From sequence record NC_025447.1: 64,000 bases of DNA; one strand, 5' to 3'. A program made the position numbers and the translations under genes. The notes under the pieces were generated by a model. The model was given only the letters and a program-made list of their open reading frames with translations, was not told the origin of the DNA and did no database searches. How positions within the stretch are numbered: position 1 is the first letter of the stretch; each line of letters starts with the position of its first letter. This document shows, one piece after another, positions 1-64,000 of the stretch.

Positions 1-1
1 T

Positions 2-337
2 AACTTCAACTGCGGTGATTTTGAAACAACATTATTACTTCATGAGGGTTATCCAGAAGGTGATGTATTAGCTGAGTACAATCCAAAAACTAAAATTCTC
101 AAAAGAGGAATCCAGTTCACTATTAATAACAAAGATGATGTTCAAGCAGCACTGATGCAACTGAGTACAAGTGAACCTATCACTATTAGTGTAGAAGAGT
201 TATGGGGAATTATTTCAGTACTCAATGAGTGCTACAAAGTAAAATCATTGCGTAAACACAGCATTATATTACATACCAATATGGCAAATATAAAATGTAA
301 GCACATTCAAGAAATGGTGGTTCCAGATGGACTTTAA
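2..337 (+). CDS. hypothetical protein, 5' end outside the window
   Basis: frame is open from nt 2 to the stop at 337; track ORF 155..337 is its 3' part. Confidence 0.7.
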   Translation, partial: NFNCGDFETTLLLHEGYPEGDVLAEYNPKTKILKRGIQFTINNKDDVQAALMQLSTSEPITISVEELWGIISVLNECYKVKSLRKHSIILHTNMANIKCKHIQEMVVPDGL

Positions 338-911
338 AGAAATTGAAAGTAAATTAAAGTACTTCAAAGATATCAAACTTCTTTGGAAAAAGTATAAAGT
401 TGATTACAATTTCAGTGATGATGAGACAATAAAATACATTGAGATTAATATCAAAATCAAGTTCAAGAATAATAATTATGGTGAAGTAACCTTAAATCAT
501 ACTGGTATATCACTCAAGGACTATGATGGTACAACACTCGCATATTTTGACTTCACACCAGAACCAGGTGAAACACTACTTAGTGAGATAAATTCCTATG
601 ACATGGAAGTGTTCGGCGGGAATCCGTTACTGTTCCGACTTTCTGAAGAGTGGAGTGAAGAGTACTACACTTACAAAGATGGTGTAGTACTTGACATTCA
701 TGGAGAAGTTGTGAATGACTTGGAAGAACGTTTGTTCCAAGAATTGTGTGTTTCAAATACTTCATATGCATACAATCATATCCTTGACATGTTTGATTTA
801 TATAGTAAAATAGATGCTGAAATGAAGGCACATGGTATTCATTACCTTACAATTAACGACTATGCTCAACTCGAAACCGCTGTGAAAGCATTGACTAAAG
901 TACTGAAATAG
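327..911 (+). CDS. hypothetical protein (EE..FQ paralog family)
   Basis: 194 aa ORF, coupled to upstream gene; LEERLFQELCV motif. Confidence 0.75.
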   Translation: MDFKEIESKLKYFKDIKLLWKKYKVDYNFSDDETIKYIEINIKIKFKNNNYGEVTLNHTGISLKDYDGTTLAYFDFTPEPGETLLSEINSYDMEVFGGNPLLFRLSEEWSEEYYTYKDGVVLDIHGEVVNDLEERLFQELCVSNTSYAYNHILDMFDLYSKIDAEMKAHGIHYLTINDYAQLETAVKALTKVLK

Positions 912-920
912 GAATGAAAT

Positions 921-1334
921 ATGAAACTGTATCATGCGAGTACTGTAAAAATTGATAACTTTTATATCCCGTATGGTGGTCTTCATATGGGAGGTAAACA
1001 CAGTGCTTTGGAAGCTGCATTACGCAAGCTGAGAAGCCCACTGAACGTAGTAGACGCATGTACAGTATACTTGCATACCTTAGAAGTTGATGTTGATAAC
1101 GTGCTTCTGTGTGAAGATTTAGGCAGTGATGATGAGTGGCGTTCACTTATTGAGAATTGCACTGCTCAAGGTTATGATGCTGTTCAGTACAAAAATGATT
1201 ACGAGCCAGACAATGTTCCTAGCTTTATGATTTGGGATGCATCTAAAGTTCGCATCATTGAAGTTGATGCTATGCATATGGATGAAGCTGAAATGATTAT
1301 CGAAGATTTTCTTGATGAATATGAAGGTGTATAA
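921..1334 (+). CDS. putative ADP-ribosyltransferase-fold protein (ART-PolyVal-like)
   Basis: KLYHAS...GLHMG N-terminus and GYDAVQYKNDYE..SFMIWD C-terminal pattern. Confidence 0.4.
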   Translation: MKLYHASTVKIDNFYIPYGGLHMGGKHSALEAALRKLRSPLNVVDACTVYLHTLEVDVDNVLLCEDLGSDDEWRSLIENCTAQGYDAVQYKNDYEPDNVPSFMIWDASKVRIIEVDAMHMDEAEMIIEDFLDEYEGV

Positions 1335-1870
1335 TGTCTGACCCGATGGTAGCACTGGCACGTACAAAATTACTATTAAAGATTGGTGAGATTTTTACGG
1401 TTCTTCTGTCCAATAATATTGATATCACTGAGCTAGATATTAAGCAACCGTGGGAAGTGACTATGTTCTCGGCGTTCCACCGATTGTCATATAAAGGTGA
1501 AAGTGTTCTTGATTTTAACCCTAAAGCAAAATTCATAGATTATGCTGCGTTGTACAGAGAGTTGCACCGAAATATTTATTCCGGTTGTATAACCAATAAC
1601 TTCAAAGAAATTAAAGTTCAAACTGCATCACATGAGTTCAATGATTTACTTTATCCAGAATTTAATCTAACGGAAGAATTACTCTTTCAGTACTCGTTAA
1701 TTCTCACAAATCTCGAAACGCTAGAGTACTACAAAGAGTTAGTAGATATTTTTATGAATACACGACTTTCAAAAGATATTGTGATATTCTGGTATACAGA
1801 GCATGTTACGGAGGAATTGCTTACTGAATTTCTTCTAAATATGACAGCTATAAAGGAGAAGTTATGTTAG
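1334..1870 (+). CDS. hypothetical protein (EE..FQ family)
   Basis: 178 aa; LTEELLFQYSL. Confidence 0.75.
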   Translation: MSDPMVALARTKLLLKIGEIFTVLLSNNIDITELDIKQPWEVTMFSAFHRLSYKGESVLDFNPKAKFIDYAALYRELHRNIYSGCITNNFKEIKVQTASHEFNDLLYPEFNLTEELLFQYSLILTNLETLEYYKELVDIFMNTRLSKDIVIFWYTEHVTEELLTEFLLNMTAIKEKLC

Positions 1871-2337
1871 ATATTTTAGGAAACATCGATACTGCAAATT
1901 ATTTTATCCAGGACGCACTGTTCAATACAGTTCAACAAGGATTAGAAGTTCGTCATAACGTTTACCAAGGTGATGGTTATTTCGTTGATATTGTTGAGGC
2001 ACGAAAGAATACGTTTAATGTTAACATTACAACACTGGGTAGACAGAACATTGCACGAATTTTAGTAAGTAAAGATGAAATTGTATTGAGATACAGTGCT
2101 AAGTTTATGTTGACTTATAAGAAAAAAACTGATATGTTCAGTACTAATTTATTTGATGAACCATTTGACCTTGAAGATATTGAAGCTACTTTCTTTACTC
2201 AAAGTACTATGGTAAAATACACTGATGTTCAATTTTCTGCTGATGTAATGTCAGAAACATTACAAATGATCAAGGTATTATTTTATGCATTTGAGCAATT
2301 TAGAGAAGAAAGAAACAAGGTTAACAACCACAGATGA
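1864..2337 (+). CDS. hypothetical protein (EE..FQ family)
   Basis: 157 aa; IEATFFTQSTM. Confidence 0.7.
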   Translation: MLDILGNIDTANYFIQDALFNTVQQGLEVRHNVYQGDGYFVDIVEARKNTFNVNITTLGRQNIARILVSKDEIVLRYSAKFMLTYKKKTDMFSTNLFDEPFDLEDIEATFFTQSTMVKYTDVQFSADVMSETLQMIKVLFYAFEQFREERNKVNNHR

Positions 2338-2698
2338 ACTAATAGAGGCGATCACTAAGGAGTCAAAATACCACAAAGGGATTCGTCTATATTTTATAGA
2401 TATTGGTTCAATGGAAGGCATATACATTTATGGTTCACAATCTTTATCTTATGATGTAATGCCAAAAAAACATGTAAAAATCTTTTTAGGTTCAAATAAA
2501 AAAACTTTCTTGACAATTAATGATAAAAACGTTATTATGAATTCGTTGGGTCATGATAAGGTGGAAATTGATCTAAACACGCTTGAGGATATTGATTTTT
2601 TTCAATACGAGTGTTTAGGTGTTGACTTACATGGCATTAGTAGCGATAAGATAAAATCATTAATCAAATATTTCGAAGGTGTTCATAAATGTATCTAA
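2285..2698 (+). CDS. hypothetical protein (EE..FQ family), start uncertain
   Basis: 137 aa; LEDIDFFQYECL. Confidence 0.6.
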   Translation: MHLSNLEKKETRLTTTDELIEAITKESKYHKGIRLYFIDIGSMEGIYIYGSQSLSYDVMPKKHVKIFLGSNKKTFLTINDKNVIMNSLGHDKVEIDLNTLEDIDFFQYECLGVDLHGISSDKIKSLIKYFEGVHKCI

Positions 2699-3186
2699 CT
2701 AAATCAATGAAAAATTCATTTGATAAAATCAAGAGTTGTCTTGATGGGGAAAATATTACAAGTGTTACACAAACTGCTGACCAAATTCAAAGCAGTTCAA
2801 ATGATTGTACTGTTATTTTAGGTTTACATAGTCTACGTTTATCAATAGTAAATAATATTGACAACACTGCTATTGTAATCACACCATGCCATATTCAAAA
2901 TGAGAATGGTGTATATCTTCATCACATGGGAACAGTATTTCATATTTTCAATACAAACGAAAACATTGTTAAGGAATACAAATCTCTTAATATTGATTCA
3001 GGTGAATTATTTCAAATGAGTACTTTGTACTCATGTAATTTTACAGATACTTCATGTATTTTGCCATTTTTCTTGGAAATTATTAAGAAAATGGAAAATT
3101 TAAAACGTGAATACAATAAAGAAATGGTTCCTGAAGCTATATTAAATATTACTAATGCTATAGAGAAGTATAATGCAGTGACTTAA
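2689..3186 (+). CDS. hypothetical protein (EE..FQ family)
   Basis: 165 aa; DSGELFQMSTLY. Confidence 0.7.
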   Translation: MYLTKSMKNSFDKIKSCLDGENITSVTQTADQIQSSSNDCTVILGLHSLRLSIVNNIDNTAIVITPCHIQNENGVYLHHMGTVFHIFNTNENIVKEYKSLNIDSGELFQMSTLYSCNFTDTSCILPFFLEIIKKMENLKREYNKEMVPEAILNITNAIEKYNAVT

Positions 3187-3228
3187 TAAAAACGCACATG
3201 GAGTGCATTAGAAGATCAAGGATAGATC

Positions 3229-3702
3229 ATGGAGATTAAAACTGTTGAAAATGGGAAAATTGATGACATTTTAGAGTTGGACGCATTCAAAGTTCATGAT
3301 ATAATGTTTAATGTGAAGGACATTATTCAATGTCTATTTTTGTGTAGCAAGACAATGCATGATTTTTTTCACAACCCAAATACTAACGTTTTTATACTAA
3401 CAATCAGTACTGAAAACTCGTTTATCATGGGTATGCCTATGAGTACAAATGAACAATATATTGATTGTGTTATTCGTAATAACGATAGTATTACGCCACA
3501 ATCTGAAGTACGTAAAAAGAAAAACACCTACACAATCAAAGATGATAAAATTATGATGTGCTGTAGTAAAGGGTTTATATTAGATAATTTTATCGTCAAA
3601 GACAGTTATCATGACTTTAAAGTGTCTGAAAATCAATCCAATGTAGTTCTTTATGCGAGTGACATAGAAAGTCTAACAGTTAAAGACCCCAGTTTGGAGT
3701 AA
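3229..3702 (+). CDS. hypothetical protein
   Basis: 157 aa ORF with AAGGA RBS. Confidence 0.7.
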   Translation: MEIKTVENGKIDDILELDAFKVHDIMFNVKDIIQCLFLCSKTMHDFFHNPNTNVFILTISTENSFIMGMPMSTNEQYIDCVIRNNDSITPQSEVRKKKNTYTIKDDKIMMCCSKGFILDNFIVKDSYHDFKVSENQSNVVLYASDIESLTVKDPSLE

Positions 3703-3704
3703 GT

Positions 3705-3836
3705 ATGGCTAAGAAAGTAAACAATTTCGTACAGAAACACATGAATGAGTTTAACAAGCCTCAGACACATGTGGATCGTAAAAAAGAAATGAAAAATGGT
3801 AAAGTAAAACACAAGTCGAGATTTATTCTCGACTAA
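3705..3836 (+). CDS. small basic protein (43 aa), below track cutoff
   Basis: MAKKVNNFVQKHMNEFNKPQTHVDRKKEMKNGKVKHKSRFILD*, GGAG RBS; resembles small basic proteins of T4-like phages. Confidence 0.65.
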   Translation: MAKKVNNFVQKHMNEFNKPQTHVDRKKEMKNGKVKHKSRFILD

Positions 3837-3842
3837 TTTTTT
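3814..3842 (+). terminator. intrinsic terminator
   Basis: AGTCGAG-atttatt-CTCGACT followed by a T-rich tail. Confidence 0.55.
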
Positions 3843-3859
3843 GTCTAAATTTATGAGGA

Positions 3860-4714
3860 TTGTATATGTTAGACATTTCAGATTTTCTTAATTTTAAAAA
3901 ATATTCAGTACTTGAACATATCAACGAATTTCTGAATTCTACTACACCATTTGGTATCAGTACATCAGATGCATACGATGGATATACAATCTTCCCATAC
4001 AATGACTTTCAAATTTCCGTCAAAAAAGGTTTTACAAAAGAAGTTGCAATTCGTGATGTAGTAATGTATAGCGATTCTTCTATTTCTTACTGTCATGACG
4101 TGAACAAGTTTGAATCTCTTTCAACACCTAATTGTTCATACTACAAATCCCATGACACGATGATGTATAAAGAACAACATATTAATGGTGTTTCGTTCTA
4201 TAAAACTAGCAGTGATAAATCATATACATCTAGAGATGATTTTGGAAAATACACATGTACTATGCACACGGATAATGAAAAAACAAATTACACTCATTCA
4301 TTCGAGTCCAAATTCCAAGAGAGTGAAGTTTCAAATATCACTATACAAGAACAGGTTTCAGAAGGCATTGTATATCGTAGTACTGCATTCTTTCGCATGA
4401 AAGATATTGCCACAGGCAGACCAATGATGTACAATATTGACATATACATGAAAGGTGATATATCCGAAGTAGTGATTAGTACTGGTTATCGTGAAAAATA
4501 TACAGTTACAATGGAATCACCAGATGCATCATTAGTTCACCTCTTTAACAATTTATATACATTCCAATTCGAACTTAGTTTCGATCCAAATGAATATCAA
4601 ATATTTGATATATTAAAAAGTAATATTATTAATAAGTTAGAATATTACTACAAGTTAGGTGGTAAGATGTGCATAGTTAATACTATGTTACATAACATAA
4701 AAGAAACATTATAA
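3860..4714 (+). CDS. hypothetical protein
   Basis: 284 aa ORF, GAGG RBS. Confidence 0.75.
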   Translation: MYMLDISDFLNFKKYSVLEHINEFLNSTTPFGISTSDAYDGYTIFPYNDFQISVKKGFTKEVAIRDVVMYSDSSISYCHDVNKFESLSTPNCSYYKSHDTMMYKEQHINGVSFYKTSSDKSYTSRDDFGKYTCTMHTDNEKTNYTHSFESKFQESEVSNITIQEQVSEGIVYRSTAFFRMKDIATGRPMMYNIDIYMKGDISEVVISTGYREKYTVTMESPDASLVHLFNNLYTFQFELSFDPNEYQIFDILKSNIINKLEYYYKLGGKMCIVNTMLHNIKETL

Positions 4715-4730
4715 ATCTGGAGGATTTGGT

Positions 4731-5027
4731 ATGGATACTAAATTCAAAATTATTTTTAAAACTAAGCCGTATATTCCACATACAGCAGAACGTTTTATAC
4801 CACATGGTGCTGAGGAAATTATTCACCAAGATGGTACTAAGTTATACCTTGTTCCTTGTTCTTATGAACGTGCAGTAGAAATGTTACTAATGAATGCTAG
4901 ACTATGCAAAAACAAGTACATTAGTTACCTATACAATGAACATATTTTAGATTTCAATGATGAAAATATGTTCATTCTAGCAATTGAGGATTTTGATAAC
5001 TGGTACAATATTATTAAAATCCAATGA
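4731..5027 (+). CDS. hypothetical protein
   Basis: 98 aa ORF, GGAGG RBS. Confidence 0.75.
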   Translation: MDTKFKIIFKTKPYIPHTAERFIPHGAEEIIHQDGTKLYLVPCSYERAVEMLLMNARLCKNKYISYLYNEHILDFNDENMFILAIEDFDNWYNIIKIQ

Positions 5028-5035
5028 AAATAATG

Positions 5036-5063
5036 TGAACATATTAGATTCTTGTGATATAAT
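5036..5063 (+). promoter_or_regulatory. promoter, GGACA-type -35, 16 bp spacer, TGnTATAAT
   Basis: TGAACA-N16-TATAAT with TG extension, inside inverted repeat TGTGAACAT/ATGTTCACA. Confidence 0.65.
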
Positions 5064-5096
5064 GTTCACATCTTTTTTTTGATAACGGAGATATAG

Positions 5097-5483
5097 ATGA
5101 ATACAAGTTCAGTCCTAAAAGCAATTGGTGGTGTTTTACTCATTGAAGTAAAAGGTGAGCCAAAGCTATGCTGTTTAGAAGATATGAAGAATACAAAACA
5201 CTTCAGTACTGGTCAGATTTTCAATGCCATTCGTATTCTAAATGACAAATCCATTGCTGATTATGGAAAAGTTTGGCCTGTATATCAAAATGCTGATGGT
5301 GATATCAGTACTGATTGGAAAACAATTGAGGCGGTACGACAAAGTTGTGAGAGTGATTGGGACTTCATTGTTGAAGTTTGTGATCAACTACAAGAAGATG
5401 TTCCAGAAATTGTTGAACGAAAAGAAGTTCTAGCACGACTTGAAAAATTCCGTCACGGAACACTACAGTATGACACAATCTAA
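5097..5483 (+). CDS. hypothetical protein
   Basis: 128 aa ORF, GGAG RBS. Confidence 0.75.
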   Translation: MNTSSVLKAIGGVLLIEVKGEPKLCCLEDMKNTKHFSTGQIFNAIRILNDKSIADYGKVWPVYQNADGDISTDWKTIEAVRQSCESDWDFIVEVCDQLQEDVPEIVERKEVLARLEKFRHGTLQYDTI

Positions 5484-5532
5484 TCTGCTTATTAAAAATA
5501 TCTAATTAACATTATATAAAAGGAATTTAAAA

Positions 5533-5838
5533 ATGGAAGACAATGGAATGAAATTTGATATGTTTGAAGGTGTACCAGAGTTCGATTTCAACAAACTTGA
5601 AGAAGGTGAGGAATCAGAACTAGTTAGTGTTACGCTTAAAGCAGATTCTAAAAAGAAATATTCATCATCAGTACGTTCACGTTCACAAGAAGAATACGAA
5701 ACATTTATTGAAAGTATTCATTATGAAACATTCCATCACGCAGATGGAACTCCATATGAAGTACGTGTAACAGTACTGAAGCCTGAAGTAAATCCAATGG
5801 AAAATCTACGTCCTGTTTACTGCTGGGCAAGTCACTAA
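5533..5838 (+). CDS. acidic hypothetical protein
   Basis: 101 aa ORF, AAGGA RBS. Confidence 0.75.
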   Translation: MEDNGMKFDMFEGVPEFDFNKLEEGEESELVSVTLKADSKKKYSSSVRSRSQEEYETFIESIHYETFHHADGTPYEVRVTVLKPEVNPMENLRPVYCWASH

Positions 5839-5844
5839 TAAACC

Positions 5845-5877
5845 AAAGGACGGGATTTGTTATCTCGTCCTTTTTTT
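5845..5877 (+). terminator. intrinsic terminator
   Basis: AAAGGACGGGAT-ttgtt-ATCTCGTCCTTT plus T run. Confidence 0.8.
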
Positions 5878-5889
5878 GTCTGGAGATGT

Positions 5890-6744
5890 ATGAAACTTTA
5901 TCTAATCGTTGACTACAATAAGGATTATGCTGGTAACTTCACCGAAGATTCGGATGGATATTGCACATCGACTAATGTCAATGTACGTAGCAGTAGTGCT
6001 CATGAACATGAATCTTGTAAAAATCTAAAAGATTTTATCGCATACCGAGCATTTGAAAAGAACTTCTGCCGCAGTAGATATTCGAAGTTTGAGTACCCGT
6101 TAATTGATGTTCCTGATGATTTAATGTTCCAGTTAATGCTGACCGGAGTTCAAGATTATGATTACATAGCGTATAATCATATTACTAAGAAAATTTATAT
6201 TGGTACATCATCACATGACACTTCTATGTATGCATCATGCCCAGATGATCGAATGAATGATAGAAAATCATACTATAGTGGGTCAGTTGGTTTAAATGAT
6301 TCATTAAATAAAAATTCATTCTTTGAGTATGTTTATGATTACCATCATGAGAAAAAAGAACGTGAAGATTACTGTATAGCAATTGATAGTACTAATGGTT
6401 ATGAAGACGTGAAAGAAGCACTTATGCCGTACATTATTGAAAAGTACTACAAAGATTTTCAGTACTGTAGTAATTTTCTAATCAGAAATTCTATTATAAT
6501 CGGTCGCCAATCTAGTGCATACTCTCAGTACTATAATGATTCACCAGTAGCATCGGCAAATGAAATGTGTGATATTTTACAAATTCCACGTGAAGATATG
6601 GCATTCATTTTTACATCTTTTATTGAAGATGATGAGTTGTATATTAAAAATAAACACCGTTTCATGCCAAGCAAGATTGAGGTTATTCGAAGTTTTAGTG
6701 TTGATATACTAACAAATTTCACAGAAAAAACCGAATATAACTGA
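5890..6744 (+). CDS. hypothetical protein (EE..FQ family)
   Basis: start moved to ATG 5890 after GGAG; DDLMFQLMLT. Confidence 0.75.
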   Translation: MKLYLIVDYNKDYAGNFTEDSDGYCTSTNVNVRSSSAHEHESCKNLKDFIAYRAFEKNFCRSRYSKFEYPLIDVPDDLMFQLMLTGVQDYDYIAYNHITKKIYIGTSSHDTSMYASCPDDRMNDRKSYYSGSVGLNDSLNKNSFFEYVYDYHHEKKEREDYCIAIDSTNGYEDVKEALMPYIIEKYYKDFQYCSNFLIRNSIIIGRQSSAYSQYYNDSPVASANEMCDILQIPREDMAFIFTSFIEDDELYIKNKHRFMPSKIEVIRSFSVDILTNFTEKTEYN

Positions 6745-6770
6745 GACAAATGATAAGTTAATGATATAAT
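6743..6770 (+). promoter_or_regulatory. promoter upstream of ncRNA copy A
   Basis: GAGACA-N16-TATAAT with TG extension. Confidence 0.65.
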
Positions 6771-6772
6771 AT

Positions 6773-6807
6773 AAGGTGACAACATAATATGTTAGTCACC
6801 TTTTTTT
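6773..6807 (+). terminator. intrinsic terminator overlapping the promoter start site
   Basis: AAGGTGACAACATA-a-TATGTT(a)GTCACCTT plus T run. Confidence 0.7.
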
Positions 6808-6829
6808 AATCCTGAAAGGTTCCCATAAG

Positions 6830-7312
6830 GAAATGATTAAAAGCCTAATCCACTCGAAAATGTAGAGGGTAGATGAGTAGTCCTTTCAGTACGAACAGCA
6901 GATGAAACCCGTTAGATGATGGCATAGTTTGAACCACTCACGGCAATGCGGCTGTATAAAGAACTCCAATAGGATAAAGAGAGTTCCTCGATAGACATAT
7001 AAGGATCGCACCTTACCAATTATCTAAGGGAGATTTCATAAGAAATATGCGGTCGGAATTATACAATATAGTTGCGTCCAAATTTTGTGAAATCAAATAC
7101 AAGTACTGGTCATATGGTATTTGTATTATGTGTCGGGATGTTTAAGACCGACGACCGTTGCTACAAGAACCGCGATAGAGAGAAACAGAGCAACCCGCTT
7201 TCGTCTCGTAAGAGAATTCGTGATATGAACTATGTGAAGGCCACCAGCGTCAAATTTTTTTGTTCTTTCCCCTGCGGGGGGATGAAATATGCTCAAGCAA
7301 ACCCCGTCAATA
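6830..7312 (+). ncRNA. candidate large structured non-coding RNA, copy A
   Basis: no credible CDS; colinear homology to 61497-62042; covarying stems; cUGCGg and GUAA tetraloops. Confidence 0.75.
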
Positions 7313-7422
7313 TTAATTAAAAGAAAATAGTACTTGTAGAATTAGACATGCGTAGCATGATAATTCTACTGATGTTGATGCAATCAACGTCACGTATATT
7401 CATTGATGTTTCCATAGGAATA

Positions 7423-7968
7423 ATGATGGCATTTATTAGAAAAGAAAAAACTGTTACTTATAAAACTTTGAATTTTGATGATTGCATTAATCAATCACAA
7501 GACGAAGATATCTTTACTGGATATGTGGTTATTAAAGAAAAAGGATGCATTTCTTATATAAAGGAATTACAAAATGGAATTGAAGTGACTTCAGTTAAAT
7601 TACTTCCTACTCAAAAACCAACAATATCAAAAGCCCAGTATGGTAATTATTTTGAAGAAAGATATAGTAATAATTCAATAAGTGTTAAGGCTCATATTAT
7701 TAAAGGAGAACTAGAAGGAGAATATAGAAAATACAACCCACAAGGAAAATGTGTTTGGGTTAAATACTTCAATTCAGGATATGATGTAACATCTGAAATT
7801 ATAGAGTTCTTGGGTTTAAAATGTACCCCTGAGACTATTCATGATTACAAGTTCAATACTGAAGAAGAGTTTAATCTGATGATGCGTTACGGTTCACATT
7901 TTAAATTTTTATATGAATATAACATTGACAGTAGTACTTTTGATAAGATAGTACACAACTGTCTCTAA
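7423..7968 (+). CDS. MORN-variant repeat hypothetical protein
   Basis: KGELEGEYRKYNPQGKCVWVKYFNSG repeat-like segment; start after AGGA. Confidence 0.55.
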   Translation: MMAFIRKEKTVTYKTLNFDDCINQSQDEDIFTGYVVIKEKGCISYIKELQNGIEVTSVKLLPTQKPTISKAQYGNYFEERYSNNSISVKAHIIKGELEGEYRKYNPQGKCVWVKYFNSGYDVTSEIIEFLGLKCTPETIHDYKFNTEEEFNLMMRYGSHFKFLYEYNIDSSTFDKIVHNCL

Positions 7969-7984
7969 CAAAAGGAATTATATA

Positions 7985-8506
7985 ATGTCGAAGAAGGATG
8001 CTTCGAAAAAACATTCAGTACATTTCAGTACTGGAAAAGATAACTGGACAACTCCCAAAGATTTCTTTGAAGATTTGGATGAGTTATGGGGATTTACACT
8101 TGATGCTGCTTGTGTAGATGAGACTGCATTGTGTGATAATTTTTTCACTCCAGAAGATGATTCACTATCACAGGATTGGGGAAATAATATAGTTTGGTTG
8201 AATCCACCATACAGTGACTTGAAAACTTGGTTATCTAAAGCAGTAGATGCATATAATAACGGGGCAACTGTAGTTATTCTTGTACCCTCAAGAACCGACA
8301 CAATTGCTTTTCAGGATTATGCTGCTAAAATATGTGATTGTATTTGTTTTATTAAGGGAAGATTACGATTTGGTATACCAGAAGAACCCGATAAGAAAAC
8401 AGATTCAGCACCATTTCCTTCGTGTCTGATAGTACTGGATAAGTACTTAACCACTGCTAAAATCAATTATCTTAAATCTCTTGGGTTGGTGATGAAGAAT
8501 TTATGA
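7985..8506 (+). CDS. phage DNA N6-adenine methyltransferase (T1/lambdoid Dam-like)
   Basis: W.TP..FF..LD..WGFTLDAA, WLNPPYS catalytic motif IV, LVPSRTDT, FIKGRLRF. Confidence 0.88.
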   Translation: MSKKDASKKHSVHFSTGKDNWTTPKDFFEDLDELWGFTLDAACVDETALCDNFFTPEDDSLSQDWGNNIVWLNPPYSDLKTWLSKAVDAYNNGATVVILVPSRTDTIAFQDYAAKICDCICFIKGRLRFGIPEEPDKKTDSAPFPSCLIVLDKYLTTAKINYLKSLGLVMKNL

Positions 8507-9036
8507 AAGAAACATGTGTATTAACGTTTGGTCGTATTAATCCTGTACATCGTGGACATGGTTTAGTTTTTGAAAAGGCCAAAACATTACAAGAACAGTA
8601 CAATGCTGATTTAAAAATATATCTAAGCACCAGTACTGACAATATAAAAAACCCACTCCCACCTGAACTAAAAATGTATTATACAGAGGGATTCTATCCT
8701 TCAGTGCAAGAGAACATCTACACAGAAGACAATCTATTTGATATAATGAGAGAACTGGATGGAAAGTACTTAGATGTTCTTTTCATTTGTGGTTCTGACC
8801 GTATTGATTCTTTTCAAAAAACTCTTGACATGTACAATGGTAAGTTGTATAATTTTTGTAGTATAAAAGCAATTCAGGCAGGTATTGACCGTAATGTAAG
8901 TCAATATAGCTCAACACAAATGCGTAACTTCGCAAAAAATGAAGATTTTGATAGTTTTCGTGAGTTTTTACCTGGAAATGACGAGGACTTAAAAATACAA
9001 TTATTTGAAGACGTTATAAAATACATGAGGAAATAA
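8503..9036 (+). CDS. HIGH-motif nucleotidyltransferase (cytidyltransferase/NMNAT-like)
   Basis: TFGRINPVHRGH, GSDR, SSTQMR. Confidence 0.8.
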   Translation: MKETCVLTFGRINPVHRGHGLVFEKAKTLQEQYNADLKIYLSTSTDNIKNPLPPELKMYYTEGFYPSVQENIYTEDNLFDIMRELDGKYLDVLFICGSDRIDSFQKTLDMYNGKLYNFCSIKAIQAGIDRNVSQYSSTQMRNFAKNEDFDSFREFLPGNDEDLKIQLFEDVIKYMRK

Positions 9037-9038
9037 TT

Positions 9039-9332
9039 ATGTCAGTACTGTTCAAAACCAATCCAGTACTTTGGGATCAAAATGAGCAATCAGGATTTCG
9101 TTCCATCCATGTTGAATACAAAGGTAATACTGTAGTTGCAATTATTGCTAACAAAACTCTAGGAAACTGGACTGCACAGGTTGTTCCTATGGGATATTCT
9201 TACACATCTGATGAGGTACAATTCCTGGCTGAACTATATCGCCAAGTGCCGTTTATCATTAATGTACTAGAAGGTAATGATACATTATCACATGCAGATG
9301 TGATTAATTTTCTTGGAAACTTGCATGTGTGA
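9039..9332 (+). CDS. hypothetical protein
   Basis: 97 aa ORF. Confidence 0.7.
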   Translation: MSVLFKTNPVLWDQNEQSGFRSIHVEYKGNTVVAIIANKTLGNWTAQVVPMGYSYTSDEVQFLAELYRQVPFIINVLEGNDTLSHADVINFLGNLHV

Positions 9333-9612
9333 TGAAATAAATCTTACAGGATATTTTTTACAAGAATCAATGATTAAATTTAGTGAAAAATTTTCAGTAC
9401 TGGATGGTATCGAAATGTGGCATGTCAAACCACTGTTCCACACTTTCAGTAAAGAGCACAAAATGTTATTGACTGAAGCGAGTAAATCAAATAACATATG
9501 TGAAATCAAAATTGGTGTAAATGTCTATAAAGGGATGGTTATCTTTTTTGACAATAACAGCAACTACTTTTATATTGTTAAGGAGCATTACGTTGACAAA
9601 TACAAATACTAA
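9313..9612 (+). CDS. hypothetical protein, start uncertain
   Basis: 99 aa ORF. Confidence 0.55.
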   Translation: METCMCDEINLTGYFLQESMIKFSEKFSVLDGIEMWHVKPLFHTFSKEHKMLLTEASKSNNICEIKIGVNVYKGMVIFFDNNSNYFYIVKEHYVDKYKY

Positions 9613-10207
9613 TACATACTTCCGTTATCTTCGCTTAGGTCTTTCCCTACGTCCGATCCGTGGAAAGTGCGATTCACTCGCTGACCTTGACTATGCATAT
9701 GCATTACATCATGAAGGTGTACAGTATGTATTGGGTGATTATGGTGAATTTGAAGAAACAAATGACAGTACTGGAATTAATGCTGGTGTAGAAAATCTTA
9801 ACAACATTGCTAACAGTTCTCGCCATGACATTGTGTTACAGATTCAAAACTTTATTGAGCAGCACACAGGTAAACGTGTTTGGTGCTATGTCGGTACTGA
9901 TGCACAAATGTCAATTTCATTCGGTAACGATGAAGGATATGTTGCACAGCTTATTATGGATTTTGAATCTGAAGAGAAGTTTTTAGAATTCAAAGAAAAG
10001 ATTATTCAGTCACTTGTTGATATGGGTATCCCCGAAGATAAAATGCCAGAAGTTCAAAACATTGATGAATTTGTTTTGATTCCATCTGATGAGAAATATG
10101 ATGCAATGTTTACTGCCCTTAATATTCCAGGAGTTATTGTGGAGTACTTTGATGATGGTGATGATAGTATCTATATCGATCTAGATGACGATGACGACGA
10201 TGAATAA
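9521..10207 (+). CDS. acidic hypothetical protein with poly-Asp tail, start uncertain
   Basis: 228 aa; ends DLDDDDDDE; followed by a terminator. Confidence 0.65.
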   Translation: MSIKGWLSFLTITATTFILLRSITLTNTNTNTYFRYLRLGLSLRPIRGKCDSLADLDYAYALHHEGVQYVLGDYGEFEETNDSTGINAGVENLNNIANSSRHDIVLQIQNFIEQHTGKRVWCYVGTDAQMSISFGNDEGYVAQLIMDFESEEKFLEFKEKIIQSLVDMGIPEDKMPEVQNIDEFVLIPSDEKYDAMFTALNIPGVIVEYFDDGDDSIYIDLDDDDDDE

Positions 10208-10212
10208 TGTAC

Positions 10213-10241
10213 ATAGCCCGACATAAGTTCGGGCTATTTTT
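10213..10241 (+). terminator. intrinsic terminator
   Basis: ATAGCCCGA-cataagt-TCGGGCTAT plus T run. Confidence 0.8.
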
Positions 10242-10253
10242 GTAAGGGGATAT

Positions 10254-10529
10254 ATGAATTATAAAGTTCTACAATATACATACAGTGTTTTGTTTGATTT
10301 ACATCACAATGGAAGATATCTCAATACAATACGAGAAAACACATTCACTCATACTATCTGGATTAATCACTTAATAATGATACGTGAATATTTTGTTAAT
10401 AGTGAGATAATCATTCGTGGTAAAAAACATAAGATAGAACAAGTTAATAGTTTTGGTGGTAAATTAGTACTATCATTTATAGATAGTAATACTAATGAAA
10501 GATATAGTATAGATTTGGTGGACATATGA
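10254..10529 (+). CDS. hypothetical protein (TYK..YIG small paralog family)
   Basis: MNYKVLQYTYSVLFDL. Confidence 0.75.
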   Translation: MNYKVLQYTYSVLFDLHHNGRYLNTIRENTFTHTIWINHLIMIREYFVNSEIIIRGKKHKIEQVNSFGGKLVLSFIDSNTNERYSIDLVDI

Positions 10530-10792
10530 ATTATAAAGATTTCCTACTAACATACAAGATTATTCGAGATTTAGCACACGACAATGATAGCCCTAGTCTA
10601 GAAGACACATGCACTGAAATGATTCATACGATTCGTGGTAAGATTAAAAAAAAATTCAGTACTGTTATTATTGGTGATGACCATGCAGAATTTTCTGATA
10701 TAATCATTAGACGTGATGGTAAAGTTGAGGTTCAGTACTACACTGATTTTGGATTTACCAGTATTCCGTTGGAGATATTCCCTTGGGATTAA
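10526..10792 (+). CDS. hypothetical protein (TYK family)
   Basis: MNYKDFLLTYKIIRDL. Confidence 0.75.
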   Translation: MNYKDFLLTYKIIRDLAHDNDSPSLEDTCTEMIHTIRGKIKKKFSTVIIGDDHAEFSDIIIRRDGKVEVQYYTDFGFTSIPLEIFPWD

Positions 10793-11094
10793 ATTTAAAT
10801 GATATACAATTCACTTATAAGATCCTATATGATTTGTATGATGTATACCTTGTTAGTAACAAAATAGGTTCACATAACCCATACAAAGAACAACCATTTA
10901 TTGATTTATATATTGAGTACTTAGATTCAGTAGGTGAATATATAAAAAAGAATTACAGTACTTTTATCGACGGAAATGATATATTCGAGTTCTCTGGAGT
11001 TAAATCATACAATGGGATTATCCATGTTGAATTTCTTGAAATAACCGATAGGGGATTTATCGAGATTAAAGTTGTGAAGTTGGTGAATTTATAA
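10783..11094 (+). CDS. hypothetical protein (TYK family)
   Basis: LNDIQFTYKILYDL. Confidence 0.75.
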   Translation: MGLNLNDIQFTYKILYDLYDVYLVSNKIGSHNPYKEQPFIDLYIEYLDSVGEYIKKNYSTFIDGNDIFEFSGVKSYNGIIHVEFLEITDRGFIEIKVVKLVNL

Positions 11095-11104
11095 GAGGTT
11101 ACAT

Positions 11105-11416
11105 ATGTTATTAAATGATATACAATTCACATACAAATTTTTGTATATCCAATACGCTACGGTTGATGCTGGAGAATATCTCTACGGTGAAATCTATCGT
11201 TCGGTATGGATAAAGTTTTTGGATGAATTACATGAATATTACCATGATTTGTGTATAGTTCGTGATAATAAAATATACAAATTCCGCGATATTGTTAGTC
11301 ATAGCGGTAAGCTACGATTGGAATTAAGTACTGATAGTGATGTTGATTGGATTGGTGTAAATTTACTGGAGTTGGAGAATGAAAAACAACTTAAAGGAAA
11401 TACAAGTATTTTATAA
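11105..11416 (+). CDS. hypothetical protein (TYK family)
   Basis: LNDIQFTYKFLY. Confidence 0.75.
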   Translation: MLLNDIQFTYKFLYIQYATVDAGEYLYGEIYRSVWIKFLDELHEYYHDLCIVRDNKIYKFRDIVSHSGKLRLELSTDSDVDWIGVNLLELENEKQLKGNTSIL

Positions 11417-11663
11417 ATTCTTATACTTGTCATATGTAAAAGATGAGTACTATGAAAGTGTGTATTATTTTTTATGGCAACATTACCGTACTATAGTAAG
11501 AGATTTATATATAGGAAAATCTATCATATCCAATGGTGAAAAATGTATATGTACTGATGTTGTTAGTTTTAATGGTTCTTTAACACTGTGTTTCAGATGC
11601 GATAATAATAGTGGGTCATTTTCATTAAACGTATATCAGTTAGAAGGAATAAATTTTGAATAA
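11379..11663 (+). CDS. hypothetical protein (TYK family)
   Basis: LKEIQVFYKFLY...LYIGK. Confidence 0.7.
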   Translation: MKNNLKEIQVFYKFLYLSYVKDEYYESVYYFLWQHYRTIVRDLYIGKSIISNGEKCICTDVVSFNGSLTLCFRCDNNSGSFSLNVYQLEGINFE

Positions 11664-11856
11664 ATGTCCATATTGTAACAGTACTCAATTAGCTCGTTTC
11701 CGTTTAGATTCAGACTGGGCGACTGGTGCTGGTGATTTCTTCCCTATCAATGATGATGCAGAATACACCGAAGAACAGCACAAAGATTTTGATAAATCAT
11801 GGCGACCTGACATTGAGTGCATTTATTGCCTTAATTGTGAGCGTGTTCATGACTAA
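11656..11856 (+). CDS. small zinc-ribbon protein
   Basis: CPYC...CLNC. Confidence 0.6.
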   Translation: MNKCPYCNSTQLARFRLDSDWATGAGDFFPINDDAEYTEEQHKDFDKSWRPDIECIYCLNCERVHD

Positions 11857-12112
11857 AGCTGAACTAATAGTTCATACATATAAAATGATATCAAGTACTG
11901 AGTTATCATATAGTGCAGATAATCCAGTACTGGATTATTTTGTTGAATTATTGAAAGAGCATTATATTGGTAAATCACTGATTCTTAATAATATTAATTT
12001 CACGGTAAAGGATGTAGCACCTGGAAAAAACGTACTAATAGTATGTGTTACTTCATCTGATAACCCAGTATACCCAATATCAATAATTTTTGAGATATTA
12101 GGAGATTTATGA
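11849..12112 (+). CDS. hypothetical protein (TYK family)
   Basis: MTKAELIVHTYKMI...HYIGK; start moved to 11849. Confidence 0.7.
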   Translation: MTKAELIVHTYKMISSTELSYSADNPVLDYFVELLKEHYIGKSLILNNINFTVKDVAPGKNVLIVCVTSSDNPVYPISIIFEILGDL

Positions 12113-12399
12113 ATATCATTTTAATGCAGAAAACATATGCTATATTGGTGAAAGATTATTCCATTACTTTCGATTCACAAGAAAGTGCTCTACATAACCT
12201 ATACAAAAACGTAACACAAGAATACAGAAATATGTTTTCTGACTTAGTAGTAGGAAGGTATTTCAGTACTAGAAAATACCCAAAACTTCAAATAGTTGAT
12301 GTTTCTTTTTATTTCAATGGTCATATTACTATTCATAGTTTAGACCAAGATTCAACAACGTACTTAAACTTTTCATTTGATGAGGTAACATTTTTATGA
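12109..12399 (+). CDS. hypothetical protein (TYK family)
   Basis: LMQKTYAIL...LVVGR. Confidence 0.7.
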   Translation: MNIILMQKTYAILVKDYSITFDSQESALHNLYKNVTQEYRNMFSDLVVGRYFSTRKYPKLQIVDVSFYFNGHITIHSLDQDSTTYLNFSFDEVTFL

Positions 12400-12572
12400 G
12401 AACAGTATTTTTTATCTGGAGTCTTTTTTCATTGGCAGTACTGACAGTATGTGGGATTTGTTTCCTTTCATCAATTAATACTTGGTATATCAATTTACTA
12501 TTTCCATTTGTCGGTGTTGGATTAGGATTTACTTTACATAGTGTATGTAAGGATTACAATGAGAACAAATGA
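12396..12572 (+). CDS. small membrane protein (58 aa), below track cutoff
   Basis: ATGA-coupled; two hydrophobic segments. Confidence 0.55.
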   Translation: MRTVFFIWSLFSLAVLTVCGICFLSSINTWYINLLFPFVGVGLGFTLHSVCKDYNENK

Positions 12573-12837
12573 AGTACTTGTTGCTGAAACAATGAAGATG
12601 ATTTACGATATCACGTCAGCACAGAATATGCCATATCCAACTAAGTCTTTATTGAGGACTGTGTATCTGGGGATAGTACAGGAGTACTACAAATCCAAGC
12701 ACAGAAGCATTATTAGTGTTTATCGTGATTATGAAAGGATTCGTATTTTATTCTGGAACAAGAATCGAGTACGTTCTGAATGTGATCTAGTAGATTTTAA
12801 ATTAGAGAATCTTTATTGCTATAAACAGGGACAATAG
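12559..12837 (+). CDS. hypothetical protein (TYK-like)
   Basis: AAGGA RBS; VAETMKMIYDI. Confidence 0.6.
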   Translation: MRTNEVLVAETMKMIYDITSAQNMPYPTKSLLRTVYLGIVQEYYKSKHRSIISVYRDYERIRILFWNKNRVRSECDLVDFKLENLYCYKQGQ

Positions 12838-12855
12838 TCTAATTCATGATATAAT
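12828..12855 (+). promoter_or_regulatory. promoter, GGACA type
   Basis: GGGACA-N16-TATAAT with TG extension. Confidence 0.65.
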
Positions 12856-12886
12856 AATGGGTAAGGAACAATAATTAACACAAGGA

Positions 12887-13624
12887 GTGTGTGAAATGCT
12901 TGACCGTATCCGTTTCGCTACAGAGATGGCGAATGAATTAAACATGGCAAATTTCCAAATGTTAACATCAGTAATGGCTGAACATGCATGTGCTTATTCT
13001 GTAAGTGGTGTGCAGTGTGGTCAGGAGAATATGTTAGCAGATGTTTATAGTGAAGTACAAAGTAAGCAATATAGTGTAAAGACATATAAGGATAAGTTTG
13101 TTAGTCTTTATATGAACGAAGATATTGCCGAAGACCGCAAATTCACTGATTTTATTATTGAACGCCGAGTATCAGGTGTATCTAATCCTAATGCATCAAG
13201 CGATGAAGTTTTTGCAGAAGTACTGAAAGATATATACGAAAATGAATTAAAAAGTAAGAATCATTACAATGTACGTGAAACTAACACAGTGCTCTTGGGA
13301 TATGATGAAGACGAAGAATACTATTATTTTCGTATGACTGAAGTTCCTTTTGAATACAAATCTCCATATACAACTACAGTGAAAGAATTTACTGAAAAAA
13401 GTAAAAACTTTATGAAGCATGAAGGAAATCGTTGTAGTATAAATGGTTATGACGAAAATGGCATTCACATTTATGAATGGGTTCACCCAAATTGTCAGAC
13501 ATACACTCGTTGCTTGAAAAAACGTTATAATTTAGAAGAGCATGAATCATTCTATTTTAAAGTTAAGAAGCAAGGTTATACTCGCCCCGCCGATTCTGAA
13601 TTGATGGGTATGATATATTTCTAA
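12887..13624 (+). CDS. hypothetical protein
   Basis: 245 aa, AAGGAG RBS. Confidence 0.75.
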   Translation: MCEMLDRIRFATEMANELNMANFQMLTSVMAEHACAYSVSGVQCGQENMLADVYSEVQSKQYSVKTYKDKFVSLYMNEDIAEDRKFTDFIIERRVSGVSNPNASSDEVFAEVLKDIYENELKSKNHYNVRETNTVLLGYDEDEEYYYFRMTEVPFEYKSPYTTTVKEFTEKSKNFMKHEGNRCSINGYDENGIHIYEWVHPNCQTYTRCLKKRYNLEEHESFYFKVKKQGYTRPADSELMGMIYF

Positions 13625-13634
13625 GGAAACTGCT

Positions 13635-13916
13635 ATGGATTTTTATCTACACACATGGACATACGAACAATATATTACATTATATCTTGAAATTATTAAC
13701 ACAGAACCTAGGTGTGGTTGTTGGTTCGCAGATATCATAAAAGAGTATGCGGACGAATTTGAGTTCGTGTATCTTGGTACTGATATATTTGTAAAAAGTG
13801 TAGGTAAAACCGGACGAATCACTGATATAGATTACGACACTGTTAGTGTGAATTTCTATGTTGATTTTCCTGATGCTGGCGTTGATGGTGTATATTGTCT
13901 TTATGAAATAATTTAA
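13635..13916 (+). CDS. hypothetical protein (TYK-like)
   Basis: 93 aa; VYLGT...GRITDI. Confidence 0.7.
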   Translation: MDFYLHTWTYEQYITLYLEIINTEPRCGCWFADIIKEYADEFEFVYLGTDIFVKSVGKTGRITDIDYDTVSVNFYVDFPDAGVDGVYCLYEII

Positions 13917-13922
13917 ATTTTT

Positions 13923-13947
13923 AGGCCAGCGTTTGCTGGTCTTTTTT
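13923..13947 (+). terminator. intrinsic terminator
   Basis: AGGCCAGC-gttt-GCTGGTCT plus T run. Confidence 0.75.
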
Positions 13948-13960
13948 CGCAGGTACAAAG

Positions 13961-14263
13961 ATGTTCAGTATAGATTTAATTAACAGTACTATCAAAATGT
14001 TGGCAGATTTGGTGAGACAATCCAATGGAACTTTATATTCTGCAATGTATAAAATGTTTGACCGATATATCAAGGATTGTAACATATCATTATATGGACT
14101 TGCTGTTGATATAGACGATTACTATGGAATTAATACTTCATATAAAACAGGAATTTTAATTGGTATTAATATAAAGATGGGGTATCTCCCTTATTACTGT
14201 ATAGGATTACCAGATAATACTTTGGTAGAATATCCAGCCAGTACTATTAAATTAAGAGGATAA
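13961..14263 (+). CDS. hypothetical protein (TYK-like)
   Basis: LINSTIKMLADL. Confidence 0.65.
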   Translation: MFSIDLINSTIKMLADLVRQSNGTLYSAMYKMFDRYIKDCNISLYGLAVDIDDYYGINTSYKTGILIGINIKMGYLPYYCIGLPDNTLVEYPASTIKLRG

Positions 14264-14270
14264 AACTAAA

Positions 14271-14849
14271 ATGAATGTATTAGAATTAAGTACTAAGCTG
14301 ATTACTATGCGTAACGAGTGGTACGATTGGTTTTATAATGGTACTGATATGGATTTTTCAAAATATCCATTTATGGAATCAGGATGTGATGCAAGATACC
14401 GCTGGTTGAGCAAAGATTGTTCTGGTTTACATATTCTAGTTGACGATAGTGGTCAGGGAATTATAAAAGATTTACTTCAAGTTGAACAACTCGTCCATGA
14501 TAATTGGTGTGATAACGATCCATACCTTGGAAATATGATTTATGTAAGTGAAGATGATTGCATATTCGTTATCCAGCGTCATGGTAATTCTATGTTTTAT
14601 GTAGCAGACAGCAGTACTCCAGAAGGTGCAGCAGCCGATGGTCTTATGCCTAAGATTGATATATTGGAATTTGGATTACCTGAGCACTTCCAGATTAGTA
14701 CTTTATACGATATTCCACCACTTGAGTTCTTTGAAGAATTTAAATTGTACTACAATGATCTTCAAAAATTGAGTACTGAGAGTCGCCTTGAAATAACCGT
14801 CAAGTACATGGACGGAACGAAATTAACCGATACGGGGATAGAATTTTGA
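14271..14849 (+). CDS. hypothetical protein (EE..FQ family)
   Basis: LPEHFQISTLYD. Confidence 0.7.
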   Translation: MNVLELSTKLITMRNEWYDWFYNGTDMDFSKYPFMESGCDARYRWLSKDCSGLHILVDDSGQGIIKDLLQVEQLVHDNWCDNDPYLGNMIYVSEDDCIFVIQRHGNSMFYVADSSTPEGAAADGLMPKIDILEFGLPEHFQISTLYDIPPLEFFEEFKLYYNDLQKLSTESRLEITVKYMDGTKLTDTGIEF

Positions 14850-15535
14850 TTAAAGATTTAGATAGAATTTTATATGTACTAAGGGGTGTAATTACATTAC
14901 ATCCACAAATCAATCGAATTGAAAGTACATTTCAGTTGGAGTCAAGAGAAACTCCATATTCACATATATCAAATGTAGTTGGTTCACTCAGTACTGAAGA
15001 CTCGTCTTACGATATTTGTGTATGTGAAGTACAACCAAGTTCGGATCTTGGATTTGCTATTTTTGATAAAGAACAAAATCTCATTAGTATGTTTCAGTGC
15101 AATAATCCTTTTTGGAAAACATGCCTGTATCCAGAGTGGGCTATGCTTGATCCAACCAAGAGTACCATTAAAGTTTATGACTCTAAAAATGATGAAGTCG
15201 TTATTGATTTGGATGAGTCAATGTCAGAGGAAGAACACTTTCAGCTAATGATGATGCGTGCTATGCCTGAGTACAATGCAATGATTAACACTGTGCAATA
15301 CATTAAGGATACTATGCCATCATTGCGTACACATGAGTTTTGTCATCCTGTATTGTATGAACATTTGGATTTAGATTTCAGTACTATTAAATTCAAAGAT
15401 AGTATTATAAAATATATTCAAGAAAATGTTAAATTTAATTTCATTAGTACTATGAACAATAATCCAAAAACGAATTTTAGGCATCAGTACAATGAATCTT
15501 TTTCTAATGGTCGTGATACCAGTTGGTGGAAATAA
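14846..15535 (+). CDS. hypothetical protein (EE..FQ family)
   Basis: SEEEHFQLMMM; TTG start. Confidence 0.7.
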   Translation: MIKDLDRILYVLRGVITLHPQINRIESTFQLESRETPYSHISNVVGSLSTEDSSYDICVCEVQPSSDLGFAIFDKEQNLISMFQCNNPFWKTCLYPEWAMLDPTKSTIKVYDSKNDEVVIDLDESMSEEEHFQLMMMRAMPEYNAMINTVQYIKDTMPSLRTHEFCHPVLYEHLDLDFSTIKFKDSIIKYIQENVKFNFISTMNNNPKTNFRHQYNESFSNGRDTSWWK

Positions 15536-15536
15536 T

Positions 15537-15800
15537 ATGAATATCCAAGATAGATTACAATTACTGTACACTATTGAACAGGCTGCTTTTGAACTTGTTC
15601 GAAAAATATCAGATGAACTACCTAAAGGAACTAAAGTTCGTGTACGTGAGATGAATTATTTTTCTGGAGTAATTGAAGAACAAGTACTAACAGTGAATAA
15701 AGTAACATACTATGAATCTGAGTTGTCTATTCAGTGTGAATCGGATGATGGATTAATATCATATTATGGAACTGATGTAGATATAGAGGTAATAAAATGA
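15537..15800 (+). CDS. hypothetical protein (small beta-barrel-like family)
   Basis: 87 aa; start moved to 15537. Confidence 0.65.
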   Translation: MNIQDRLQLLYTIEQAAFELVRKISDELPKGTKVRVREMNYFSGVIEEQVLTVNKVTYYESELSIQCESDDGLISYYGTDVDIEVIK

Positions 15801-16939
15801 CCCTTTTACAAATATATGAAGATTTAATGCACTTATGTAATACAAACGATGCGTTTTTTTATGTGGATCATAAAAGTCCTGCTGGTGGTACGTATCGTGT
15901 ATTCAGTTATCGTCTAGCATCATACACTGATTTCATGCAACCAAATGCGTTGGAAACCCGTGGCTCTATGTGGGAAATTGATGAAGAAGGTGACATGATA
16001 CGTTGTGCAGCACGTACAATGAAAAAGTTCTTCAATGCTTACGAGAATCCTGCTACAATGTTCCCTGCTAACACCACATGCGATGACATTGCGGTAGTTA
16101 TGCCTAAGTTGGATGGTTCGATCATCAGTACTTATCGTGATAATGATGGTGAGATTCGTTGTAAATCACATACTGCATTGTATTCTGACCATGCGATTAA
16201 CAGTACTCGACTTATTAACGAGAACCAGAATTTGTATCAGTACATCGACGAAGCGGAACGTTTAGGTTACACAGTTAATATGGAGTATACAAGCCCAGAG
16301 TACCGAATTGTATTACCATATCAGGTAGAACAACTGTTTGTACTGAACGTTCGACATCGTGTGAGTGGTGAGTTGCTATGTGGTAAAGCACTACGTGATA
16401 AGTTTCCATGCCTTGCACAGTACAGTACTAATATGACCGGAAAAGATATTCATCACACTTTTCCGGTACGAAATACCTTCCGTGAAAGCGTGGAGGAAGT
16501 TCATAAAATGCTTGATATTGAGGGTTTTGTGTGCATCCTAAATAATGGGACAATGTGTAAAATAAAGACTGACTGGTACAGTTCATTACATCTTACAAAA
16601 GATAGTATTATTATTGATTCTCATTTATATGAAGCCGTATTAAATGGTTCAAGTGATGATTTAAAACAATTGTTCAGTACTGATGAATATGCTATGCAAA
16701 AGATATTAAGAATGGAACAATTGGTATTTTCGTGCTATAATGCATTACAAGATGAAGTAGAAAGCTTCGTCAAGGAACACAAGCACTTGGAGCGAAAGGA
16801 ATTCGCAATGAAGGTTCAGGAGTGTTTAACTAATGAACTGAATCGTCAGGGCTTGGCCTTTGCAATGTATAACAATAAGAAAGTTGATTACAAAGAGACT
16901 CTTATAAAATACATGAAAATTGTACTAAAGGATTTTTAG
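15797..16939 (+). CDS. rnlA: RNA ligase 1 (T4 Rnl1-like)
   Basis: FSYRLASYTDF, ETRG, KKFFN, motif I PKLDGSII, EYTSPEYRIV, IEGFV, CKIKTDWY. Confidence 0.93.
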   Translation: MTLLQIYEDLMHLCNTNDAFFYVDHKSPAGGTYRVFSYRLASYTDFMQPNALETRGSMWEIDEEGDMIRCAARTMKKFFNAYENPATMFPANTTCDDIAVVMPKLDGSIISTYRDNDGEIRCKSHTALYSDHAINSTRLINENQNLYQYIDEAERLGYTVNMEYTSPEYRIVLPYQVEQLFVLNVRHRVSGELLCGKALRDKFPCLAQYSTNMTGKDIHHTFPVRNTFRESVEEVHKMLDIEGFVCILNNGTMCKIKTDWYSSLHLTKDSIIIDSHLYEAVLNGSSDDLKQLFSTDEYAMQKILRMEQLVFSCYNALQDEVESFVKEHKHLERKEFAMKVQECLTNELNRQGLAFAMYNNKKVDYKETLIKYMKIVLKDF

Positions 16940-16966
16940 TACTATCTAGCCTAAGCACAAGGAGAA

Positions 16967-17224
16967 GTGATGGCTAAACCTAAGTATAAAAATGACGGTT
17001 CCCTTTCTCCGACTGAGTTCAGGAAAATACAAGAAGAAATCGATGAATTACAGCACAAACGCTCAATGAAAGGTGTGAAGATAAGTAAGAAACGAATCGA
17101 GAATACCTTCGGATGTAGTAGTACTGAATACAAGAAGAAAAGGAAACCAAAAGGTGTTAAGCCGAGAATACATGATGTAACTCGCTATACATCGAAACGT
17201 GAAAATAAATTTGATCCACTATAA
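16967..17224 (+). CDS. basic hypothetical protein
   Basis: 85 aa, K/R-rich, AAGGAG RBS. Confidence 0.65.
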   Translation: MMAKPKYKNDGSLSPTEFRKIQEEIDELQHKRSMKGVKISKKRIENTFGCSSTEYKKKRKPKGVKPRIHDVTRYTSKRENKFDPL

Positions 17225-17233
17225 GGAGTTCAT

Positions 17234-17464
17234 ATGAAAGTTGAAGTTCAGCATAGTATTGTTCAGGATATGTCAGTAGTTAAATTTCTTTCTCTGAAAG
17301 ATTACTTCAGATGTATCAAGTTCCTAGAAGAATCTCAATTACAGTGGACCCCATTAAAGTACAGTTCATCCAATGATACAGCTAGTATTCGTTGTGATGA
17401 ATCTGTACTTGTGAAAATCTCCAAACGATTTGGAGTAGGAAAAGTTAATGAGCACAGTAAGTGA
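17234..17464 (+). CDS. hypothetical protein
   Basis: 76 aa, AAGGAG RBS. Confidence 0.7.
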   Translation: MKVEVQHSIVQDMSVVKFLSLKDYFRCIKFLEESQLQWTPLKYSSSNDTASIRCDESVLVKISKRFGVGKVNEHSK

Positions 17465-17702
17465 CCTAAAATACTACAACAAAACTGCGGATACGTTTAT
17501 TACTCATTTATATGAAGAATTTAGTCGTATCCGTAAGGAATATACAGGTAAATGTATTTTATATAGTTCTTATCATAGTGGTGGAATTGAAAGTGCTTAC
17601 ATTACTAAAGTGAAGTTTTCTGATGACTATCAATTACTCTTTGAATTAGATGATTGTTTCGTTATTGAAGCTTGTTTGATAGTGGATGTTCTAGATAATT
17701 GA
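17448..17702 (+). CDS. hypothetical protein (YIG small family)
   Basis: KEYTGKC...YITKV. Confidence 0.65.
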   Translation: MSTVSDLKYYNKTADTFITHLYEEFSRIRKEYTGKCILYSSYHSGGIESAYITKVKFSDDYQLLFELDDCFVIEACLIVDVLDN

Positions 17703-17708
17703 GGACAT

Positions 17709-18023
17709 ATGAATAAAGAACTTGCATTTGAGAGGATCGAAAAGTTAAAGTACATTGAAAAGGAACTAATAGAATCTGTCGAATCAATGGTCGAAGATTA
17801 CGTTTTCGATTTTAAGAAAACATTGATTGGATGTAAAGTTAAATGCTGGGATCATACAATCAGAGAATGGTTCAGTACTATAATTCTTGATGTTAAAGTA
17901 TCGCGTACTGCTATTGGTAATTTAGTAAATGGTGAATGCTTTGTATACACTGAATACAATAACGGAACAAGAAACCTTTCAAGAGGATGGCACAAACTCG
18001 AAGATGTAGAATTCATTGAGTAA
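17709..18023 (+). CDS. hypothetical protein (YIG small family)
   Basis: TLIGCKV...ILDV. Confidence 0.7.
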   Translation: MNKELAFERIEKLKYIEKELIESVESMVEDYVFDFKKTLIGCKVKCWDHTIREWFSTIILDVKVSRTAIGNLVNGECFVYTEYNNGTRNLSRGWHKLEDVEFIE

Positions 18024-18035
18024 CAAGGAGTAATA

Positions 18036-18968
18036 ATGCCAACTATTACACTGACAGTTGGATTACCTGGGTGTGGCAAAACCACATGGGCAGTTCAAGA
18101 AATTAAAAATGCCAAATCGAAGACTATCAACATTAACCGTGATGACATTCGAGAATCAATGGCAGGGTCACATGATGCATACAAATTCAACGACGCTAAT
18201 GAGCAGTACGTAACTAAAATGCAGTTCAGTGCAGCAAATTCAGCAGCAGAGAATGGTTGGAACATCATTGTGTCCGATACGAACCTTAAACAACATTTCC
18301 GTGATGAATGGAAACGTTGGGCTAAAGATAATGAATACGACTACAAAGAAAAGAACTTCTACGAAGATTTCGTACCTAATGAAGATCGTGGTGCAGATGT
18401 TCATGTTTTCTTTAAGATTAAAGAGTTCGTAAAACTTTGTAAGAAACGTAACCTCATGCGTGAGCGTTCAGTACAAGATAATATCATCGACACTATGGCA
18501 GATACGTACTATTATAGTAAGGCCATGCACATTGGTTACTATGGTAATTCACGAGAAGCTGCTGTTATCGTTGATATTGACGGTACTCTTGCTCATAAAT
18601 GGGGTCGCAATCCTTACGATGAAAGTACTGTTCTTCAGGATACACCAGATGAAGAAGTTATTTTGTCTATTATCGCTGAAGCAGTTTTTCATAAACGCAA
18701 GATTATCGTCATGAGTGGGCGTACTGAAGGGTGTCGTGCTGATACCGAACAGTGGCTTAAGAATTGGGGTATTCCTTACGATGCATTGTTTATGCGAGAC
18801 ATAGATGATAAACGTCCCGATGATGTTGTAAAATTCGACCTGTACATGAAAAATGTGGTTGATCATTACGATGTTAAAAAGGTTTATGATGACCGCGATC
18901 AAGTTGTATTCATGTGGCGTAAGCTACTTGGCTTGAAAGTAATGCAAGTTGCAGAAGGAAATTTCTAA
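18036..18968 (+). CDS. pseT: polynucleotide 5'-kinase / 3'-phosphatase
   Basis: P-loop GLPGCGKTT, NRDDIR, HAD motif DIDGT, MSGR, RPDDVVK, YDDRDQVV. Confidence 0.95.
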   Translation: MPTITLTVGLPGCGKTTWAVQEIKNAKSKTININRDDIRESMAGSHDAYKFNDANEQYVTKMQFSAANSAAENGWNIIVSDTNLKQHFRDEWKRWAKDNEYDYKEKNFYEDFVPNEDRGADVHVFFKIKEFVKLCKKRNLMRERSVQDNIIDTMADTYYYSKAMHIGYYGNSREAAVIVDIDGTLAHKWGRNPYDESTVLQDTPDEEVILSIIAEAVFHKRKIIVMSGRTEGCRADTEQWLKNWGIPYDALFMRDIDDKRPDDVVKFDLYMKNVVDHYDVKKVYDDRDQVVFMWRKLLGLKVMQVAEGNF

Positions 18969-18971
18969 TAC

Positions 18972-19004
18972 AAAAGGGATCATATGTTGGTCCCTTTTTC
19001 TTTT
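18972..19004 (+). terminator. intrinsic terminator
   Basis: AAAAGGGATCA-tatg-TTGGTCCCTTTT plus T tail. Confidence 0.75.
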
Positions 19005-19017
19005 AAGGTATATTATA

Positions 19018-20599
19018 ATGAATGTAAAAACACAGATGTTGTTACAAAAAGAATACTTAGAAAATATAGAAATGTTCTATAGATTGTCTTTATACGAAAA
19101 TAAAGATAAAAAATATAACTTTTCTAAACAACTAAACACAAGTACTAATGATTATCTATTTTCATCAATGTTTTATGTGAGAGGTTTATTATAATGGATA
19201 AATTTCACACAGATATAACACAGATAGGTAATCTTATCAATAGTCTAATTACTGATTTAGAAGAAAAGTATTTAGGTCGAAATGTATACGTAGAAATGTA
19301 TGAAACATATGGTGTTATTGATATGATTTATTACAGTGCATTGAAGTGTGAAATACGTTTAACAGTATGTTTGTTTGAAAAAAATACATTCAACAGAAGT
19401 ACTGCAATTCGCCAAGTTGGAGTTGATGATATAGAATTATACGAGGAACAATGATGTTTGAGCAAGACTTAGAGATATTCAAAAGTCATATTGATTACTT
19501 GACTATATTAGAAAATGATTTAACTACAAAGTACAAAGGTATTCGTGTTCTGTGCTGGTATGATGATTGGGATTATAAACGTGAACTCACTATTGATCGA
19601 ATTTATTTCAGTGACGGTGTACTAAATGTACATGGTGTAAATGATTTTGGTCATTCATATACATATTCTAATAATGCTAAATTTAAAAGGATCTACAATG
19701 AATGAATATTATCATAATTTATTCGATTACATAAAACTAATAGATGATCTTTCTTTCGAATTTCTTAGTACTGAAAAAGTTCTTGAACCTCTCTATTATG
19801 ATTGTATTAGTTCACTATCTTTAGATGAAAAAGAGATATTATCAAATAATTTACCGTCAACCGTCTGTGTAATCAATGGTTCCAAGGCTGTGGTGTCTGA
19901 GGTTAATTTTCATAAATCACTTAATACAATTGTTTACAAGTTCGATAACACTTGGATCAATCATGTAACCAGTAATATTAAATCTGTGAGATTTTTATGA
20001 ATATAAAAAAATTATTTGAACAAGTAAATTTATTGTACTGGTGTTCAGACGGTTCAGATAAGGAATATAGTGAAGTTTATTTAGAACTGTTTAGAACTGA
20101 AATTCATTATATTCGAAGATACTTAATTGATAACAAAACTAAAGTACAAGTAAGATACCATAATGGTACTTTAAAGGATGGTATAATTATTGGATTGATA
20201 GTTGCACGATGGTCTAGTAATATTAAAGTTGCAGTAAGATTAATGACTGATGATGGTGTCTACACAATAGAAGCTAGTGAGATTATATATTAAATGGATA
20301 TACAAACATTCAATAAGCTAAAGTACTATGATAATGGTTTTGCATTAATAATTAACGAACTTGATGGGATACCATACGAATATCATAATCAATTAATGAA
20401 GATAGTAAAATGTATATGTGAAGAATTAAAAAGTATGTTTAAAAATGAATATGTTTATGATTTAGGTAATAGTAGCAAAAAACTATACATAAAAAAATTC
20501 TGGGGAACGCATTGTGGTTTAATGGTCGATTTAGGTTTAAGTTTAGACGATAATTCTGAATCATGTTCATTATATATAGATGAAATGCGAATATCATGA
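19018..20599 (+). other. run of six small paralog-like CDSs (19018-19194, 19194-19454, 19451-19705, 19698-20000, 19997-20293, 20294-20599)
   Basis: translationally coupled 58-101 aa ORFs; KYLGR/KYKGI motifs in two members. Confidence 0.7.
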
Positions 20600-20625
20600 G
20601 ACGTATCAGAATTCGGTGATATAAT
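20598..20625 (+). promoter_or_regulatory. promoter, GGACA type
   Basis: GAGACG-N16-TATAAT with TG extension. Confidence 0.55.
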
Positions 20626-20656
20626 TTGATTACATCACCAATGTGGAGAAGTTGAA

Positions 20657-20983
20657 GTGAATGGTTCGTTTTTAACAATTTTAGAAAAGACATCCGAGAT
20701 GCTTTCTAGTTCGTTAATGCACATTTTCAGTACTAATAATTTATACAATACCCAGGTGTTAGATTCAATTAGTAATAACTATGTGGTAAGTATATCTGAT
20801 GAAATATGTCCATTTAATGCGTATACGAATTATAGTGTAGAAGAGTTTCATATATCCGAGATTCGATGTGGTTTTGGTGCTTGGTTAGTTCTAAATGAAC
20901 GTTCAGGGACGTCTTTATACATCGAAGAAATTGATAAATTTATATACAAAGGAGTAGAATATGTTAACCCCAATCATTCTTAG
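20657..20983 (+). CDS. hypothetical protein
   Basis: 108 aa, GGAG RBS, GTG start. Confidence 0.65.
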   Translation: MNGSFLTILEKTSEMLSSSLMHIFSTNNLYNTQVLDSISNNYVVSISDEICPFNAYTNYSVEEFHISEIRCGFGAWLVLNERSGTSLYIEEIDKFIYKGVEYVNPNHS

Positions 20984-21590
20984 CAGTGCATATGTAATCG
21001 GTATTATTATTTCTGGTATGCTTGCATATAACTATAACAGAAGTGTTATAGGTTATGTAGTACTTGGTACAGTACTAAGTCCAGTGATTGCTATTGGTCT
21101 TCTTGTTATGCTAGGTGAGAAAAATACAAACTTCTTTATTACTAAAGAACTTGATAAAATCACCCCAGCACCAGAAACAGTTATTCCAGAAGTTAAAGAA
21201 GAAGTTAAAGAAGTTGAAGTGCAAATGCAAGTTAAAGTGTATAATACACTTGAAGAAACTGACCCTAAAGTTGTAGTGAATGTAGTTCCAGTCGTTGAAG
21301 ATGTGAAACCAAAAGCTCCTAAAGCACAGAAAAATACTAAAACTGCAAAGAAAGCTCGTTACACTAAAGGTAAGAACAAAGGTAAATCTAAGGATGAACC
21401 ACAACTAGGTGTTCATGACCATACTGCACAAATTGCAACGGCAGCGACCGCAGCAGCAATCGTAACATCACCAATCTACAACAATGATGATTACAGTGAT
21501 TATAGCCGTCACAGCAGTTCTTCCTCTGATTCTTGTTCCTATGATAGCTCTAGTTCTGATTCAAGTTCATCTTCTGGAAGTTGTGATTAA
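20961..21590 (+). CDS. membrane protein with Ser/Asp-rich tail
   Basis: two N-terminal hydrophobic helices, EVK repeats, terminal SSSSDSSSSSGSCD. Confidence 0.7.
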   Translation: MLTPIILSSAYVIGIIISGMLAYNYNRSVIGYVVLGTVLSPVIAIGLLVMLGEKNTNFFITKELDKITPAPETVIPEVKEEVKEVEVQMQVKVYNTLEETDPKVVVNVVPVVEDVKPKAPKAQKNTKTAKKARYTKGKNKGKSKDEPQLGVHDHTAQIATAATAAAIVTSPIYNNDDYSDYSRHSSSSSDSCSYDSSSSDSSSSSGSCD

Positions 21591-21919
21591 TGTCAATGAA
21601 ACCACTAATTCAACATAATATTTTTTATAGGTCATTATTCAAAATTCAAGATGATTTTTATCAGACGTTGAGTAATGATCTTATAGGTAAAACTGTACGA
21701 TATTCGGAACAATACATCAAACGTATGACAAGTCAGTATATTGACCCTGAATACGAATACGACATTGAACACATTAATCCCAATACTAGAATGAAAATCA
21801 TTGAGATATTTAAGAATGGGAGAACTATAGGTGCTGAAATTGAGTACTTGAATTGTGATTGTTACATAGATACAGAGTTGAGTTTGGATTATCTTGTTTT
21901 AGTGGATGATGAGGAATAA
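21590..21919 (+). CDS. hypothetical protein (YIG small family)
   Basis: DLIGKTV. Confidence 0.7.
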   Translation: MSMKPLIQHNIFYRSLFKIQDDFYQTLSNDLIGKTVRYSEQYIKRMTSQYIDPEYEYDIEHINPNTRMKIIEIFKNGRTIGAEIEYLNCDCYIDTELSLDYLVLVDDEE

Positions 21920-21921
21920 TT

Positions 21922-22137
21922 ATGATAACATTTTTCGCAATATATGGATTTGTAGCATTTGTTACATTTATAACCAACTTTCTAGTACTTAATTGGGGTT
22001 GTTTTAAAGATGAAATCATGATTATCATGAATCTCCAAACAGCAGCACTGATGGCTATTATTTGGCCTGTAACGTTAGTATATATTTTTATTTCACTTAC
22101 CCAAGATATTATTAACAAATATAAGAGAAAGAAATAA
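21922..22137 (+). CDS. small membrane protein
   Basis: two hydrophobic segments, IIWP motif. Confidence 0.65.
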   Translation: MITFFAIYGFVAFVTFITNFLVLNWGCFKDEIMIIMNLQTAALMAIIWPVTLVYIFISLTQDIINKYKRKK

Positions 22138-22388
22138 TGTTCAACAACGACTTATCACATTTGCGATATCTTATGTCTTTGGCTGATGATTTTATAAATG
22201 ATCTGAAGCCAAAATATATTGGTCAAGAAGTACGATTAATAAACTCCAGAGGGTATGGAAAATATATTATTACTGATATGTATATTAGTGGTGGTGAATG
22301 GCGTTTTAAAATTAATACTTATCTTAAAGATGGTTCTTTTGCTGGAACACAAGTTACTAAACACACTAATATTATATGGTTGGAGTAA
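22137..22388 (+). CDS. hypothetical protein (YIG small family)
   Basis: KYIGQEV...YIITDM. Confidence 0.7.
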   Translation: MFNNDLSHLRYLMSLADDFINDLKPKYIGQEVRLINSRGYGKYIITDMYISGGEWRFKINTYLKDGSFAGTQVTKHTNIIWLE

Positions 22389-22390
22389 TA

Positions 22391-23134
22391 ATGAAACATT
22401 TCTTAGAAGTAACCGTACCTGATGATAAAGATTTATACATTGTAGGTGATTTGCATGGTAATGGTAAACTATGGGATGCTACAGTGAAAGAATTTGGTAT
22501 TACACACAATGATTATGTTTTCAGTGTAGGTGATATTATCGACCGTGGAGAACAAAATTCAAAGCTCCTTTTTGAATTTTTGTTCGGAGAAAATCGTTAC
22601 ATGATTGCAGGTAATCATGAGATGATGTGCGTTGATTCGGAAACACTTCGAGATTGGTATCATTGTTGGATAAGTAATGGTGGTGATAAATTCCTTGATG
22701 AAGTTGGAGGAACAGGCATTCAATTCTTTCGTCAGTACTTAAAAGATCTCCCTATGATTATCCAAATCAATCACCGAGGCTTGAAGATTGGGTTAGTTCA
22801 TGCTGGAGTTCCGTTGGAATATACAACATGGGAACGATTTGTTAATGGGACAAAATCACTTAGTGCTGATATAATTGATAAGTGCTTGTGGGATAGGAAA
22901 ACATTCGATTATTGTAGAACGAATAATACCTATTATGCACCTAAGTTAGATGGAGTGCATTGTGTCTTTAGTGGACATACAGCAGTTACTGATCCACTCA
23001 TTTATGGTAATCGCATTTGGATTGATAGTCAGTTCTTGACGGGTGACTTAACTCTCGCTACTCCACAAAGTGGTGGGATGAGATACTTACGTAAAGAAAA
23101 AGATGAATACTCATTCAATCGTTTCAAAAGGTAA
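22391..23134 (+). CDS. Ser/Thr protein phosphatase-like metallophosphoesterase (lambda NinI-like)
   Basis: GDLHG, GDIIDRG, GNHE, W..NGG, VHAG, GHT. Confidence 0.9.
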   Translation: MKHFLEVTVPDDKDLYIVGDLHGNGKLWDATVKEFGITHNDYVFSVGDIIDRGEQNSKLLFEFLFGENRYMIAGNHEMMCVDSETLRDWYHCWISNGGDKFLDEVGGTGIQFFRQYLKDLPMIIQINHRGLKIGLVHAGVPLEYTTWERFVNGTKSLSADIIDKCLWDRKTFDYCRTNNTYYAPKLDGVHCVFSGHTAVTDPLIYGNRIWIDSQFLTGDLTLATPQSGGMRYLRKEKDEYSFNRFKR

Positions 23135-23139
23135 TAATT

Positions 23140-23409
23140 ATGCATGATGTAGTTAAAAAATATTTGAATGATAGATATATTATGAAAAAATCTATTAATT
23201 CTATCCTAAAAGATCATGCTAATCAAATACGTGAGATTCTATCAAATAAACTTATTGGTTGTTCAGTTGAGTTCAATTACAAAAAGAATGTAGTGAAGAT
23301 TGGAGTTATTAAACGTGTAGTTGCTGTTTATGACCAAAATGTATATGTTGAAATTGAATATGATGGTAAATTATCACAATTAAGTACTGAAGATTTAACA
23401 TTTTTATAA
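23140..23409 (+). CDS. hypothetical protein (YIG small family)
   Basis: KLIGCSV...IGVIKRV. Confidence 0.7.
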   Translation: MHDVVKKYLNDRYIMKKSINSILKDHANQIREILSNKLIGCSVEFNYKKNVVKIGVIKRVVAVYDQNVYVEIEYDGKLSQLSTEDLTFL

Positions 23410-23419
23410 GGAAATAGAA

Positions 23420-23647
23420 ATGAAAGTAATTCAAGTTATGGTAGAAAAATACCAAACTGAAGATGGTCGTATTTTTGATTCAGCTAAACAAGCTGAACAC
23501 CATGAACGTATTATTTCGGGTGCACGTAAAGTGTGTCCTACATGTAGTGGAACACAACAAGTACCGTCAGAAGATTACCGCAGCTTTTATGCTTGTCCAC
23601 ACTGTGATGGGAAAGGCTATGTAGAAAAACAAGAGGTATGGAAATGA
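23420..23647 (+). CDS. DnaJ-type zinc-finger small protein
   Basis: CPTCSGT and CPHCDGKG. Confidence 0.7.
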   Translation: MKVIQVMVEKYQTEDGRIFDSAKQAEHHERIISGARKVCPTCSGTQQVPSEDYRSFYACPHCDGKGYVEKQEVWK

Positions 23648-24057
23648 AATTGTATTGCTTAACTAATATGTACTGTCAAGGTGTCCAAGCTGGTATTCAA
23701 GCATTCCATGCTGGTGTTAAACTAATTAAAGAATATGAAGGTACTGCTTTCAGTACTATTATTGATGAATGGTACTATGAACACGAAACTATTGTAGTTC
23801 TAAATGCTGGTGGACATGATAAATTAAATTCTTATTATAACAACCTTAGCAAACAGGGGAAAGTTCCGTTTGCCAAGTTCAATGAAGCTGGATTGAATGA
23901 TGCTATTACCTGTGTAGCAGTACTGTGTACGTCTGAAATGATTGAAGACATGGCTGTTATGCGTATGAATCTTCCTGCTGGTGATCAACTAATGCAAGTA
24001 AAATATGGTGCATTGTTTGACACACTAAAAGCAATCAGTACAATGAGGACTATTTGA
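23638..24057 (+). CDS. peptidyl-tRNA hydrolase 2 (PTH2)-like protein
   Basis: QAGIQAFHA, TIVVL, FNEAGL..AITCVAV pattern. Confidence 0.55.
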   Translation: MEMKLYCLTNMYCQGVQAGIQAFHAGVKLIKEYEGTAFSTIIDEWYYEHETIVVLNAGGHDKLNSYYNNLSKQGKVPFAKFNEAGLNDAITCVAVLCTSEMIEDMAVMRMNLPAGDQLMQVKYGALFDTLKAISTMRTI

Positions 24058-25256
24058 TGGATTTTCCAGAGAAGTTATTTGTTGCACGTTCCTATGTAAA
24101 CCACAACCAAGTTGATGGTTTTATTATCGATGCAACAAAATCACATACAAAAGCGTTTGAAACAAAGAAAGAGAGAGCAGAGTACTGGGCAAAGAAGAAC
24201 AATCTTCCATCGTTATATATTGACAACGTTCCAACTACTGGATTTTGTGTAGTTGATAAATTAACAATTCATGCACGAGAAACATATTTCACAATCCGTC
24301 ACCCAGAAGGATTTGAATTTATGATTAGTGCCAAAAACATGAATGATTTAATTATCAATAACGATATAATCAAAGGTGTTTTTGTAGACCCAATGTTTTT
24401 CAACAATAACTTAGAATTAATTAATGGTAAAACAAAAACATTTGCTAAGTTAGTTGAAAAAGAAAATAAAAAAGAACAACAAAAAGAAACTGTAGCAGGT
24501 CTTAAAGTTGGTGATGGTTTCACGTATCTCAAAGAAGATTACTATTACTGCGGTAAAGTACATGCAATTTGTATAAAGAAAACTAAAGAATTTGCATACC
24601 CCGACAAAAGTTCTGTTTATCATTTACTTTTTAACAGTACTCGTGGAACTTATGCATTGAATCAACGTTTGGATAATTACAATCTGGAACCTCGTGCACT
24701 CTTGAATAAGAAAACTACGGCAGATGAAGAAATTAAACTTGCTAATGAATTTTGGCAAAGCTATAGAACAAACAGACATAATCCATTAGGTGAATCTAAC
24801 ATTCCAGTACTGGTACACAATAAATCATTTAAAGCAAAAGACCTAAAAATTAAATATGAAGAAATAAATGTTGATGATCTTATGAATAATGGACGTTTCA
24901 ACGAGAACGTACCATTTATGACTAAAGATAATGAACAATCTTATCGCGTATTTTTTGGTGTAAGTAATAATACAACACGTAGTTATTATGGACGTAGCGG
25001 GGATTATAATATTCATTATAATGATAAATTTGAACGCTTTAGTGCATACCCAGTTCAAATTGATGATAATGGAATTATGTCAATGGATGTTGATATTAAT
25101 GAGCACACATCATTTAGTACATGGAACGGTTATCGTTCACCATTCTTCCCACCAAATGAACGCAAAACATCAAGTTCTCGTTACTACCAAGATAAGCCGT
25201 GTCACGTTCAACTATCAATTAGTAATCCACTTTATATTGGAAAGTATTATCTATAA
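24054..25256 (+). CDS. hypothetical protein
   Basis: 400 aa ORF. Confidence 0.75.
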   Translation: MMDFPEKLFVARSYVNHNQVDGFIIDATKSHTKAFETKKERAEYWAKKNNLPSLYIDNVPTTGFCVVDKLTIHARETYFTIRHPEGFEFMISAKNMNDLIINNDIIKGVFVDPMFFNNNLELINGKTKTFAKLVEKENKKEQQKETVAGLKVGDGFTYLKEDYYYCGKVHAICIKKTKEFAYPDKSSVYHLLFNSTRGTYALNQRLDNYNLEPRALLNKKTTADEEIKLANEFWQSYRTNRHNPLGESNIPVLVHNKSFKAKDLKIKYEEINVDDLMNNGRFNENVPFMTKDNEQSYRVFFGVSNNTTRSYYGRSGDYNIHYNDKFERFSAYPVQIDDNGIMSMDVDINEHTSFSTWNGYRSPFFPPNERKTSSSRYYQDKPCHVQLSISNPLYIGKYYL

Positions 25257-25267
25257 AGGAATATACA

Positions 25268-26686
25268 ATGAGCATTTTAGCAATTCTTGAAAGCATTAAA
25301 AATACTAGCAGTACTCTGGGCAAAAAGGCTATTCTTGAACAAAATAAAGATAATGTAACTTTGCAAAAAGTTCTGAAATATACACTCGATCCTAGTATTG
25401 TAAGTGGGTATAAAAAGCTACCAGACGCTGATAACGTGTATCAACATATGACATTGGATGAAGCTATTGATAAACTAGAATGCATCTATAAGCGTGCATT
25501 GACGGGACATACAGGGCGTGATTTCATTGCTTCAGTACTAGGTAGTGTGAGTCCAGATGATGCTGAAGTTCTTCGTAAGATGCTTACAAAGAACTTAGAT
25601 TGTGGTATTCAAGAAAAGAACTGCAATGATGTATTTGGTAAAGGATTTATTAAAGATGAACCATATATGCGTTGTTCTTTGCTTGATAAAAAGACTGTTA
25701 AGAACATCAACTTCAAAGGTCATGGTTATGCTGTCTCCGAGGTCAAGATGGATGGTCAGTACTTAAACCATGTAGTCATTAATGGTGCTCTTACCTCTTC
25801 CTCCCGTAATGGTAAACTATATGACTTCTTAGGTTGTCGTGATGGTGAGATGGCAGGTCTTGCACATCAAATTCAAATGAATGATGAACGTTTTAGTAGT
25901 GGTGTCGTCTTTATGGGTGAAGGTCTAGTACTTGATAATGACGGTGAAACTATTCTTCCACGAACAACTGGTAATGGTATCATTCAGAAGGCTGGTAAAG
26001 ATAGTATTAGTCAGAATGAAGCAATGCGTACTGTATTTGTACTATGGGATGTTGTTCCGTATGATGCATTCTGTGAAGGTACATGGAATGTAAAACGTAA
26101 AGAACGTCGCGAACTTCTTGAATCTGCCATCAATGTATTGGGTAGTGATTTTGTACGTATGGTGAAATACCGTAAGGTTCAAAACATTAAAGAAGCATTT
26201 GAGTACAATAACGAACTCATGGATCAGGGTGAAGAAGGATCAGTACTGAAATGTGAAGATGGTATCTGGAAATCACATACATCTCCTAAGCAGTTGAAAG
26301 TAAAACTAAAAATGCAATTGGATTTGCGTATTGTTGGTTTCAACGAAGGTGAAGGTAAGCGTAAAGGTTCACTTGGTTCTTTACAACTTGAAAGTGCATG
26401 TGGCACACTGAAGGTAAATGTAGGAACAGGTATCCGTGAAAAAGATGCAGAGTGGACATTCAAAACCATTTGGGAACGAATGCAAGAACTAATTGGTAAA
26501 GTCGTTACCGTTGAGTGCAATGAGATTGTAATCGACAAGCGTACAGGTGAACCATCACTATTTTTACCAGTGTTTATTGAATTTAGATTTGACAAAAACA
26601 CTTGTGACGATTATACTCGTATCTTAGAAATTCGTGATAGTGCTGTTGAGGTGTTCTCTAACAGTATTATTGAAGCACTTAGCTAA
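25268..26686 (+). CDS. ATP-dependent DNA ligase (T4 gp30-like)
   Basis: motif I EVKMDG, FMGEG, LWDVV, EGSVLK, W...SP.QLKVK, VGTG, LFLPVFIEFRFDK. Confidence 0.95.
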   Translation: MSILAILESIKNTSSTLGKKAILEQNKDNVTLQKVLKYTLDPSIVSGYKKLPDADNVYQHMTLDEAIDKLECIYKRALTGHTGRDFIASVLGSVSPDDAEVLRKMLTKNLDCGIQEKNCNDVFGKGFIKDEPYMRCSLLDKKTVKNINFKGHGYAVSEVKMDGQYLNHVVINGALTSSSRNGKLYDFLGCRDGEMAGLAHQIQMNDERFSSGVVFMGEGLVLDNDGETILPRTTGNGIIQKAGKDSISQNEAMRTVFVLWDVVPYDAFCEGTWNVKRKERRELLESAINVLGSDFVRMVKYRKVQNIKEAFEYNNELMDQGEEGSVLKCEDGIWKSHTSPKQLKVKLKMQLDLRIVGFNEGEGKRKGSLGSLQLESACGTLKVNVGTGIREKDAEWTFKTIWERMQELIGKVVTVECNEIVIDKRTGEPSLFLPVFIEFRFDKNTCDDYTRILEIRDSAVEVFSNSIIEALS

Positions 26687-26705
26687 TCATTTATTGGAGG
26701 TAATT

Positions 26706-27497
26706 ATGAAATTTGTTGTAACATCTGACGTACACGGTGGAACTGATTACCTCCATAGCGGTGATTACAGTGATGTAGTACTGATCATTGCTGGGGACTT
26801 CGATGAAGTTAAACGCAGTCGTTACCGTACTGGTATCGAATCACTGTGTAAGCAGTTCAAAAATGTAGTACTGGTTCCAGGTAATCACGAATATTATGGT
26901 TCCAATATCATCAAAACGCATAAAGTACTATCCAATATGCAGGATGAGATTCCTAATTTTATCTTTTTGCAAAACAAATTTGTATGGCTGGATGGAGTAC
27001 TGCTTGTTGGTAGTACTCTGTGGACAGACTTCGATAAAGGTAATTCTTTGACGAAGTTTGATGCTCGTCAGAAGATGAACGATTACAAACATATCCGTCA
27101 TGGAACAACATCAGAGCCTTGGCGTAAAAAACTGACACCTGATGATACTGAGTTTATGCATCACAAAGATAAACAATTTATCAAAAATTCTATTGACACA
27201 GTTCGCTTTATGCATGATAATGATTTCAAGGTCATCGTGATTACTCATCACGCACCAAGTTATCAAAGTGTTTCACCAAAATATAAAAATGATTCACTGA
27301 ATGGTTGTTACTGTTCCGATATGGATCAGTACATTGAAGATTTGGGTGCTGATGTTTGGATTCATGGTCATGTTCATAGTAGCTTTGACTACCACATTGG
27401 TAAGACACGTATCATTTGTAATCCACGAGGCTATGAATCGTATAGTGGATCTTGTGAGAATTTTGATTACAATCCTAAATTTGTATTTGAAATTTAA
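26706..27497 (+). CDS. calcineurin-like metallophosphoesterase
   Basis: SDVH, AGD, GNHEYY, GSTLWTDF, THHAPS, HGHVH. Confidence 0.9.
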   Translation: MKFVVTSDVHGGTDYLHSGDYSDVVLIIAGDFDEVKRSRYRTGIESLCKQFKNVVLVPGNHEYYGSNIIKTHKVLSNMQDEIPNFIFLQNKFVWLDGVLLVGSTLWTDFDKGNSLTKFDARQKMNDYKHIRHGTTSEPWRKKLTPDDTEFMHHKDKQFIKNSIDTVRFMHDNDFKVIVITHHAPSYQSVSPKYKNDSLNGCYCSDMDQYIEDLGADVWIHGHVHSSFDYHIGKTRIICNPRGYESYSGSCENFDYNPKFVFEI

Positions 27498-27509
27498 TGT
27501 GAGGATACA

Positions 27510-27893
27510 GTGTCATTGATTTATTTTGAACTACCAGAATATACCAATTATCCAAGCCGAGTTATTTGCTCAGTTTATAGTAATGCATATCATCACTTGT
27601 TAGTGAATAGTAATAAAGCTGTGCATTATTATCGAAATAAAGAACCACGTACATTAAAGAATCGTTATGGTTTTGACCCAACTAACACTGAAGTTGAACT
27701 CTGTGATCTGTTTGGGGAAGTAATGGTGGTGTTGAAACGAGATATTCATCTTTTCCATACATACAAACTTAATCAGTACTTTATGGAAACACTGTCTATA
27801 CGTTCCCATGCTCCGATGATTAAAGTTGATTTGAATTATGTTGATGATAAATTGAAATATGATTTCATAAATTCACTTGTTTATTTGGAGTAA
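27510..27893 (+). CDS. hypothetical protein
   Basis: 127 aa, GAGG RBS. Confidence 0.65.
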   Translation: MSLIYFELPEYTNYPSRVICSVYSNAYHHLLVNSNKAVHYYRNKEPRTLKNRYGFDPTNTEVELCDLFGEVMVVLKRDIHLFHTYKLNQYFMETLSIRSHAPMIKVDLNYVDDKLKYDFINSLVYLE

Positions 27894-27894
27894 T

Positions 27895-28299
27895 ATGAAT
27901 ATACGTTCAGTACGAATATTTTCATTTGTTGATATGAATGAAAAACACTCTTATGTGTTTGAAACTGTCAATAAGTTAAATCCTCATACGGCAAAAATGA
28001 TTGAAACCATGAAGATCTTGAGTTTTCATATAGAAGTTTACTATCTTCATGACGATTCTGTTTTTGTATATGATGATGGATGGTATGACGGTGTGTTTTA
28101 TGATGACATTAGCACTACTGCTGATTACTACTTTCTAGTGAGTAACCCACTATTCAGTACTAAAACTTTGTTTGACATTACCGATACAAGCGTGTATGAT
28201 ACAAGTCATGTTGAGTTACTTAAGTTTGATCCAGTATTATTCAACAAAGAAACGGCGTATTGGATGACTGATTTCTTTTCAAATATTCCAGTAAAATAG
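27895..28299 (+). CDS. hypothetical protein
   Basis: GGAG RBS, start moved to 27895. Confidence 0.65.
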   Translation: MNIRSVRIFSFVDMNEKHSYVFETVNKLNPHTAKMIETMKILSFHIEVYYLHDDSVFVYDDGWYDGVFYDDISTTADYYFLVSNPLFSTKTLFDITDTSVYDTSHVELLKFDPVLFNKETAYWMTDFFSNIPVK

Positions 28300-28301
28300 T
28301 T

Positions 28302-28329
28302 TGGACATTTTAAATCTTAGTGATATAAT
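28302..28329 (+). promoter_or_regulatory. promoter, GGACA type, upstream of clpP
   Basis: TGGACA-N16-TATAAT with TG extension. Confidence 0.7.
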
Positions 28330-28363
28330 ACTCACTACAACGAAATAATAGAGGAAATTAACA

Positions 28364-29059
28364 ATGGTTGAACAATTCATGTTTGGTGGTTATGCTAATG
28401 GCGAAGTACGTAACATTTCTATTCCTTACGTAGTTGAGAAAGTTAATGGTTCAGAACGTACATATGATCTAGCATCTCGTATGATGCAAGACCGTATCAT
28501 TTTCCTTGATACTGATTTCAATGATCAAATGGCACATATCATCAAACAACAATTGGTGTGGTTAGACTCACAAGGTGATTCCCCTATTACATTCTACATT
28601 AGTTCACCAGGTGGTTCAGTACACGCAGGTTTGGGTATTGCAGACGTTGCTAAGTCTTGTATTTCCCCAATCCGCACTGTAGTTATGGGTTATGCGGCAT
28701 CAATGGGTTGCTATACACAATCTGTTATTGGAACTAAAGGTTTCCGTTTAGGTGGTAAACGTTCATACTTCATGTGTCACCAAGTAAGTTCTGGTACACA
28801 AGGTCTAATTACAGACCAGAAGATTTCCCTACAACATTCTGATGCACTGAATACATTGTTGACCAAAGAAATTGCAGAAGCAGTAGGCGTATCACATGAA
28901 CAATTACTAAAAGATGCTGACCGCGATTTGTGGTTAAATGCAGAAGAAGCACTTGAATATGGTGAACATGGTTTCATTGATGGTATTATTCTTGGACCAC
29001 GTAACGAAGAAGGCAAGTACTTAGTTAAGCGTCGCGGCGGTGTGGAAGAGTGGGTGTAA
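28364..29059 (+). CDS. clpP: ATP-dependent Clp protease proteolytic subunit
   Basis: YDLASRMMQDRIIFL, ISSPGGSV, AASMG (Ser), HQ (His), DRDLW, AEEALEYG. Confidence 0.95.
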   Translation: MVEQFMFGGYANGEVRNISIPYVVEKVNGSERTYDLASRMMQDRIIFLDTDFNDQMAHIIKQQLVWLDSQGDSPITFYISSPGGSVHAGLGIADVAKSCISPIRTVVMGYAASMGCYTQSVIGTKGFRLGGKRSYFMCHQVSSGTQGLITDQKISLQHSDALNTLLTKEIAEAVGVSHEQLLKDADRDLWLNAEEALEYGEHGFIDGIILGPRNEEGKYLVKRRGGVEEWV

Positions 29060-29107
29060 GATAGATTTTGATGCCTCAATATGGGGCATCATCTTTGTGG
29101 AGATTAT

Positions 29108-29398
29108 ATGAAAGTACTAGTACGTAATAATACGGAAGTAGCAAATGTATTAGAAGATTCCGATTTTATTAATGTTGCGTTCGATCAAATTAGTGCAGTA
29201 GCACTTGAGTTAAAAAATGTGGATGAATCTGAGCGTGTACTAAATGGTTTTGCAATTGTACTTGAATTAATGAAAGAAGTACTAATTAAAAAGAACATTA
29301 ATCCAGTTGATGCGGTTCAACATGCAGAAGCTGTGCGTAAAGAACACGGTACATTCTCTGACAAAAAATACATTCAAACTGATGAGGTAAAAGAATAA
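29108..29398 (+). CDS. hypothetical protein
   Basis: GGAG RBS. Confidence 0.7.
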   Translation: MKVLVRNNTEVANVLEDSDFINVAFDQISAVALELKNVDESERVLNGFAIVLELMKEVLIKKNINPVDAVQHAEAVRKEHGTFSDKKYIQTDEVKE

Positions 29399-29399
29399 T

Positions 29400-29846
29400 A
29401 TGTCCAATGCACAATATAAAGATGGTTATGACGCATACAAAGCAAAAGTAGTTCTAAGTGCTGAACAGCTAAAAATGCAGCATCCATTATATCGTCAGGG
29501 CTATCGTGCAGCACAAGCAGAAGCAATGAAGAAAAATAATGTAACTTTCCCTACTACGCTATATGATATTCCTAAACGTCCACACATTTTTAAAGCTGAA
29601 TGGACTGATATTATGGCAGCGACAAAGCGTCCACGTTTTGCTAAATTACACACCGATGAAGGTCGCTGGTTGCTAATGGGGATTATGAAAGCAGTTGAGA
29701 ATCAATCTCATAAGATTGTTCGTTATAAAGATGTTGTTGCTATGGTTGATAAAGCATTTGACCTTGTACTTCAATATGGTTATGATGAAGGTGTACTAAC
29801 TGTTTCTGATTGTGAAAAATATCAGTACACCCCATATCAAAAATAA
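29400..29846 (+). CDS. hypothetical protein
   Basis: 148 aa ORF. Confidence 0.75.
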   Translation: MSNAQYKDGYDAYKAKVVLSAEQLKMQHPLYRQGYRAAQAEAMKKNNVTFPTTLYDIPKRPHIFKAEWTDIMAATKRPRFAKLHTDEGRWLLMGIMKAVENQSHKIVRYKDVVAMVDKAFDLVLQYGYDEGVLTVSDCEKYQYTPYQK

Positions 29847-29856
29847 TATTACAAAT

Positions 29857-29884
29857 AGGAATCCAGTACTGGATTCCTCTTTTT
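29857..29884 (+). terminator. intrinsic terminator formed by a 22 bp perfect palindrome
   Basis: AGGAATCCAGTACTGGATTCCT followed by cttttt. Confidence 0.7.
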
Positions 29885-29964
29885 ATTGCTGTATATCAAT
29901 TTTCATCGATCAAAAAATGATCTATATAAGCTAAATACCCAAGGAATCATTGTTACTAGGGTAG

Positions 29965-30519
29965 GTGAATATGCAGCAATATAATTTAACTGAAGAACAA
30001 AGTGATATTTTTTATCATCATATGTTTTTAATTGATGAGTTTGCTTTGAAAATTAATTCTGAAGCAATTGATATATTGAAGAAATGGTATTCATGTTATA
30101 ATAAAAACAAAAAGTGGTATTGGTTTAATAGAAATTTAAAGTCATTTTTAAAAACAATAACACAAGTTGATAGTGTAGAAATGATACATAGTTCAATTGG
30201 ATATAGTTATTTGACTAAACACAATAATACTATGATGTTATCCGGTTTTAAAGTTGAAAGAATTTCAAAGCTTACAGGTTTATCATTAAAAACAATTTTA
30301 TATGATATAGAAAAGATTTGGAAAACTATAGAATTCATGCACAAAAATATGTCATTCATATATAGAAATTATGATATATTCACTGAGGTACGTCAATATC
30401 ATAATAAACCTTATGTATTGAATGAAAAGTACTATAATCATATGGAAGTTTGTTCTAAACTCGTTGATGATTGGAATCTAGAGGGACATAATGAAATACA
30501 CACACCTAAGTATAGATGA
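29965..30519 (+). CDS. hypothetical protein
   Basis: 184 aa. Confidence 0.65.
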   Translation: MNMQQYNLTEEQSDIFYHHMFLIDEFALKINSEAIDILKKWYSCYNKNKKWYWFNRNLKSFLKTITQVDSVEMIHSSIGYSYLTKHNNTMMLSGFKVERISKLTGLSLKTILYDIEKIWKTIEFMHKNMSFIYRNYDIFTEVRQYHNKPYVLNEKYYNHMEVCSKLVDDWNLEGHNEIHTPKYR

Positions 30520-31015
30520 TACTAATATCTGGTTAGATAACATAATCAAGACATTAGAATTAATTAAACTTACATTACAAAAAACTACTGATATTGAAAT
30601 TAATATTAAACAAGAAATATTAAACTATTATCATAGAAACAAATATAGCACGTTTATCTCTAAATTAATTTATGGATTATATGATATTGAAGATATTTGC
30701 ATCGGTTACAGTACTGGTATTTGCTTCACTGTTAATGGTTTAAAAAATGATTTAAATTTCAGACTTTCCGATGAAGAGCAAGATTTTCGTAGATTTTGTG
30801 ATAATATTATGGATACAGACAAAATTACATTTGTGATTGAATTAAATCAAACATGGTCTACATATGCAGATAAACCATTTGAAATTAATGAAACAGATGT
30901 GTTAAACTATATTCGAGTTATGAAAATTCATGATTTGTGTAAAAACGCATTGTTAAGTATTGGAGCTTATAATGAAACATACGACTTGGTTGAAGATAGC
31001 AGAAGTAGTTGCTGA
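30491..31015 (+). CDS. hypothetical protein
   Basis: 174 aa. Confidence 0.65.
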   Translation: MKYTHLSIDDTNIWLDNIIKTLELIKLTLQKTTDIEINIKQEILNYYHRNKYSTFISKLIYGLYDIEDICIGYSTGICFTVNGLKNDLNFRLSDEEQDFRRFCDNIMDTDKITFVIELNQTWSTYADKPFEINETDVLNYIRVMKIHDLCKNALLSIGAYNETYDLVEDSRSSC

Positions 31016-31451
31016 GGAAAGTAAATGTATTTCACAAAAAGTTGGTTGTGTTATTGTTAAAAATAATAGAGTATTGAGTACTGGATACAATGGAACGCCA
31101 TCTAAGCAGCCAAACTGTTGTGATGTAAATCAACATTTAGTGAACGATGGTCGTTTTCAAGACTGGGTTGATGATGCAGCAAAACATGAACATCATGAGT
31201 GGAGTAATATTCATGAGATCCATGCAGAGATGAACGCTTTACTGTATAGTTCTCCTACTGAACGCCAAGGAGCAACTCTTTACACAACTCTACAACCATG
31301 CTATACTTGTTCTAAGTTAATCGCAGGTAGTGGGATTACCCGTGTAATTTATCACAAAAGTTATCCACGAACACCACCTGAAGCGATTAAAGTACTGGAA
31401 GATGCTGGGATTATTGTTAACTGCATTTATGACAAGGGTATGAATCAATGA
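30972..31451 (+). CDS. cd: dCMP deaminase
   Basis: SKCISQKVGCVIV, STGYNGTP, EIHAEMNAL, LQPCYTCSKLI. Confidence 0.93.
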   Translation: MKHTTWLKIAEVVAEESKCISQKVGCVIVKNNRVLSTGYNGTPSKQPNCCDVNQHLVNDGRFQDWVDDAAKHEHHEWSNIHEIHAEMNALLYSSPTERQGATLYTTLQPCYTCSKLIAGSGITRVIYHKSYPRTPPEAIKVLEDAGIIVNCIYDKGMNQ

Positions 31452-31702
31452 CATTTATGATTGTTGGATTTCTATCAATATTAGTATTATTTTTTATAAC
31501 AGTAATGTTTGTTATTGATGATAATGACATTTCTCAACGAAACTATGAAGTGCGTTTTTCTGCACAAAACAACAAGTACTACATTGTAAACTGTATACAC
31601 CGTAGTGAGAAAAGGGTAACAAGTAGATTTGGATTTACCATTTATTATAAAGACCGAGTAGAAGCTGACATGATTTGTCAGAAGCTTAATACTGTAGAAT
31701 AA
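31448..31702 (+). CDS. membrane-anchored hypothetical protein
   Basis: N-terminal hydrophobic helix. Confidence 0.65.
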   Translation: MTFMIVGFLSILVLFFITVMFVIDDNDISQRNYEVRFSAQNNKYYIVNCIHRSEKRVTSRFGFTIYYKDRVEADMICQKLNTVE

Positions 31703-31731
31703 AAAAAAAGGAGCCACAAGGCTCCTTTTTT
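31701..31731. terminator. bidirectional intrinsic terminator between convergent genes
   Basis: A9-GGAGCC-acaa-GGCTCC-T6. Confidence 0.85.
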
Positions 31732-31732
31732 G

Positions 31733-32110
31733 TTAACCAGGGATGTTACAATAATACAAATCCCAAGGGTGATATTTCATTTCTCCAGTACTCAATTTAA
31801 TTTTATGAAACTGGAATGATTCGGCAAATGCACTATCATCAATCTTAATACAAAAAGTATTTTTTGCTAAAGTTGGTGCAATCTCTAGTGCAGTTTTAGT
31901 TGCATCTAATCTGATTTTATCTTTATCAAAACTTGTTATAGTTACAAAACGATAAACATTAAAATCAGTGTCGATAAGATCGTAAACACAACTAGAACGT
32001 TGATTAAAGATGTTCAAGTTATATTTCAATTCACCGTTTATATTAGCGGCGGTTACACAAAAGCCGCCGATATTGAATGGTAATTTACCTTGTGCTGCTA
32101 TAGCTTTCAT
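31733..32110 (-). CDS. hypothetical protein, probably late gene
   Basis: 125 aa, GAGG RBS, only well-supported minus-strand gene of this size. Confidence 0.75.
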   Translation of the reverse strand: MKAIAAQGKLPFNIGGFCVTAANINGELKYNLNIFNQRSSCVYDLIDTDFNVYRFVTITSFDKDKIRLDATKTALEIAPTLAKNTFCIKIDDSAFAESFQFHKIKLSTGEMKYHPWDLYYCNIPG

Positions 32111-32238
32111 ATTTTATTTCCTCTTATTAATAAACAACTACTTTTACAGATTGTTGTACCTTTTATATTTACACCGTCAACTAAATATCCACCTAAAGTG
32201 AATGGAAATTGGTCTTGTCCTGCGATTGGTTCCCCCAT
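32107..32238 (-). CDS. 43 aa ORF similar to the N-terminus of the downstream gene
   Basis: AAGGAG RBS, ATGA overlap; MGEPIAGQDQFPFTLGGYLVDGVNIKG... Confidence 0.55.
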   Translation of the reverse strand: MGEPIAGQDQFPFTLGGYLVDGVNIKGTTICKSSCLLIRGNKI

Positions 32239-32357
32239 TAAGGGCACTCCTTATAAAAAAGCTTTACATTTGGTATGGGTTTGTGATAGAATCTTCACAG
32301 TGATTGTACTAAGGGGATTATCAGATGAGGGAAATTTGAGTTAAGTACAGAAAAAGT

Positions 32358-32386
32358 TTGACTTAAGTGTTTAAGTACTATATTAT
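32358..32386 (+). promoter_or_regulatory. sigma70-like promoter
   Basis: TTGACT-N17-TATTAT. Confidence 0.5.
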
Positions 32387-32391
32387 TTATA
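32384..32391 (-). promoter_or_regulatory. T4-type late promoter
   Basis: TATAAATA on the minus strand upstream of the minus-strand cassette. Confidence 0.55.
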
Positions 32392-32419
32392 TCTTCCTAA
32401 CCAAAATTAAGGATTTGTT

Positions 32420-33028
32420 ATGAAAAGACTATGGCTTGAGGTAGTACAAGCAGTAATGCTTCTGATGTTGATAAATTTTCCAGCCAGTGCTGGTGTTGAA
32501 AGTAAAAATGTGATAAAGTACAATCCTGAAACACGTAATGTATATTTCATCTCAGATATTACGGATGGGTCACTAAAGCGTATGATGGAGTTGTATGATA
32601 AAGAACACTATGATACCATTACCATCACATCGCCAGGTGGTGATTTTGATGCTGGGATTAAAATGGCAAACTTCGTTAGAGACAATGGTATAAATTTAAT
32701 TGTTTCTAGGTATTGCAACTCAGCATGTACTGTGGTATTCTTCAGTGTAGCTTTTGAAAAGCGATACATGATAAATCGCTCAGTACTGGGACTTCATAAC
32801 ATTTCTATTAAAAGTAATGTTAAAGACGGTGATAATTCTTTTGTATCAGTTAGGCAGCTATCAACTTTTACTGAAGAAATGGCAACTAAAGTAGGTTTTC
32901 TATTTACACTATATTCTGCAAATGGAATTCCACCAGACGTTCTATATAAAGTTAGCCGTTCGCGTGGTGAAGATGTTGTAATATTAACAAAACCAGAACT
33001 GGTTTTTTACGGTTCAGTCAAACAATAA
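32420..33028 (+). CDS. exported ClpP/crotonase-fold protein
   Basis: signal peptide ending PASA; TSPGGD, CNSAC, LGLH. Confidence 0.55.
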   Translation: MKRLWLEVVQAVMLLMLINFPASAGVESKNVIKYNPETRNVYFISDITDGSLKRMMELYDKEHYDTITITSPGGDFDAGIKMANFVRDNGINLIVSRYCNSACTVVFFSVAFEKRYMINRSVLGLHNISIKSNVKDGDNSFVSVRQLSTFTEEMATKVGFLFTLYSANGIPPDVLYKVSRSRGEDVVILTKPELVFYGSVKQ

Positions 33029-33098
33029 AAATAATTAAAATAACAGGATGATTATGATGTACTTCCTTTGTTATTAATTATATTGAGATTATATAACT

Positions 33099-33359
33099 AT
33101 GACAAACATCCAAAATTTGACATCTATTATTTTTTATGCTACAGTAGTGATGTATATTACTGTACTTTTCCTAACAGTTTTCATTTACAAAGATTACAAA
33201 AATGGCTTTATTGATAACACAACAATGAAGTTCAATTCAAAGTTTGAAGCAATAATTTATTATGTTCTGGCAACATCATATTTGGTGTGTCTAATGTTAT
33301 TAGGTACATTGATTTATATTTTATATACAACTTTATTTGCAATTGGAGCTATTTTATGA
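33099..33359 (+). CDS. small membrane protein
   Basis: two hydrophobic helices. Confidence 0.6.
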   Translation: MTNIQNLTSIIFYATVVMYITVLFLTVFIYKDYKNGFIDNTTMKFNSKFEAIIYYVLATSYLVCLMLLGTLIYILYTTLFAIGAIL

Positions 33360-33952
33360 CATGTATCATTGCACACACTGATGGTGTAACTTCTTTTATT
33401 GCAGGGGACAAACTGGGAAGTAACGGGTTCACAAAGTCCGTTCAAACTGAGCCTAAAGTATTTGAGAAAGAATTCATTAAAATCAATGATGATGCTGGTT
33501 TGACCCGTACAAAAGAAATTATGGCGATTGGTTACACCACATCATTCCGTATGGGTCAACTTCTTACTTACAGTTTGAATCTACCACAGCAAGATGCAAA
33601 TGAGACGTTTCCACAGTACTTAGTACTGAAAGTTATTCCTATTATTCGTCAAATGTTCAAAGAGGAATGGGGTTCTCGTGATCCTTCACAAGAAGTAGGT
33701 GGTGGACAGTTCATCATTCTTCACAATCATACAATTTATGAAGTTCAAGAAGATTTTTCAGTTCTTCAACCGAAAACACGAATCACCGCCGTAGGTAGCG
33801 GAACATATCATGCTATTGCAGCAATGCAAGCATATATTGAAGTTGAAAATGAATCAAAAGTGCCACTACATGAACGCATCAAATCAATTTTTAAAATTGT
33901 CAGTGATAATGTAACTAGTGTAAGTGCCGAGTTTGATGTTTTAAAGTATTAA
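33356..33952 (+). CDS. HslV/proteasome-beta-like Ntn hydrolase
   Basis: M-TCII (N-terminal Thr), AGDKLGS, KVF, AVGSG; start moved to 33356. Confidence 0.7.
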   Translation: MTCIIAHTDGVTSFIAGDKLGSNGFTKSVQTEPKVFEKEFIKINDDAGLTRTKEIMAIGYTTSFRMGQLLTYSLNLPQQDANETFPQYLVLKVIPIIRQMFKEEWGSRDPSQEVGGGQFIILHNHTIYEVQEDFSVLQPKTRITAVGSGTYHAIAAMQAYIEVENESKVPLHERIKSIFKIVSDNVTSVSAEFDVLKY

Positions 33953-33970
33953 AATTATAAGAGAGAATAG

Positions 33971-34165
33971 ATGATGGCATACACAATTTATGAATGGGTT
34001 TTGAGTTTTTTTATAGTTTTTTCTATTGTTGTAATTTATAACAATGCTAAATGCTTATACAGGGACTTGAAATCCAATGGTTATCACAAAGATAATAATT
34101 TTATGTATGCCTATCATATTGGAATAATTCTGTTATTATCAATATATTTAATTGGTTTTTCATAA
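33971..34165 (+). CDS. small membrane protein
   Basis: two hydrophobic helices. Confidence 0.55.
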   Translation: MMAYTIYEWVLSFFIVFSIVVIYNNAKCLYRDLKSNGYHKDNNFMYAYHIGIILLLSIYLIGFS

Positions 34166-34174
34166 GGATCGAAT

Positions 34175-34927
34175 ATGATATCAGAAAAATTTATAAGTAA
34201 TGAAGGTAAAAAAAGATTACTGATTATATCTGGTGCAGGACTTTCAGTCGAAAGTGGGATGGAACCTTTTCGATTTGATGATGGTTTGTGGGATACATTT
34301 AAAATTAATGATGTATGTAACATTGCTAGTTTAACTACAAAATATCATGTTGTTCATTCTTTCTATAATACATTGCGTGTAAAATTGGGACAATGCGAAC
34401 CAAATGCAATGCATTATTTTATAAAATCGTTAGAAGAACAATATGGTGATTGCTTCCTTCATATGACTTCTAACATGGACGATCTTTATACTCGTATTGG
34501 TGGTCATGAGCTTAAACTTCATGGAAACTTGTGCGAAGTTATTGAAAATTATAGTATCAATTCTGATGATTATAATGTTATTAACTGCGGATACGAACCA
34601 TACATACCAAAACATGATGTTTTTGCTAAACCAAATGTGGTAATGATTGGAGAATATCATCGTTATGTTGATGGTATACGCTTACCAATTTACGAAGAAC
34701 GAAATAATGTGTTGAAATCTCTTAATGAAAATGATACAGTTATTGTAATTGGTAGTAGCGATACAGTACTAGTATGGTCGAGATTAGCAGCAGCATTACC
34801 ATGTTATAGTGTTAATGTTAACATTCGTAAAAATGATAATGATTTTTTGTTTAATGAAAAAGTTATCAAGCCAGCAACCAAAGCAATACCACATCTAGAG
34901 ACTATAATTAAGGAACGTATGAAATGA
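34175..34927 (+). CDS. Sir2/CobB-family NAD-dependent deacylase
   Basis: SGAGLSVESG..FR, TSNMDDL..R.G, LHGNL, KPNVV, IGSS, VN. Confidence 0.9.
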   Translation: MISEKFISNEGKKRLLIISGAGLSVESGMEPFRFDDGLWDTFKINDVCNIASLTTKYHVVHSFYNTLRVKLGQCEPNAMHYFIKSLEEQYGDCFLHMTSNMDDLYTRIGGHELKLHGNLCEVIENYSINSDDYNVINCGYEPYIPKHDVFAKPNVVMIGEYHRYVDGIRLPIYEERNNVLKSLNENDTVIVIGSSDTVLVWSRLAAALPCYSVNVNIRKNDNDFLFNEKVIKPATKAIPHLETIIKERMK

Positions 34928-35475
34928 GTGTTAAAGAAGTTCCCTTTGGTGAATATGGCTCACGTGCAAATTTTGTATTTTGTTATTTCTTTGCAAGAAA
35001 ATGTAACCCTTACAAAAACTATGAGTTGAATGATATACCAGAAGTAAATTTAGTTTTACTACAATTACGATGGGATGGTCTTCTTGGTGGATGTGGTGGA
35101 ACCGTAGAAAGTACTGATATCTCACTAGAAGATGCGTTGCGTCGTGAAGTTCAAGAAGAAATGGATTACAATATTTTTGTTTCCCATCTTCGACCACTCA
35201 AAACTTTTGAAATTTACCCAGGTGCAAACAGTCATAGTTTTAGCTATGAAGTAAGCTATGACGAGTTGAAACACATTAGAGATGGATACACTAATGCTAA
35301 ACATGCGAGTGCTGAAGTTGCTGGTGTAAATTTATGTCATATTTCTCGTTATTCTAAGGGACAAAATCGAGAAGCGGGATATAATAATCTTATGACACAG
35401 AACTTCATCGGTACAGCAAAACAAGAATTGGAGTATCTGGTTCAAAAAGAAAACTTACTAATTAGTTATCTATAG
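34924..35475 (+). CDS. Nudix hydrolase, NUDT16-like
   Basis: [26 protein letters not shown] Nudix box, FIGTAKQEL. Confidence 0.85.
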   Translation: [183 protein letters not shown]

Positions 35476-35484
35476 GAGTTTAAC

Positions 35485-35805
35485 ATGTCTTACGCAATGT
35501 TTTTGGATGATATTCGTGATGCAAATCTATATTATCCAAACCAAGATATGGTGGTATGTCGTGACTTTAAAAGTGCATGTGAATATGTTATTGAAAATGG
35601 AATTCCAGCATTTGTATCATTCGACCATGACTTGGGTGATGTGAGCGAAGACGAAAAGACTGGATATTCTTTTGCTAAGTTTCTTATTGATTATATGTTT
35701 GATAATAATATTAAAGAACCGTTTGAGTACTTTGTTCACAGTAGTAATCCTGTTGGTAAAATTAATATTGAAACATACTTAAACAATGGATTTAACGCAT
35801 TATGA
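35485..35805 (+). CDS. cyclic-phosphate-processing receiver domain protein
   Basis: FLDDIR, VSFDHDLG, TGY.FAKFL, HSSNPVG. Confidence 0.8.
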   Translation: MSYAMFLDDIRDANLYYPNQDMVVCRDFKSACEYVIENGIPAFVSFDHDLGDVSEDEKTGYSFAKFLIDYMFDNNIKEPFEYFVHSSNPVGKINIETYLNNGFNAL

Positions 35806-36104
35806 TTCAAACACACATCAAAAGTCTTATTTGTACTGTTCTGTTAGGTGCAGGAGTTCTTTGGTTCGGACAGTATCACGAGAACACTAAGCGTACCAAC
35901 ATTCACTACAATACCGCAGAAGTTGTTAGTTTAGGACAATGTAGCGAGTCCAAATGTTCATTCATGTATAAAACCCAAAGTGGTGAAGTACGTAATGGAC
36001 TATCAAGAGAACCAGTTTCAATTGGTCAACTTGTTTACCAGGAGTGCTGGGAAGAAAAGGTTCGAGGTTCACGTTGCTATGTTGAATACGAACCAAATAT
36101 GTAA
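35802..36104 (+). CDS. membrane-anchored hypothetical protein
   Basis: N-terminal hydrophobic helix, four Cys. Confidence 0.65.
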   Translation: MIQTHIKSLICTVLLGAGVLWFGQYHENTKRTNIHYNTAEVVSLGQCSESKCSFMYKTQSGEVRNGLSREPVSIGQLVYQECWEEKVRGSRCYVEYEPNM

Positions 36105-36164
36105 TAATCCGAGTCAATAACATTAGTCGAGTACAAGGATGTACTCATAACTCAAGGATGTTTT

Positions 36165-37604
36165 ATGAAAAAATATACAATTGACACAAACGTACTACTA
36201 TCTGACCCTAATGCATCTATTGCTTTTGATGGTGCTGCAATCATTCTACCATTTACAGTACTGGAAGAATTAGATTCGATTAAGAGTCGTAATGTAGATG
36301 TTTCACGCGATGCTCGTGTTGCTATTCGTAACATTGAAGCAATTATTGCAGATGCATCACATGACGAGATTAGTAGTACTGGTGTTAATATTGCTGATGT
36401 TCATACCAATATGAATCCTGATAGCAAATTGTTTGTTATTACAAACGAAGAAGCTGAGGCACTAATTCGTACTAAAGGTACAGAAGAGAAAGTTCAAACC
36501 CTTCTCAAAAGTACTGTACCTGATGATAAAATCATTCTGGTAGCTTTAGCAACAGAATCAGTACTGGTAACTCGTGATATCAACATGCGTATCAAAGCAC
36601 TAAGTTATGGTGTCGAGGTACAAGATTATCGCCATGATATTGTTATTGGTGATAGTGATTTGATTCACATTGGTCAACACCATCTGGAAATCAATTTTTG
36701 GGAAGTATACAGCAACTTAACCAATACTAATATTCAATCCGAACAAGTTGGTCGTCGTTTGTATCATTACATTTCTAAAAGCTTGATTGAACATCTGCTT
36801 CCACAAAATCTATGCATCGGTGATTATCTATATGATGATGCTGACGTATTATTTGTGTACGAAGGACAATCAGCAATTGAGGAAGATGATGGAACACTAA
36901 CACCAGAAGATATTTTGGTATTCCAAGACATTGGACAATCAGTGTCTTTACGTGCTAAAGTATGGGATATTAAAGCAAAGAATATCCAACAAGCACTCGC
37001 CATCAACAGTATTCTCGATCCTGATGTACATCTAACAGTACTGCTAGGTTCTGCTGGTACTGGTAAAACACTAATTACAATTGCTACTGCATTAGAATTA
37101 GTACTGGAAAAACGTAAATACGACCGAATCATCTTCTCTAAAACTCAAGACTCACAGTTTGAAGATATTGGTTTCTTGCCAGGTTCAGAAGCAGAAAAAG
37201 TGATTCCATTCTGTGGAGCCGCGATTGATGCGTTAGAGTTTCTTCATAAAGATGATGCCAATCCACAAGGTAGTATTGAAGAGATTATGAAACGTAATGT
37301 TATTCAATTTAAAGCACTAAACTTTGTACGTGGACGTTCATTCACCAACACTATTCTAGTAGTTGATGAATTCCAAAACATTACACCTGCACAAGCAAAA
37401 ACCATCTTGACACGAGCAGGGTTAAACTGTAAAGTAGTAATTATGGGTAACTTGAGTCAGATTGACAGTAAGTTTATTAGTCCTGTTAACAGTGGTTTGA
37501 CATATGTAACTGAGAAGTTTAAAGACTGGGCAGGTTGTCGTGTCATCGAACTAGAAGGTGTTGTTCGTTCACCACTGGCTGAATTTGCTGAAGAAAATAT
37601 GTAA
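36165..37604 (+). CDS. phoH: PhoH-like ATPase with N-terminal PIN domain
   Basis: IDTNVLL, VLEELD, PDDKII, TRDINMRIKA; GSAGTGKT, RGRSF, VDEFQN, GNLSQID, RSPLA. Confidence 0.93.
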   Translation: MKKYTIDTNVLLSDPNASIAFDGAAIILPFTVLEELDSIKSRNVDVSRDARVAIRNIEAIIADASHDEISSTGVNIADVHTNMNPDSKLFVITNEEAEALIRTKGTEEKVQTLLKSTVPDDKIILVALATESVLVTRDINMRIKALSYGVEVQDYRHDIVIGDSDLIHIGQHHLEINFWEVYSNLTNTNIQSEQVGRRLYHYISKSLIEHLLPQNLCIGDYLYDDADVLFVYEGQSAIEEDDGTLTPEDILVFQDIGQSVSLRAKVWDIKAKNIQQALAINSILDPDVHLTVLLGSAGTGKTLITIATALELVLEKRKYDRIIFSKTQDSQFEDIGFLPGSEAEKVIPFCGAAIDALEFLHKDDANPQGSIEEIMKRNVIQFKALNFVRGRSFTNTILVVDEFQNITPAQAKTILTRAGLNCKVVIMGNLSQIDSKFISPVNSGLTYVTEKFKDWAGCRVIELEGVVRSPLAEFAEENM

Positions 37605-37612
37605 TATTGTAT

Positions 37613-37641
37613 GGGACATAATGTCCCATACATGATATAAT
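37613..37641 (+). promoter_or_regulatory. promoter, GGACA type
   Basis: GGGACA-N17-TATAAT with TG extension; -35 lies inside hairpin TATGGGACA-ta-TGTCCCATA-like. Confidence 0.65.
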
Positions 37642-37672
37642 GTTGTTATCATAATACAGAAGGAGATATAAA

Positions 37673-37861
37673 ATGGCTAAACAACCTAAGAAACAAGAAC
37701 CAGTAGCAAAAGTTAAGAAAGAGAAAGTTATTCAATCCAAAGAACAACGTATGTACGAACAACGTAAGAGTGAAACCCTATCCGGTCTACAAGCTCTACG
37801 CAAGCAAGGTGTACTAACTCGTGCACAGTACCGTGAACTAGTAGCTCAGAAAGGTTTTTGA
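37673..37861 (+). CDS. small basic protein
   Basis: 62 aa, AAGGAG RBS. Confidence 0.75.
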   Translation: MAKQPKKQEPVAKVKKEKVIQSKEQRMYEQRKSETLSGLQALRKQGVLTRAQYRELVAQKGF

Positions 37862-37965
37862 TTCATTTGAAGCAATATTGTGGAGTTCTTAATAAATACT
37901 TTTATAAGAATAATAATACTTTTTATTAAATTAAAAAGAACTCCATGTGTTATTTCAGTTTTTCG

Positions 37966-37991
37966 TCCCTGTCTTTTGGCAGGGATTTTTT
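37966..37991 (+). terminator. intrinsic terminator
   Basis: TCCCTGTC-tttt-GGCAGGGA plus T run. Confidence 0.8.
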
Positions 37992-38087
37992 ATATCTATA
38001 TCTTGACAAAAGGAACAAATCATGAGAACATGTATTAAAGGAAGAATGACTTTCCATTAGGTTATTTTAACTTAAAGGAGATTTCAT

Positions 38088-38645
38088 ATGTTTTTTGACC
38101 AAACATTTACGTTGTATCACGATTCTGGTAAAGTTGAGATTGTAGACGATCTACTTCAATACATTGCTGACCATCAAGGGATAGATCGTTTCCACAGTAA
38201 GATGAAATTTGATTTAGCAGAATTCAACAAAAAGAATCGTGAAACTTTTTGGAAGAACCGTTTCTATTACGAAATGTTCCCAGAAGAGTTTGTGGGTTAT
38301 TATCTTTGTACTGAAAAAGGATTACTTGTATCTCCTGATTTACTTATGGGTGAATACATGATACTCTATAATGAGTACTGGGAACATAAACGTAAAGCTC
38401 GTGATACGGAATGGCGACATAAGCGTTCGTATATGTACAAACATAACCACTCCCGATACAAGCGTCCTAAGACTCAACAAGAGCGTCGTATGGCTTGTGC
38501 AGTACTGAAGGATGAGGGGGAACCTGATATACGTGGAAGACGTAAGATGCGTTCATTACCATCGTATTGGGACGATATCAGAACAAGACATAGTACTGGC
38601 TGGAAATACAGTACTAAACGTAAACATCAATACAAAGGGAGCTAA
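38088..38645 (+). CDS. hypothetical protein with basic C-terminal motif
   Basis: RRKMRSLPSYWDD...WKYSTKRKHQYK; AAGGAG RBS. Confidence 0.75.
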   Translation: MFFDQTFTLYHDSGKVEIVDDLLQYIADHQGIDRFHSKMKFDLAEFNKKNRETFWKNRFYYEMFPEEFVGYYLCTEKGLLVSPDLLMGEYMILYNEYWEHKRKARDTEWRHKRSYMYKHNHSRYKRPKTQQERRMACAVLKDEGEPDIRGRRKMRSLPSYWDDIRTRHSTGWKYSTKRKHQYKGS

Positions 38646-38663
38646 TGCTCCCTAATTTTATAG

Positions 38664-39002
38664 GTGAACTTTATGAACAAAATTGACGTTACTGTAGTGA
38701 TTGGTTATATTGAAATTGAACCGTGTGGCATTGATACCTTTATTGACACTCTTAATAAGTATCGTGCTGAATATAACGGTCACATTAGTCTTTCACCAGA
38801 CAGTGGTTACGGCGGTTTTCATGGATACAATGTAATTTGGACCAGAGAAGAAACTGACGAAGAATATAATACACGAATTGAAGCTGAATCTAAAAGATGT
38901 GAAGAAATTGAACGTCAAGAAATGAAACACTTAATGAACAAGAAATCATTAAGTACCGAAGAGAAATCTAAACTGCTAAAATACATCAAGGATTACATGT
39001 AA
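38664..39002 (+). CDS. hypothetical protein
   Basis: 112 aa. Confidence 0.65.
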   Translation: MNFMNKIDVTVVIGYIEIEPCGIDTFIDTLNKYRAEYNGHISLSPDSGYGGFHGYNVIWTREETDEEYNTRIEAESKRCEEIERQEMKHLMNKKSLSTEEKSKLLKYIKDYM

Positions 39003-39649
39003 TGAAAAATGTAACTCAAGAAAAGATTCTGTACCTTGCAAAGTACAATGGTGGTTTCAATATCATTAGCCGTGAGTACAGTGGTAATTTGGCTAAGTTG
39101 ATTGACAGTTTGTTAGAATTTGATTTCATTAAATGGGAAACTAATGAACTTTGGTACGAATATGCTGGTCAGAAATGGGAAAGTGATTATGATAATGCAA
39201 TACATTCATACACTATCACCAAAGCAGGTGAAGTTCGATTAGCCATTATGCGTTGTGCATATACTTACAAAAATCATAAAGGTGAAGAAAAACATATTCG
39301 CAGAAATGAAGAGCTATTACTTCTTATGGAAGCAGCAAAAGTTACAATGCATGATTTGTTCCACCACCCACGTTGGTATGAAAATCTAACAAAAGCAGAG
39401 TACAAAGCTTTACGTTACATTGATGAACAAAACAACACGGTTCAACAAGAACATGCTGAGGATGGTGAACTATCCATCAGAAATGTATTTGAGACTACCA
39501 ATACTGAAAGTATTACTGAAATTTCAGTGCAAATGGCTATCAAAGCTATGGAACTATTCAAAACACAATACGATGGTGTTAATTCAGATGAAGTAGAGCG
39601 TGAGTTCATTACGCGAGTACAAATTGCATTACATAAATCAAAAAAGTAG
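39002..39649 (+). CDS. hypothetical protein
   Basis: 215 aa. Confidence 0.7.
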   Translation: MKNVTQEKILYLAKYNGGFNIISREYSGNLAKLIDSLLEFDFIKWETNELWYEYAGQKWESDYDNAIHSYTITKAGEVRLAIMRCAYTYKNHKGEEKHIRRNEELLLLMEAAKVTMHDLFHHPRWYENLTKAEYKALRYIDEQNNTVQQEHAEDGELSIRNVFETTNTESITEISVQMAIKAMELFKTQYDGVNSDEVEREFITRVQIALHKSKK

Positions 39650-39838
39650 GTTCATATGAAATTTTTACTTGTACTAATCGCAGTTCTTATGGTATTATCT
39701 TGTTCAGTTAGTAATGGTTCATACATTTACGTATCAGTATTTGAAGAAGCTCCCGACAACTGTGTATTAACTCACACTGGAATTGTGTTAGTTAATGGTA
39801 AACCATCAATCGAGTACTTATGTATAGGTGATTAAATT

Positions 39839-40069
39839 ATGAAATTATTATATATTTTTATTATTTCTTCTATTGTATTTCTGAGTGGATGTGCTCCTAA
39901 AGTTGATGAGATGGATGCTGAAATCATCCGTCAAGGTTTAACAAAACTAAATCATCAAGGAACACTATACGCATGTCATACTATGCGTCATGGGCAAGAT
40001 CTTAACCTCATGTGCAGGAAGATTGTGAATCGCAAACGTCTTAATACTGTTCCGAAGGATGCACAATGA
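39839..40069 (+). CDS. putative lipoprotein
   Basis: lipobox FLSG-C after a hydrophobic leader. Confidence 0.65.
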   Translation: MKLLYIFIISSIVFLSGCAPKVDEMDAEIIRQGLTKLNHQGTLYACHTMRHGQDLNLMCRKIVNRKRLNTVPKDAQ

Positions 40070-40232
40070 AAGAAGTAATTGACTACAAATGTAAAAATTG
40101 TGGCAAAGATAAGGGTAAGCATTCAGTACAAGGAATGGCTTGCCCGAATCCAGGTCGTGGTAATTTCAGAGGGTTCAGTACTGAAAAGTCTTACGAACCG
40201 GATCATACCAAACCTGTAATGGGTTATAAATT

Positions 40233-40592
40233 ATGAGTGATTATGTAGCATTTCTTCATCGCTTTGGAGAAGCTAAAGAAAAACATATTATCCGTATGCC
40301 ATTATATGGTGAAAAAGACTGGTACAAAAGTACTATCAGTGTAGGTGCATTTCGTGACCGTGAAGCTGGATTCTTTCTGGGTAAGCAACATGAACGAGAG
40401 GTACTTTGCTCACTTTGGCGTTTAGATGAATGGGATAGTGAGAACGTAAGAACTGCTGAATCAATGATGGCTATTGTTGGTATTGCGAACTATCAGCACC
40501 CATATGATCTATTACCTACATTTGAACATGCTTCTTTGTTTGACTTTTACAAAGCAGTAGGGTATGATTATAAAAAGAAACGTTACGTTTAA
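40233..40592 (+). CDS. hypothetical protein
   Basis: 119 aa. Confidence 0.7.
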   Translation: MSDYVAFLHRFGEAKEKHIIRMPLYGEKDWYKSTISVGAFRDREAGFFLGKQHEREVLCSLWRLDEWDSENVRTAESMMAIVGIANYQHPYDLLPTFEHASLFDFYKAVGYDYKKKRYV

Positions 40593-40596
40593 CATC

Positions 40597-40624
40597 AGTA
40601 CTGCCATCGTGTGCAGTACTTTTT
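40597..40624 (+). terminator. probable terminator
   Basis: AGTACTGC-catcgtgt-GCAGTACT-tttt. Confidence 0.55.
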
Positions 40625-40638
40625 AATTGGAGATTACT

Positions 40639-41253
40639 ATGACTACATCGGAAAAGTACTGGTGGATTTTGGGTCATCCTAAATTCATAAACAAAGATAT
40701 GGTTCCAGCTAGGATTGATATTGAACCTCATGATGTGTGTCCAATGACAAATCGAATTGAAGATTTCAAAGCATTGAATACAAAGACTCAATTTTGGGTA
40801 GAATTTCTTTCACCAATGTATATTGAGCAAGACGACGAATGGGTACAAGCACATGATTATCAATTGGATTGTGGTGGTGATACGTATGAAGAGGCCATTG
40901 ATGAATTATACAAAAATGTGCTAAGAACATATGGTGATTATACCCAACAGGAAGCAGATGATAAATTTCATAAAATACATTCATTCAATGCATCACAATC
41001 AATATATAATCCCGCTAAAACAGTTTGGGAGGAACGACACAGTTGGAGTTCATGTGTAATCGATGAAGAAACCAAAGAAAAAATTATCGATGACATAAAA
41101 AATTTAAAAAATACAATCCAAGCCTTGCGTGCATTCATAAAGTCTTGTACAATAGAAGAACAGCAAGAGGCAAAGATACATTTGGAGAGTGAAGAATGTA
41201 AACTTTGGGTTCTAGAAAAATCACTTGAAAAGGGTATAGACTTAGACTTATGA
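40639..41253 (+). CDS. hypothetical protein
   Basis: GGAG RBS. Confidence 0.7.
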   Translation: MTTSEKYWWILGHPKFINKDMVPARIDIEPHDVCPMTNRIEDFKALNTKTQFWVEFLSPMYIEQDDEWVQAHDYQLDCGGDTYEEAIDELYKNVLRTYGDYTQQEADDKFHKIHSFNASQSIYNPAKTVWEERHSWSSCVIDEETKEKIIDDIKNLKNTIQALRAFIKSCTIEEQQEAKIHLESEECKLWVLEKSLEKGIDLDL

Positions 41254-41618
41254 ATAGTAAATTGGAGAAACTTGTTGAAGAATTACGCCGGATGCCACCT
41301 ATTGAGCAAGTAGGGAACTACAAGCGGTATCGTGTGATTGCTCGTGCACTGGATAAAAAAGGTCGAGTACTGGCAACCCGCACAAATTCTTATACACAGA
41401 CACATCCAGTACAGAAAGGTTTTGCAATTCGTGCTGGACGTCCACAAGGTGAATTTCTCCATGCTGAAATTTCTTGCTTATTAGCTGCACGTGCTGATGT
41501 TCATACTTTACTGATTGCACGGATAAGTAAAGATGGTATTCCTGTACCTGCTAAACCATGTGAAATTTGCACATTAGCAATTATGGAATACGGGGTTAAG
41601 GAAATTATCCACACATGA
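41250..41618 (+). CDS. CMP/dCMP-type zinc deaminase-fold protein
   Basis: LHAEIS and KPCEIC zinc motifs. Confidence 0.8.
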   Translation: MNSKLEKLVEELRRMPPIEQVGNYKRYRVIARALDKKGRVLATRTNSYTQTHPVQKGFAIRAGRPQGEFLHAEISCLLAARADVHTLLIARISKDGIPVPAKPCEICTLAIMEYGVKEIIHT

Positions 41619-41839
41619 AGAAAATCGAGCGTTATACAAACCATACTGTTGTAGTTGAAAATGATATATTTTATTATTATATTTTCAGACCTATACATTG
41701 TTGCCAAATAACAACATTCAATAGTGGAAGGTTTTATGACAAGAACTTTCACATTACTGAGTTAGCAAAATATTCCAGTACTGAACACTTTAGTAATCTA
41801 GTATATGTGTACTGTATACCAAACCCAAATAATAAGTAG
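41615..41839 (+). CDS. hypothetical protein
   Basis: 74 aa, ATGA overlap. Confidence 0.55.
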   Translation: MKKIERYTNHTVVVENDIFYYYIFRPIHCCQITTFNSGRFYDKNFHITELAKYSSTEHFSNLVYVYCIPNPNNK

Positions 41840-41848
41840 GAGATTAAA

Positions 41849-42208
41849 ATGGCTAAAACTATTTCTTTAAAAAATGAAAATGTAGGACAACGCAAAGATG
41901 GTTTCTTTGGATTCTCATGGACAACATTATTCTTTGGACCGTTCCCTGCATTGTTTCGTGGTGACTTTATTACGTTCATCGGTGCATTTGTAATTTACTT
42001 CATCCTCAACGCAGTGTCATTTTGGATTGTGGGTACAATTGCAATGGTCGTGTGGGCATTTCTTTACAATAAGTACTACACAGTGAATCTCATTAAGAAT
42101 GGGTATAAATTCAATGGCACACATGAAGAAAATGCTGAAGCTGCAATGGCTTTACAAATTGATTTGAATAAAAACAACACAGTTGATAAAAACAAAGATC
42201 CAGAATAA
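41849..42208 (+). CDS. membrane protein (HrgC/DUF2628-like)
   Basis: GFSWTTLFFGPFPALFRGD, YNK.Y...L...GY. Confidence 0.65.
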   Translation: MAKTISLKNENVGQRKDGFFGFSWTTLFFGPFPALFRGDFITFIGAFVIYFILNAVSFWIVGTIAMVVWAFLYNKYYTVNLIKNGYKFNGTHEENAEAAMALQIDLNKNNTVDKNKDPE

Positions 42209-43022
42209 ATGGAAAAATATGACATAATTTACGATTATTATGGTAAGGCTTATATGAAGTGTGGGCGTTATGTTGAACTCTCTAATAGAGAATCAATAGA
42301 TCCCCACACTCTTATAACAATTCATAATTCGTACTATAAAAAAGTTACAATAGCTAATTTCGCTACATACGTGAATAATCCATTATTTCCTTACATTATT
42401 CAGTACTACTGTCGAGTTATAAAATAAGGTAAAAAAATGTTAGCCGATGATTTTATGTCTCTAAGTACCAAGATATTTGATATATTAGGAGATGAAATAG
42501 ATTTCCACCTAAATGATACAACTATACCGTTCGAAGATGGTGGTTATTTTTTTGCATTTGGTTATAAGTACAATGTTGATTTCTCAATTCCGATTCCTGA
42601 TGGAAGTGATTATACATCATCAACATATTTTGAATTTCAGTTCAACGGACACAAAGAGCGTTTACTAACATATAGACGTAAAGGTAATTTCAGTAGACCA
42701 GAGATTATATTAATGGATATTGAAAAACGAATAGAAATTGCAAAGAATAATCCATTCTTCAGTTCTTATGCGTTAAACCAACTTATTGAACTATTTGATG
42801 GCTATCCAGACAGAATACGAGGGTCGTTACGTATCAATGCAGAATGAAATCTTTAAAAAAGAATACGATGGTGAAAGTCTCTATGATATTCAGAGAGATG
42901 TGCATGAAGCCTTCGATTCAAGATTTAACCCATTAGCTGAACAAATCCCACAAGATGAGTTTGGTTTTCAAGAAGGGACGTTCACAGTAACTATTACATG
43001 GAGTCCAGATGAGACTAGCTAA
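42209..43022 (+). other. three small hypothetical CDSs (42209-42427, 42437-42847, 42837-43022)
   Basis: coupled ORFs with the usual codon style. Confidence 0.6.
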
Positions 43023-43123
43023 ACTTGTCATAGGTTGCAGTGCACTTGCTGCATATATGCTTTTTTCCGCACCAACCAATGTATTACTGCTAATTTGGGC
43101 AGTTGTTATATTAGCAGTACTTT

Positions 43124-43147
43124 AAAAGCACCCTTGTGGTGCTTTTT
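43124..43147 (+). terminator. intrinsic terminator
   Basis: AAAAGCACC-cttgt-GGTGCTTTT. Confidence 0.75.
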
Positions 43148-43182
43148 CTATTTGTGCAAATAAAAAGCAATGTGACTTTTCC

Positions 43183-43224
43183 TTGATATAGGTCAAGAGA
43201 AATAACCTGTTCTGACGCTATAAT
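43183..43224 (+). promoter_or_regulatory. putative FNR-activated class II promoter of nrdD
   Basis: TTGAT-atag-GTCAA (43183-43196) and TATAAT (43219-43224); box centre at -41.5. Confidence 0.65.
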
Positions 43225-43285
43225 GTTGTCTGGTGATATTAAATATCTTCACCCCCAGATGATTTCAAAATACAAGGAATGTACA

Positions 43286-45091
43286 ATGCAATTAGATAAA
43301 TTATATACCGATGTAACAAATTTCCTAAATCAGAGTAATACTGATCTTACTAATGAAAACGCTAATAAAGATGCAAAATGCGTCAATACACATAGAGATT
43401 TACTAGCAGGTATTCTATCTAAGCATTATTCACAAGATGTTATTCCCACCGAGTTAATGCAATGGCATAATGATGGATATGGTCATATTCATGATTTAGA
43501 TTACTATATTAGCCCATTGACCAATTGTTGCTTGGTTAACTATCCTGATATGCTTAAAAACGGCTTCACTATTGGTTGTGCTAAAATTGAAGAACCAAAA
43601 AGTTTCAGTGTAGCTTGCACAGTACTGACACAAATTGTCCAAGCTGTTGCCAGTTCCCAGTATGGTGGTCAATCTTTGGCTCACATTGATGTCGGATTAG
43701 AACCTTACGTTCAAAAGTCATGGGATAAGCTGTTAGAAAAACAAAAGAAATATAATCTAAGTGATGAATTCATTGAAGAAGAACTACGTAAAGAAGTGTA
43801 TGATGGCTGCCAAACATTACTTTACCAAACTAATTCAATGATTAGTACTAATGGTCAAGCTGCATTTATTTCTCTTAGTTTAGGTCTTAACACTTCTAAA
43901 TTTGGCAAATTAATCACTGAACAGTACTTAAAAGTCCATGAGAATGGTTTAGGTAAAGATAAGATTACTCCAGTGTTTCCTAAAGTAATTTTCTTTTTAC
44001 AAGATGGTATAAACATGAATACCAACGATAGTAATTATGACCTTAAACAGTTAGCTATGCGTTGTGCATCAAAACGAATCTACCCTGACTTTGTTTCAGT
44101 ACCATTAAATCACAAAGTGACTGGAAGTAGTAGTACTGCTGTAACACCGATGGGCTGTCGTTCATTCTTAGGAAAATGGGAAGATTCAAATGGAAATGAA
44201 CAATACAACGGTCGTTTCAATTTAGGTGTGGTTTCTATCAATTTACCTCTAATTGCTCTTGAGAGTACTTCTGACGGAGAGTTTTTTGATAAGATAGACG
44301 AGCATATGAATATTGCATATCGTGCTCAGATGAACCGCGTAGAGCGTTTAAAAGGCACTAAAGCAAAGCAAAATCCAATTTTGTTCATGGAAGGTGCATT
44401 AGCACGTTTAGGTGCAGAAGAAACCATTGACAAGCTATTTTACAATGGTTATGCTAGTATTAGTATTGGTTATGTTGGACTTGTTGAATGTTCAGAAATC
44501 CTCACTGGTTCTATCAGTAAGGAGTTTTGTATGTCAGTACTGAATTATATGAAAGTAAAATGCGATGAGTTCAAAAAAGAGAGTAATATAGCTTTTAGTC
44601 TATATGGAACTCCAGCAGAGTCACTTTGTTATAAATTTGCACGTTGTATTGAAGCAAAATATCCTTCAGTACTAAAACGTGATTACATCACAAATTCCTT
44701 CCATCAACCAGTATGGGTAGAAAGTTCTCCATTTGATAAATGGAGTTATGAAGAAGGCTTTGCTTACCTAAGTAACGGTGGAAACATCAGTTATGTTGAA
44801 TCTCCAAACTTAGCAAACAACATTCAAGCACTTGAAACATTAGTTAACTATGCTTACACGAAGATACCATATTTTGGTATTAACCAACCAGTTGACCATT
44901 GTTATGAATGTGGCTTCCAGGGTGAGTTCAGTGTAGATAAACATGGTTTCCACTGTCCGGTATGTGATAATCGTAATGAGAAGACAATCTCAGTGATTCG
45001 TCGTGTTTCTGGTTACTTGGGTAATCCTTCTTCGCGTGGATTCAATAAAGGCAAACAACAAGAGTGTTGTGAGCGTATTCAGCACAAATAA
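43286..45091 (+). CDS. nrdD: anaerobic (class III) ribonucleoside-triphosphate reductase
   Basis: HIHDLDY, TNCC, QYGGQ, YPD, PMGCRS, NLGVVSINLP, YGTPAESL, CxxC..CPVC, RRVSGYL glycyl motif; no ATP cone; AAGGA RBS before ATG 43286. Confidence 0.97.
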   Translation: MQLDKLYTDVTNFLNQSNTDLTNENANKDAKCVNTHRDLLAGILSKHYSQDVIPTELMQWHNDGYGHIHDLDYYISPLTNCCLVNYPDMLKNGFTIGCAKIEEPKSFSVACTVLTQIVQAVASSQYGGQSLAHIDVGLEPYVQKSWDKLLEKQKKYNLSDEFIEEELRKEVYDGCQTLLYQTNSMISTNGQAAFISLSLGLNTSKFGKLITEQYLKVHENGLGKDKITPVFPKVIFFLQDGINMNTNDSNYDLKQLAMRCASKRIYPDFVSVPLNHKVTGSSSTAVTPMGCRSFLGKWEDSNGNEQYNGRFNLGVVSINLPLIALESTSDGEFFDKIDEHMNIAYRAQMNRVERLKGTKAKQNPILFMEGALARLGAEETIDKLFYNGYASISIGYVGLVECSEILTGSISKEFCMSVLNYMKVKCDEFKKESNIAFSLYGTPAESLCYKFARCIEAKYPSVLKRDYITNSFHQPVWVESSPFDKWSYEEGFAYLSNGGNISYVESPNLANNIQALETLVNYAYTKIPYFGINQPVDHCYECGFQGEFSVDKHGFHCPVCDNRNEKTISVIRRVSGYLGNPSSRGFNKGKQQECCERIQHK

Positions 45092-45099
45092 GGTAAATT

Positions 45100-45432
45100 A
45101 TGGATTTAAAGCCAATTGTGGTTAACAAATACAAAGAACCGTATGATGTGTATATTGGACGTGGGTCTAAATGGGGAAACCCATTTACCCATATTAAAGA
45201 TAAACAAACTAAAGCCGAATTCATTGTTAGTACAAGAGAAGAATCAATTGAAAAATTCAGAGAATACATTATTGAACGTATTTCTTGTGGAGAAGTTAAG
45301 ATTGATGAATTACTTGAACTCGCAGGGAAACGCCTTGGTTGTTTCTGTAAACCCAAATCATGTCACGGCGATGTTCTTGTCGAAATAGTGAGTGCAATAT
45401 TAGATGAATTACCAGACGATAATCAAGGATGA
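45100..45432 (+). CDS. DUF4326 family protein
   Basis: YDVYIGRGSKWGNPF, LAGKRLGCFCKPKSCHGDVL. Confidence 0.85.
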   Translation: MDLKPIVVNKYKEPYDVYIGRGSKWGNPFTHIKDKQTKAEFIVSTREESIEKFREYIIERISCGEVKIDELLELAGKRLGCFCKPKSCHGDVLVEIVSAILDELPDDNQG

Positions 45433-45874
45433 TTTAGTAAATGGAGAGGGCGTTCGCTGCTCTTTATTTGTTAGTGGGTGTTCGCACGGATGTGATGGTT
45501 GCTTCAATGAAGAAGCATGGGACTACCGAAGTGGACAAGAGTTCAGTACTGAAACAGTTGAGATTATACTACAGGAACTAAAAAAACCATATGTTAGTGG
45601 TTTGTCACTTCTAGGCGGCGATCCATTAATGAAAAAGAATATAGATGAAGTTTTAAATCTATGCAAAGTAGTTAAAGAAACTTATCCTAGTAAAACTATT
45701 TGGTGCTGGAGTGGGTATACTTTAGATGAGATTATGAAAAATCATGCTAAAGATATACTTCAGTACTTAGATGTATTAGTTGATGGTAAGTTTATCGAGT
45801 CCGAAAAGAATTTAAAATTACCTTTCCGTGGTTCAAATAATCAAAGAATACTATATAAAAATAAAGATTTTTAA
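45404..45874 (+). CDS. nrdG: anaerobic RNR activase (radical SAM)
   Basis: DLVNGEGVRCSLFVSGCSHGCDGCFN, LLGGDP, DVLVDGKF, FRGSNNQRI. Confidence 0.96.
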   Translation: MNYQTIIKDDLVNGEGVRCSLFVSGCSHGCDGCFNEEAWDYRSGQEFSTETVEIILQELKKPYVSGLSLLGGDPLMKKNIDEVLNLCKVVKETYPSKTIWCWSGYTLDEIMKNHAKDILQYLDVLVDGKFIESEKNLKLPFRGSNNQRILYKNKDF

Positions 45875-45877
45875 CAT

Positions 45878-45900
45878 AAGCACCCGTTGGGTGCTTTTTT
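45878..45900 (+). terminator. intrinsic terminator
   Basis: AAGCACCC-gtt-GGGTGCTT plus T run. Confidence 0.8.
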
Positions 45901-45908
45901 GTTATGTA

Positions 45909-45916
45909 TATAAATA
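45909..45916 (+). promoter_or_regulatory. T4-type late promoter
   Basis: TATAAATA 35 nt upstream of a structural-type gene. Confidence 0.65.
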
Positions 45917-45950
45917 CATTAACTAATATCTAATTTATAAGGGATATATA

Positions 45951-48647
45951 ATGTCAAAGAAAATATATGGTGGCTTGGATGTCACACATAATGTGACAGT
46001 TAATGGTAAAAGAACAATACAAGGTATCAATGATCAAGTATTTGATGCTAATGGCAATATGGAGCTAGATACTTATTCAAGAGATGAAGTACTAGATATC
46101 GTCAGTATGATGCCAATTTCCCATTATGGGTCACAAAACTATCTTCCTGCTGGTGTATCTGGTGATTTCAATGGTGCATCTGAAAACCAGTCCCAACGTA
46201 GAAATAAAATTTTATTAGAAAACGATGGTACACTCGTATTATTACGTAGTGGTACAAACGGTAGTGTTGAGGGATTATATTATTCATATTTGGCTAACGC
46301 ATTATCAGTTGATGACATGAGCCGTACAATTAACACCAGTCGTCAATACAAGCCTGGTTTTTTCGGTTCAAATCGCGTCGCAATTGGCTTATACAATACT
46401 GATCCAAATATTTTACTCGGTAGATATGTAGACACTTCTAACAGTACTAATGGATTGTTTATTTCTATTACTAATGGTACATTAGATGATAAATTACATA
46501 CTGGTTTTTTTGTAAATCAAGCAGATATTTGCCCTGAAGGTGGTATAGAATTTGCAATGATGGCTGAAGATGGTTCAATCTATGTCTTTAGTGTTCTTAA
46601 TGAAAATAACCAACTACAGTTAGTTGTTGTCCGAGTTGTATATAATATTAGCAATGGAACATATACGGCAACTCGTATTACAGGATGGACTACAAAAACA
46701 TTCTATAATACAACTTATTCTGCACAGAATAACATGGTTATTACTAATCAAGTAACTTCAACTAATATAGCAGATAAGCCTTATGTGTATGTACCACAAA
46801 ACCTACGTGGTATTGGGATTTATATGACATCCATTGATTTGTATGTTGCACAGCAACCAGGAACACAGAACTTTCGTTTTAGAATGAATGGTGATGCATG
46901 GTTTACAATGGCGACATATAATGCCCGACCACAACATAGCTACAGCTTTGCATTTAATATGAGTACTAAACAATGCACCCTAGACGCTGGGAATGACATA
47001 GGTTCATATCAAGCACCATTGGTTATAACCAATACTGGTTCTGCATTAGTGCCTACAGGTAACGTTTTAAATAATGATCCATTATATAATCATGCTAATG
47101 CAAGAAACATTTATAGTTCTTATTTTTACTTAAGTTCAGGTGAAGCTTTTTGTACTGTGTGTCCAAACTTAGCAGAACCATTACTTATGCAAAAAGCAAA
47201 GTTTCCTATACAAATTGTTTATAGTATGATTAACGTTCGTGCAGTACAATCAACTGATTTTAAAGGTGGAGTTGTTAGACCATCCTTTGGTTCAGCAGTT
47301 GGTTCATTTATTAATGGTGTGGAGTTGTTACCAGATAATAGTACTAAACAATATTCACGTGCGTCTGGTAGTGGTGGGTTTAGACCATCATATGCAGTTC
47401 ATAAAAGTACTCCTAATTTTACATTTAAATCATTATCTTTAGGAACCATACAAGGTTATGAACCTACAACTGAACGTGGTTATGTAGATGATAATGCCAA
47501 TAATAGAATTTTCATTAGTAGTATTTCAGGTTCAACTGTAACAACTAATGGCGGTATTTTTATGGTTGGTCAACGTTATTCACAATCATTTTCATATGAT
47601 AAAAACTTAAATGGTACTGGTGTTATTAGTGTTACACAATCAGTTCTAGATAACTTTAGAAATACAGAATATGCTAAAGTTCTAAGTGACTGGAACTTAT
47701 CTTCACAAGCTTATCGTGATATGACATTATTTGTTCCACAACAAACTGACATTCCGGCTTTTGTTATGTTGAGTACTATAACAAATGACTATAAAAACTA
47801 TATTAGAATTGCTGAAGTTAACGTTAATACTAGAGTTGGAAATATAACATCTATTACCTTTAAGCGTTTAGTACTAGAAAATACATATGGTGAAAACTTT
47901 ACACCTAATGGTAATGGTTCGATTGCATCTTCTTCTGTTGGGTTAACAATTTATGATGGTGGTTCATTCTACTTCATTGGTGGTTCTGACCCATTAACAC
48001 ATCCAACAATAGGAAATACAGCAACTCATCAATTTAGAGCATATGTAACTAAATCAACTGCACAATTTACAAGTTTTGTTATTACTGGTTCTCATGCCAG
48101 TTATGAACAAGGAAGACAACCCACTGCGTTGCCTGGTATTGGATTTGGTATTTTTGATCCACTGGATTATACAAATAAAATGTCATTTCAAAAATATGGA
48201 ACAACGATAGCCGACTATAATAACTGGACTCCACAAGGTAGCCCAATTAACGTAGTATCACAAGACGTTGCTCAAGGGTTTATTGTTTATTTTACAGAGG
48301 AAACACCAGTTATACTATCAGGTAAGTCTTTTACACTACCAGTTTCAAATATTGATTTGAGAACTATAAAATCTAATCCAGCAAATACAACATTTTATGT
48401 ATATGTTAAATTAGAACAAGGGTTGGCAAACTACTACATAACTACTGATGTTATTTCCGAAACAGGAACAACTGCATATAATATTTTTTGGATAGGTACT
48501 ATTCAAACTAACGCAATTCAAATCGAAACTATTAATATACAAAAACGTTCACGTTTAGATATATTTGGTGCTTCACTTGAATCAGCAGGTTCATCGTTCC
48601 CAGTTAGCTACGGTCTACCATCACAAACAGGAACCATAAACTGGTAA
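45951..48647 (+). CDS. large virion/tail-associated protein (paralog 1)
   Basis: 898 aa, G/S/T/N-rich, late promoter, colinear with 49263-51992. Confidence 0.65.
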   Translation: MSKKIYGGLDVTHNVTVNGKRTIQGINDQVFDANGNMELDTYSRDEVLDIVSMMPISHYGSQNYLPAGVSGDFNGASENQSQRRNKILLENDGTLVLLRSGTNGSVEGLYYSYLANALSVDDMSRTINTSRQYKPGFFGSNRVAIGLYNTDPNILLGRYVDTSNSTNGLFISITNGTLDDKLHTGFFVNQADICPEGGIEFAMMAEDGSIYVFSVLNENNQLQLVVVRVVYNISNGTYTATRITGWTTKTFYNTTYSAQNNMVITNQVTSTNIADKPYVYVPQNLRGIGIYMTSIDLYVAQQPGTQNFRFRMNGDAWFTMATYNARPQHSYSFAFNMSTKQCTLDAGNDIGSYQAPLVITNTGSALVPTGNVLNNDPLYNHANARNIYSSYFYLSSGEAFCTVCPNLAEPLLMQKAKFPIQIVYSMINVRAVQSTDFKGGVVRPSFGSAVGSFINGVELLPDNSTKQYSRASGSGGFRPSYAVHKSTPNFTFKSLSLGTIQGYEPTTERGYVDDNANNRIFISSISGSTVTTNGGIFMVGQRYSQSFSYDKNLNGTGVISVTQSVLDNFRNTEYAKVLSDWNLSSQAYRDMTLFVPQQTDIPAFVMLSTITNDYKNYIRIAEVNVNTRVGNITSITFKRLVLENTYGENFTPNGNGSIASSSVGLTIYDGGSFYFIGGSDPLTHPTIGNTATHQFRAYVTKSTAQFTSFVITGSHASYEQGRQPTALPGIGFGIFDPLDYTNKMSFQKYGTTIADYNNWTPQGSPINVVSQDVAQGFIVYFTEETPVILSGKSFTLPVSNIDLRTIKSNPANTTFYVYVKLEQGLANYYITTDVISETGTTAYNIFWIGTIQTNAIQIETINIQKRSRLDIFGASLESAGSSFPVSYGLPSQTGTINW

Positions 48648-48658
48648 AGGATTACATA

Positions 48659-49246
48659 ATGGCATTTAAAATAAGAGCAGACCTTAAGGCAATGCAACAA
48701 GTTACAGTACAGGGTAAAAGTACTGGACTTGGTGTATTAGGTAATAATATGACTTATTACCCAACAAATTCAAATGGGGAATGTACATTCCCCTCTATTA
48801 CCAAAGATGAAGTTAACTTTATTGTCAATGGATTACCACTTACACAATACGGAGAATTGTATGATGACGCTAGTCTAAATATTACTTCATCAGGCTATAG
48901 TCTTACATTTAATAGACAGATACCATCATTTATTGGTGGTTATCTTTATAAATTTCCAGCAGTTTCTATTTTTGCTTCAACTGTTTCATCTGGAACACAA
49001 ACACAATATGTATATGCAACGTTAGTTCTCGGTGAACCAATTTATAAAATATCACCAACACAAATACAAGAATCTGAAATTATAATGTTTATTGGAACAC
49101 TGACCGTTGGTACAAGTGGTATTACAAATATAAACATTAATAAAGTATCCAGATTTAGTACATATAGACCTAGTGTTACACAAAAAGGTTCTTCATTCCC
49201 AGTCAGTACTGGAAAACCATCAGAAACTGGTACAATTGGTTGGTAA
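48659..49246 (+). CDS. short virion/tail-associated protein (paralog 2)
   Basis: 195 aa sharing N- and C-terminal modules with its neighbours. Confidence 0.65.
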   Translation: MAFKIRADLKAMQQVTVQGKSTGLGVLGNNMTYYPTNSNGECTFPSITKDEVNFIVNGLPLTQYGELYDDASLNITSSGYSLTFNRQIPSFIGGYLYKFPAVSIFASTVSSGTQTQYVYATLVLGEPIYKISPTQIQESEIIMFIGTLTVGTSGITNININKVSRFSTYRPSVTQKGSSFPVSTGKPSETGTIGW

Positions 49247-49262
49247 ATTAAGGAAAAGAAAG

Positions 49263-51992
49263 ATGTCATCAAAACGAATTATAGGAAGTGCCGAGATCCT
49301 TGGGAACTTGGCAATTGGACAAAGGTACGCTATGCGTACTTTTAATGGAACCTCACCGAATGCCAATACTGGAATTGTTCAATATCCAATATATAAGCGT
49401 TCAGAAGTTCAAAGTATTTTAGATATGTTGCCTATATCACGTGTAGGAGAAATGGATTACTTGCCATTAAACGTAAGTGGGTCGTATGAAGGTGCTACAC
49501 CTATGTCAAGTGACCAAGTAGTTCAGCCAACAATTATTGAAGATGATGGAACCGCCGTTGTTCTGCGTAGCGGAACCAATGGTAGTACTAAAGGTTTTTA
49601 TTATTCATTTATACGAGAAATCAGAAATATAACCATGATTTCACAAGAAAGTGTTATTTCAACCAATTCAATGTATAAACCTTCAATTATGAGTAGTACA
49701 GAGAATATTAAGTATTTTATTGGCTCTAATGGTTATGAAATGCTTGGATGTTTAAGTACAGAAGATAATTATATTTTTACTATAACTAATGGTACATTCA
49801 ACGAAGTATCACATATTCATGCTAAAGTACCAAGTACTTCTTTTGGTAATGATATGCCTATATATACTCATATTGTTGGAACAAAAGTATATATTTGGTG
49901 TAAAGATAAAAGTGTTTCTAATTTAGGATTAGCACTTTCAATTTATACAGTAGAGCTAAGTGATGTGAAAGCAAGCTCAATGGCATCATTAACAAAAGTT
50001 ACTGGATTATCAGGGCAAACTGTTCGAAATACAAGTTATTCTGCATCTAATAACATAAGAGTGTTTGATAGATTATATAGTGTTGGTACTAGCTCGGATT
50101 CATTATTCGAAGTTACATCACCAGTCTCACGTGTAGAATTTTCGGATTATACAGACTTTAATATACAAGCAAACGTTAGTACTGATTTATCCAAAATACG
50201 TGTAACTTTATACCCAACCCATAGAATGGTTACACCTTTATATATTTCAACAGTGTATGGTACTGGTATCAGTTTTGTTTATAATATAAACTCAAAATCT
50301 ATGTCACTAGATGGTTCTGCTCGTGCTCCTGCTACAGTTTCATATGATAATGGATTTCAAGTTTCTAACCCATTTGAAATCAATATGGTCAACTTTACTG
50401 GGACAACTGCTGCTGGTGTATTAGGAAACGCAGGTGGTTTATGTCAAACCAAAGATGGTTTAGTATTTGCATCTAAATTTAGATGGAGTTCAACTGAATT
50501 TTATGGTCTACAACGATATAAGGTTAGTGGTACACCGTTTGATTCATGGGTTGCTAGTACTAGATCCGCAAGTAACGTTATAAATGCAAACGTTTTACCA
50601 GTTTTTGGTAGTGCTGTTGGTGCAAACCTATTAGGTGTACGTTTCATCGATAATAGAAAAATATTATTAGCATGTTCTGGTACGTATGATGATGTAACAT
50701 ATAATTATAATAATACTGTTTTTTCTGAAATAGGCTCACAACCAACATATCAATATAACTCAGTTCAAAATAATACTACATTAAATGGTTTTGCACCACA
50801 ATCTAATCGTAAACAAATAGGTGATGATTTTACATACACTGCTATGATTTCTCTTGTTGATACCGATGGTAGTGTTAGATGTTATGGAACATCATTCATT
50901 GAAGGTGTATATAAAACAAGTGGTGGATTATTAAACCCAGATACTTTAGAATTTGATGAAACATATACAATAGAACCAACGGTATTAGAATCATTAAAAC
51001 AAGATATTTTTGCTAATCTAGGAAACTCTGGCATTGTTGGTACACTATCTGGACAAATTGTATTATATTATGTACCTGATAATACTTTTTCTAAATCCAT
51101 TGCAGTAGTTTCAGCATATAATCTTAACAATAACCAAGGTTATGCAATCTATGCCGAAGTTGATGTTGTATTATCTGGAACTAACATAACTTCAGCTACA
51201 TTGGTAAGTACTAGATATGAGACACTTAGTTCTGTTACCGGAATTATTACTGAAGCATATATGAAACGTTGTACTGGTCTAACAGTTGCTAAATATTCAG
51301 GATTTGGTTACATTGGTGTTGATGCAGTTCATCAATTTTCACAACCAGGTAATGCACAATTTAAGATGATGATAGCTAAAACAGTAGATGGTGTCATAAC
51401 ATCAAATCGTTTTTTATCATCTAGTTACATCCAACTCGGTGCAGCATATCAACATGGTGTTATTCCTGGTGTTGGTTTTGGATATTACAATTTTCAAGAT
51501 TCTGACTATCAAACCAAATCTGTATTCAGCGTTTTTGGTACAACATCTGCTGAAATGGATGGTTTAATTAGCGGAAATGGTAGCGTTAAAGAAAAGATTG
51601 TGGTAGTATCACAAGACGTTGCACAAGGATTCTCAGTGTACTTTACACGTGAAGTCCCGGTGTTTTTAGGTGGAATTTTCGACAGACTACCTATACAAAG
51701 TGTAGATTTAAGTACTGTAAAAAGTAATCCAGCTAATACTACGTTCTATTTGTATATACAAATGAACAGGAATACTAAGAAAGCTTCATATGTTATTAGT
51801 ACTGAAACAATTGATGAATCTTTAACTAGCACTTACATTGGTAAGATAGTTACTGGAACTTCAGGAATAACTTCAATTGATACAGAAAAAGTAACTCGTT
51901 TTTTGACATATCGTCCAAGTACAACGAAACGTGGTTCAGCGATACCTGCCAGTACTGGTGTACCATCAGGTCCAGGTACACGTTGGAAATAA
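49263..51992 (+). CDS. large virion/tail-associated protein (paralog 3)
   Basis: 909 aa from ATG 49263 after AAGGA; DDGTAVVLRSGTNGS, VVSQDVAQGF shared with paralog 1. Confidence 0.65.
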   Translation: MSSKRIIGSAEILGNLAIGQRYAMRTFNGTSPNANTGIVQYPIYKRSEVQSILDMLPISRVGEMDYLPLNVSGSYEGATPMSSDQVVQPTIIEDDGTAVVLRSGTNGSTKGFYYSFIREIRNITMISQESVISTNSMYKPSIMSSTENIKYFIGSNGYEMLGCLSTEDNYIFTITNGTFNEVSHIHAKVPSTSFGNDMPIYTHIVGTKVYIWCKDKSVSNLGLALSIYTVELSDVKASSMASLTKVTGLSGQTVRNTSYSASNNIRVFDRLYSVGTSSDSLFEVTSPVSRVEFSDYTDFNIQANVSTDLSKIRVTLYPTHRMVTPLYISTVYGTGISFVYNINSKSMSLDGSARAPATVSYDNGFQVSNPFEINMVNFTGTTAAGVLGNAGGLCQTKDGLVFASKFRWSSTEFYGLQRYKVSGTPFDSWVASTRSASNVINANVLPVFGSAVGANLLGVRFIDNRKILLACSGTYDDVTYNYNNTVFSEIGSQPTYQYNSVQNNTTLNGFAPQSNRKQIGDDFTYTAMISLVDTDGSVRCYGTSFIEGVYKTSGGLLNPDTLEFDETYTIEPTVLESLKQDIFANLGNSGIVGTLSGQIVLYYVPDNTFSKSIAVVSAYNLNNNQGYAIYAEVDVVLSGTNITSATLVSTRYETLSSVTGIITEAYMKRCTGLTVAKYSGFGYIGVDAVHQFSQPGNAQFKMMIAKTVDGVITSNRFLSSSYIQLGAAYQHGVIPGVGFGYYNFQDSDYQTKSVFSVFGTTSAEMDGLISGNGSVKEKIVVVSQDVAQGFSVYFTREVPVFLGGIFDRLPIQSVDLSTVKSNPANTTFYLYIQMNRNTKKASYVISTETIDESLTSTYIGKIVTGTSGITSIDTEKVTRFLTYRPSTTKRGSAIPASTGVPSGPGTRWK

Positions 51993-51996
51993 ATTT

Positions 51997-52026
51997 AAAG
52001 CTCGTCTATTGACGGGCTTTTCTTTT
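51997..52026 (+). terminator. intrinsic terminator
   Basis: AAAGCTCGTC-tatt-GACGGGCTTT-tctttt. Confidence 0.8.
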
Positions 52027-52037
52027 ATGTGTATAAT
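52009..52037 (+). promoter_or_regulatory. sigma70-like promoter
   Basis: TTGACG-N17-TATAAT, -35 inside the terminator arm. Confidence 0.7.
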
Positions 52038-52059
52038 TGAATAAAAATAGGAGGAAATT

Positions 52060-52626
52060 ATGGTCAAATCTTTATTACCGCCACCAAAACGTCACAAAAT
52101 CAAAGAAATGAAAGAACAACGTACATTAAAGATGTACATCAATTTAGTTAAGTTACTGTGTAAAAGTCCATCGCTCAAAGCAGAGTTTAAAACTGATGAT
52201 GACCGCAAAGCACTAATTGAGATGAAGTATATGCTCAGTAAAATGTCCTTTTACAAATTTGTAAAAGAATACGCATCTGACCCATTTAGTCCTCGTTGGA
52301 GAGCCAAACCAAGAGAGTATTTTTACGGTGGTTCATATACGGATCTCATTCAAGACACAGTGATGGGAGTTGAATTTGAAATCGATTATGAGCCGAATGG
52401 TGTGGAAAGCTGGCCGATTGAGAAACGTTTACCAAGTGAAGAAGAAATTTATGTTTATGCAAGAAAACTTTCAAATTTCAGTTCAAGAATTACTCTAGGC
52501 AATTTAGATTCATTTATTATTTTCTATACACGTGTTGGTGTAGATAAAATGGTAACTAAACTCAATGAACTTTCATTACAACAAAAACAGATTAATGCAT
52601 ACAAAGACATTACTGATTTATACTAA
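52060..52626 (+). CDS. hypothetical protein (triplet paralog 1)
   Basis: KSPSLK...DDRKALIEMKYMLSK. Confidence 0.75.
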   Translation: MVKSLLPPPKRHKIKEMKEQRTLKMYINLVKLLCKSPSLKAEFKTDDDRKALIEMKYMLSKMSFYKFVKEYASDPFSPRWRAKPREYFYGGSYTDLIQDTVMGVEFEIDYEPNGVESWPIEKRLPSEEEIYVYARKLSNFSSRITLGNLDSFIIFYTRVGVDKMVTKLNELSLQQKQINAYKDITDLY

Positions 52627-52632
52627 TGAGGA

Positions 52633-53154
52633 ATGGATATGTTTTTTGGATCAGTTGGAAAACAAAACAGTACTTTAATTTGGCATGAAATTATCTTTAA
52701 AATTATATCTAAAAGCTACTCACTAAAGGATATTATTACCACAGATAATGATAGACGTATCCTGTTAGATGCAAAATATAAATTGAGCAAACACCCTTTA
52801 CTTTCTTTAATCATTGATTACGTTAATGATTATGAATCTAGTCGTTGGAAGTGGGAAGACGGCGGTTTATTTCGTGGAAAAACATTCTACGGTGCGGAAC
52901 GATATGTTTTCAGTGATACATCAAATGGCGTTAAGTTTGTTATTAGAAACTTTAACTCCAAAGAAAATGATTATCTTGAAAGTGGAGTGAAAGTATATAT
53001 CGATAATAATAGCAATGTACTAACATATGACGAATCACTAATTATGTTACAAATAATGCGTGGAGTTGAAGGTGTAAGAAACAACCTTACTAAATTGAAA
53101 ATCCAGCAAAATGATATACATAATAGACAGAAAATTAAGGGTTTATATAAATGA
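52633..53154 (+). CDS. hypothetical protein (triplet paralog 2)
   Basis: KSYSLK...NDRRILLDAKYKLSK. Confidence 0.75.
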   Translation: MDMFFGSVGKQNSTLIWHEIIFKIISKSYSLKDIITTDNDRRILLDAKYKLSKHPLLSLIIDYVNDYESSRWKWEDGGLFRGKTFYGAERYVFSDTSNGVKFVIRNFNSKENDYLESGVKVYIDNNSNVLTYDESLIMLQIMRGVEGVRNNLTKLKIQQNDIHNRQKIKGLYK

Positions 53155-53660
53155 TTTCATTTTTCAAAAAGAAACAAAAAGTTGATGAAACCGGATTAGA
53201 ATCGTTTCTGTGGACTCTTATCATCAAAAAAAGCCCATTGATGAAAGAATATGCTATCAATGATGCTAATAGAAAAACTATCATTGAATACAAATATGAA
53301 TTATCTAAATGTGATCCAATTGTTTATCACTTTGCGAAGTACTGTTCAAAAAATTTATCGGATATCACAATCGACCACGAGTCAGTCCCGATGAGTTTTC
53401 CTTATGGTGATTGGGTAGATACTTTTGATATTTTTGATGGGTCAAATGGTTTCAGTTTCTTTTACTCGTCAAATAAAGCAAATGTTCGTATTAAAACAGA
53501 CATAGGTTGGACACAGCATAGCTCAAATAAAGAAGATTATAATTTATTAGCTGACGTATACCGAAGTGTGAAGAATTCAAAGGATATTGATGAAAGAATT
53601 AAAAAGCAAAATCGTATATCTTTATCACTTGAAACATACAAGTCAAAGTATGGTGGTTAA
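53151..53660 (+). CDS. hypothetical protein (triplet paralog 3)
   Basis: KSPLMK...ANRKTIIEYKYELSK. Confidence 0.75.
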   Translation: MISFFKKKQKVDETGLESFLWTLIIKKSPLMKEYAINDANRKTIIEYKYELSKCDPIVYHFAKYCSKNLSDITIDHESVPMSFPYGDWVDTFDIFDGSNGFSFFYSSNKANVRIKTDIGWTQHSSNKEDYNLLADVYRSVKNSKDIDERIKKQNRISLSLETYKSKYGG

Positions 53661-53662
53661 CT

Positions 53663-54064
53663 ATGACTACAGTTGATGATATCTATAGCACTATACGCAA
53701 TATGAGTACAGATAGAAAAGTATTTGGCGATAAAGAAAAATCTAAGTGTTATGGTATTGATTCTTTTGATATAATTTCTTATGAGTACAATACAAGTGGA
53801 AATAGTTCACTGAATATCGTCTGTCCTCGTGACCCAGAAAATAATTTTATGTATGTTGAAATTAATAATGATGGAATGTTTTTTACAAAAGTTTTCAAAG
53901 GTGGAATTAATTACGAACCTATTGAATGTATGAATGAAGAAACTTTCTTTCAAGAAGATACAATTATCAATTTAGGTTTTAGTTTTGATGATTATAAAAC
54001 ATTAGAACATGACTTTAATCGTTATTATAATGGTTTCTTAAAGGAGTTAACAATTTATCTATGA
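53663..54064 (+). CDS. hypothetical protein (EE..FQ family)
   Basis: NEETFFQEDTII. Confidence 0.7.
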   Translation: MTTVDDIYSTIRNMSTDRKVFGDKEKSKCYGIDSFDIISYEYNTSGNSSLNIVCPRDPENNFMYVEINNDGMFFTKVFKGGINYEPIECMNEETFFQEDTIINLGFSFDDYKTLEHDFNRYYNGFLKELTIYL

Positions 54065-55293
54065 ATAACCAATATATTGAACAAACAATAGTGAAACACT
54101 TGGCTGGGTCACAAGCCTACGGAACCAGTACACCTGAAAGTGATACTGATTATCGTGGTATTTTTCTTGCTAATAAAGAATTTATTCTTACACCCTTCTA
54201 TAAGGTCAAAGAGGTAGCTGATAAAAGCGAAGAAGATACTAAATTCTATGAGTTGAATCAGTATTTAAAATTATACACTGAAGCTAACCCTAATATTCTT
54301 GAATCACTTTGGGTTGAACCTGAACACATTGTTGAAAGTACTGAAATTTATGACTATCTTCGTTCATTTAACCAAAAACTTCTTAGTTCCAAGATTGCAT
54401 TTTCATATACTGGTTATGCATATAATCAGATTAAGCGTATGACAAATCATCACGGTTGGATGGATAAAGAGCGTATTGCTGAAAAACGATTAAATGAGAT
54501 TTTAGAAGAACACCCTGTCGATGAGGTTCTTGCGTGGATGTATGATTCATTCCCACAGTATCTTGTTGAACGTTTAGATACATCCAACTTACATCCATTT
54601 AATGCTAAAAAGATTGATTTTGAAAAATATATGCGTGATACATCATTGCAGTTAGTTTCGAAAAATCCATTAAAGCAATATCATTTCGTAAGATTAGTGC
54701 ATAACTACACTACTGAAAAAATTCTTGATCGTGATTTCAATTTATTGAATTTTAATAATGGTTATGAACTAATTCATTACGGAGAAAACATTTTTGCGAT
54801 TGTTAAGAATCCTAATGAAAGCACTATTAACCATGATGGTTCATTGCGTTATTTTTCAAAAGAACGTAGTACTGAAGAGTTGAAAAACAAACCAGAACTA
54901 ATTGTCAAATTTAACGAAAAAGAATATCAGGAAAATAGTGAGAATAGGAAAAGTTATCATAAATGGAAAGAAAATCGTAATGCCAAACGTGCTATTTTAG
55001 AATCACAACACGGATACGATTGTAAACATGCTATGCACACAATCCGACTTTTGAATAGTGCAGAAGAAGCATTACAAAGTGGAATTATTCAAGTTAAACG
55101 ACCAGATGCACAAATGTTGATGGATATTCGTAATGGTAAATGGAAGTATGAAGAAGTATTAGAATATTTCGATGATAAAGTACAATACATTCGTGATGTT
55201 CTATATAAGAAATCAGTACTTCCTAAAAAACCAAACATCAAGTTAGCATCAAAAATTATCATTGATATTAGAGAAATGCAATGGTATAAGTAA
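54061..55293 (+). CDS. RlaP-like (pol-beta superfamily) nucleotidyltransferase
   Basis: GSQAYGTSTPESDTDYRGIF, NPNILESL, YDCKHAMHTIRLL. Confidence 0.85.
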   Translation: MNNQYIEQTIVKHLAGSQAYGTSTPESDTDYRGIFLANKEFILTPFYKVKEVADKSEEDTKFYELNQYLKLYTEANPNILESLWVEPEHIVESTEIYDYLRSFNQKLLSSKIAFSYTGYAYNQIKRMTNHHGWMDKERIAEKRLNEILEEHPVDEVLAWMYDSFPQYLVERLDTSNLHPFNAKKIDFEKYMRDTSLQLVSKNPLKQYHFVRLVHNYTTEKILDRDFNLLNFNNGYELIHYGENIFAIVKNPNESTINHDGSLRYFSKERSTEELKNKPELIVKFNEKEYQENSENRKSYHKWKENRNAKRAILESQHGYDCKHAMHTIRLLNSAEEALQSGIIQVKRPDAQMLMDIRNGKWKYEEVLEYFDDKVQYIRDVLYKKSVLPKKPNIKLASKIIIDIREMQWYK

Positions 55294-55335
55294 CATATAC
55301 AAGTGTAATGGTACTAAAAATGCCATTACACTCAA

Positions 55336-55341
55336 TAAATA
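55336..55341 (+). promoter_or_regulatory. possible late promoter
   Basis: TAAATA after a 10 bp hairpin (55302-55332), 30 nt before ATG 55371. Confidence 0.45.
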
Positions 55342-55370
55342 CTCAATATAAATTAACACAAGGATTAAGT

Positions 55371-55998
55371 ATGGCACAACAAATTTTCACAGATATCCAC
55401 ACTACCGGAGTTATTAAATTTCAAAATAATTTTTCTGGTGCTACTGGTGTAGACATTAAAAATGATGGTTTTAACATTGTCAGTACTCGGATCTATTGAT
55501 GGTGAAGATAGTTCTCTTAGTGATTCTGTGATTGCATCATTCGGAACTAATAAAAACAGTTCTTTTATTATATCTGGATGGACTGGAATGACTGATTCTG
55601 AAAATAATGTTAAGATAAAAGCTAAAGCTACTAACGAGAATCATGAAACAGAATGGGTAACATTATATGATAGTGCAAGTAATAAGTTATATAATGTATT
55701 AAGTTCTAATAATATTTTAATTAATCCACTGTCGGGCAATTCTGTTTTTAATATTAATTTATCTGATAGAAATACTACTATTTCGATTGGTGCGGCTCCT
55801 ACTGAAGTTTATTCAATTACCATCCTATTAACACAACAAACAGGTTCAAACCTAGTTAATTGGGGTTCTAATGTTAAATGGTCATATAACAGACCAGTTG
55901 TTCTTTCTTATGAAATTGGTGAAAAAGATATTATTTCATTAGAAACATATGATAAAGGAGTTACATGGTACGGTGCATTAATTAGAGCAGGAGTATGA
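55371..55998 (+). CDS. tail-fibre-like protein split by a +1 frameshift near 55453-55497
   Basis: N-terminal MAQQIFTDIHTTG resembles the tail paralog N-termini; C-terminal W..NVKWS..P.LS..DII.L.T.D.G.TWYG module. Confidence 0.55.
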
Positions 55999-55999
55999 T

Positions 56000-58789
56000 A
56001 TGTTAAACAATAATATTGATAATATTGTACAACTTCTTTATGGGCATCACAAATTTATTGAAAGAAATACTGGTGATACAATAGACCCAACAGTACAACA
56101 TTATGTGGTGAACAATCAGGGTGTTTTGGCGAACAACCGTCATTTTATTAACTATTCTGCAATGGAAGGTCAACCAAACGGTGACGGAACAACAGAAGGT
56201 CAAAGTCTATTAATTTTAGGATACATTTATGCGTATCTGGCAACAAATGATCCAATGTTTTTAGATAAGGCAAAGTGGTATTGGGACGCATATCATCAGT
56301 ACTTTTATGCTGGACGTGAATTACCAGATCCACCTACACCACTACAATGTAACTGGATAGTTAATGCCAAAGAACCTATATTGGCTAACTGGCCTTTAGC
56401 TGATGATGGCTGGCCCACACATGGTGGTTTCAAGGGAGTAGAATTTACATTTACTAATGGTCAATGTAAAATACCACATGGTGCACCATATTATGGTCAG
56501 TTCTTGGATAAAGTGACATTTGCATTCAAAGGTGCGTTAGCATGGAACCAAATAAATGCTTCAGTAAAAGCATTATTACCAGATGGTAGTGTTGATTGGG
56601 ATACACCAGGTGAACAATATGATGTTGACTGGATTATCGATTTCATGGGTAGAAAAATCGACTGGGATGGTAATATTTTAGCAGAAGGTTTTGACGAATC
56701 TGAAAAAGGAACTGTTCAATTAAAGAATACAACAATTAATGGTGTATATAAATTAAATTTTGCAAATCGTCAACCAGTAGAATATGGTGGTGTGATAATT
56801 CAACGAAATGAAATGCAACACAACCGCCCTCTTCATGTTCCAATTGATTTGGAATTTGCTGATAACGCATCAGATGCAGAATTATGGTTTAGTGATGCTT
56901 CTTATTTGTTATATAAAATAACAAAAGAAAGAAAACATTATTTGGGTTGGAAATGTTCACTACTAACGTGTTATGCTTATGGTGATATTGACTCCAGAGA
57001 TAAATTTTTCAGACAAAGTACAATTGTAACCACACCATTCACTGATGGTATTTCCTATGAATATTTTTATCCTAGTGATGCTATTGCTAAGTTTGGTAGA
57101 AATTCTCTAGGATATATTACTATCAGGCAAGACCAAAGTGCACAAAGTACTATGGAACAACAAGCTATTTGGTTCAGGGTCAATGCTGATTCTAAATTAC
57201 TTGTAGACTATGGTGGTGTATGTGATGATGGTAAGCCGTTATCATTTAAACCAGTACTGGAATTGTCAAAAACAAAAAATGACCATGATGTTGTTCGTTA
57301 TCGTTGTGGCTTACCGGAAAGTAAAGACCAAAATATCACACATTCATTAACACCTTTAAGTGCATTTGTTAGAGAAAAGAAAGCAGATGGTTTCCCTTAT
57401 ATAATTGCTGATAGTAGAATTGTTGTTCCTTATGGTGCAGCTACGTCCGAAATGATATATAGTACTGATATATTAGTTACACGCCGCGATACCATTAATC
57501 AGTTAGTTTGTGGTGAAGATGATGGTGCTGTTATTGGATTTTGGCTATTAGCAACAAATAAGTCTGAAGTTAAATCTTTTACCTATCGTTCATATGAAGA
57601 TGATTACAATATAAGAATTGTAGATGATAATGGTTGGAGATGGTGGTGGATGATTCCTGCAACACACGGGGAATGGACTACAATCACACTAAGTTCCGAT
57701 ACATTACGTTTATCTGGGTATCAGCCAAATCATCCAAGTTCTGACCCAAGACCAGATGCACCAGTTTATAGTGAACTAGAAGATATTACTATTTTACCTG
57801 ATACAACCCCAGTAGATGGTGTTGCTGCAATAATTGATTGGTATTGTATTAATGACATTCCAGAATTATACACGGATGCTGACGGTGATGACTATACTAT
57901 GACATTTTCAATAACAATTGCAGGTGAATCACCATATACTGCACAGTTAGGGGATTGTGTAATCAAGGATTATTTGTTAAACTCATTGCATTACACACCA
58001 GGAACAATACCATTTTCTAACATCACTGACCCGTATGCGAACCAGTATTCAGGATGGCGTGGTTTACCGTATCCAGGTTATCAATATCCTGTGATATATT
58101 GTTTTAAAGACCAGCCAGTAGATAACACACGCTTAGGAAACATGTTAAGCTTTATGAAAGATTCCCAAACATGGTTTACTCAACAATTCGGTACTGTTGG
58201 TCCGTGTGCACAAGCATATGTTTGGAACCGCTGGGATAACTTAAAATATGGTGAACCAGATACATTTACTATGCTACATTGGGGTGATCAAGCATGGAGT
58301 GGGTATGAACCACGTGCGTTCTTTGGGGCTGCCAGAGCATGGCAAGAACTCGCAGAGAGAGGAATTGAACCACCAGCAGATCTTGTTGAATTTTGTGAGA
58401 ATTGGATTCACTTTTTAATTCAATTTCAAAAAGATAATGATGGTCGTTCACCAACAATCTTCAATAAAGATGGCACAGTTGAAGGTCCAGATTGGGACTT
58501 TACAGGTCATATGTGTGGGTTGTGGTTAGCTGGGGCTTGTGCTGCTGGATTGGCTGGATGTAAAATAGAAGGTCTAACAACACTCGCTGATAACTTAGTT
58601 CTCGAACTTCAAAAGAATTATGTTATTGTAAATCCAGGTTCACCAATGAATGGTTCATGGAGTCCAGCAGTTAGAGAAGGTACTGATAATGGTATGTTTT
58701 TTGGTTTCTGGGCAGGTGAGATTATGCGTGGATTGGGATTATACTCAATGTACCGCTTAAACACACCAAATCGTTTCCGTGATTTATAA
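56000..58789 (+). CDS. large virion-type protein with GH8-like glycoside hydrolase motifs
   Basis: TTEGQS...LATND and NASDAELW match GH8 motifs recalled from BcsZ. Confidence 0.55.
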   Translation: MLNNNIDNIVQLLYGHHKFIERNTGDTIDPTVQHYVVNNQGVLANNRHFINYSAMEGQPNGDGTTEGQSLLILGYIYAYLATNDPMFLDKAKWYWDAYHQYFYAGRELPDPPTPLQCNWIVNAKEPILANWPLADDGWPTHGGFKGVEFTFTNGQCKIPHGAPYYGQFLDKVTFAFKGALAWNQINASVKALLPDGSVDWDTPGEQYDVDWIIDFMGRKIDWDGNILAEGFDESEKGTVQLKNTTINGVYKLNFANRQPVEYGGVIIQRNEMQHNRPLHVPIDLEFADNASDAELWFSDASYLLYKITKERKHYLGWKCSLLTCYAYGDIDSRDKFFRQSTIVTTPFTDGISYEYFYPSDAIAKFGRNSLGYITIRQDQSAQSTMEQQAIWFRVNADSKLLVDYGGVCDDGKPLSFKPVLELSKTKNDHDVVRYRCGLPESKDQNITHSLTPLSAFVREKKADGFPYIIADSRIVVPYGAATSEMIYSTDILVTRRDTINQLVCGEDDGAVIGFWLLATNKSEVKSFTYRSYEDDYNIRIVDDNGWRWWWMIPATHGEWTTITLSSDTLRLSGYQPNHPSSDPRPDAPVYSELEDITILPDTTPVDGVAAIIDWYCINDIPELYTDADGDDYTMTFSITIAGESPYTAQLGDCVIKDYLLNSLHYTPGTIPFSNITDPYANQYSGWRGLPYPGYQYPVIYCFKDQPVDNTRLGNMLSFMKDSQTWFTQQFGTVGPCAQAYVWNRWDNLKYGEPDTFTMLHWGDQAWSGYEPRAFFGAARAWQELAERGIEPPADLVEFCENWIHFLIQFQKDNDGRSPTIFNKDGTVEGPDWDFTGHMCGLWLAGACAAGLAGCKIEGLTTLADNLVLELQKNYVIVNPGSPMNGSWSPAVREGTDNGMFFGFWAGEIMRGLGLYSMYRLNTPNRFRDL

Positions 58790-58790
58790 C

Positions 58791-58819
58791 TTGACATAGA
58801 AAAAGTAATTATGTATAAT
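58791..58819 (+). promoter_or_regulatory. consensus sigma70 promoter
   Basis: TTGACA-N17-TATAAT with TG extension. Confidence 0.85.
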
Positions 58820-58820
58820 C

Positions 58821-58851
58821 AGAGAACTTCATATGGAGTTCTCTTTTTTTT
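58821..58851 (+). terminator. intrinsic terminator
   Basis: AGAGAACTTC-atat-GGAGTTCTCT plus T7. Confidence 0.8.
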
Positions 58852-58864
58852 ATAAGGTGATAAA

Positions 58865-59284
58865 ATGTTAAATGAACGTATTAAAAATGCACTACATGTA
58901 TTGAACCAAGAAGTCAATTCTATTCATAAAAGTACTGACCGTTATAAAGTAATGCATGAAATCAAACAAGAATTGGAATCTATTAATAAGGGAGAGTGGT
59001 GGTATCTTCAGCCCGAATATCAAACTCGTGAATTAAACGATGTTGAAAAAGAAATTGTCAAATTCATCACTACTCGTTATTGTGATACATCAGAGAATGA
59101 TGTATCAGCGAACTTCAATCTTACTAAATTGGAAGTCGAAGAAAAATTCCATTTTGATTGGCTTGATTGGATTGAAATGGTAATGGAACTAGAAGAAAAA
59201 TTCAATGTTGAAGTTGATGAAAAGTTCGAGAATAATGAAACTAAGCTGTATGAACTAGTAGAACATATTCAAAAAATGTTGTAA
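58865..59284 (+). CDS. acyl carrier protein-like domain protein lacking the attachment Ser
   Basis: DWLDWIEMVMELEEKFNVEV versus AcpP [20 protein letters not shown]. Confidence 0.7.
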   Translation: MLNERIKNALHVLNQEVNSIHKSTDRYKVMHEIKQELESINKGEWWYLQPEYQTRELNDVEKEIVKFITTRYCDTSENDVSANFNLTKLEVEEKFHFDWLDWIEMVMELEEKFNVEVDEKFENNETKLYELVEHIQKML

Positions 59285-59337
59285 AACTATACAATTGTAT
59301 ACTCTAAATAATATCATCAACTATAGGAGATATTATT

Positions 59338-59712
59338 ATGAGTATGTTAGAAATAATTGTTTCAAAAATTCTTATTCCATTTTGGAAACCAATTTCTTTT
59401 GTATTATTAATTGGCGGTTCAGCTTATGCTGGTTGGGAAGCTAATACTTATTACAGTGGATATCAACAAAGCATAGAGCAACAAATAGCTAAAAAAGTTG
59501 ATACCGCCTTGGATAAAATGCAACAAGAAAATGCAAAAAATTACCTTGAAACTAAAAAAATCATGGAAGATAATGCTAAAGTTATTGAAACAAAGGTTCC
59601 TTTTATTGTAGAACGTGAAGTTTATAAGAATGTATGTTTAGATGAAGATGGTGTAAAAGTACTGAATGAACTAAAACAAAATTCTCAAGCAGCGAGGAAT
59701 AAATTCAAATGA
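59338..59712 (+). CDS. inner-membrane spanin (Rz-like)
   Basis: N-terminal TM helix, coiled coil, terminal C.LDEDG..VLN; upstream CTAAATA. Confidence 0.75.
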   Translation: MSMLEIIVSKILIPFWKPISFVLLIGGSAYAGWEANTYYSGYQQSIEQQIAKKVDTALDKMQQENAKNYLETKKIMEDNAKVIETKVPFIVEREVYKNVCLDEDGVKVLNELKQNSQAARNKFK

Positions 59713-60017
59713 AAAAATTATTAGTTCCAATGATTTCTTTTTTAATTATAAGTGGGTGTGCCGAGCAAGTAAAACTACAATCCCCCGCACCAATTAAACA
59801 AGAAATTCTGTTAGAAAGATGTGATGATGATACACCTCTACCACAAAAAATTATGATTGACAAAAATGGTTTTAAAGGTTATGATGGTGCAGAAATTCTT
59901 AAAGTACTTACTCGTTGGGATGCAGTCTACAATGAATGTGCTTTAAAACACGACGCATTGATTAAAACTATTCGTGATTTACAAGGTAAAGATATTAAAA
60001 TCAATATCAAGGAATAA
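59709..60017 (+). CDS. outer-membrane spanin lipoprotein (Rz1-like)
   Basis: lipobox IISG-C, Pro-rich, YNECALKHDAL; ATGA overlap with i-spanin. Confidence 0.75.
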   Translation: MKKLLVPMISFLIISGCAEQVKLQSPAPIKQEILLERCDDDTPLPQKIMIDKNGFKGYDGAEILKVLTRWDAVYNECALKHDALIKTIRDLQGKDIKINIKE

Positions 60018-60018
60018 A

Positions 60019-60630
60019 ATGAACAAATATCATGTTTACTATACGACAAAATTATCACTTCTTGAAGAATTAAATCAACGAAGTACTAAGATGAAACGCT
60101 ACACTTTAAATGGTATTACTTTTCGATATTTCCCACAAAAAGTTCTTACTTTTGTTAAGAATCCAAAATGCGTGGCATGTGGGATTGAAGCTACTGAAGT
60201 ACGCATTGAACGTTCATTATGTTCTGATCCAGTATATGGTAAACCACATTTAAATGTATATGCTGTATGTGGTCTTTATGAAGTTTTAATGACAGTTGAC
60301 CATAATCATCTGGCATCTAAGGGTGGACCTGATTTAGAGTCAAACTTTAATACTATGTGCTCCAGATGTAATCAACTACGTTCGAATAAAACTGAAACAG
60401 TTGATGAGTTTCTTGAGAAAGTTAAAGGTCGTAATCTTCTCCAAGAACATATGAATAATTTCTTTAATGTACAAAAAAAGAAAAATAACATTGACAAGTC
60501 GAAACTACTAGAAGAACGTAGGTTACGTCAAGAATTATGGGAAACTGATCATCTATGGCATGTTCGAGAGTTTGGTCGTCATATGAAAGCTTTGAAAAAA
60601 GAACAGAAGAAATTGAATAAACATGATTGA
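60019..60630 (+). CDS. HNH endonuclease
   Basis: CVACG, TVDHNHLASKGG, NFNTMCSRCNQLRSNK. Confidence 0.85.
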   Translation: MNKYHVYYTTKLSLLEELNQRSTKMKRYTLNGITFRYFPQKVLTFVKNPKCVACGIEATEVRIERSLCSDPVYGKPHLNVYAVCGLYEVLMTVDHNHLASKGGPDLESNFNTMCSRCNQLRSNKTETVDEFLEKVKGRNLLQEHMNNFFNVQKKKNNIDKSKLLEERRLRQELWETDHLWHVREFGRHMKALKKEQKKLNKHD

Positions 60631-60641
60631 TATGATATTAT
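60613..60641 (+). promoter_or_regulatory. sigma70-like promoter
   Basis: TTGAAT-N17-TATTAT with TG extension. Confidence 0.5.
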
Positions 60642-60670
60642 AGGGACTTGAGTATTCAAGTCCTTTTTTT
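60642..60670 (+). terminator. intrinsic terminator
   Basis: AGGGACTTGA-gta-TTCAAGTCCT plus T run. Confidence 0.8.
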
Positions 60671-60682
60671 TGGAGAAAATAA

Positions 60683-61039
60683 ATGAAATCTAAAATCTTT
60701 TTACCGCAGTTAATGTGGCATCTGGCAGAGTTAGATGAAGATGATGAATATACTGACTATGGTACATGGGATGACAGTACTGAATCATTCAATCCAGATG
60801 TTAAGTACAAAATCATTAGTAATGAAAGTAAAGGGCATAGACGATGGACAGAAGAATTTGATCTAGTTTTTCTTGACATGAACACGAACAAATATTATCA
60901 TTGTACGTATGAACGAGGTTTAACAGAAGATAGACCAGCAGAACCATTCAGAAATGAAACTGATGGTGTTAAGTGCTATGAAGTTTCTGTTACCAGAGAA
61001 GAAATTATCACTTATCGAACTTTGTGGAAATACTTGTAA
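60683..61039 (+). CDS. acidic hypothetical protein
   Basis: 118 aa, GGAG RBS. Confidence 0.75.
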   Translation: MKSKIFLPQLMWHLAELDEDDEYTDYGTWDDSTESFNPDVKYKIISNESKGHRRWTEEFDLVFLDMNTNKYYHCTYERGLTEDRPAEPFRNETDGVKCYEVSVTREEIITYRTLWKYL

Positions 61040-61437
61040 TGCTAAAAGAATTAGATTTTTCAAACTTAGAAATCATCAGTGCTGTTAAAAATATCTCTGA
61101 CTTTGGAGATGAGAAGTCAGTACTGGTAACTGTTACATTCGTCAAAGAACAGGATAGCTATAGCCATTTAGATGGTATTGAAGAACTAATTCACAAGACT
61201 AATCTACAAAACGATGGTAAACTCATTAAGCTTCAGGCTTCCTATACGCAAAAATCGTCATTTTTTGTAGACCTAAATAATGTAGTCAAGGTGGTATACA
61301 ATCACCCTGAACACAAATACAGGAACACGACAAGAAACGAGAATGATGCTATAGACTCCAATATCAAAGAGGATGTCGAATTCATCAACACAATTTTTGA
61401 TCGTTGTTCCAAGGATTTGAAAAAGGTATACATGTAA
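61039..61437 (+). CDS. hypothetical protein
   Basis: TAATG coupling to the upstream gene. Confidence 0.7.
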   Translation: MLKELDFSNLEIISAVKNISDFGDEKSVLVTVTFVKEQDSYSHLDGIEELIHKTNLQNDGKLIKLQASYTQKSSFFVDLNNVVKVVYNHPEHKYRNTTRNENDAIDSNIKEDVEFINTIFDRCSKDLKKVYM

Positions 61438-61438
61438 C

Positions 61439-61466
61439 GGGACATAACACATCCTAGTGATATAAT
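61439..61466 (+). promoter_or_regulatory. promoter upstream of ncRNA copy B
   Basis: GGGACA-N16-TATAAT with TG extension. Confidence 0.7.
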
Positions 61467-61496
61467 GTATATTGTAAAATGACAACGGACATTGAA

Positions 61497-62042
61497 AAAT
61501 GGATAATGAGAACCTACTTCTCTTGAAAATGTAAAGGATAGATGAGCTTTACCGTTGTAGCGAACAGCAAAAGAAACCTGTTAGAGTACTGGCATTCAAA
61601 CAAACACGATGTAAGACCACGAATCACGGCGACACGGCTGTATAAAGAACTCCGATAAGCATACAGAGAGTTCCTAGATAGATGTATAAGGTTCGCACCT
61701 TACCAGATTTGCTAAGGGAGTTTAAGAATAGCGGACGCAATTTTACAAGAAAGTTGCGTCCAAAATTTGAGAACAGGTACTACTTTGATCGAATAGAGTT
61801 AGTACTGAGTGCTGTTGATGAAAAGACCAGCGACCGTTGCATATGACTGCGATAGAGAGAAACCGAGCAACCCGCTTTCGCTCTCTAAATTTTGGTACAA
61901 GAAAGATCCGTCCAAAATTTGAGAAATTCGCAATTCGATAATATCCGATGCCATCATCGTCAAGAGAGACTTAATTGTCTCTTTTTTATTACCTTCATTC
62001 CCCTGCGGGGGGATGTAATAGTCCTCAACAAATCCCGTCAAG
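61497..62042 (+). ncRNA. candidate large structured non-coding RNA, copy B
   Basis: colinear homology to 6830-7312; dedicated promoter; covarying stems; cUGCGg loop. Confidence 0.75.
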
Positions 62043-62127
62043 TTTTTAAAGTACATTATCATTTTCAGAAGGAACTAGTTTACGAAGTAAACGCAGTGAC
62101 TTCTTGAGTTACGAGAGAACGAAGTGA

Positions 62128-62556
62128 ATGAGTAACACAACGAAAATATCCGATAAATCCGAATTAACACAAATGTTATTCAAAGAATATTTTGAGTTTC
62201 AGATAAAAGACGAACAACAATTACCACAGCAATATTTGAAAAGAATTAAAGATCCGTCAGTAATTACTAAAGAAACTAATTTTTATAATAGTATTTTGGA
62301 TTTCGTTAAATCAGTTCATACAACAAGACCTATTGTAGTTTTGTTTTTTGATAAATCTATTCCTTTAGTAGTTCCTGAAAATGTATTTTTTATTTCAGAA
62401 ACTGATTTAAATAATCAAAGTACTGTAAGTAGATTAAGAAATTGCTTACTTGTAGTATGTGATTCTTCTTTGTATAATAACAGAATACTATGGGATAGAA
62501 GTAAACGCAATGCAGTTTCGGAAATGAATCCTGAAATTACCTTTATTATTAACTAA
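62128..62556 (+). CDS. hypothetical protein
   Basis: 142 aa. Confidence 0.6.
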   Translation: MSNTTKISDKSELTQMLFKEYFEFQIKDEQQLPQQYLKRIKDPSVITKETNFYNSILDFVKSVHTTRPIVVLFFDKSIPLVVPENVFFISETDLNNQSTVSRLRNCLLVVCDSSLYNNRILWDRSKRNAVSEMNPEITFIIN

Positions 62557-62588
62557 ATAATAAGAGAATAACTCTAAGGAGAGATATT

Positions 62589-63029
62589 ATGGAAGATATT
62601 AATGATTTACGACACGTAATGGACTTTATCGGAAGTACTGAAGAAGATAATTCATATGATGAAGTACTATTAACTTTTATTGAAAATAGTTTGTTTTTAA
62701 GTTCTGCTGCACATAACTGGCACTTACAATGTCATTTTTATACAAAGCATTTACAATTAGATGAACTATATAAAGAATTACCAGAATATGTAGACGCATT
62801 TGTTGAAGGTATCATGAATAATCGTGGTGCTTTGCAAGTTGGGACTGGTAATAGTTATCGTTTTACACCAATTGAAGATTGTGTACCAATTCTTGAAGAA
62901 TATGTTGAGCAATGCAGAGCAATTCATGATATGCTTGAAGAATCGGGTGATTACGGCAGTGTAAACACATTAGAAGATATTATGAGTTTTGTTGAAGGAA
63001 CACTTTACAAACTTAAAGTTTTACAATAA
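62589..63029 (+). CDS. ferritin/Dps-like four-helix protein
   Basis: AHNWHL, HLQLDELYKEL.EYVDAFVE, C-terminal YKLKVLQ; AAGGAG RBS. Confidence 0.7.
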   Translation: MEDINDLRHVMDFIGSTEEDNSYDEVLLTFIENSLFLSSAAHNWHLQCHFYTKHLQLDELYKELPEYVDAFVEGIMNNRGALQVGTGNSYRFTPIEDCVPILEEYVEQCRAIHDMLEESGDYGSVNTLEDIMSFVEGTLYKLKVLQ

Positions 63030-63036
63030 ACTATAT

Positions 63037-63066
63037 GGAGAGTCGCTATGACTCTCCTTTTCTTTT
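63037..63066 (+). terminator. intrinsic terminator
   Basis: GGAGAGTC-gctat-GACTCTCC-ttttctttt. Confidence 0.8.
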
Positions 63067-63077
63067 GGAGAAATAAT

Positions 63078-63710
63078 ATGAAATCGCATGAGTTAGCAAA
63101 ATTACTACTATCTCAACCAAATCTAGAAATTTATCATTATGATGCAGAGAGTGACTTGCATTATCAGAATTTTGATAATAAATTAATGGTTACACCATCT
63201 GGTATTTTCACAACGGTAAAACCTACATCAGTTTCTGAAAATGTACTTACACCATACGAAACCCCCCTCTTGGGTCATGTGCAAATTTTCTTTAAGGATG
63301 GTACTATTACTCCAAAATTGGAGGGTTCACATATTCAAACTGTTCTTAGCTTAGAATATGGGTTGGTATTTAACATTCCTTATGAAAAGCCAATTGTTTT
63401 ATTAGGTAAAAATCAATCAACACAATTCTCTAATCAACATACTGTTTGTTATACATCTGATGATATTGATTTCATTTCAGTACTGACAGAATATGATCCT
63501 AATACTTGGCACGAAACATGGAAAACTATGTCATATGATGAAGCAATTGAATGTGGTAAAAATTTAGCCAAAATGTTATTTTCACCGAAAAAAGAACTTT
63601 CACAAGAACAAAATGAATCATTTTCTAAAGATTTTCCTGATTCTGAATTCAATGTTAAAGTATCAACTACCAAAATTGGTGAATTTCTAAATGAAAATCA
63701 AAAAGATTAA
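63078..63710 (+). CDS. hypothetical protein
   Basis: GGAG RBS; MKSHELAKLLLSQP. Confidence 0.7.
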   Translation: MKSHELAKLLLSQPNLEIYHYDAESDLHYQNFDNKLMVTPSGIFTTVKPTSVSENVLTPYETPLLGHVQIFFKDGTITPKLEGSHIQTVLSLEYGLVFNIPYEKPIVLLGKNQSTQFSNQHTVCYTSDDIDFISVLTEYDPNTWHETWKTMSYDEAIECGKNLAKMLFSPKKELSQEQNESFSKDFPDSEFNVKVSTTKIGEFLNENQKD

Positions 63711-64000
63711 ATTCCACCAGCATTGTTCTATACATGTCTGTGATGATTGTGGTATACAAATGAGTGATATTTATACAGTTTCCTGTAAAGGTTTCAAATT
63801 CACTCATGGTGAACCTGCTTACTGTTATGGTACAGAAGAAGGTGATATCGAGATAGTACTGAAAGAATTGTTCCAGTACTTGCAAAGTGTCGGTCATGAT
63901 GTTACAATACCCACATATTATGAAGATGATTATGATGCACATGTAGAAGAAAATACATATTATAATCAATTCGTTTATGGTAATGGTTTTATCACATACC
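63691..64000 (+). CDS. hypothetical protein, runs off the window end
   Basis: open frame MKIKKIKFHQHCSIHVCDDCG... Confidence 0.55.
   Translation, partial: MKIKKIKFHQHCSIHVCDDCGIQMSDIYTVSCKGFKFTHGEPAYCYGTEEGDIEIVLKELFQYLQSVGHDVTIPTYYEDDYDAHVEENTYYNQFVYGNGFITY

Follow-up and report, generated by a model that had tools for sequence, protein, structure and literature searches.

Introduction

The consensus site of the oxygen sensor FNR is TTGAT-N4-ATCAA, and the positions from which FNR is described as activating are −41.5 (class II) and −61.5 (class I) (PMC4886647). The nrdDG genes of the host are given as FNR-activated and NrdR-repressed (PMC3458845 and PMC2892513, citing Boston & Atlung 2003 and Roca et al. 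2008). These sources back the background of the initial annotation of the present DNA, namely class II activation by FNR at −41.5 and FNR activation of E. coli nrdDG. Sites for host regulators are described in phages as well: cyanophage phosphate genes are preceded by PhoB pho boxes (PMC10976474), and alphaproteobacterial phages have CtrA sites (PMC9437464). For phages CBB and GAP32, promoter classes that include an ATAAATA late motif have been predicted, and these agree with the classes found in 121Q (PMC5259590).

The surveys of phage ribonucleotide reductase (RNR) genes that were found in the open-access literature make no mention of FNR, NrdR, or promoters, and full-text searches of that literature returned no report linking FNR to a phage nrdD. 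Many phages carry both aerobic and anaerobic RNR, and those whose bacteria live in the gut or in plant rot encounter hosts at ever-changing levels of oxygen. No description of how phages choose between the two enzymes was found in the open-access literature.

The DNA analyzed here, called the window, is a 64,000-nucleotide stretch of Escherichia phage 121Q (NC_025447), a Rak2-like jumbo myovirus of the genus Asteriusvirus with a genome of 348.5 kb. Position 1 of the window is position 186001 of NC_025447. An FNR-type box and a −10 hexamer precede the class III RNR gene nrdD. From the sequence, 121Q and its relatives probably restrict expression of the NrdD enzyme to infected cells that lack oxygen.

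The nrdD-DUF4326-nrdG Unit of Phage 121Q

The features of the locus are listed in Table 1. The terminator upstream of the box is also annotated by ARNOLD in phage G17, and its stem is preserved in relatives through compensatory changes. With a second terminator closing the unit, nrdD, the DUF4326 gene, and nrdG form a self-contained unit. The terminator had been proposed to insulate the unit, and its stem, its T run, the G17 annotation, and the compensatory changes all support this.

Table 1. Features of the nrdD locus of phage 121Q. Positions are those of the window.
Feature	Position	Strand	Basis or remarks
Rho-independent terminator of the upstream unit	43124..43146	+	9-bp stem and T run
FNR-type box TTGATatagGTCAA	43183..43196	.	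9/10 to TTGAT-N4-ATCAA; TTGA/TCAA core intact
−10 hexamer TATAAT (candidate class II promoter P1)	43219..43224	+	Sequence; 22 nt after the box
Predicted P1 transcription start	43230..43232	+	Inferred from the usual 6–8 nt after a −10; box centered at −40.5 to −42.5
TAAATA, late-promoter core (candidate P2)	43240..43245	+	Identity 1.00 and fixed spacing in jumbo lineages
Conserved TTCACC just past TAAATA	43248..43253	+	P2 start region or part of the P1 leader
Shine-Dalgarno AAGGAA of nrdD	43274..43279	+	Sequence; ACAAGGA invariant in the Asteriusvirus alignment
nrdD, class III (anaerobic, glycyl-radical) RNR, 601 aa	43286..45091	+	PF13597 (NRDD) 2.6e-166, PF01228, annotation
DUF4326 gene within the operon	45100..45432	+	PF14216 6e-24
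nrdG, radical-SAM activase of NrdD	45404..45874	+	PF13353 2.6e-53, annotation
Terminator closing the nrdD-DUF4326-nrdG unit	45878..45896	+	Sequence scan; also annotated in G17

Two nrdD starts are found in databases, an ATG at 43223 within TATAATG (622 aa; PBECO4 and UE-S1) and the start at 43286 (601 aa; 121Q, G17, and others). Read from 43223, the frame is interrupted by a stop in A4, JNE01, and ph0011, and the ATG is replaced by ATT in EJP2. The 43223 start was therefore rejected, and the true start is 43286 with its AAGGAA Shine-Dalgarno.

Two neighboring genes are worth noting. Phage A4 has an extra 120-aa gene directly after nrdD (L008:3810-4172) that is annotated as 'pyruvate formate-lyase'; it may encode a small GrcA/YfiD-like glycyl-radical protein. 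Upstream of the box, a small ORF (43035-43163), whose product of about 40 aa looks hydrophobic, ends right at the terminator. The annotations of G17, ph0011, and SD-1_S14 list it as a gene, and that of 121Q does not.

The FNR-Type Box and the −10 Hexamer

The box, reported previously as TTGAT ATAG GTCAA with a 9/10 match, and the perfect TATAAT downstream of it were both found in the sequence where the initial annotation had placed them. As in class II FNR promoters, the box is a consensus-type site with an intact core. Its sole mismatch in 121Q is an A to G change at the first base of the right half-site. The center of the box is 43189.5, and the earlier calculation that a +1 at 43231 puts it at −41.5 is right. 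Among public reads, three wastewater metatranscriptomes gave few and short contigs to either side of the site, with no accumulation of 5' ends, and the best-matching run was probably DNA.

The promoter was also said to have no recognizable −35, which agrees with the presence of AGAGAAAT 16–18 nt upstream of TATAAT and with the absence of the site from a two-hexamer scan. The TG of an extended −10 is likewise absent before this TATAAT (cgcTATAAT). Other sigma70-like promoters of this phage carry both elements. A −10 lacking both −35 and TG should be weak alone, as expected for a promoter that needs an activator.

A CRP site has the form TGTGA-N6-TCACA. The half-sites here are TTGA/TCAA, not GTGA/TCAC, in every lineage. 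A T rather than a G at that half-site position distinguishes FNR from CRP sites.

A bare 9/10 box is not beyond chance. With up to one mismatch allowed, 19 matches occur in the window against 10.6 ± 2.8 expected. Since such matches are common, the significance of the box comes from its position and its conservation.

Conservation of the Box

The box region was aligned across 10 Asteriusvirus genomes whose regional nucleotide identity falls to 73-82%. TTGAT, TCAA, and TATAAT are invariant in this alignment, with no indel between them, and the flanks are variable. In EJP2 the remaining intergenic DNA hardly aligns, yet all three elements are kept. UE-S1 and CMSTMSU have a perfect ATCAA half-site and thus a 10/10 box.

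An alignment-based search of viral contigs gave 80 nrdD loci. The box has an intact core in all 12 of the jumbo-phage loci, which represent several genera (NrdD 71–100% identical), and is a perfect 10/10 palindrome in 10 of them. Its center lies 83.5–96.5 nt before nrdD. Conservation in related phages had been called for as a check, and the box passes it in the 10 Asteriusvirus genomes and at the 12 jumbo loci alike. The perfect form of the box, TTGATCTAGATCAA, includes two GATC (Dam) sites.

For a footprint, 13 lineages were stacked without gaps, and the mean column identity was taken. It is 0.95 for the half-sites of the box and 0.83 for its central four bases. The upstream flank has a value of 0.61 and the spacer 0.66. 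The TATAAT position has a value of 0.56 and the next 15 nt 0.55, TATAAT being clade-specific among jumbo lineages. The highest value, 1.00, belongs to a TAAATA sequence further downstream, and no indel occurs between it and the box.

The named relatives have hosts in Escherichia, Salmonella, Cronobacter, Pectobacterium, Erwinia, Yersinia, and Serratia, and one record is assigned to Xanthomonas. That record, Xanthomonas phage XbC2 (OP292654; reported on Xanthomonas vesicatoria), has an nrdD region 89% identical to that of L141, an Erwinia-phage-like locus with a perfect FNR box.

The TAAATA Element and the Promoter Classes of 121Q

In every jumbo lineage, exactly 43 nt separate the box from the downstream TAAATA sequence, which the initial annotation had missed. 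The T of TAAATA comes 50.5 nt past the center of the box in all of these lineages. With TAAATA at −11 to −6 or −12 to −7, the box would be centered at −61.5 or −62.5, which is the class I position.

The DNA between the box and TAAATA is unrelated among jumbo lineages. Asteriusvirus has TATAAT at +22, and the type of L138, L142, and L156 has TGaTATAAT at +23. The GAP32/CBB type has a CCCC-N7-GGGG hairpin and a T run, which offer only TATTTT or TATTAT at +23. No −10 is found at the class II distance in L153 (Yersinia-phage type) and L154.

The hairpin has the form (T)ACCCC-N7-GGGG(T)A followed by a T run. It is located at 921-950 in L139 (GAP32) and at the same place in L140, L141, L145, L152, L153, and L154, so that the GAP32, CBB, and Yersinia-phage types have a terminator after the box instead of before it. 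The arms of the GAP32-type hairpin resemble the NarL/NarP heptamer TACYYMT (6/7).

The distance from TAAATA to the start codon ranges from 31 to 47 nt among jumbo lineages. A conserved RNA hairpin around TAAATA was considered and rejected, as RNAalifold gave no consensus pairs; pairing is good in 121Q, JNE01, and L141 and poor elsewhere. Given the variable distance and the lack of a conserved RNA structure, the position of TAAATA is tied, as a property of the DNA, to that of the box and not to translation signals. The record of fHe-Yen9-03 annotates TAAATAA as a −10. Phages of the phiWec179 type have TAAATA at +42.

Two recurrent promoter types of 121Q emerge from the gaps between genes, both in the window and in the first 50 kb of the genome. 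The sigma70-like type is a strong promoter composed of TTGACA or (T/G)GGACA, a spacer of 16–17 nt, and an extended −10, TGnTATAAT. It is found in the gaps 5028-5096, 28300-28363, 37605-37672, 51993-52059, 58790-58864, and 61438-61470, and examples elsewhere in the genome precede ssb, primase, and other genes. The recurrent form TGnTATAATG often has a hairpin directly after it.

The late type has an nnTAAATA core, and virion structural genes begin about 35–50 nt downstream of it. The window contains this TAAATA at 43240-43245, 45911-45916, 55336-55341, and 29932-29937, and positions 1-50000 of 121Q contain it before the genes at 3901, 18837, 20701, 23014, 33090, 41591, and 47546. On the coding strand of the window TAAATA is about 4-fold depleted, with 21 copies against roughly 88 expected from an estimate based on base composition. 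The copy before nrdD, atTAAATAtc, is 46 nt upstream of the ATG and so lies at the late-type distance. Its late-type context and the depletion suggest that it has promoter activity. 121Q and its relatives encode sigma factors of their own, gene 167 and a gp55-like protein.

Two paralogous noncoding elements (6745-7071 and 61438-61798) were also seen in the window. They share about 250 nt at roughly 76% identity. Both contain long conserved blocks and hairpin-forming segments, and each is downstream of a strong TGATATAAT promoter. Neither matched a tRNA, a tmRNA, or an Rfam family, even at E<=1. These elements may be an undescribed phage RNA.

Recurrence and Enrichment of the Box

In four non-jumbo lineages, too, nrdD is preceded by an FNR-type box with a good −10 at +21 or +22. 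Justusliebigvirus ESCO32 (L014) and L146 have the box TTGACtaagATCAA with TAAAAT at +22. The phiWec179-type coliphages (L150) have TTGATcctgAACAA with TAAAAT at +21. Aeromonas phage phiA019 (L016) and L151 have a box with TGaTAAAAT at +21, and L158, whose nearest relatives are Vibrio phages, has one with TATAAT at +22. L150 and L158 share the 121Q order of terminator, box, −10, short leader with Shine-Dalgarno, and nrdD.

The ESCO32- and phiA019-type phages differ in two respects. The upstream gene ends within the box, its stop codon being overlapped, and past the putative −10 the nrdD leader contains a hairpin and T run that resemble a terminator (L014 at about 655-690, L016 at about 350-380, and also L146 and L151). 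This hairpin could be an attenuator, or only the terminator of the upstream gene. The overlap and the hairpin are awkward for a simple promoter reading in these phages.

A −10-like hexamer is present at +21 to +23 in 14 of the 17 box-bearing loci, whereas about 13% would have one by chance (an estimate from base composition). Core-intact boxes are 44-fold enriched in the 90 nt upstream of nrdD relative to elsewhere in the same loci (15 boxes in 7.2 kb of upstream DNA and 14 in the other 295 kb; p = 2.5e-17, Fisher test). The enrichment is still extreme after the loci are collapsed to about ten lineages.

Other phage nrdD loci contrast with this pattern. T4-like slur03 has no box, and its nrdD overlaps the upstream gene. 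The nrdD of T5-like SP15 has a canonical TTGACA-17-TATAAT promoter, and that of Vequintavirus Alma sits in an nrdB-grx-nrdD operon. No box was found at nrdD loci of 39–41% identity.

In 164 kb of 121Q, 11 core-intact boxes were counted against about 6 expected. The nrdD box is the only one of them with a −10 at +21 to +23 or a TAAATA at +43, and these 164 kb gave no further FNR box with promoter surroundings, of the sort that a phage FNR regulon would call for. The composite box-N22-TATAAT occurs at no fewer than 118 loci in viral contigs, at least, and none of the matches listed is near nrdD. This count serves as a baseline for chance and not as a test of association.

The lineages are akin through nrdD, with 59–100% identity and L158 at 42%. 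Because of this kinship, the recurrence may in part reflect transfer of nrdD together with its promoter and not independent invention. Retention of the box amid randomized flanks argues for selection.

Proposed Mechanism

The elements, their geometry, conservation, enrichment, and recurrence suggest a mechanism whose steps are predictions: binding of FNR, activation of transcription, its start point, and its dependence on oxygen. When the host is anoxic, the [4Fe-4S]-FNR dimer would occupy the box and bring in host RNA polymerase, most likely as a class II activator at −41.5 for a start near 43231. The sigma70 and alpha-CTD contacts on which FNR depends would have to persist during infection by a phage with a sigma factor of its own. 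Transcription of nrdD-DUF4326-nrdG would follow, and the oxygen-labile enzyme and its activase would be made when they are able to work. The same bound FNR would be at about −61.5 (class I) relative to TAAATA, two helical turns on, and both promoters may be served, P1 early through sigma70 and P2 late through the phage sigma. With the candidates P1 and P2 only 21 nt apart, a single FNR on the box would face the two of them.

That the box is a working FNR site is very probable in our judgment. The proposal of the initial annotation, a phage nrdD promoter wired to host FNR, gains support from conservation, geometry, and recurrence. Class II activation through TATAAT is, with fair probability, the main or early route in 121Q. 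It is favored since this TATAAT is perfect, genus-invariant, and at the canonical distance, and since the same geometry occurs in lineages lacking TAAATA. Against it stand the low identity of the TATAAT position over the jumbo lineages and the two lineages, L153 and L154, that have no class II −10.

Alternative Explanations

FNR may instead act mainly or ancestrally on TAAATA from about −61.5/−62.5, with TAAATA read by a phage late sigma or weakly by sigma70; the TATAAT of Asteriusvirus would then be a later addition or a second promoter. Apart from the box, no element but TAAATA is kept unchanged by all jumbo lineages. TAAATA is locked to the box and not to the start codon, and no conserved RNA structure surrounds it. 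It behaves as a late-promoter core of 121Q, and in L153 and L154 it is the only route available. The −10 annotation in fHe-Yen9-03 and the +42 copy in the phiWec179 type point the same way, −61.5 is given as an accepted activating position of FNR (PMC4886647), and this route best explains the frozen 43-nt spacing. However, TAAATA lacks the −7 T of a sigma70 −10, and the other late-type TAAATA sites in 164 kb have no FNR box. We know of no precedent for FNR activating a phage-sigma promoter, which also counts against this route. Three non-jumbo lineages have a good class II −10 and no TAAATA at +43, and TATAAT is invariant within Asteriusvirus, EJP2 included. TAAATA as the main target is thus rated as somewhat unlikely. 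A combined arrangement, in which one FNR dimer serves tandem promoters, an early sigma70 class II promoter and a late phage-sigma class I promoter at TAAATA, would explain why the distance is frozen over several genera; it is regarded as doubtful.

If FNR is set aside altogether, the palindrome could be the operator of another dimeric DNA-binding protein, of phage or host. It is 14 bp long, most 121Q genes have no known function, and the fairly conserved central nTAG is not required by FNR. The box nonetheless equals the FNR consensus, is perfect in 10 lineages, and has the T that discriminates against CRP. It recurs in phage families that share a host type and nrdD and not a common gene set, and a tblastn search with E. 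coli FNR found no detectable FNR/CRP homologue in any Asteriusvirus. As the sole box in a promoter context in 164 kb, it is unlike the operator set of a phage regulator, and this explanation is considered very unlikely. A box that is a chance match, or a neutral relic moved with nrdD from a bacterial nrdD promoter and now functionless, would fit the frequency of 9/10 matches, the FNR regulation of host nrdDG, and the many copies of the exact composite motif in viral contigs away from nrdD. It would not fit a box kept while its flanks were randomized, the positional enrichment, or the several lineages in which the box has improved to a perfect palindrome. The host layout also differs from that of the phage. 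Chance or relic status is therefore hardly credible. A working FNR site remains the preferred reading.

Significance

A conserved putative FNR site before nrdD would be a simple answer to the choice between RNRs, in that the phage reads the oxygen sensor of its host. Oxygen would join the few signals (phosphate, nitrogen, and cell cycle) for which lytic phages are believed to rely on regulators of the host. The model implies that host sigma70- and FNR-dependent transcription is usable during jumbo-phage infection, and it predicts an altered phage yield in anaerobic fnr mutants. Some of the relatives are candidates for therapy or biocontrol (E. coli and Salmonella). The region also offers a compact, naturally insulated promoter cassette that is predicted to be anoxia-inducible. 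The coupling of FNR to a late promoter is possibly the more original aspect; the tandem arrangement, if true, would for the first time show a phage-sigma-dependent promoter under activation by an oxygen sensor of the host.

Comparison with Known Systems

The TAAATA of 121Q is like the T4-type late promoters (TATAAATA) and the ATAAATA of CBB and GAP32 in its sequence, its depletion, and its distance from start codons (PMC5259590). Unlike the members of that late class, the copy at 43240-43245 precedes a nucleotide-metabolism gene and is locked to an FNR box, a combination seen at no other late-type TAAATA site in 164 kb of 121Q.

Like the class II FNR promoters of E. coli (Wing, Busby, and co-workers, as summarized in PMC4886647), the 121Q promoter has a consensus-type box 22 nt before a good −10 and no usable −35, the textbook arrangement for an activator that contacts RNA polymerase from −41.5. 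It differs from them in belonging to a strictly lytic jumbo phage, in being predicted from sequence, and in having a second conserved promoter-like core 15 nt past the −10.

The phage has the same NrdD and NrdG pair as E. coli and Salmonella, and the same logic of FNR and anoxia is proposed for it. The intergenic sequences of phage and host nrdDG are unrelated. In E. coli, nrdD is preceded by a pair of FNR-like boxes spaced 31 bp apart, of which one is overlapped by an NrdR box, whereas the phage has a single box. The best NrdR-like match in the phage nrdD region is 8/14, which is the background level, compared with 12/14 in E. coli. A host-type nrdDG promoter with both FNR and NrdR was ruled out by the single box and the lack of an NrdR-like box.

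Host-regulator sites in lytic phages are known already from PhoB and CtrA; for the pairing of FNR, oxygen, and a class III RNR, no report was found in the open-access literature. As in those cases, so far as the sources describe them (PMC10976474 and PMC9437464), 121Q is lytic and has a putative site for a host regulator before its own genes, by which its expression would track the condition of the host. It differs from them in that the regulator would be FNR, the signal oxygen, and the gene a class III RNR.

Follow-up and report, generated by a model that had tools for sequence, protein, structure and literature searches.

A serine-less protein with an acyl carrier protein fold encoded upstream of the spanin genes of a 121Q-type giant Escherichia coli phage: a candidate cofactor-independent binding protein

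The gene described here stands directly upstream of a pair of spanin genes in a giant E. coli phage, and its product resembles an acyl carrier protein (ACP) that has lost its cofactor-accepting serine (Table 1). We analyzed a window of 64,000 nucleotides from sequence record NC_025447.1, which corresponds to bases 186001–250000 of a 348,532-bp Asteriusvirus genome of the 121Q type. The predicted product is 100% identical to gp510 of Escherichia phage 121Q and to gp313c of phage phAPEC6, and we refer to it as gp510. It has a predicted pI of 4.75 and a net charge of -14. The two spanin genes downstream are of the separate type, not embedded. An HNH endonuclease gene (about 60019–60630) lies between the o-spanin candidate and the hairpin that probably closes the transcription unit. 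This gene is kept in Asteriusvirus relatives; the corresponding position in RaK2 holds a 194-aa gene that BLASTP does not connect with any of the nearby 121Q genes compared, while in BF the position is empty.

Table 1. Features of the gp510 locus. Positions refer to the 64,000-nucleotide window, except where a locus handle precedes them.
Feature	Position	Strand	Basis
Perfect sigma70-type promoter, TTGACA-17-TATAAT, 12/12	58791..58819	+	sequence match
Intrinsic terminator of the upstream tail-fibre gene, 10-bp stem, 4-nt loop, T-run	58821..58852	+	hairpin 58821-58844 + T-run
Ribosome-binding site AAGGTG, 5 nt 5' of ATG	58854..58859	+	read from sequence
CDS, serine-less ACP-fold protein, 139 aa (121Q gp510)	58865..59284	+	phrog_18343
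N-terminal extension, residues 1-55, two-helix hairpin	58865..59029	+	AF2 model, family alignment
ACP-fold domain, residues 56-139	59030..59281	+	Foldseek and phmmer matches to PDB ACPs
Codons D98-W99-L100-D101-W102, equivalent to AcpP D35-S36-L37-D38-T39	59156..59170	+	alignments
W99 codon TGG, at the cofactor-Ser position	59159-59161	+	alignments
W102 codon, invariant within clade II	59168-59170	+	family alignment
Rz-like i-spanin, next gene of the same predicted transcription unit	59338..59712	+	phrog_1152, E 7e-29
o-spanin candidate, lipoprotein, lipobox ISGC, 4-nt overlap with i-spanin stop	59709..60017	+	XbC2 homologue annotated O-spanin
Terminator-like hairpin after HNH gene, probable transcription-unit end	60642..60671	+	sequence
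phrog_21561 genes	L002:4015-4578, L013:2454-3029, L012:2454-3029, L005:1115-1690

Expression of gp510 in this phage is predicted to start from a perfect sigma70-type promoter that is interlocked with the terminator of the preceding gene. The predicted transcript start, at about 58826, falls within the terminator stem. The full hairpin has a folding energy of -13 kcal/mol (z -4.4), whereas RNA begun at 58826 retains only -2.6 kcal/mol of the stem, so transcripts from this promoter, which start inside the stem, would escape termination. As read from the sequence, the combined module would block late read-through and then restart transcription. We note that only 1 nt separates the end of the -10 hexamer from the terminator stem and that the same layout is found in A4, ph0011, and JNE01. 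Across the genome, perfect sites (TTGACA-N16-18-TATAAT) number 32, all on the + strand, compared with 0.75 expected by chance, a sequence pattern that supports transcription by unmodified host RNA polymerase. About 15 of the 32 sites, located between 92 and 154 kb (e.g., C1:92615-153537), share the extended consensus ...AGTACTGTATAAT with a 16-nt spacer, and the leader downstream of several of these sites contains a GGGGAG...CTCCCC hairpin. Judged by these shared letters, this group looks like a phage-specific early promoter family.

The promoter upstream of gp510 is variable across relatives. It is kept with small changes in A4, ph0011, and JNE01 but is absent in EC.P1, TH47, and the metagenomic relative L006, in which the RlaP nucleotidyltransferase gene ends 2–10 nt before the ACP-like gene. 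The tail-fibre genes gp507–509 of 121Q (window 55000-58789) form a cassette between the RlaP nucleotidyltransferase and ACP-like genes; A4 and JNE01 share this cassette with 121Q, and EC.P1 and TH47 lack it. In ph0011, all that remains is the final ~30 nt of the fibre sequence and the terminator–promoter module, which indicates deletion. The module therefore occurs only in lineages with a present or past upstream tail-fibre gene (121Q, A4, JNE01, and ph0011). An earlier note on this DNA, made from the sequence alone, had taken the promoter to imply early, strong expression; the 12/12 match is confirmed and such expression is plausible in 121Q, but it does not extend to the family. Public sequencing runs offered only Logan contigs, assembled from metatranscriptomes of wastewater and from runs that are probably DNA, which carry no strand or 5'-end information.

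The likeness of gp510 to ACPs is weak by sequence but, in a predicted structure, clear by fold. Both relevant Pfam families scored under their cut-offs (PF14573, 19.1 bits against 32; PF00550, 12.1 bits against 20.8). Matches were obtained to the phage ACP families phrog_5934 (E 1e-7) and phrog_4154 (E 5e-6) and, with phmmer, to ~50 solved ACPs in the PDB (E 9e-4 to 0.5). The segment FDWLDWIEMVMELEEKF of gp510 aligns with (A)DSLDxVELVMxLEExF of solved ACPs, and Trp99 lies on the ACP serine in every PDB ACP alignment shown (FDWLDW versus ADSLD). The conserved phosphopantetheine-accepting serine of the D-S-L motif is absent from gp510, which has Trp99 (TGG) in its place. At the same time, the acidic residues of recognition helix II of the E. 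coli ACP, AcpP (D35, D38, E41, E47, and E48), are all present, as D98, D101, E104, E110, and E111, respectively.

An AlphaFold2 (AF2) model of gp510 (pLDDT 83.9) has helices at residues 59–71, 99–113, and 128–138 together with short ones, and the model and Foldseek searches agree on a four-helix ACP fold. The top 50 Foldseek matches in the PDB were carrier proteins, nearly all of them ACPs, aligned over residues ~57–138, and comparison with solved ACPs gave a probability of 1.00 and TM scores by target of 0.70–0.77. Searches of AFDB clusters and BFVD concurred, with only the ACP part matched, and the matches in the ESM Atlas were unnamed clusters. The earlier note had described the C-terminal ~80 residues as ACP-like, preceded by an extra N-terminal segment of ~55 residues, and had named AlphaFold and Foldseek as the check; both descriptions agree with the fold, with the placement of Trp99 over the ACP serine, and with the two helices (residues 2–19 and 25–41) modeled in the extension. 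No structural analogue of this N-terminal hairpin, or of the two-domain whole, was found in the PDB, BFVD, or AFDB clusters. The first BFVD hit was a 432-aa nucleotidyltransferase–ACP fusion from phage CMSTMSU (L014:1631-2929), in which the C-terminal part of the nucleotidyltransferase runs on into the ACP-like protein and which we set aside as a probable sequencing-error artefact because the record is marked UNVERIFIED and the neighboring genes are fragmented.

Proteins of the gp510 family were found only in RaK2-like jumbo phages (tblastn). gp510 matches phrog_18343 over residues 2–139, hairpin included (E 1.3e-61), and among 1.84 billion representative proteins searched with a profile, only 21 matched at E <= 1e-3, about a dozen of which were full-length two-domain members. 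The genera represented are Asteriusvirus, Alcyoneusvirus (RaK2 and K64-1), Eneladusvirus (Serratia phage BF and Erwinia pEa_SNUABM phages), and Mimasvirus (Xanthomonas phage XbC2), with further members in phages of Yersinia, Pectobacterium, and Salmonella. Within viral_contigs, we found no relatives of the locus beyond the phage GenBank set. Several GenBank records already label the gene "acyl carrier protein," and our analysis is a reinterpretation of that label, not the report of a new fold. What appears to be new is the loss of the serine, a split of the family into two clades, and a conserved tryptophan at position 102; we found no mention of these in the literature searched, including the Sharanji paper.

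The family divides into two clades in a maximum-likelihood tree, each with 100/98 support, and the clades differ at the cofactor site. Clade I (XbC2, BF, P0021, and P0023) keeps the canonical (L/M)DSLD and lacks Trp at position 102. In clade II (Asteriusvirus, RaK2, and metagenomic members), Trp102, at the position of AcpP Thr39, is invariant, and residue 99 is W, W, S, S, N, E, S, T, D, D, and K, plus R in P0013. This amounts to at least six different non-Ser residues, including Asp in P0017 and P0019. The closest sisters of 121Q, A4 and ph0011, have a Ser codon (TCA) where 121Q has TGG, so that Trp99 of 121Q is a shallow change. Since clade I keeps DSLD and position 99 varies in clade II, we interpret the serine as ancestral to the family and dispensable in clade II.

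The replacement of Ser by Trp had been central to the earlier note, which had also advised checking whether homologs keep Ser or Trp. The substitution is real in this phage but does not hold family-wide, with clade I retaining Ser and W, S, N, E, T, D, K, or R occurring in clade II. The weight placed on Trp99 was thus misplaced: position 99 varies freely, and it is Trp102 that is the conserved aromatic residue. We therefore rejected Trp99 as a conserved mimic of the pantetheine arm, and its shallow, lineage-specific origin argues against a designed cofactor mimic. In the alignments, the cofactor site of clade II is dispensable and the acidic docking helix is still conserved. All 15 sequences aligned have D98 and D101, conservation of E110 is at least 90%, and E104 is E or D in 15/15 rows as read off the alignment. 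The N-terminal hairpin has a conserved K-S-T-D-R-Y motif, in which S23 and Y27 are nearly invariant.

Selection appears to maintain the gene. Pairwise comparison of Asteriusvirus copies gave dN/dS values of 0.17–0.38 for the whole gene, which indicates purifying selection, and both domains had values clearly below 1 in nearly all pairs. The loss of the serine and the sub-threshold Pfam scores could be expected of a decaying remnant of a phage ACP that has no present function. However, this range of dN/dS, a reading frame that is intact in more than 45 genomes, and the invariance of D98 and D101, and of W102 in clade II, all speak against decay, and we consider that explanation very improbable.

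Modification at the canonical site is not expected in gp510. A phosphopantetheinyl transferase was not found among the genes of this genome, BF, XbC2, RaK2, or A4, no second PP-binding domain was found in 121Q, and no carrier-dependent enzyme was detected in this phage. The view in the earlier note that the protein is non-modifiable at this site is thus supported both by the missing serine at position 99 and by the lack of a transferase gene in this phage and four relatives. We consider gp510 probably unable to carry fatty acids and probably active through binding other proteins.

Could gp510 still be a carrier, modified elsewhere (for example, at Ser23) or bearing another prosthetic group, within a putative phage pathway? 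The canonical DSLD of clade I could be modified by host AcpS, and Ser23 is nearly invariant. However, Ser23 is Thr in one member and belongs to an S/T-x-x-D/E helix-capping box, which is not an ACP-type site, and a phosphopantetheinyl transferase was found in none of the five genomes. In RaK2, BF, XbC2, and the metagenomic contig of P0021, the ACP-like gene is overlapped at its start by a gene of 187–191 aa (phrog_21561) that could encode a partner enzyme. Its product is far more conserved than the ACP-like protein (58% identity between RaK2 and BF). We note an H-x-D ... H pattern in the product, reminiscent of metal-dependent oxygenases. This gene is absent from 121Q, however, its product has no Pfam or PDB match, and RaK2 has the gene yet lacks Ser at position 99; we therefore rejected it as a source of a partner enzyme for the 121Q protein. 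Overall, a continued carrier role seems quite improbable. The lost or drifting cofactor site, the conserved acidic helix, the newly fixed Trp, purifying selection, and the lack of a transferase or carrier-dependent enzyme together lead us to favor a cofactor-independent role in protein binding.

The gene neighborhood raises the main rival to a host-directed role, namely that gp510 serves a phage-internal partner. Every relative examined has the ACP-like gene immediately before the spanin pair, despite differences in the genes that precede it, and the authors of a study of Eneladusvirus had already annotated the protein as an ACP and remarked on the adjacency (PMC7760394). gp510 could be an adaptor or regulator for a phage protein, possibly in the envelope or lysis module, with the ACP fold as a docking handle, and a shared late-infection or membrane-related role would then explain why its gene always leads the spanin operon. 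The adjacency holds in Asteriusvirus, Alcyoneusvirus, Eneladusvirus, Mimasvirus, and metagenomic relatives, no terminator separates the ACP-like gene from the spanin genes, and in Aeromonas phage CC2 the RIIB "lysis inhibitor" carries a fused ACP domain with Asp in place of the serine. However, these phages are broadly syntenic, which makes adjacency weak evidence, and the i-spanin exposes almost nothing in the cytoplasm that a protein there could contact. To our knowledge, ACP is not used in lipoprotein acylation, which also counts against this explanation. A search for the RIIB family in 121Q found no match in this genome, and we rejected a RIIB link for gp510 on that basis. We regard a phage-internal, possibly lysis-linked partner as possible but unlikely.

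A structural role in the particle was also considered, with gp510 as a virion-associated or assembly accessory protein that is packaged or particle-bound. The homologue in Eneladusvirus was represented by 3–5 peptides in purified phage, and in 121Q the gene follows the tail-fibre gene gp509 and has the structural gene gp515 nearby. However, phAPEC6 gp313c, which is 100% identical to gp510, is absent from the table of 62 virion proteins of that phage, although its neighbors gp314c and gp306c are included. The tail-fibre neighbor is missing in EC.P1, TH47, ph0011, and RaK2, and so few peptides are compatible with carry-over of a soluble protein that is abundant. Location in the virion is therefore improbable in our judgment.

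Taken together, gp510 is best read as a cofactor-independent binding protein with an ACP fold that most likely competes with host AcpP at a putative client, a reading to which we assign a probability of about 40%. The protein would descend from a phage-borne ACP whose 4'-phosphopantetheine arm at the canonical site is no longer needed and could not be carried in this phage, and it would act purely through protein binding. The proposed binding surface is the acidic helix II (D98, D101, E104, and E110/E111) together with the clade-invariant Trp102, which in this phage is adjoined by Trp99. This surface would dock on a basic ACP-binding site, and the N-terminal helical hairpin may add affinity or specificity. 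The most parsimonious target would be a host protein that normally binds AcpP, for which gp510 would compete with AcpP. The best candidate clients are those that bind AcpP without the cofactor, namely PlsB, which is inhibited by apo-ACP, MukB, and AcpS. We infer the binding of a host AcpP client, the identity of that client, and the effect on the host from the features above and from what is known of AcpP.

Several lines of evidence count for this competition with AcpP, including the ACP fold, the drift at position 99, the conserved acidic helix, the dN/dS values, the lack of a transferase, and the membership of the promoter in the set of 32 perfect + strand sigma70 sites. Predicted docking to AcpS also counts in its favor. 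A complex prediction for the E. coli AcpS trimer with gp510 scored 0.44 compared with 0.22 for the best control, a result rated "weak support" that may reflect memory of solved ACP–AcpS complexes. The predicted interface with an AcpS protomer involves gp510 residues 98–100, 103–104, 107, 111, and 119–124 of helices II and III, in the canonical manner of ACPs, and includes no N-terminal residues. We take this prediction only as a sign that gp510 looks to have an ACP-like, accessible docking face. The earlier note had proposed a decoy that sequesters the partners of ACP; such a role is plausible, with indirect support from the conserved acidic helix II, purifying selection, and the predicted AcpS complex.

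Published work on AcpP narrows the choice of client. Apo-ACP inhibits the glycerol-3-phosphate acyltransferase PlsB and cell growth, and SpoT was reported not to bind apo-ACP (review PMC3896788), which makes SpoT an unlikely target. MukB binds both apo- and holo-AcpP through helix alpha2, and its ATPase needs AcpP (PMC8602292). The same study gives a cellular AcpP concentration of about 100 uM; a competitor would therefore need a far higher affinity or a rare target, and simple sequestration would call for a much higher affinity. Other observations weigh against competition with AcpP. The equivalents of D35 and D38 may be conserved for structural reasons, identity to AcpP outside helix II is only ~25% and Pfam thresholds were missed, and the Eneladusvirus homologue was detected, at low counts, in virion preparations. 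The strict linkage to the spanin genes is also not accounted for by a host client.

A more specific version of competition with AcpP, which we regard as a speculative and rather unlikely one, would meet the need for high affinity. Trp102, doubled by Trp99 in this phage, might act as a hydrophobic plug in place of the pantetheine arm and, together with the hairpin, might give gp510 a much higher affinity than AcpP has for a scarce host client to which AcpP binds without its cofactor, such as PlsB or the joint of MukB. Chromosome organization or phospholipid synthesis could then be shut off by the phage from an early sigma70 promoter. If true, gp510 would represent a new class of proteins for the takeover of the host by phages, derived from the mimic of a hub protein.

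E. coli relies on AcpP as a major hub protein that serves lipid synthesis, lipid A, MukBEF, and Fe-S assembly. If a phage protein retains the docking helix of this hub without its chemistry, it would be a natural probe for the AcpP client that is relevant in infection. The proposal is readily testable, as the host is E. coli K-12 and phages 121Q, phAPEC6, and Sharanji are in culture. Additionally, the Ser-keeping and Ser-free clades form a natural experiment and can be compared directly.

Some known ACPs bind partners without the cofactor and can be compared with gp510. A close counterpart is apo-AcpP of E. coli, which has the same four-helix fold, is likewise acidic, inhibits PlsB and growth, and binds MukB and AcpS without the cofactor. 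Helix II is a close match (DWLDWIEMVMELEEKF in gp510), and the differences are Trp for Ser36, Trp for Thr39, and the added 55-aa N-terminal hairpin. The mitochondrial ACP (mACP) of Plasmodium falciparum offers a parallel for the loss of the serine, with the ACP fold kept and the cofactor Ser replaced by an aromatic residue, as by Trp99 in gp510. In that protein, Phe113 takes the place of Ser, and the protein binds Isd11 without the cofactor, with the Phe in the interface (PMC8547962). However, the mACP partner is an LYR protein of a eukaryotic organelle, whereas a partner of gp510 is putative. In the gp510 family, moreover, an aromatic residue at the Ser site is not a conserved feature, and the Trp that is conserved stands three positions further on.

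Phage proteins provide further comparisons. Serratia phage BF gp0158 and Xanthomonas phage XbC2 gp157 belong to the same family and share the two-domain build and the place upstream of the spanin genes. They differ from gp510 in that the Ser of (L/M)DSLD is kept and Trp102 is lacking, and the host enzyme may still attach phosphopantetheine to them. In Aeromonas phage CC2, the annotated RIIB (L017:2231-3424), a lysis-related protein, has an N-terminal domain that matches PF00550 above the cut-off (25.1 bits) and carries the motif LDDLDVVELVM. It resembles gp510 in having a phage ACP fold, an acidic helix II, and a replaced Ser, with Asp at the site as in P0017 and P0019. In contrast to gp510, the CC2 domain is fused rather than free-standing and is without the N-terminal hairpin, and its relation to phrog_18343 is a generic one at the level of ACPs (hhalign probability 94%, 24% identity). 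Together, gp510 and the serine-less ACP domain fused to RIIB suggest that ACP mimicry, or docking through an ACP fold, is a recurrent phage strategy.

Follow-up and report, generated by a model that had tools for sequence, protein, structure and literature searches.

The copy B locus and its element family

The stretch of DNA analysed here (the window, 64,000 nt of NC_025447.1) corresponds to genome positions 186001-250000 of Escherichia phage 121Q (Asteriusvirus, 348.5 kb). Towards its end lies a 690-nt gap without a long ORF, bordered by a DUF7325 structural gene on one side and a gene of unknown function on the other. This gap contains copy B of an element which a family profile HMM matches at 61494-62045 (E 1e-99). 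The family HMM, the covarying helices, the G+C content and the lack of a kept reading frame together predict a + strand transcript whose long form spans 61473-62042. A second member, copy A, occupies about 6777-7311 of the + strand (E 2e-113). Its parts are a promoter (6742-6770), a 5' hairpin followed by U7 (6775-6807), a central motif (7062-7091), a short hairpin P12 capped by GUAA (7204-7215), the repeat R1 (7248-7254), a terminal hairpin (7269-7281) and the repeat R2 (7305-7311). Copies A and B are 74% identical over 387 nt, and a further 45 nt at their 3' ends are 89% identical. Scored with a covariance model of the 3' core (model R1), copy B reaches 86.9 bits (E 1e-20) and copy A 77.4 bits, with no further match in the window. 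The whole 121Q genome has four paralogs, at about 90, 193 (copy A), 247 (copy B) and 327 kb, each of them on the + strand. The element has a G+C content of 40-41% (40.7% in copy B), compared with 33% for the genome and 33.4% for the window.

Related elements are present in 72 phage records, with hosts from Escherichia, Klebsiella, Salmonella, Erwinia, Yersinia, Cronobacter, Pectobacterium, Serratia and Xanthomonas. They are 445-625 nt long, with a median pairwise identity of 63% among unique full-length sequences. In the records inspected the element is always intergenic, in a gap that is either unannotated or annotated with small 'hypothetical protein' ORFs alone. Five copies are found in each of GAP32, CBB, Serratia BF, Yersinia fHe-Yen9-04, Munch, XbC2, XaC1, Kaldavass and EJP2, while the covariance model search returns three in RaK2. 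The copies have similar map positions in the first five of the five-copy genomes to be compared, and flanking genes tie the orthology of three loci. A strict core pattern run against a viral-contig collection gave 50 matches, all 50 in contigs of about 350-370 kb or their fragments. A looser core pattern run against bacterial genomes and metagenomes gave mostly chance matches in G+C-rich genomes, with around 22 of 240 loci genuine after HMM filtering. The 3' core covariance model has zero matches in the whole genome of PA5oct and in XacN1, and yields only noise in Atu_ph07.

No Rfam 15 family, among them GOLLD, ROOL, OLE, HEARO, raiA, group I and II introns, RNase P, tmRNA, 6S and pRNA, matches anywhere in the 64-kb window at gathering thresholds, and in permissive mode copies A and B gave only chance-level matches to unrelated small RNAs (E 0.17-7). 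Nor does the element resemble a group I intron: the flanking ORFs are complete and unrelated to one another, RF00028 gives no match, and the element has a promoter of its own. The window that carries copies A and B contains no tRNA genes. Full-text literature searches found no description of the RNA, and these phages go unmentioned in the text of a 2023 viral structured-RNA screen (PMC10690425). Copy B is a member of an apparently undescribed family of intricately folded non-coding RNAs of about 500 nt, confined to Rak2-like jumbo phages. The family itself is well supported.

Fold of the RNA

Alignments of 75, and later 93, unique full-length elements contain 11 helices in which at least three stacked pairs have changed on both sides, compared with none in 12 column-order shuffles. 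Per-pair counts in the 93 sequences, RNAalifold and pair-count controls are concordant on this fold, with RNAalifold reporting compensatory changes at 11 of 15 pairs in the 3' core. Across 97 model-aligned matches, 99.4% of the paired cells hold pairs, as against 79.2% after shuffling (0 of 500 shuffles as high) and 40-53% with slid partners, in an alignment that was fitted to the model and thus somewhat favours structure. The RNA therefore has at least 11 covarying helices, including two pseudoknots, and abundant strand-specific G.U pairs identify it as the + strand. Pair counts in the aligned elements lend no support to a helix P13 or to an alternative pairing of P5.

In copy B the 5' domain (61482-61558) is closed by P1 (61482-61488/61552-61558) around two hairpins, and P1 and P1a show several pair types in the 93 sequences. 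The domain carries a near-invariant loop, GAAAAUGUA (61525-61533), and a conserved joining segment, AGAUGAG (61540-61546). It is followed at 61564-61641 by P2 (61564-61568/61637-61641), where a standard pair is kept in 82-93 of the 93 sequences with exchanges among AU, UA, GC and CG, and by P3 (61578-61581/61626-61629), kept in 90-93. These two helices enclose a peripheral hairpin, P3a, which exists in two states: a 35-nt form in copy B (61588-61622) and a 17-nt form in copy A (6920-6936). Further downstream, P6 (61720-61723/61771-61774) closes the central domain.

The hairpin P7 (61776-61806) presents a 7-nt loop, AUCGAAU (61788-61794), which forms a long-range pseudoknot with AUUCGAU (61933-61939). 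All seven pairs of this pseudoknot occur as three to five standard pair types, with a standard pair in 89-93 of the 93 sequences, and the two pairing sequences differ from one 121Q paralog to the next. Orthogonality of the loop-loop pairings among paralogs was considered as a sign of homo-oligomers and rejected, given that the GAP32 copies at 177k and 340k have the same pair. The conserved 3' core (61829-61942) contains the second pseudoknot, P9 (GUUGC/GCAAC, 61836-61840/61867-61871), together with P10 (61848-61852/61928-61932), P11 (61855-61859/61875-61879) and the hairpin P12. Copy B has standard pairs at every listed position of P2, P4, P7b, the P7-loop pseudoknot, P9, P10 and P11; the base of P12 has four of five, 61881-61925 being C-A.

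Promoter and signs of transcription

Upstream of copy B, a promoter is predicted at 61439-61466, comprising the -35-like box GGGACA (61439-61444) and an extended -10 element, TGATATAAT (61458-61466), with a predicted start at about 61473. A promoter scan scores this site 10/12 with the TG, and its arrangement of GGGACA, 16 nt and a TG-preceded TATAAT is that of the family: a TGAAAC/TGRGAC box, a spacer of about 16 nt and TGnTATAAT stand upstream of all 29 copies in the first alignment. This promoter class is known from phages CBB and GAP32, and in CBB is located mostly ahead of DNA-synthesis genes (PMC5259590). The + strand of the window contains TGnTATAAT 15 times, the - strand a single time. 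The element-type promoter box is also found upstream of ordinary genes in the window.

Evidence of transcription comes from assembled metatranscriptome contigs, in which DNA carry-over is possible. In one RNA run, the element is covered at a depth of 5-28 and its flanks at 0-3. The same run includes a 484-nt contig corresponding to 61404-61867 at a depth of 14.7, as well as contigs of paralogs; one contig starts 5' of the predicted transcription start. The element is represented in 13 RNA-labelled runs and an equally long neighbouring coding stretch in five, whereas the reverse holds in runs of unknown type, which are probably DNA. These observations hint at, and are consistent with, expression of the element as RNA.

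Hairpin P12 and the 28-nt motif

The feature that first drew attention to copy B was a piece of 30 nt which seemed to have been inserted into it. The repeat itself is real: 61896-61925 agrees with 61744-61773 at 28 of 30 positions (confirmed by script and by blastn, E 4.7e-7 within the window). The extra piece also sits where copy A has its GNRA loop (UCUC-GUAA-GAGA, 7204-7215), and it prolongs the UCUC/GAGA helix without breaking it, as the sequence-only reading had proposed. Folded alone, the hairpin gives exactly this pairing, at -12.4 kcal/mol (z -2.9). In copy B, P12 (61881-61925) consists of CUCUC (61881-61885), a bulged U, AAAUUUUGG (61887-61895), a 16-nt loop, CCAAAAUUU (61912-61920) and GAGA (61921-61924). 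The base is thus 61882-61885/61921-61924 and the extension 61887-61895/61912-61920, with the second copy of the motif at 61896-61925.

Comparison across the family shows that this form of P12 is ordinary. Among the first 75 elements, P12 falls into two size classes, 16-35 nt (n=47) and 46-54 nt (n=28), and at 50 nt copy B is a typical long member. In the larger set the long form is present in 33 of 93 elements and so is not peculiar to copy B. Regardless of insert length, both closing pairs of P12 are standard pairs in each of the 81 distinct sequences, and they include changes on both sides. This bears out the expectation of a large structured RNA in which length varies only in peripheral helices. 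Short tips are capped by a GNRA tetraloop in 18 of 50 cases family-wide, including the GUAA of copy A. The apparent insertion in copy B is simply P12, a peripheral hairpin with two states, in its long state.

In the long tip sits a motif of some 28 nt (consensus UACAAUAUAGAUCCGUCCAAAAUUUGAG), which in other elements is placed in the central domain. The central copy of 121Q copy B (61744-61773) forms the 3' side of the hairpin GGACGCAA (61733-61740)/UUGCGUCC (61754-61761), within the domain that P6 closes. A central motif is recognisable in 48 of the 93 elements. With both sites considered, 45 elements combine a central motif with a short or mid-sized tip, 33 have it in a long tip only, three have it at both sites (copy B and two metagenomic sequences), and 12, among them 121Q copy C, have no recognisable motif at either site. 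The motif is therefore normally present once per RNA, in P12 or in the central domain, and the two placements are nearly exclusive. The placement tracks paralog lineages, so that this pattern may stem from few independent events. One reading, put forward as a proposal, is that the motif acts as a docking or recognition module which would reach one and the same site of the folded RNA whichever of the two helices bears it.

Orthology, mosaicism and the probable direction of motif gain

Flanking genes identify the positional orthologs of copy B as the copies at about 95 kb in other genera (GAP32_98k, BF_93k, Munch_100k) together with EJP2_90k, and those of copy A as the copies at about 35 kb. Sequence similarity had suggested the copies at about 260 kb as counterparts of copy B, an assignment ruled out by the flanking genes and the position at about 95 kb; EJP2_250k is accordingly a paralog. 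All of the copy B orthologs have a long P12 tip with an identical GAUCCGUCCAAAAUUUGAG core, and none has the central motif.

Parts of copy B resemble a different paralog far more closely than the rest does. The tract 61646-61730 is 95% identical to paralog C over 79 nt, and over 61965-62045, a stretch containing the terminator-like hairpin, identity to C is 92%, against about 70% for B and C overall. The best outside match of the tip segment is the positional ortholog GAP32_98k (20/20). The analysis compares short segments, of which two 79-nt tracts are robust; on this basis copy B is a recombinant mosaic of paralog segments, and 61646-61730 is a probable gene-conversion tract.

Of 30 positions, the central and the tip motif share 28 in 121Q, 27 in CMSTMSU, 24 in JNE01 and 18 in A4. 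Since JNE01 and A4 have diverged pairs, both copies of the motif predate the split of these phages. Additionally, because the orthologs have the motif at the tip only and copy B is a mosaic, the central copy is the likelier newcomer. The most economical reading is that the tip motif is ancestral at the copy B locus and that the central copy was gained, which would be the opposite of the direction first assumed. Gene conversion from paralogs may have overwritten most of a resident copy of the tip type, bringing the central motif into copy B.

The alternative assumed at the outset was that copy B recently duplicated its own central piece into the P12 tip, as a lineage-specific, tolerated insertion in what was possibly a decaying duplicate. 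It derives its appeal from the 28/30 likeness of the two 121Q motif copies and from an AAGAAAG variant which both carry and which is missing from most other genera; these two features make some exchange between the sites in the 121Q lineage plausible. However, a long P12 with the GAUCCGUCCAAAAUUUGAG core and no central copy is found in all of the orthologs, from four other genera and EJP2, and two motif copies coexist in JNE01 and A4 in spite of being much less alike. The positions at which the tip of copy B departs from its central copy are, moreover, precisely those at which it agrees with the tips of its orthologs (GAUCCG versus GUUGCG). Decay is made unlikely by the core model, which scores copy B above copy A. 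With the long tip spread across the family, as the comparison of related phages revealed, a self-derived insertion specific to copy B is improbable, and the ortholog comparison largely refutes it.

The 3' end: repeats, terminator-like hairpin and terminal hairpin

Every element contains the motif YGUCAR twice. In copy B both repeats read CGUCAAG: R1 (61958-61964) lies just 5' of, and runs into, the terminator-like hairpin, and R2 (62036-62042) marks the 3' edge of family-wide conservation. The two repeats covary by identity, agreeing in 75 of 75 elements at two positions and in 68 of 75 at the A/G position. Rare changes hit both repeats of one RNA, as with a C-to-U change in four sequences and a G-to-U change in two RaK2 copies. 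No Watson-Crick partner for the repeats was found within the RNA at a threshold of at least 80% pairing over 5 columns. Both repeats are probably recognised by a single reader, which could be a protein, an active site or a partner in trans.

Between the repeats lies the second feature that had seemed peculiar to copy B, an intrinsic-terminator-like hairpin with T6 (61962-61987). The hairpin described from the sequence is present as claimed, with a 9-bp stem formed by AAGAGAGAC (61962-61970) and GUCUCUUUU (61977-61985) around the 6-nt loop UUAAUU, followed by T6 (61982-61987), and copy A lacks it. It folds at -10.8 kcal/mol (z -3.8), a value equalled in none of 200 shuffles, and combines a stem-loop with a U-run of at least 5. 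Three of its nine pairs are G-C; the stem is A+U-rich and the U-run partly pairable with it. A simple terminator scan missed this hairpin, probably because the stem runs into the T-run.

A hairpin with a U-run is present in 52 of the 93 elements, including 121Q copy C outside the window, and missing from 41. The 52 modules have 32 distinct stems, each followed by U5-9 (at least 6 in all but one), and the stem covaries, with AGAGAC/GUCUCU in 121Q and AGAACC/GGUUCU in A4. Such conservation of structure and not of sequence is, in comparative terms, the mark of an intrinsic terminator. The apparent insertion and the internal terminator are thus standard, interchangeable modules of the family and not oddities of copy B.

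Downstream of the U-run, the terminal hairpin (61994-62018) has a pyrimidine-rich 5' arm, a UGCG loop and a 3' arm with an invariant G-run followed by AUG; the CCCC-UGCG-GGGG hairpin is indeed shared by copies A and B, as had been noted. It averages 9.7 bp with 63 U.G pairs in elements that have the terminator module upstream and 10.0 bp with 42 U.G pairs in those that do not. Being kept equally well as a + strand RNA structure in both groups, it argues that at least a fraction of the transcripts must continue beyond the U-run. Short and long isoforms produced by partial termination would agree with this: the hairpin and U6 would be a leaky, optional terminator between the two YGUCAR repeats, giving a short RNA that ends at about 61987 and a read-through product that reaches at least 62042. 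In copies that lack the internal terminator, none is obvious ahead of the next gene either, which suggests that some of them may be co-transcribed with downstream genes.

Proposed role of the RNA

Taken together, these results make it probable that copy B is a functional paralog in an undescribed family of pseudoknotted non-coding RNAs of 445-625 nt, restricted to Rak2-like phages, with three to five copies per genome and promoters of their own. We propose a role in trans, with the folded RNA working by itself or as the core of an RNP. A stand-alone RNA is favoured by two observations: the genes downstream of the element at the locus at about 175 kb (Munch; 121Q copy C) are convergent and lie on the minus strand, and neighbouring genes are unrelated between loci. 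A common flanking gene that might encode a protein partner was sought among the neighbours with Pfam, which was uninformative. Flanks of different loci show just one similarity, a weak one that links an HNH endonuclease encoded 5' of B to an ORF 3' of D.

By analogy, the near-invariant junctions, conserved between genera whose elements share only about 50-60% identity, are reminiscent of the cores found in RNAs that are catalytic or that bind ligands or proteins. A bolder and rather doubtful possibility is a new ribozyme-like or self-assembling RNA machine, in which an active or ligand-binding core would be joined by the 28-nt docking module, the YGUCAR repeats would be sites of reading or processing, and specialised paralogs would be homogenised by gene conversion. 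One role the repeats could have in such a machine is that of processing sites which free the 3' hairpin module.

It is less likely that the element is a cis-acting leader, working through polymerase-modifying antitermination like the put RNA of HK022 or as an attenuator with the internal terminator as a checkpoint. This would account for a promoter followed by about 650 nt without an ORF, for the co-directional genes downstream at most loci, and for two more conserved hairpins between the element and the next ribosome-binding site. Similarly, a terminator inside an RNA whose downstream part is still needed has the look of an attenuator or antiterminator, and the lack of a terminator before the next gene in terminator-free copies would suit a leader. 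However, at the 175-kb locus the downstream genes point the other way, and elsewhere they are unrelated from one locus to the next. The size and pseudoknot complexity of the RNA far exceed those of known antiterminator RNAs, and 41 of the 93 elements have no internal terminator to regulate.

A replication-origin transcript is quite improbable. Here the G-run would form an R-loop primer in the style of T4 oriF/oriG or ColE1 RNA II, with the hairpin and U-run setting primer 3' ends. The idea draws on the spacing of the copies, one every 55-100 kb or so in a single orientation, on the invariant G6 run after the U-run near the 3' end, on the association of this promoter class in CBB mostly with DNA-synthesis genes (PMC5259590), and on the T4-like replication genes of these phages. 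Against this, covariation and two pseudoknots over about 450 nt of upstream RNA would be superfluous for an R-loop primer, and the G-run is itself paired in a conserved RNA hairpin with exchanges from G-C to G.U. Neither copy A nor copy B shows a skew signal, and RaK2 has just three copies.

That the element codes for protein, or is a DNA-level repeat without an RNA role, is hardly credible: GenBank does place gene 516 (a 51-aa minus-strand ORF, 61799-61954) on copy B and related records annotate up to five small ORFs as 'hypothetical proteins' on the element, but element lengths are evenly spread modulo 3 (34/31/28), the longest ORFs are as frequent on either strand (47 versus 46, median 49 aa) with no reading frame kept among homologs, and the substitutions are compensatory pair changes, many of them G.U and specific to + strand RNA, which leaves gene 516 almost certainly spurious.

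Non-coding RNAs that are both large and highly structured are rare, and RNase P, self-splicing introns, OLE, GOLLD and ROOL each revealed new RNA biology. The family described here is new to Rfam 15, and published annotations are blank at its loci or filled with spurious small ORFs. Comparison has turned an oddity of one copy into a family rule and has probably reversed the inferred direction of the event. Natural variation offers built-in experiments in the form of two-state hairpins, a motif with two sites, an optional terminator and three to five paralogs per genome. The function of the RNA is directly testable because the coliphages among these phages are well studied and can be cultured on laboratory E. 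coli, K-12 MG1655 included.

Comparison with known systems

Several phage and plasmid RNAs of known function offer an analogy. In phi29 pRNA, in ColE1 RNA II and the T4 origin transcripts, and in the HK022 put RNA, a non-coding RNA with its own promoter has a fold that is essential for packaging, priming and antitermination, respectively. Like these, the element is a non-coding RNA with a promoter of its own. However, those RNAs are smaller or less constrained and never occur as multiple diverged paralogs in one genome, so the likeness is one of analogy only. In PA5oct, abundant non-coding transcripts of 236-619 nt have been described as 'putative lncRNAs' ncRNA001-004 (PMC7318152). PA5oct is a distantly related jumbo phage which likewise depends on the host RNA polymerase. 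Homology to its ncRNAs was rejected, since neither an HMM search with filters off (ncRNA002 and ncRNA004 regions) nor the covariance model across the whole genome found any.

The internal hairpin shares with intrinsic terminators a stem-loop directly followed by a U-run and a stem whose sequence is free to vary; a comparable gene-end terminator of 121Q, at 60642-60665, has 10 pairs and T8. Unlike usual terminators, it lies inside a conserved RNA, is optional (52/93) and has downstream of it a conserved hairpin and a repeat on which selection still acts, and in copy B its stem is A+U-rich.

The peripheries of group I introns and RNase P, in which tertiary-contact modules are lost, swapped and moved around a fixed core, are another parallel. 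Here too the core is invariant while hairpins take discrete states, P12 being short or long and P3a 17 or 35 nt; GNRA tetraloops cap 18 of 50 short P12 tips, and one motif is carried by either of two helices. The element differs from these ribozymes in lacking their signatures, an Rfam match and flanking exons, and a tertiary role for its motif is only presumed.

RNAs of a similar kind are GOLLD, ROOL, OLE and raiA, the large 'ornate' non-coding RNAs of bacteria and phages, whose function is unknown (PMC12286853). As in these, several hundred nucleotides are organised into many covarying helices and pseudoknots around near-invariant junctions, and as with GOLLD and ROOL the RNA is encoded by phages; its loop-loop pairings, too, could in principle be intermolecular. 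It stands apart from all four in having no Rfam match, in being confined to one clade of jumbo phages and in occurring as three to five diverged paralogs within a single genome.

Structural features of the RNA element

The two YGUCAR repeats carried by each element covary in identity and not in complementarity, and the rare substitutions within them always occur in both repeats of one RNA together. The repeats are on the + strand, at 61958-61964 and 62036-62042 in copy B and at 7248-7254 and 7305-7311 in copy A. The terminator-like hairpin of copy B (61962-61987) and the terminal hairpin are bracketed by the two repeats. A search of the element for a pairing partner of the repeats found none. 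In Klebsiella phage RaK2 (L101, L106, L374, L376, L377), which has only three copies, strongly diverged and devoid of both the P3 peripheral hairpin and the motif of the central domain, both repeats read CUUCAAG. This sequence is also complementary to the loop of helix P7 in the same RNA.

A second two-state peripheral hairpin lies inside helix P3, with a 35-nt form in copy B (61588-61622) and a 17-nt form in copy A (6920-6936; UGGCAUAGUUUGAACCA). The long and the short form each reappear in paralogs from all genera, with a distribution unlike that of P12, the other two-state hairpin. Copy A also has a terminator-like hairpin followed by U7 (6775-6807, + strand) directly after the promoter, at the extreme 5' end of the predicted RNA. 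This arrangement is kept in the positional orthologs of copy A, the ~35 kb copies of phages GAP32, CBB, BF, Yen9-04 and Munch, and may represent either a 5' protective hairpin or the terminator of the upstream gene. Further hairpins are found between the element and the ribosome-binding site of the next gene (62045-62127 after copy B and 7312-7347 after copy A), and these look conserved across paralogs and genera, with compensatory changes. One example, UUGACAUU-CGAAG-AAUGGCAA, occurs in several genera, and the loops of some of these hairpins contain CGUCAG or ACGAAGUG.

Annotation and genomic setting

The most conserved core of the RNA contains the annotated gene 516 (61799-61954, minus strand; 51 aa, 'hypothetical protein'), whose reading frame is not conserved. 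Up to five such small ORFs are annotated over the element in related records, and these, like gene 516, look like annotation artefacts.

The + strand of the whole window has 15 matches to the extended -10 motif TGnTATAAT and the - strand has one, with a TGRGAC box ~16 nt upstream in a subset of sites. Promoters with this box also precede ordinary genes (20597-20625, 22846-22875 and 37612-37641). One is followed by a ~480-nt gap without a long ORF (37604-38088), which appears ordinary and contains a 62-aa ORF (37673-37861) preceded by a strong ribosome-binding site, and then a terminator-like hairpin.

Copies B and C (L002) are ~80 kb apart and share ~70% identity overall, whereas two tracts of copy B (61646-61730 and 61965-62045, 79 nt each) are 95% and 92% identical to copy C, suggesting that dispersed paralogs of the RNA undergo gene conversion. 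An HNH endonuclease gene (60019-60630) is located ~840 nt upstream of copy B, and an ORF ~540 nt downstream of copy D (L004:2396-3184), for which no Pfam match was found, is weakly similar to this gene (26% identity, E ~1e-5). This likeness beside copies B and D is probably coincidental, since both the records and the CBB paper (PMC5259590) indicate several homing endonucleases in these phages.
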